Positions 1-12,510 are shown, numbered from the stretch's first letter. The stretch is 12,510 nucleotides of DNA from a candidate division FCPU426 bacterium (GCA_030637655.1 DAOWGI010000077.1:1-12510); one strand, 5' to 3'. The notes: generated from the letters alone by a model not told the origin. Program-made: numbers and translations.

Positions 1-274
1 GCGCTAGCGGTTACGGTCGGACTTGACGTGGCTGTCGCTGTATATGCTACTGTGGTAGTTCCATACGGCGTGGTGGTAATAGTTGGTGTATATGCCACGG
101 TGGTGGTCCCATACGGAGTGGCGCTAGCGGTTACGGTCGGACTTGACGTGGCTGTCGCTGTATATGCTACTGTGGTAGTTCCATACGGCGTGGTGGTAAT
201 AGTTGGTGTATATGCCACGGTGGTGGTCCCATACGGAGTAGCGCTAGAGGTTACGGTCGGACTTGACGTGGCTG
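1..274. repeat. 120-bp tandem repeat, at least 2.3 near-identical copies (coding 40-aa unit)
   Basis: 1-120 and 121-240 differ only at 120/240. 241-274 matches 1-34 except at position 248. Each unit contains the sub-repeat PYGTTTVAYT twice. Confidence 0.97.
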
Positions 275-338
275 CAAAAACTACTTGCGTACTTATACTG
301 CATGATATCAGTATTGCTAATAGTATTCTTCCTCTCAT
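1..338 (-). CDS. Secreted Thr-rich tandem-repeat surface protein, N-terminal part (runs off the left edge)
   Basis: Not in the ORF track. ATG at 338 preceded by GGAGGT (350-345, 6-nt spacing). Translation MRGRILLAILISCSISTQVVFA|ATSSPTVTSSATPYGTTTVAYTPTITTTPYGTTTVAYTATATSSPTV... gives a Sec-type signal peptide (V-F-A) followed by 40-aa Thr-rich repeats. No stop before the window edge. Confidence 0.9.
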   Translation of the reverse strand, partial: MRGRILLAILISCSISTQVVFAATSSPTVTSSATPYGTTTVAYTPTITTTPYGTTTVAYTATATSSPTVTASATPYGTTTVAYTPTITTTPYGTTTVAYTATATSSPTVTAS

Positions 339-344
339 GGCTAC

Positions 345-350
345 ACCTCC
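345..350 (-). promoter_or_regulatory. Shine-Dalgarno GGAGGT for the gene starting at 338
   Basis: acctcc on the plus strand, 6 nt from the ATG. Confidence 0.85.
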
Positions 351-360
351 AAGTGTGATT

Positions 361-415
361 GGCAGAGACACGGCATCCGACATCGGTTTACGAAGTCGGA
401 TGCCGTGTCTCTGCC
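361..415. repeat. Perfect 21-bp inverted repeat / REP-like hairpin
   Basis: GGCAGAGACACGGCATCCGAC (361-381) is the exact reverse complement of 395-415. The 13-nt centre can form 3 more pairs (TCG/CGA). Confidence 0.9.
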
Positions 416-479
416 TTAGCTCTAGTATGTTTATCGCATGTTCTGTTTTTAGAGGTGTCATGGTTAGGTAAAACATATT

Positions 480-514
480 TCATGTTTTTGTAAAAGCCTT
501 TTACAAAAACATGA
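480..514. promoter_or_regulatory. Perfect 17-bp AT-rich inverted repeat, candidate operator
   Basis: TCATGTTTTTGTAAAAG-C-CTTTTACAAAAACATGA. A degenerate third copy, TCATGGTTAGGTAAAAC, lies at 458-474. The palindrome is certain; the regulatory role is inferred. Confidence 0.55.
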
Positions 515-670
515 CAATTTCACATTGTAATCAAAAACTGATTTCGATCATTTCCTTGTATCCACCTGCGCTGCATTTATACCGTCAGTTAAAATGACAA
601 ACAATAAAATGCGCTTGACTGACATGTTATGGGACTGAATAGGGAACAAGGAAATAATATGATTAATCTT

Positions 671-696
671 AGGGCGACCGCAAGGGTCGCCCCTAC
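671..696 (-). repeat. GTAG-family REP element
   Basis: Minus strand reads GTAG-GGGCGACC-CTTGC-GGTCGCCC-T: a GTAG foot plus an 8-bp GC-rich palindrome, 12 nt downstream of the stop codon at 709. Confidence 0.8.
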
Positions 697-708
697 ATAT
701 ACGATCGT

Positions 709-2682
709 TTATTTTGTTTTGGGAATGGTTAAGCGTATTTCAACCCGCCGATTGTGGGAACGGCCGATTTCTGTGGCCAAGGTGTTTTCCGGTCTGCTCA
801 TACCGTATCCGGTTAATGAGATATTCTCCTGACTTACATACGGCTGTTGGGCCAGGAAGTTTGCCACCATATGTGCCCGCTCTTTGGAGATAACCAAATT
901 GGCGGCAATGGATCCGATATCATCAGCATGCCCTTCACATACAGCGCTACTTACGTTCGGATGGCGGCGTATGATTTCTGCGGCAGCCAAACATTTATCC
1001 GTCATACCGGGGTCCAGGACCGCGCTGTTAAAATCAAACAATATCCCATAAATCAATATCCCGATTTTACCGGGCAAAGCAGTAACCTGTTTGGCTGGAA
1101 TAGCCCGGATGTCTTTGGAGACCAAAGCCTCGGTCTGATCCAAAAATGCCACAGCCAGATCAAATTCATATGTCAAGCTGGTATCCGCGACCTCTCCATC
1201 CGTCTGTTTTCCATCCCATAATACTTCGGCCGGCAAGGAATCCTGGCCGGAAATAACCCGCACTACACTCCGGTCATACTTTTGCCGAATAGTAAGGCGC
1301 CAATTGCTCACTTCCGGACAACCGGCAAAAACAAAACGGACTCCTGGTTCGATGGTCGTTTTATCAGCAAACTGAAGCTTTACAGCCGGCTGCAATTGCG
1401 GCAGCTTATGCGCTGAGACGGTTTTTTCGTCCGCTTTAAATATATACTGGTACTTCTTATTCTGGGTTACCAGAGTTCCGGCCGCATCCCGGCCATCCCA
1501 GTCTAATTCTTTGGGCGGCATGCCCACCCCGGAAAAAGTCTTAATGATTTTACCGCCATAATCCTTGATCTCGAAGGTCCAGGCTTTGATCCCAGGCGCC
1601 AGGTCCGGTGTTTTAAAAAGCAGCTTCCCTTCAAATTTACGCGGTGAAGTAGTCAGGGATTTTACTTGCGGCTGCACCTGCCTGGCCACCTTCAACTCCA
1701 CGATCGGCTCTACTGCCGTTGGTTTGGATTCCGGATTGACAATTTCCCTAGGTGTAAATTCCGGCTCTAATTCATTGCGTATATAATAGGTTAAGGTAAA
1801 GCGCTGATTGTCTCCCAAACCATTATAGGGCTGGTAGGCATAATCCAGTCCAAGATCACCATAACGAAGACCTGCCCCCACAGAGAGTGTTCCCATATCA
1901 TCAAAGAGCCGGTATCCGGTCCGGATAAACAACAGCTCTTGTATGCTGTATTCCAACCCCAGCAAAACAATGCTCTTTTCATCACCTTCCAGCGGTTGCT
2001 GCAAATCCGCCCGCAGACTGAGCTCATGACCGGGAATCGGATCCAGATCTACAGCCACACCGGCTAAAAGCAGAGCAGGCAAAGGATCCGCTTCTGTCTC
2101 AAAAGCGCTCATGATTCCCAGGTTTTGTACTGACACGCCCAGTGTTAACGGGATAGCATCAATTAGGTACTGTGCGCCCAAATCCAGAGCAACACCCTGA
2201 CTGCTGTAGCCTGCCAACACACTCTCGAAAGCCTTGAGTCCCAACCCCACCTGAATGCCAAATCCCAATTTCCGTCCATGCGCCATATGAAAGAGTAAAT
2301 CATGATTTTCCAGAGCGCCGGTCTCATCTCCATACTCATCGACCTCAATAAAATCATAGGTGCTGGCATAGAAAAAGCGTAAGGCCCAATCACCGCCCAG
2401 CCAATCCGGATACACACCTTCGAGTTGCTCGTAGGCAGTATCTATAAAAGACGCTACATGGGTAAAGGAGAGTGATATCGTTTGCTGTCCCAATACCCCG
2501 GCTGGATTCCAGACCAGAGCATTACTACCTGATTCTACGGCTGTACCCGCACCGACTGCCGAGGCGGCGGCAGGAACATTAACGCGCAAAAACTCCGCAC
2601 CGGTCGTTCCCGCACCTTGCAACGAAACGGCTCGTAACACAATTCCCATGATAAAAATGAACCATACAATTTTTTTTAGCAT
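709..2682 (-). CDS. PorV/PorQ (UPF0164/FadL-like) outer-membrane barrel fused to two FlgD-Ig-like domains and a C-terminal OmpA peptidoglycan-binding domain, 657 aa
   Basis: Signal peptide; GTTGAEFLRV...A.G....A..WNPAG barrel N-terminal motif; alternating beta-strand pattern ending GLDYAY...QRFTLTY (~aa 298); two W-x(n)-WDG FlgD-like repeats; OmpA motifs ILFDFNSAVL, EGHADDIG, ISKERA, GYGMSRP, NRRVEI. Confidence 0.85.
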   Translation of the reverse strand: MLKKIVWFIFIMGIVLRAVSLQGAGTTGAEFLRVNVPAAASAVGAGTAVESGSNALVWNPAGVLGQQTISLSFTHVASFIDTAYEQLEGVYPDWLGGDWALRFFYASTYDFIEVDEYGDETGALENHDLLFHMAHGRKLGFGIQVGLGLKAFESVLAGYSSQGVALDLGAQYLIDAIPLTLGVSVQNLGIMSAFETEADPLPALLLAGVAVDLDPIPGHELSLRADLQQPLEGDEKSIVLLGLEYSIQELLFIRTGYRLFDDMGTLSVGAGLRYGDLGLDYAYQPYNGLGDNQRFTLTYYIRNELEPEFTPREIVNPESKPTAVEPIVELKVARQVQPQVKSLTTSPRKFEGKLLFKTPDLAPGIKAWTFEIKDYGGKIIKTFSGVGMPPKELDWDGRDAAGTLVTQNKKYQYIFKADEKTVSAHKLPQLQPAVKLQFADKTTIEPGVRFVFAGCPEVSNWRLTIRQKYDRSVVRVISGQDSLPAEVLWDGKQTDGEVADTSLTYEFDLAVAFLDQTEALVSKDIRAIPAKQVTALPGKIGILIYGILFDFNSAVLDPGMTDKCLAAAEIIRRHPNVSSAVCEGHADDIGSIAANLVISKERAHMVANFLAQQPYVSQENISLTGYGMSRPENTLATEIGRSHNRRVEIRLTIPKTK

Positions 2683-2705
2683 GTATTACTCATCCAATCC
2701 TTTGT

Positions 2706-2739
2706 TTAGATTAGATTAGATTAGATTAGATTAGATTAG
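2706..2739. repeat. Pentanucleotide microsatellite (TTAGA)6.8
   Basis: Six perfect TTAGA units (2706-2735) plus TTAG. The final TTA (2736-2738) is the TAA stop of the upstream gene. Confidence 0.97.
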
Positions 2740-4502
2740 CGTATAACGACCATCTTTCTCTTTTCTGTAAAGCTCTCGGTCTCGATATACACAATATAAA
2801 TACCCGAACGAACCACACTGCCGTTTTTATTCACACCGTTCCAGATCGCCTCAAAATTTCCAGCTTGAACCACCTCATCTACTAAGGTTTTGATCAACTT
2901 ACCGCGCAGCGAATAAATTTTCACTTTCACACGTTCTGATTTTTCCAGGTACACGGCGATCTGCATCGGCCGCTGGGTGCTGGGTTTCAGCACATTACCG
3001 CGAATGACTACTGGTGTGTCTTTATCCGGCTTTCTTTTTAGTTCTGTTGGCGTCACAGTATGAGTAAGCACATCCGGAGTCGGATGCTCATCCGGCACAT
3101 ACGTCATGGTAGGTGTGAATGTTTCCTGCTGTACAGTAATCGTGACTGTCTCTGTGGGTGTAAATGTATTGCTAGTTATAATTGGTGTTCCAGTCAATGT
3201 TTGAGTCTCGGTCGAAGTTTCTGTCGGGGTCTCGGTCAGGATCTTGGTCGGGGTTGCGGTCGGAGTTGCGGTCGGAGTGATAGTAAAAGTGTCAGTCGGA
3301 ACGAACAGAGTCGGCGTGGCTGTTGTGGTAAGCAAGGTATCATCCCAGTGTTTTACATACACTCTGCTTTTAAGCGTTGCATCCCATTCTTCCCATGTGA
3401 CATATGGTGTTCCATTAACCACTGTAATACTTGGATCTTTCGCACCAAAATTGACATCCATATTCAAACTACCGCCTATTTGTTCCCAATTAGAGCCATT
3501 GTATTTTTTAACATAGACCTGGGTAGTATTCCCGTCCGATTCGCACCAGGCCACAAATGGAGTTCCAACGTACAACGCAATGCCGGCCGAATGCGCATTC
3601 CGGCCCGTACTGGCATTCAAACTTCCGGTCCCCACCGGCTGCCATTCCGTCATATTAAAATATTTAACAAAGACTTCAGTATTCAAACCCGTATGCTCTT
3701 CCCAGGCCACATACAGTCCGACTGATTCGGCAGCTATATCCGGATTTTGCGCAGACTTATTGCCATCCATATTCAGACTACCGTTCCCTACCACTTCCCA
3801 GGTAGTTGCGTTCCAGGTTTTTACATACACCTGCGTTGCACCACTCGTTGCTTCATACCAGGTAACAAGAGGGTTTAAATCACCGGCTATTCGCGGCCGA
3901 AAGGCGTTGTAATTACCATCATAATTTAATTCCGTACCCATTGAATCCCATGCCGATCCATTGTATTGCGCAACTTTTATTTTGTGCATTCCTTCATCTT
4001 CATCCTGCCAGCACACTATAGGGGTTGAACCATACAAAGTAATATCCGGTGAGTGAGCATTGCTGTCAGTGATCATATTGATTTTTTCGCCCAGCGGGAT
4101 CCAGGTTGTACCTGAATAACAACTCACAAAGAATTTATATTTCAAACTTGTATTTTGTTCCAACCAAGCAGCATAGGGTGTATTGGCACTATCAACAATC
4201 AAGCGTGGCGCGCACGCGGTATGGGTTTTCACCCGATTGAGACTTTCTCCCGGCTCTGTCCAGTCTGTTGTTTCCCATATGCTCACGTAAATCTGATCTA
4301 CTTCACCTGCCGATTCACTCCAGATGACATGAGGTAAAAGAGTGCCGTAATGATCTGATTCTATGTGCGGAGAAGATGCAGACTCGTCTCCATTGACACT
4401 CAGGGAAGTACTGCCATCCGGTACCCATTCCGCCCTTCCGGGCACTATCAGGAGTAAAAGCATGCACAAGCTCATGAAAATTCGGCAAATAATTTTTTTC
4501 AT
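2736..4502 (-). CDS. Secreted protein: signal peptide, 7-repeat beta-propeller, Thr/Pro-rich linker, C-terminal FlgD-Ig/T9SS type A-like sorting domain (588 aa)
   Basis: Start moved from GTG 4544 to ATG 4502 (AGGTGG SD upstream; MKKIICRIF...PGRA|E signal peptide). Seven ~50-aa repeats W..G.SLN...A..P.I...P.V.W.E...V.V..[WY]NG (4427-3339). TPTATPT linker. CTD ..IYSLRGKLIKTL..WNG..SGIYIVYI..KMVVIR. Confidence 0.88.
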   Translation of the reverse strand: MKKIICRIFMSLCMLLLLIVPGRAEWVPDGSTSLSVNGDESASSPHIESDHYGTLLPHVIWSESAGEVDQIYVSIWETTDWTEPGESLNRVKTHTACAPRLIVDSANTPYAAWLEQNTSLKYKFFVSCYSGTTWIPLGEKINMITDSNAHSPDITLYGSTPIVCWQDEDEGMHKIKVAQYNGSAWDSMGTELNYDGNYNAFRPRIAGDLNPLVTWYEATSGATQVYVKTWNATTWEVVGNGSLNMDGNKSAQNPDIAAESVGLYVAWEEHTGLNTEVFVKYFNMTEWQPVGTGSLNASTGRNAHSAGIALYVGTPFVAWCESDGNTTQVYVKKYNGSNWEQIGGSLNMDVNFGAKDPSITVVNGTPYVTWEEWDATLKSRVYVKHWDDTLLTTTATPTLFVPTDTFTITPTATPTATPTKILTETPTETSTETQTLTGTPIITSNTFTPTETVTITVQQETFTPTMTYVPDEHPTPDVLTHTVTPTELKRKPDKDTPVVIRGNVLKPSTQRPMQIAVYLEKSERVKVKIYSLRGKLIKTLVDEVVQAGNFEAIWNGVNKNGSVVRSGIYIVYIETESFTEKRKMVVIR

Positions 4503-4623
4503 TTTCGCCCACCTGCTTTCCGAAGAATCATTGACATCCCTCACTGCCCCGGATCAAAGACTCATACATATATTAAATATCCAGCATGCAACCACTCTGT
4601 TTACTAATTATATTTACGGCATT

Positions 4624-5661
4624 TTATTTGATTACCGCAATTTTAAATCTTTTTTTCTCTATATCTCCGCTGATCACTAACATATATATGCCACTGGCCG
4701 TTTTCCCGCCGGATTCCGTACTGCCGTCCCATTCCAGGACATGGGTGCCTGCCGGTAATTCCTGGTCTATAATTTTCTTCACCAGGCGCCCCTTGCGCGA
4801 GAAAACCCTCGCTTGTACCTGAGCGGGTTCAGCCAATAAAATTTCCAGACGTGTTTTCTCATTCCGATTGATGTGAATTTTATTCTTCAGCAGACGTACC
4901 TGCCGCATGGTTGGCATTTGATCTTTTTTCTCCTCTTGCGCTGAACTGTTGGCAGCCATTTTTTTACTCTCACTCTCAGTTGATCTGTCCTGGGGACTTT
5001 TCCGGAACAGACGCGGCGGTTTATAGCTATAGCGAGGACGAACCTGCTCTCCGGATTTCTTTTTCCGTTGGGGTTCTTCTTTTACCTCCTGCGGTAAGGA
5101 CGCTTTCTCAACACGCTCCTCTTCCGGCTTTATCTCCTGATGTGGTTCCAACTCAACGCTTTGCCGAGGAACAGCATTGACTACTTTTTCTTCTGAGGCT
5201 TTCTCCTGCGCGCGTTGAGACCTTTCAAGTATTGGTTCAATTGGCGTGACTTCTAAAGCCACAGGTTCCGGTGTGAGCACTTCCGGTTGTTCTGCCACCA
5301 TAGGCGGCCGGGGTGCCTGGGGAGTGGTTTTTTCCTGAAACCATTGATTGGAAACAACCACTAAAGCGAAAGCCGCGGCAACCACTCCCAACGCGCCCAG
5401 AGTGGCCGGTGCCCACCGAAAAGAAATCCGCGAGGGCGCGGAAACATTTCCGAGTTTTTGCCACACAGCGTCATTAAAACGCTCCGGCGCTTTCACAGGC
5501 GTTTCCGCGTGCAGCGTTTCATGCACCAACTTTTGCCAGGCATAGGATTCCATGCACTTCGTGCAGGTATGCAGATGCTCTCGAAGTTTTGCCTCAGCTT
5601 CAGACGACAGCTTCCGGTCTATCGCTGCCAGGATTTGCTCTTGCCAATACTTGCATCCCAT
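4624..5661 (-). CDS. Zinc-binding (zf-HC2/ZAS) transmembrane anti-sigma factor with a C-terminal FlgD-Ig/T9SS-CTD-like domain, 345 aa
   Basis: MGC..W...I...D..L...HLHTCTKC (HxxxCxxC). One TM helix (ATLGALGVVAAAFALVVVS), a Pro/Glu/Lys-rich spacer, and a 92-aa C-terminal domain ending WDG...SGIYMLVI...KIAVIK. Starts 2 nt after the sigma stop, with SD GGAGGG inside the sigma 3' end. Confidence 0.88.
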   Translation of the reverse strand: MGCKYWQEQILAAIDRKLSSEAEAKLREHLHTCTKCMESYAWQKLVHETLHAETPVKAPERFNDAVWQKLGNVSAPSRISFRWAPATLGALGVVAAAFALVVVSNQWFQEKTTPQAPRPPMVAEQPEVLTPEPVALEVTPIEPILERSQRAQEKASEEKVVNAVPRQSVELEPHQEIKPEEERVEKASLPQEVKEEPQRKKKSGEQVRPRYSYKPPRLFRKSPQDRSTESESKKMAANSSAQEEKKDQMPTMRQVRLLKNKIHINRNEKTRLEILLAEPAQVQARVFSRKGRLVKKIIDQELPAGTHVLEWDGSTESGGKTASGIYMLVISGDIEKKRFKIAVIK

Positions 5662-5663
5662 AA

Positions 5664-6284
5664 TTAAAAATTACCCTCCACCCGGTTTCCCTGCCAGGTT
5701 TGAATAATATGCCGCAGATCTTCCCGCGCGCGAAACAGCCGGGATTTTACCGTGCCTTCCGGCAATCCTAAAATTTGAGCGACTTCAGACACATCCATTC
5801 CTTCCAGTTCTTTTAAAACAATGACCTGGCGGAAACGATGATCCAGCTGATTAATCGCGCGTAAAATCATCTCTCGCAACTCTCCTGACTGAGCCGGTAT
5901 CTCCGGACTGTCAAACGACTGCGGTTGTAAATATTCCCGTTCTTTTAAAGCTTCATCATATAATACCCGGCGACGGGCATTTTTCTTAGCTTGCGTGTAA
6001 ACAATATTCACCGCAATTCTGTAAAGCCAGGTAAAGAATCCGGATTCCTGCCGGAATTTTCCCAGACTCCGGTACGCCCGTACAAATACCTCTTGGGCAA
6101 TATCCTCCGCTTCTTCGGAATTCAAAAGCATATGATAGGCTAAGGAAAAGACTCGATCCCGATAGCGGGTAACCAGCATGTCAAATGCCTCGTTATCTCC
6201 CTTTAGAGTCCGCTCAATCAGATTTTTATCCTTCGCTTGCCTATTATTTAGACTGGAATTGTTGTTTTGTGGTTCCCGGTTCAT
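5664..6284 (-). CDS. ECF RNA polymerase sigma-70 factor (RpoE/SigW-like), 206 aa
   Basis: Region 2 motifs GDNEAFDMLV.RY, EAEDIAQEVF, FFTWLYRIAVN and region 4 motif EVAQILGLPEGTVKSRLFRAR. ATGA overlap with the upstream gene at 6281-6284. Confidence 0.95.
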   Translation of the reverse strand: MNREPQNNNSSLNNRQAKDKNLIERTLKGDNEAFDMLVTRYRDRVFSLAYHMLLNSEEAEDIAQEVFVRAYRSLGKFRQESGFFTWLYRIAVNIVYTQAKKNARRRVLYDEALKEREYLQPQSFDSPEIPAQSGELREMILRAINQLDHRFRQVIVLKELEGMDVSEVAQILGLPEGTVKSRLFRAREDLRHIIQTWQGNRVEGNF

Positions 6285-9200
6285 GGCAGGATTTTTTTTA
6301 AATTTTCAAGGCGTTTTCCGGCAATCGAGTTATCCGGTTCCAGGGCCAGAACCTCTTGATATTGGTGTTTGGCTTCCTCCCATTTCCCCTGGCTCTCCAG
6401 CACATGGCCTAAATTGTGATGGATGATAACCCAATTCAAGGACAAAAGCTCCAGTTCATATTTGCCCTGCGCGTTAGGAGAGAGAATTTTCACTTCCAAA
6501 GCCCTTAAAAAATTAGCTCGAGCGCTCTCAAAATCACCCCTCATTTCCTGAGCCACTCCCAAATTGCTCAAAGCAGCTGCATAATTCGGCTCTAATTTAA
6601 GTGCCTGCATCCAGGCTCGTTCCGCAGCACTCATCCGGTTGGCATTACGCAGAAGATTTCCCAATTCAAAATAAAGCAGCGCTTTTTTGGGCGATTTTTC
6701 AATCCCCAACCGATATTGCCTTTCTGCCAGGTCATATTGGTGTTGCTGGTCCTGTTCTGGAATCCGGGCTGCTTTAAGACCGTACAGAGTTCCCATATGC
6801 CTATGTATAAAAGCATCCAGAGAATTAAGTACCAGGGCCTTTTTAAAGGCCCACTCGGAAAGTTGGAACCAGTTCTCAGCGTCCACCACGGCATATAAAT
6901 CCACCCATATCTGTCCCAATTGATCATACGCGTGTGAGGAAAAAGGATGAACTGAAAGAGCACGCTGAAATTCACGATCCGCTGCTTTGAGATCTTGCTT
7001 GTACCTGTGCGCAGTACCCAGATTTTCCAGATACCGACTGATCAAGGGTCGAATGCTCGCTGTGGCCGTGGCTACCAGTACAAATAAAAGCAGCACTAAA
7101 ACCGGTTGCCTGCTTACTGCCTGTAAACGCCCCAACCAGGCACCGATATCCAACCAGGACTTATCCTCTTGACGCGTACGAACCGCCGGCATAACTGCAA
7201 TACCAAGCAGAATCATGTACCAGACAAACAAGGCGGGTGGATGCCAATTAAAATCGACCAAGCCTTGGGCCAGACCACCAACAATAGCGCACCAGGCAAC
7301 CATCCTGGCTTTGCCATCCTCGATTTCCGCTTCCGTGTTTTCCGGACTAGTGGTTCGAATTTGTCTCCGCATGTAAATAAAGAGTAACCAGAGCAACCAG
7401 AGTACAATCAATCCTCCGGGTAAACCAATGACCGCCATGAGGTGCAAAAATTCATTATGGGCAAATTGTGCCTGTTTACCATAGCGTGAAAGACCCCTGA
7501 CATTCGGAAAATTATAGCGTTCAAAAGCGTGTTTGAAATTTCCCGGCCCAAACCCGGTGATGGGACGGTTGCCAATCATTTGAACTGCTGAGTTGGCCAG
7601 CTGGAAACGCTCGTAGAGTTGACCGTGATAATTCCGGATGTCGGATAAGCGCCCACCGGTTTGAAAAGGCAATAAAAAAATCAGCACGACCATCAGGGCC
7701 AGAGCCAATAGCGCGAACTTAAAATAATTCGGTTGACGTCTCCGAATCCAGAACAACAGTACTACACTGCCGGCAAAAATATTAAGCACACCTCCGATGG
7801 AACCGGTGGCCAAGAGCGCGAAAAAGAGCAACAAGGTTACAAACGCGTACAGGAGTCGTCGTTTGGAATTAGTCGCGGCAAAAATGAAATTTACTAAACT
7901 GCCTAAAAAACCCATGGCCAGCATGGCAGCCAGGAGATTGGCATTAGGCCAATTGGCCGTCACTCGAATCGCTGAATTGGCGGCAGATTGAAATAAAGCA
8001 ATGATCGCAAGCCCGGTAGCGCTGAAAATCATGATGCGTGTGAGTATGACACCGGAACGTGAAACCCAAACAGTCAGACAATATATAAGCAGCCCCACCA
8101 ATCCCAAAGTCAGACCTGAAATAGCGCCGGCAGGATGTCCTGACACCAAAGCAGCCAGTACACCCCATACCAACAATACGCCTAGCGGCCACCGTAAAGG
8201 TATACGTTTGATCCATTGCGACCAGGAAGTCAGTGTCTCTATTTTTCCCGCAAAGAATACCAGGAGTAATAAACCGGTGGCCCAATACAAAAGACCTTCC
8301 ACTGGCAAACTTTTACCCCCTTTCCAGAGTACCAGGATACCCAGCAACCCCAGACCCCAGCGCACTAGTTGTCCAAAAGGAGCAGCGGGCATGGCGGGCA
8401 AAACCAGTCGCCGAGTGGCAAATCCCAGAGTAGTACCCAGAAAAAACCAAAACAATAGACTGGTTTTCATAAAATTCAAATCCAGATCAACACACGCATG
8501 CAACAACCCGGTCAGCACTCCTGAAACCAGGCCCAGTGCCACCACCTGCTGCGAACGTGCCAGGCAAGTATTGAAATTTTCGATGAGCTGTTTACCGGCC
8601 AAATATAAGAACCACAAGAAGACACCAAGCCCCAACAAACCGGTTTCGGCAAATTTGTGAACCATAAAATTATGCGCAAAGCGGACATAGTAACCATGTT
8701 CTAATTGGTAATCCGGAAAAACGATACCAAACAGTCCGGGCCCAACACCGGTCAGTAAATGCTCCCAGCCCATGTGCAAGGCACCGGCCCAATTTGCCGT
8801 TCGGGCGGAAAAATCAGCATAGAGATTTTGTGGGCCGCGCAGCCAGCAGAGAACCCCCGCGCCCAAGCCGGCTAAAACACCCCCTGCCAACCAGACTTTC
8901 CAGGTAATCCTATTTCCCGGCTGAAAACGCTTTTGCAGCAGATAAAAATACACGGCCATACCCGCGGTAGCAGCCAGCCACCCACCCAGAGATCCACTGA
9001 CATATAAACCTAAGACCAGAATCACAATACCAAGACAAAAAATCCACGCCTTCCACTGCCGGTTGACTGTCAGCAATAATGAAAAACCAATGGGTAACAA
9101 CATACCAATAAAGCCGGCAAATAAATTGGGGTAGGTGAATAAGGAAAAAGCACGCCTGGACAGTAATCGATTGGCTATTTCTTGTTCTATGGCACCCTGG

Positions 9201-9682
9201 GGTGCTTTCTGAGCAAACACCTGTTGATAGGTATCCAACAAACCAAGCAAGTGTTGATACAGACCGTATGCGGCGAGCAGCACGCCCAACGAAAAAAAAG
9301 CGACCAGTACACTTCGCACACTACGTCGATGGCGGGACAGCATAAAGGTAAGCACAAAGAGCAGCAGATAAGCAAGTTGGTGAGAAACAGGATTAAGGCT
9401 GTGAGCCGGATCCCGTGAGAAAGCGATCACTATTGCTTCCACCAGCACCAGCAGCAACAAAGCCGGACCAAACGTCATTTGGGAAAATTTATCTTGATCA
9501 AAAGCCAGAGCGATCCAGGCCAAGAGGCCGATCAACAAGGTACCCAGTACAAAAAAAGACAATCCTTGTCCTGATACGGACGGCGGCAGCAGAAACAGTA
9601 CCCCCACAAACAGGGCAACGCCCCAATACAAATTTCGACTCATCCACCGGGGATACCAGTGGCTAAGCAGAAGATTTCTCAT
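6281..9682 (-). CDS. Polytopic membrane protein with two tandem O-antigen ligase/O-oligosaccharyltransferase-like (Wzy_C) modules and C-terminal TPR repeats, 1133 aa
   Basis: Module 1: RAFSLFTYPNLFAG, GVGPGLF, FAHNF (H337). Module 2: RVTANWPNANLLA, GFGPGNF, FAHNEFL (H742). Many TM segments. TPR motifs after ~aa 880 (AYDQLG, LYFELG, ALKLEPNYAAALSNLG, HHNLG...LALEPDN). Confidence 0.85.
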   Translation of the reverse strand: MRNLLLSHWYPRWMSRNLYWGVALFVGVLFLLPPSVSGQGLSFFVLGTLLIGLLAWIALAFDQDKFSQMTFGPALLLLVLVEAIVIAFSRDPAHSLNPVSHQLAYLLLFVLTFMLSRHRRSVRSVLVAFFSLGVLLAAYGLYQHLLGLLDTYQQVFAQKAPQGAIEQEIANRLLSRRAFSLFTYPNLFAGFIGMLLPIGFSLLLTVNRQWKAWIFCLGIVILVLGLYVSGSLGGWLAATAGMAVYFYLLQKRFQPGNRITWKVWLAGGVLAGLGAGVLCWLRGPQNLYADFSARTANWAGALHMGWEHLLTGVGPGLFGIVFPDYQLEHGYYVRFAHNFMVHKFAETGLLGLGVFLWFLYLAGKQLIENFNTCLARSQQVVALGLVSGVLTGLLHACVDLDLNFMKTSLLFWFFLGTTLGFATRRLVLPAMPAAPFGQLVRWGLGLLGILVLWKGGKSLPVEGLLYWATGLLLLVFFAGKIETLTSWSQWIKRIPLRWPLGVLLVWGVLAALVSGHPAGAISGLTLGLVGLLIYCLTVWVSRSGVILTRIMIFSATGLAIIALFQSAANSAIRVTANWPNANLLAAMLAMGFLGSLVNFIFAATNSKRRLLYAFVTLLLFFALLATGSIGGVLNIFAGSVVLLFWIRRRQPNYFKFALLALALMVVLIFLLPFQTGGRLSDIRNYHGQLYERFQLANSAVQMIGNRPITGFGPGNFKHAFERYNFPNVRGLSRYGKQAQFAHNEFLHLMAVIGLPGGLIVLWLLWLLFIYMRRQIRTTSPENTEAEIEDGKARMVAWCAIVGGLAQGLVDFNWHPPALFVWYMILLGIAVMPAVRTRQEDKSWLDIGAWLGRLQAVSRQPVLVLLLFVLVATATASIRPLISRYLENLGTAHRYKQDLKAADREFQRALSVHPFSSHAYDQLGQIWVDLYAVVDAENWFQLSEWAFKKALVLNSLDAFIHRHMGTLYGLKAARIPEQDQQHQYDLAERQYRLGIEKSPKKALLYFELGNLLRNANRMSAAERAWMQALKLEPNYAAALSNLGVAQEMRGDFESARANFLRALEVKILSPNAQGKYELELLSLNWVIIHHNLGHVLESQGKWEEAKHQYQEVLALEPDNSIAGKRLENLKKILP

Positions 9683-9688
9683 AGGCCT

Positions 9689-10126
9689 CTATATGGAAAG
9701 AATTGATTTAGCTGCACGCAGCGCCAGTAAATAAGACTCCGCGCCAAACCCCATAATCCGGCCGGCCACTACCCCGGCAATATACGAATGATGACGAAAA
9801 TCTTCACGCGCGTGCACATTGGACATATGCACCTCAATAGCGGGTATGGAAATCGCTTTAACCGCGTCCAAAATGGCCACTGAGGTGTGTGTATACGCAG
9901 CCGGATTGATAATCAAGGCATCCGCCTGTTTGCCTGCTTTTTGAATTTCTTCCACCAGCTCCCCTTCGTGATTGGTCTGTACAATGGTAACTTCCAAATC
10001 CAATTCCCGGGCCTCGGTTCGCATGGCTTGATTGATGTCTTCAAGGCTCTGCGAACCATAAATGTCCGGTTCACGGGTGCCGATCAAATTCAAATTCGGA
10101 CCATGAATAACCATTATCCGATGCAT
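9689..10126 (-). CDS. aroQ: Type II 3-dehydroquinate dehydratase, 145 aa
   Basis: Signature HGPNLNLIGTREPDIYG, plus NHEGELV, INPAAYTHTSVAILDA, EVHMSNVHAREDFRHHS. SD AAGGGG upstream. Confidence 0.97.
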   Translation of the reverse strand: MHRIMVIHGPNLNLIGTREPDIYGSQSLEDINQAMRTEARELDLEVTIVQTNHEGELVEEIQKAGKQADALIINPAAYTHTSVAILDAVKAISIPAIEVHMSNVHAREDFRHHSYIAGVVAGRIMGFGAESYLLALRAAKSILSI

Positions 10127-10168
10127 GAATAATTCCCCTTCGGTTGTTCGTACAATTAAAAATTTACA

Positions 10169-11248
10169 TCACCACAAGAAATCCATGGGATCAACCACAC
10201 GACCATTTTCGTAAATAGTGAAATGCAGGTGCGGACCGGTGACTCGGCCGGTCTTACCGGCCCTGCCAATGAGTTTTCCTTTTTTTACCTTTTGCCCTTT
10301 TCGAACATAGCTTTTATTCAGATGCCCATACACGGTTTTGTATCCATTGTGATGATCGATTTTAATGTACTTCCCAAGGGCGCCGCCCCAGCCGGCAGCT
10401 ATAATTGTCCCACCGGCGGCAGCACCGACCCAAGTATTCATAGGACAGGCAATATCCACCCCATTGTGAAATTTAGAAAAACCCAGTACTGGATGAATTC
10501 GCATTCCTACAAACGAGGTATACCGACCGGCCAAGGGAGATCGAAACAAAGCCCGCTTTGAATACTGTTTATGCATATCCTCGGTAAGCTGCCGTGGTTT
10601 GGCTCCGGGAATAAAAATCCACATCCCGGGAATAACACCCCACGTCTTTGCAATCAGGTTTGCCTGTAAAATCACTTCCTGATCTACCGCGTATTCTAAA
10701 GCAATGGTTTCCAAACGTTCTTGCGCCTGAACTTGATGCAAGGATCCGCCTTGCGAGGGCAACAATACACGCTGGCCTTGATAACAAATTACTTTACGTA
10801 AATACGGATTACAACCCACAATGGAATCAATGGTGTACCCACGCTTTTTGGCAATCTTCCAATAATTATCCCCTAATTTAATCCGATAAATATCAAACGT
10901 GACAAATTGAGGATTCGTAAAACGAGTATAGTCCTGTACCATTTGCAAGTATTTGTCATCCCGGGTATTGACCATACTGAGACTGGCTTCCAACTGATCC
11001 AGAAACCGTACCAATTCAGGTCGTAAATTAAAATCAGTGCCGGAAAAAGCCTGCAAACGCTCGGGCGCAAAATAATGACGTGGTATTTCTTGGGAAGTTA
11101 AACCTACTGATTTCAGCGGCTGTACAGGACTTTTAAGTGCTGCGGCAATGGCAAAAGCACAAAAAATACCGGCAATCCCAAAAATAAATAGATACCGTAA
11201 TGGTCTCAAAAAAAGAAATGATTTTTTAAGGAATACAATAAGCTTCAT
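10169..11248 (-). CDS. LysM-containing M23 family peptidoglycan DD-endopeptidase (MepM/NlpD-like), 359 aa
   Basis: N-terminal TM/signal segment; two LysM repeats (YRIKLGDNYWKIAK, HQVQAQERLETIA); intact M23 zinc motifs HNGVD, YGHL and GPHLHF. Confidence 0.93.
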   Translation of the reverse strand: MKLIVFLKKSFLFLRPLRYLFIFGIAGIFCAFAIAAALKSPVQPLKSVGLTSQEIPRHYFAPERLQAFSGTDFNLRPELVRFLDQLEASLSMVNTRDDKYLQMVQDYTRFTNPQFVTFDIYRIKLGDNYWKIAKKRGYTIDSIVGCNPYLRKVICYQGQRVLLPSQGGSLHQVQAQERLETIALEYAVDQEVILQANLIAKTWGVIPGMWIFIPGAKPRQLTEDMHKQYSKRALFRSPLAGRYTSFVGMRIHPVLGFSKFHNGVDIACPMNTWVGAAAGGTIIAAGWGGALGKYIKIDHHNGYKTVYGHLNKSYVRKGQKVKKGKLIGRAGKTGRVTGPHLHFTIYENGRVVDPMDFLW

Positions 11249-11255
11249 GGCATAA

Positions 11256-11284
11256 ATCTTAGCATGGAATAAAATCCGGGTCTA
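11256..11284 (-). promoter_or_regulatory. Sigma70-type promoter for the M23 gene (TAGACC-N17-TAAGAT with extended TG)
   Basis: -35 TAGACC (11284-11279), 17-nt spacer ending TGC, -10 TAAGAT (11261-11256), and an AT-rich tract upstream. The ATG begins after 7 intervening nt and no SD is present. Confidence 0.6.
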
Positions 11285-11338
11285 GATAAAAAATGATTGT
11301 TTTTAAAGGAAAATTTAGTGTTTTGATTCTTATTGAAC

Positions 11339-11365
11339 AGTAGGGGCTTAGCCTAAGCCCCTACT
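11339..11365. repeat. GTAG-bounded perfect palindrome (REP-like; possible terminator or RNA-stability hairpin)
   Basis: AGTAGGGGCTTAG-C-CTAAGCCCCTACT, 23 nt downstream of the stop at 11389. GTAG reads inward from both ends. Confidence 0.75.
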
Positions 11366-11388
11366 CATAGAAACCACAGGAGTCCGAA

Positions 11389-12510
11389 TTATCTCACAAT
11401 AACGACTTTCCCTCTGCGCGTACCAACATCCGTTTTAATAATATAAATATACAGACCTGAAGCCACGGGTTTGCCCTGTTTATTCTTCAGATCCCAGGAT
11501 GCCCGGTTGCCTGAGTCATCTTTCTCAATCGTACGTACCAAACACCCATCCAGACTGTACAAGCGTATCACAACCTTAGCCGGCAGATTGAAGAAGATCA
11601 TCGCTCCCCGGGTATTGGTATCTGTGCGATAAGGATTGGGGTACGTAATCACATTATTCAGATTGGATGCCGAAATATTGTCCGTTGGTGTGGATGTCAC
11701 TGTGCACGAGATAGTCCCTGTAGAAGTCACGGTCTCGGAAGGTATAATCGTCAAGGTCGGTGTCGCAGTATACGTGGCTGATACAGTACTAGTCACTGAA
11801 ATGGTCGGAGTTATAGTAATGGAAGGCGTAGCTGTGAAAGTCGTCGTTGCTGTACTGGTTGCCGATTGTGTCCTGGTCTGGGTAATAGTAGCTGTTGCAG
11901 TGAAAGTAAAGGTTGGGGTAATGGTATAGGTCGCAGTCGGTGTGAAAGATATAGTGGCAGTTGGACTGATGGTTAAAGTTTCAGTAATAGTCGCAGAATG
12001 CGTTCTGGTCACAGATTGTGTGCGGGTCAATGTCTGTGTAAACGTAGGTGTTGCTGTTGCTGTTGGGGTATATGAAAGTGTTTGAGTAGGGGTGGCTGAT
12101 TCTGTTGAACTTGTGGTCGCTGTGGCTGTAGGTGTCGGTGTATCTGTCACATAAAAATATTCATATATCCGGCTGCTGTCAGAAGCTACAAAAACCGAAT
12201 ATTCCGAAGACCGCACTTGCCCGACCACAATATTCCTCACTTGCCTTGCAGCCGATCGTCCTATGCTGTTGGACGACCAACCGGCTCCATTCCAGGTGTA
12301 TTCCCACACATGACCATTTAAAAAACCGGCATATAGGCGTTGGATTCCATCATTTCTGCCCTTACCCATGGCCAAGCCATGGCAAAAATTATTAAAACCT
12401 CCAGGGCCGCCAATGGCTGTCCTGGTCCAGGATCCATTATATTCATATTCATGTACCACACCGCCGTCCTCACCGCCATACACATATACCGTGGATTCAT
12501 TGTTCCGGCC
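11389..12510 (-). CDS. Secreted protein, C-terminal part: beta-propeller blades, long Thr-rich linker, T9SS type A-like CTD (5'-truncated by the window)
   Basis: The frame stays open from 12510 (GRNNESTVY precedes the track's GTG start). Repeats GRN[ND]...Y.G...G.V.EY.[WY]NG..W; ~155-aa TxT-rich tract (12147-11683); CTD VITYPNPY...IRLYSLDGCLVRTI...WDLKN..G..VASGLYIYII...GKVVIVR. Confidence 0.9.
   Translation of the reverse strand, partial: GRNNESTVYVYGGEDGGVVHEYEYNGSWTRTAIGGPGGFNNFCHGLAMGKGRNDGIQRLYAGFLNGHVWEYTWNGAGWSSNSIGRSAARQVRNIVVGQVRSSEYSVFVASDSSRIYEYFYVTDTPTPTATATTSSTESATPTQTLSYTPTATATPTFTQTLTRTQSVTRTHSATITETLTISPTATISFTPTATYTITPTFTFTATATITQTRTQSATSTATTTFTATPSITITPTISVTSTVSATYTATPTLTIIPSETVTSTGTISCTVTSTPTDNISASNLNNVITYPNPYRTDTNTRGAMIFFNLPAKVVIRLYSLDGCLVRTIEKDDSGNRASWDLKNKQGKPVASGLYIYIIKTDVGTRRGKVVIVR

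What the first reader, a model, noticed from the sequence alone, without database searches (positions are those of the whole stretch)
4624..6284. ECF sigma / anti-sigma pair whose sensor domain is a copy of the secretion signal (CTD): a possible secretion-monitoring regulator
Seen: the ZAS anti-sigma has a TM helix, a ~150-aa low-complexity spacer and a terminal 92-aa domain (4902-4627). That domain aligns without gaps to the CTD of the next gene (3014-2739), with 22/92 identities by hand count, including S..G.L.K...D, AG, W.G, SGIY and the terminal K-x-x-V-I-K/R. Established: T9SS type A CTDs are Ig-like C-terminal export signals handled by the translocon and PorV, and ZAS-TM anti-sigmas (RsiW type) release their sigma after extracytoplasmic sensing or proteolysis. 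Inference: an inner-membrane-tethered CTD on a long spacer could engage the outer-membrane export machinery or a CTD peptidase as a pseudo-substrate. This would couple sigma release to secretion capacity, conceptually like FlgM export or SecM/VemP monitoring. I do not know of a described anti-sigma with this architecture.
Basis: partly seen in the sequence, partly recalled or inferred. Interest (0 to 1): 0.85.

Follow-up and report, generated by a model that had tools for sequence, protein, structure and literature searches.

The report
Anti-sigma factor with secretion-tag sensor
A membrane-anchored inhibitor of a transcription factor ends, on a long flexible tether, in the same export tag that marks the surface proteins encoded beside it; it travels with one particular outer-membrane carrier protein across many uncultured bacteria, so it probably lets the cell switch on surface-protein genes according to the state of its type IX-like export route.

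Summary
The anti-sigma gene (4624-5661) encodes a zinc-binding domain, an uncleaved membrane helix, a 146-residue disordered spacer and a T9SS-CTD-like Ig domain. It is not a one-off or a recent copy of the next gene: 59 complete examples occur in 42 of 99 genomes of the phylum (submitter label Ca. Firestonebacteria), almost always behind an ECF sigma. All 48 PorV-like barrels found in these loci fall in one clade. A structure model docks the tag on the window's PorV-like barrel (0.90 versus best control 0.15), but like complexes are solved, so this may be memory. A conserved ECF promoter (6276-6248) points at anti-sigma, cargo and barrel. Relatives encode SprA; this assembly lacks it together with lptFG (probably a gap). 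No GldM/GldN motor was found (no positive control), and PorU-like proteins are rare, so the peptidase idea is unsupported. Best reading: a carrier-specific export sensor; the sign of the signal and the protease step are inferred. The scan noted the same architecture before on other DNA, and type-B versions in Bacteroidota. I found no paper describing it; the nearest are PorA-PorY, Dma1 and FlgM.

The parts
5664..6284 (-). ECF sigma factor, 206 aa, sigma-E/sigma-W-like; its start codon overlaps the stop of the upstream O-antigen-ligase/TPR gene
   Evidence: TIGR02937 121 bits over cut-off 42.9; RpoE 154.7 below 236
6248..6276 (-). ECF-type promoter GGAACC-N17-GTCTAA (-35 at 6276-6271, -10 at 6253-6248) inside the first 13 codons of the sigma ORF, pointing at anti-sigma, cargo and barrel
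   Evidence: GGAAC in 12 of 12 and GTC in 11 of 12 aligned own-order loci; 7 genome hits at spacer 17 versus 0.8 expected; coordinates; function inferred
4624..5661 (-). anti-sigma factor, 345 aa: ZAS - TM - spacer - CTD
5554..5646 (-). zf-HC2/ZAS domain (H29-x3-C33-x2-C36)
   Evidence: motif in 57 of 59 complete orthologues
5341..5412 (-). Ala-rich signal-anchor helix, residues 84-107; no AxA cleavage site at its end
   Evidence: AxA in 0 of 59
4903..5340 (-). disordered spacer, 146 aa, not Thr-rich (3.5% Thr versus 39% in the cargo linker)
   Evidence: 104-174 aa, median 131, in 59 orthologues
4627..4902 (-). terminal T9SS-CTD-like Ig domain; N260, G324, Y326, K340 and K345 lie on the modelled PorV-binding face
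2736..4544 (-). co-encoded cargo: signal peptide, repeat domain without a Pfam hit, Thr/Pro linker, CTD (2739-3014) of the same subclass as the anti-sigma tag
   Evidence: ranked 1 of 68 genome CTDs by an HMM of anti-sigma CTDs
709..2682 (-). PorV-like barrel (residues about 24-300) fused to FlgD-Ig-like domain(s) and an OmpA_C domain: the candidate cognate carrier, wall-anchored
   Evidence: NF033709 125 bits over cut-off 90; PorV 6h3i_F E 6e-20
6281..9682 (-). upstream double O-antigen-ligase/TPR gene, translationally coupled to sigma in the own family and order (context, not core)

Best explanation
A carrier-specific export sensor. SHOWN: the architecture, its conservation, its link to one PorV-like clade, and a conserved ECF promoter motif in front of anti-sigma, cargo and barrel. 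MODELLED: the tag binds the extracellular loops of that barrel as T9SS cargo does. INFERRED: the ZAS domain holds the sigma at the inner membrane. The ~130-146-residue spacer lets the tag cross the periplasm and enter the SprA pore, where it is caught by a free cognate PorV-like carrier. Capture, or the pull when the carrier leaves SprA, exposes the tethered protein to a periplasmic cut and then RseP, freeing sigma. Sigma then makes more anti-sigma (negative feedback), cargo and carrier. Cargo bearing the same tag subclass competes for the carrier and damps the signal, so the module reports 'translocon working, my carrier empty'.
For: 59 of 60 anti-sigmas found end in the CTD (1 cut by a contig end); 59 of 60 follow an ECF sigma; 48 of 60 have a PorV-like gene in the fetched stretch, in three gene orders. 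These 48 barrels plus 1 of 46 other barrels of this genome form one clade, support 92, FastTree. HMMs built only from distant type II+III loci rank the window's cargo CTD 1 of 68 and its barrel 1 of 47. Complex score 0.90, best of 3 controls 0.15; runs agree in at least 90% of contacts; partner pLDDT at least 88; the mark was reached by 116 of 157 solved and 2 of 215 mismatched pairs. K340 touches barrel residues 108/111, as RemZ K1110 touches PorV N87/F115 (PMC10994853). Modelled interface positions are more conserved (2.35 versus 1.90 bits, 35 versus 59 positions). K340 is K/R in 29 of 29 type I+II and 0 of 19 type III, whose barrel contact columns change in step. Type III cargo has a different CTD class (ranks 84-116 of 121) and its own sigma70-like promoter (16 of 18 versus 1.5 shuffled; 0 of 29 elsewhere), so anti-sigma plus barrel is the constant pair. 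SprA-like genes pass TIGR04189 in 5 of 5 scanned and match in 40 of 40 relatives. RseP-like M50-PDZ is present. No signal-peptidase site.
Against: The complex may come from memory of solved PorV-CTD structures, and close cousins pass too, so it shows neither binding nor specificity. The K340 co-change is one clade, i.e. one event. TIGR04183 is below cut-off. The top fold match is PorU's CTD (Z 10.7, rmsd 2.5, 92 aligned) but tied with unrelated Ig domains. FlgD-Ig domains also sit internally in the periplasmic part of the barrel fusion, so the fold is not only an export tag here. No GldM (0 of 41) or GldN (0 of 21) found, without a positive control: the pulling force is unidentified. SprA is not in this assembly. 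IM-tethered PorA variants were not exported in P. gingivalis (PMC12152298 section 2.8). A tethered chain in SprA could jam it. Genome-wide CTD-carrier co-variation is weak (Mantel rho 0.16, p 0.03; HMM-score correlation not significant). Other sigma-E-like factors of the genome could read the promoter motif. No site-1 protease was identified.
Confidence: 0.45

Rival explanations
1. Dma-like stable tether with the opposite sign: the tag docks on its outer-membrane carrier and the intact, docked anti-sigma keeps sigma off; loss of the carrier, outer-membrane damage or vesiculation undocks it and triggers proteolysis.
For: Same overall plan as Dma1: IM helix, long disordered linker, OM-associated end (PMC10927553 passages). 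Spacer length is conserved without sequence conservation. A dedicated barrel in type III loci.
Against: The modelled site is on the extracellular loops (side inferred from the periplasmic OmpA fusion), reachable only through SprA, so a lasting tether would occupy the translocon. The protein has no barrel of its own.
Confidence: 0.2
2. PorA-like periplasmic signalling: the tag never enters SprA but binds periplasmic partners (chaperones, backed-up cargo, translocon-associated proteins), and that binding controls anti-sigma stability.
For: PorA's CTD activates PorY in the periplasm, needs its last strand and basic residues, and works when IM-tethered (PMC12152298 discussion and section 2.8). This needs no motor.
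Against: It does not explain a 104-174-residue spacer, the one-clade link to PorV barrels or the co-change of contact residues.
Confidence: 0.15
3. Disposal tag: an ordinary stress-activated site-1 protease cuts the spacer; the CTD only lets the released fragment be exported, and has no sensing role.
For: Disordered spacers and Ala-rich helices are typical of RsiW/RseA-type substrates (recalled). The PorV-binding face would still be conserved.
Against: Most other ZAS-TM anti-sigmas of the phylum manage without the tag (25 of 40 sigma-first loci). The operon and the promoter motif centre on cargo and carriers.
Confidence: 0.12
4. Generic periplasmic Ig module, picked up by shuffling from an abundant domain family, sensing something unrelated to export.
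For: 69 terminal CTD-like domains in this genome. Internal FlgD-Ig domains exist. The sigma partners are polyphyletic (13 changes, at least 6 forced). TIGR04183 is not met.
Against: The domain is always terminal with the terminal motif kept. Anti-sigma CTDs form their own lineages (10 changes versus 50 shuffled). One PorV clade is linked; complex 0.90 versus 0.15.
Confidence: 0.08

Closest known systems
Class I ZAS-TM anti-sigma factors (RsiW/sigma-W, RseA-type; recalled)
   Same: ECF sigma followed by a zf-HC2 + single-TM anti-sigma; sigma-E-like promoter; RseP present
   Different: the extracytoplasmic part is a long disordered spacer ending in a T9SS-type export tag, co-encoded with CTD cargo and a PorV-like barrel
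[quoted passage not shown]
   Same: IM-anchored anti-sigma, long disordered periplasm-spanning linker, distal end linked to the outer membrane
   Different: Dma1 ends in its own 8-stranded OM barrel and pairs with ECF21; here the end is a soluble Ig tag that needs a separate barrel and probably SprA; the paper's text has no 'type IX' hit
PorA-PorY-PorX-SigP of P. gingivalis (PMC12152298 abstract, section 2.8 and discussion; PMC7712824 abstract)
   Same: a T9SS CTD doubles as a signal controlling ECF-dependent expression of export genes
   Different: PorA is a separate secreted ligand for a histidine kinase; here the tag is fused to the anti-sigma, with no two-component step
Type B CTD cargo with cognate PorP/SprF shuttles and PorE anchors (PMC12618676 abstract and discussion; PMC9143113 abstract)
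   Same: cargo co-encoded with its own barrel; wall anchoring by an OmpA_C domain; no need for PorU
   Different: type-A-like/FlgD-Ig tags, PorV-family barrels with the OmpA domain fused, and a regulator that carries the tag
FlgM export checkpoint; SecM/VemP (recalled)
   Same: a regulator acts as a substrate of the export machine and so reports its state
   Different: FlgM is soluble and wholly exported; SecM/VemP act by translation arrest; this protein is membrane-anchored and appears tied to one carrier

Membership tests
Class I ZAS-TM anti-sigma (RsiW type) | HxxxCxxC zinc domain at the N-terminus | tested here: met
   zf-HC2 22.4 over 22.2; motif in 57 of 59
Class I ZAS-TM anti-sigma (RsiW type) | single uncleaved TM helix; gene directly behind an ECF sigma | tested here: met
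   59 of 60 loci
Class I ZAS-TM anti-sigma (RsiW type) | binds and inhibits the sigma; removed by two-step proteolysis | not testable with these tools
   RseP-like gene present; site-1 protease not identified
T9SS type A CTD (TIGR04183) | score over the curated cut-off | tested here: not met
   16.9 and 21.1 bits versus 23; 3 of 75 members hit Por_Secre_tail, 72 of 75 hit FlgD_ig at E<=0.001
T9SS type A CTD (TIGR04183) | terminal 7-strand Ig sandwich with Gly-x-Tyr and terminal Lys motif | tested here: met
   PorU CTD 6za2 Z 10.7, rmsd 2.5, 92 aligned, tied with other Ig folds
T9SS type A CTD (TIGR04183) | binds PorV loops through the conserved Lys | tested here: inconclusive
   model 0.90 versus control 0.15, K340 contact; like complexes are solved
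T9SS cargo | cleavable Sec signal peptide | tested here: not met
   cytoplasmic ZAS domain, internal anchor, AxA in 0 of 59
T9SS (host system) | SprA translocon | tested here: met
   relatives: 5 of 5 over the TIGR04189 cut-off; match in 40 of 40, three only as pieces; not in this assembly, which also lacks lptF/G
T9SS (host system) | GldLM motor and GldKN ring | tested here: inconclusive
   GldM 0 of 41, GldN 0 of 21, no positive control rang; GldK and GldL not searched
T9SS (host system) | PorU-type C25 sortase | tested here: not met
   none in this genome; over the cut-off in 5 of 41
Dma family | C-terminal 8-stranded OM beta-barrel | tested here: not met
   the C-terminus is a soluble Ig sandwich
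Dma family | long disordered linker behind an IM helix | tested here: met
Dma family | ECF21 sigma, Bacteroidota host | tested here: inconclusive
   ECF group not assigned here; host label Ca. Firestonebacteria is not Bacteroidota

The most novel reading that the evidence does not exclude
A dedicated anti-sigma/carrier pair uses the type IX export tag as a tethered probe: it is threaded into SprA, caught by its own PorV-like barrel and destroyed by that capture, so one protein directly converts export activity into transcription. It works in a stripped-down T9SS (SprA plus dozens of cognate PorV-like carriers, no recognisable Gld motor or PorU) outside Bacteroidota and, if earlier scan notes hold, has a parallel type-B version in Bacteroidota.
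Probability: 0.35. Interest if true: 0.87.

Novelty: new variant of a known kind. Interest (0 to 1): 0.7.

Why it matters
How cells match surface-protein synthesis to type IX export is only partly known (PorA-PorXY-SigP). A single polypeptide that joins an anti-sigma to an export tag would be a direct, FlgM-like coupling, and is testable with simple truncations in a T9SS host. It also points to a carrier-specific code for type-A-like tags, and to a T9SS-like system without the known motor in an uncultured phylum whose cargo includes GH8/CBM11 glycan-degrading proteins.

Tried and rejected
Recent copy of the neighbour's CTD: rejected (4th non-self hit; own lineages on the tree, a quick unfinished IQ-TREE search on 93 columns). 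CTD-peptidase pseudo-substrate: unsupported. Signal-peptidase site-1 cleavage of the RsiV/RsiP type: no AxA. Folded autoproteolytic domain in the spacer: none predicted. An apparent ECF promoter before type III barrels (8 of 19) is the conserved coding end of the upstream gene: rejected. The first PWM scan used wrong spacings and was replaced. A second promoter after the anti-sigma stop is seen in 5 of 13 own-order loci but not in the window. Own-locus cargo is not more alike than cargo of other anti-sigma loci (mean 115 versus 107). Word-indexed homologue searches found few relatives (2 and 5 proteins). The ESM Atlas gave only hits under 0.9 (CHU_C clusters of Bacteroidota 0.84-0.85): leads only. 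Cluster look-up gave no taxa. No PDB sequence hit for the SprA-like protein. Distribution outside the phylum was not established. Supplements of the ECF re-classification preprint could not be seen (closed) and might list this architecture.

Full report
OBSERVATION. The sigma (5664-6284) and anti-sigma (4624-5661) ORFs are as described. The anti-sigma has zf-HC2 at residues 6-36 and FlgD_ig at 264-331, both over Pfam cut-offs. AlphaFold2 (22-row alignment) predicts a helix at 84-107, low confidence from 121 to 247, and a confident 7-strand domain at 252-344. Identity to the next gene's CTD is 22/92 without gaps; shuffles give 6.4 on average and 17 at most. TIGR04183 stays below cut-off for the anti-sigma (16.9 and 21.1 versus 23) but is passed by the cargo CTD. 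The best fold match is PorU's CTD (6za2, Z 10.7, rmsd 2.5, 92 aligned), tied with unrelated Ig domains.

CONSERVATION. An HMM search of 99 genomes of the phylum (only 22 candidates scored per genome) and the region fetches gave 60 anti-sigmas in 62 stretches examined. 59 end in the CTD; one is cut by a contig end. The 59 lie in 42 genomes. 59 of 60 follow an ECF sigma; the exception (L017) is a decayed locus. Two further stretches hold a partial or ZAS-less copy. Among the best 150 hits in the 50%-identity library, 86 stored proteins of 270-400 aa were examined: 80 have HxxxCxxC and 82 a TM stretch. One submitter label names Ca. Firestonebacteria. Because that survey selected on the CTD, I also went sigma-first: the 40 best sigma hits not yet held gave 4 anti-sigmas with the CTD, 1 with a frameshifted CTD, 5 cut by contig ends, 25 with other ends and 5 without a detected anti-sigma. 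Inside the three starred sigma clades that hold the main locus types (56 rows) none has a different terminal domain. The CTD-linked sigmas are not one clade (13 changes, at least 6 forced). Spacers run 104-174 aa, median 131; no AxA site follows the helix in 59.

HOST SYSTEM. This genome has 69 ORFs with a terminal CTD-like domain and 49 with a PorV-like domain; 33 of the 69 lie within 400 bp of a barrel gene. SprA was not found here. Relatives carry 1850-2200-aa proteins that pass TIGR04189 (5 of 5 scanned, 228-276 bits versus 200), and one of them matches in 40 of 40 relatives, three only as pieces. In relatives sprA sits beside lptF/lptG, and these are also missing from this 91.6%-complete assembly, so a gap is the likely cause. 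C25/PorU-like proteins pass the cut-off in 5 of 41 genomes. GldM (0 of 41) and GldN (0 of 21) were not found, but no control rang. An RseP-like M50-PDZ protease is present.

LINK TO ONE CARRIER. 48 of 60 loci show a PorV-like gene: sigma-AS-cargo-barrel (13), sigma-AS-barrel-cargo (16), barrel-sigma-AS-cargo (19); several of the other 12 end at contig ends. All 48 barrels, with 1 of 46 other barrels of this genome (a paralogue of the window's), form one clade (support 92, FastTree). Anti-sigma CTDs cluster in their own lineages (10 changes versus 50 shuffled; quick tree, 93 columns), so the tag is not a recent copy. HMMs from distant type II+III loci alone rank the window's cargo CTD 1 of 68 and its barrel 1 of 47. 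In type III loci the downstream cargo has another CTD class (5 tested, ranks 84-116 of 121), includes a GH8/CBM11 protein, mostly has no barrel gene behind it, and is preceded by a sigma70-like promoter (16 of 18 versus 1.5 shuffled; 0 of 29 in types I and II). There, K340 is replaced in 19 of 19 (kept as K/R in 29 of 29 elsewhere) and barrel contact columns change too; this is one event. Against this: genome-wide CTD-barrel co-variation is weak (31 pairs, rho 0.16, p 0.03; HMM-score correlations not significant).

MODEL. Tag (252-345) with the window's barrel (24-300): score 0.90, best of 3 controls 0.15; at least 90% of contacts shared between runs; partner pLDDT at least 88; the mark was reached by 116 of 157 solved and 2 of 215 mismatched pairs, counts that hold only roughly with my own alignments. 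Contacts are on barrel loops, with K340 against residues 108/111. In the solved translocon the CTD binds PorV's extracellular loops inside SprA, RemZ K1110 bonds to PorV N87/F115, loading needs no energy and extraction does (PMC10994853, passages). The barrel is homologous to that PorV, so the pass may be from memory. Interface positions are more conserved than the rest (2.35 versus 1.90 bits, p 0.007, positions not independent).

PROMOTER. GGAACC-N17-GTCTAA lies at 6276-6248, inside the sigma's first codons; GGAAC is kept in 12 of 12 and GTC in 11 of 12 aligned own-order loci (the 13th lacks the sigma). In type II loci the motif precedes the sigma in 12 of 15 (0.04 shuffled). The genome has 7 strict hits at spacer 17 versus 0.8 expected, and 0-2 at other spacers. 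The 6 others precede a CTD cargo plus PorV-OmpA pair, a HAMP protein plus PorP/SprF-like barrel plus Thr-rich protein, a Thr-rich secreted protein, a MetA-pathway-family protein, a TPR protein, and one site with no clear ORF. Which sigma reads them is inferred. No conserved start codon follows the internal promoter, so in this order it probably raises anti-sigma, cargo and barrel rather than sigma.

MECHANISM. Most likely (0.45): the tethered tag is captured in SprA by a free cognate carrier; capture or pull leads to cleavage and sigma release; cargo competes. A spacer of about 130 residues can span a periplasm (recalled dimensions). Rivals: Dma-like docked-is-off tether (0.2); PorA-like periplasmic ligand (0.15); disposal tag (0.12); generic Ig module (0.08). 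Binding, sign, protease and energy source are all unshown.

LITERATURE. Seen: PMC12152298 (abstract, section 2.8, discussion), PMC7712824 (abstract), PMC10927553 (passages), PMC12618676 (abstract, discussion), PMC9143113 (abstract), PMC10994853 (passages), PMC7031533 (term search, nothing on secretion in the main text), bioRxiv 2019.12.11.873521 (main-text search: no FlgD, Por_Secre, CHU_C or T9SS; supplements closed). Searches listed no paper on an anti-sigma carrying a CTD, nor on a T9SS in this phylum; I read listings, and the library lacks most subscription papers. RsiW, FlgM and SecM/VemP are recalled. Earlier notes of this scan report the same architecture on another genome and type-B forms in Bacteroidota; I did not test those.

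VERDICT. Real, conserved, a new variant of membrane-anchored anti-sigma factors with good comparative evidence for a link to a PorV-like carrier; mechanism inferred. Interest 0.7.

Noticed in passing
G000 genome and relatives: A T9SS-like system outside Bacteroidota: SprA, 49 PorV-like ORFs and 69 CTD proteins, many as cargo-barrel pairs, often with OmpA fused to the barrel; no GldM/GldN found (no positive control) and PorU-like proteins rare.
   Followed up: partly
G000 assembly: sprA, lptF, lptG and neighbours are all missing, although present together in relatives: probably an assembly gap.
   Followed up: partly
window 6281-9682: A 1133-aa double O-antigen-ligase + TPR gene is translationally coupled to the sigma throughout the own family and order, behind M23 and aroQ genes; it might glycosylate the Thr-rich cargo linkers (speculation).
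   Followed up: no
window 2709-2738: (GATTA)6 microsatellite at the stop codon of the cargo gene, between cargo and barrel.
   Followed up: no
L033, L101, L130-L138: Type III loci: LacI-like gene (label recalled from sequence), barrel, sigma, anti-sigma, then arrays of large glycan-active cargo (GH8, CBM11) with a distinct CTD class and sigma70-like promoters.
   Followed up: partly
L154, L160, L163, L165-L168, L172, L176, L181, L185, L188: Another family of ZAS anti-sigmas in the phylum ends in a different conserved domain with a terminal LPVEF-like motif; not identified.
   Followed up: no
G000:C17:14334-14804 (L197): A small secreted CTD-only protein (157 aa), the best pairwise match to the anti-sigma tag; CTD hits in similar 130-170-aa frames occur in several relatives. 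A possible PorA-like soluble counterpart.
   Followed up: no
L017 (G010) and L155 (G080): L017 has lost the sigma and most of the upstream gene but keeps the -35 box; L155's anti-sigma CTD is frameshifted near its end.
   Followed up: partly
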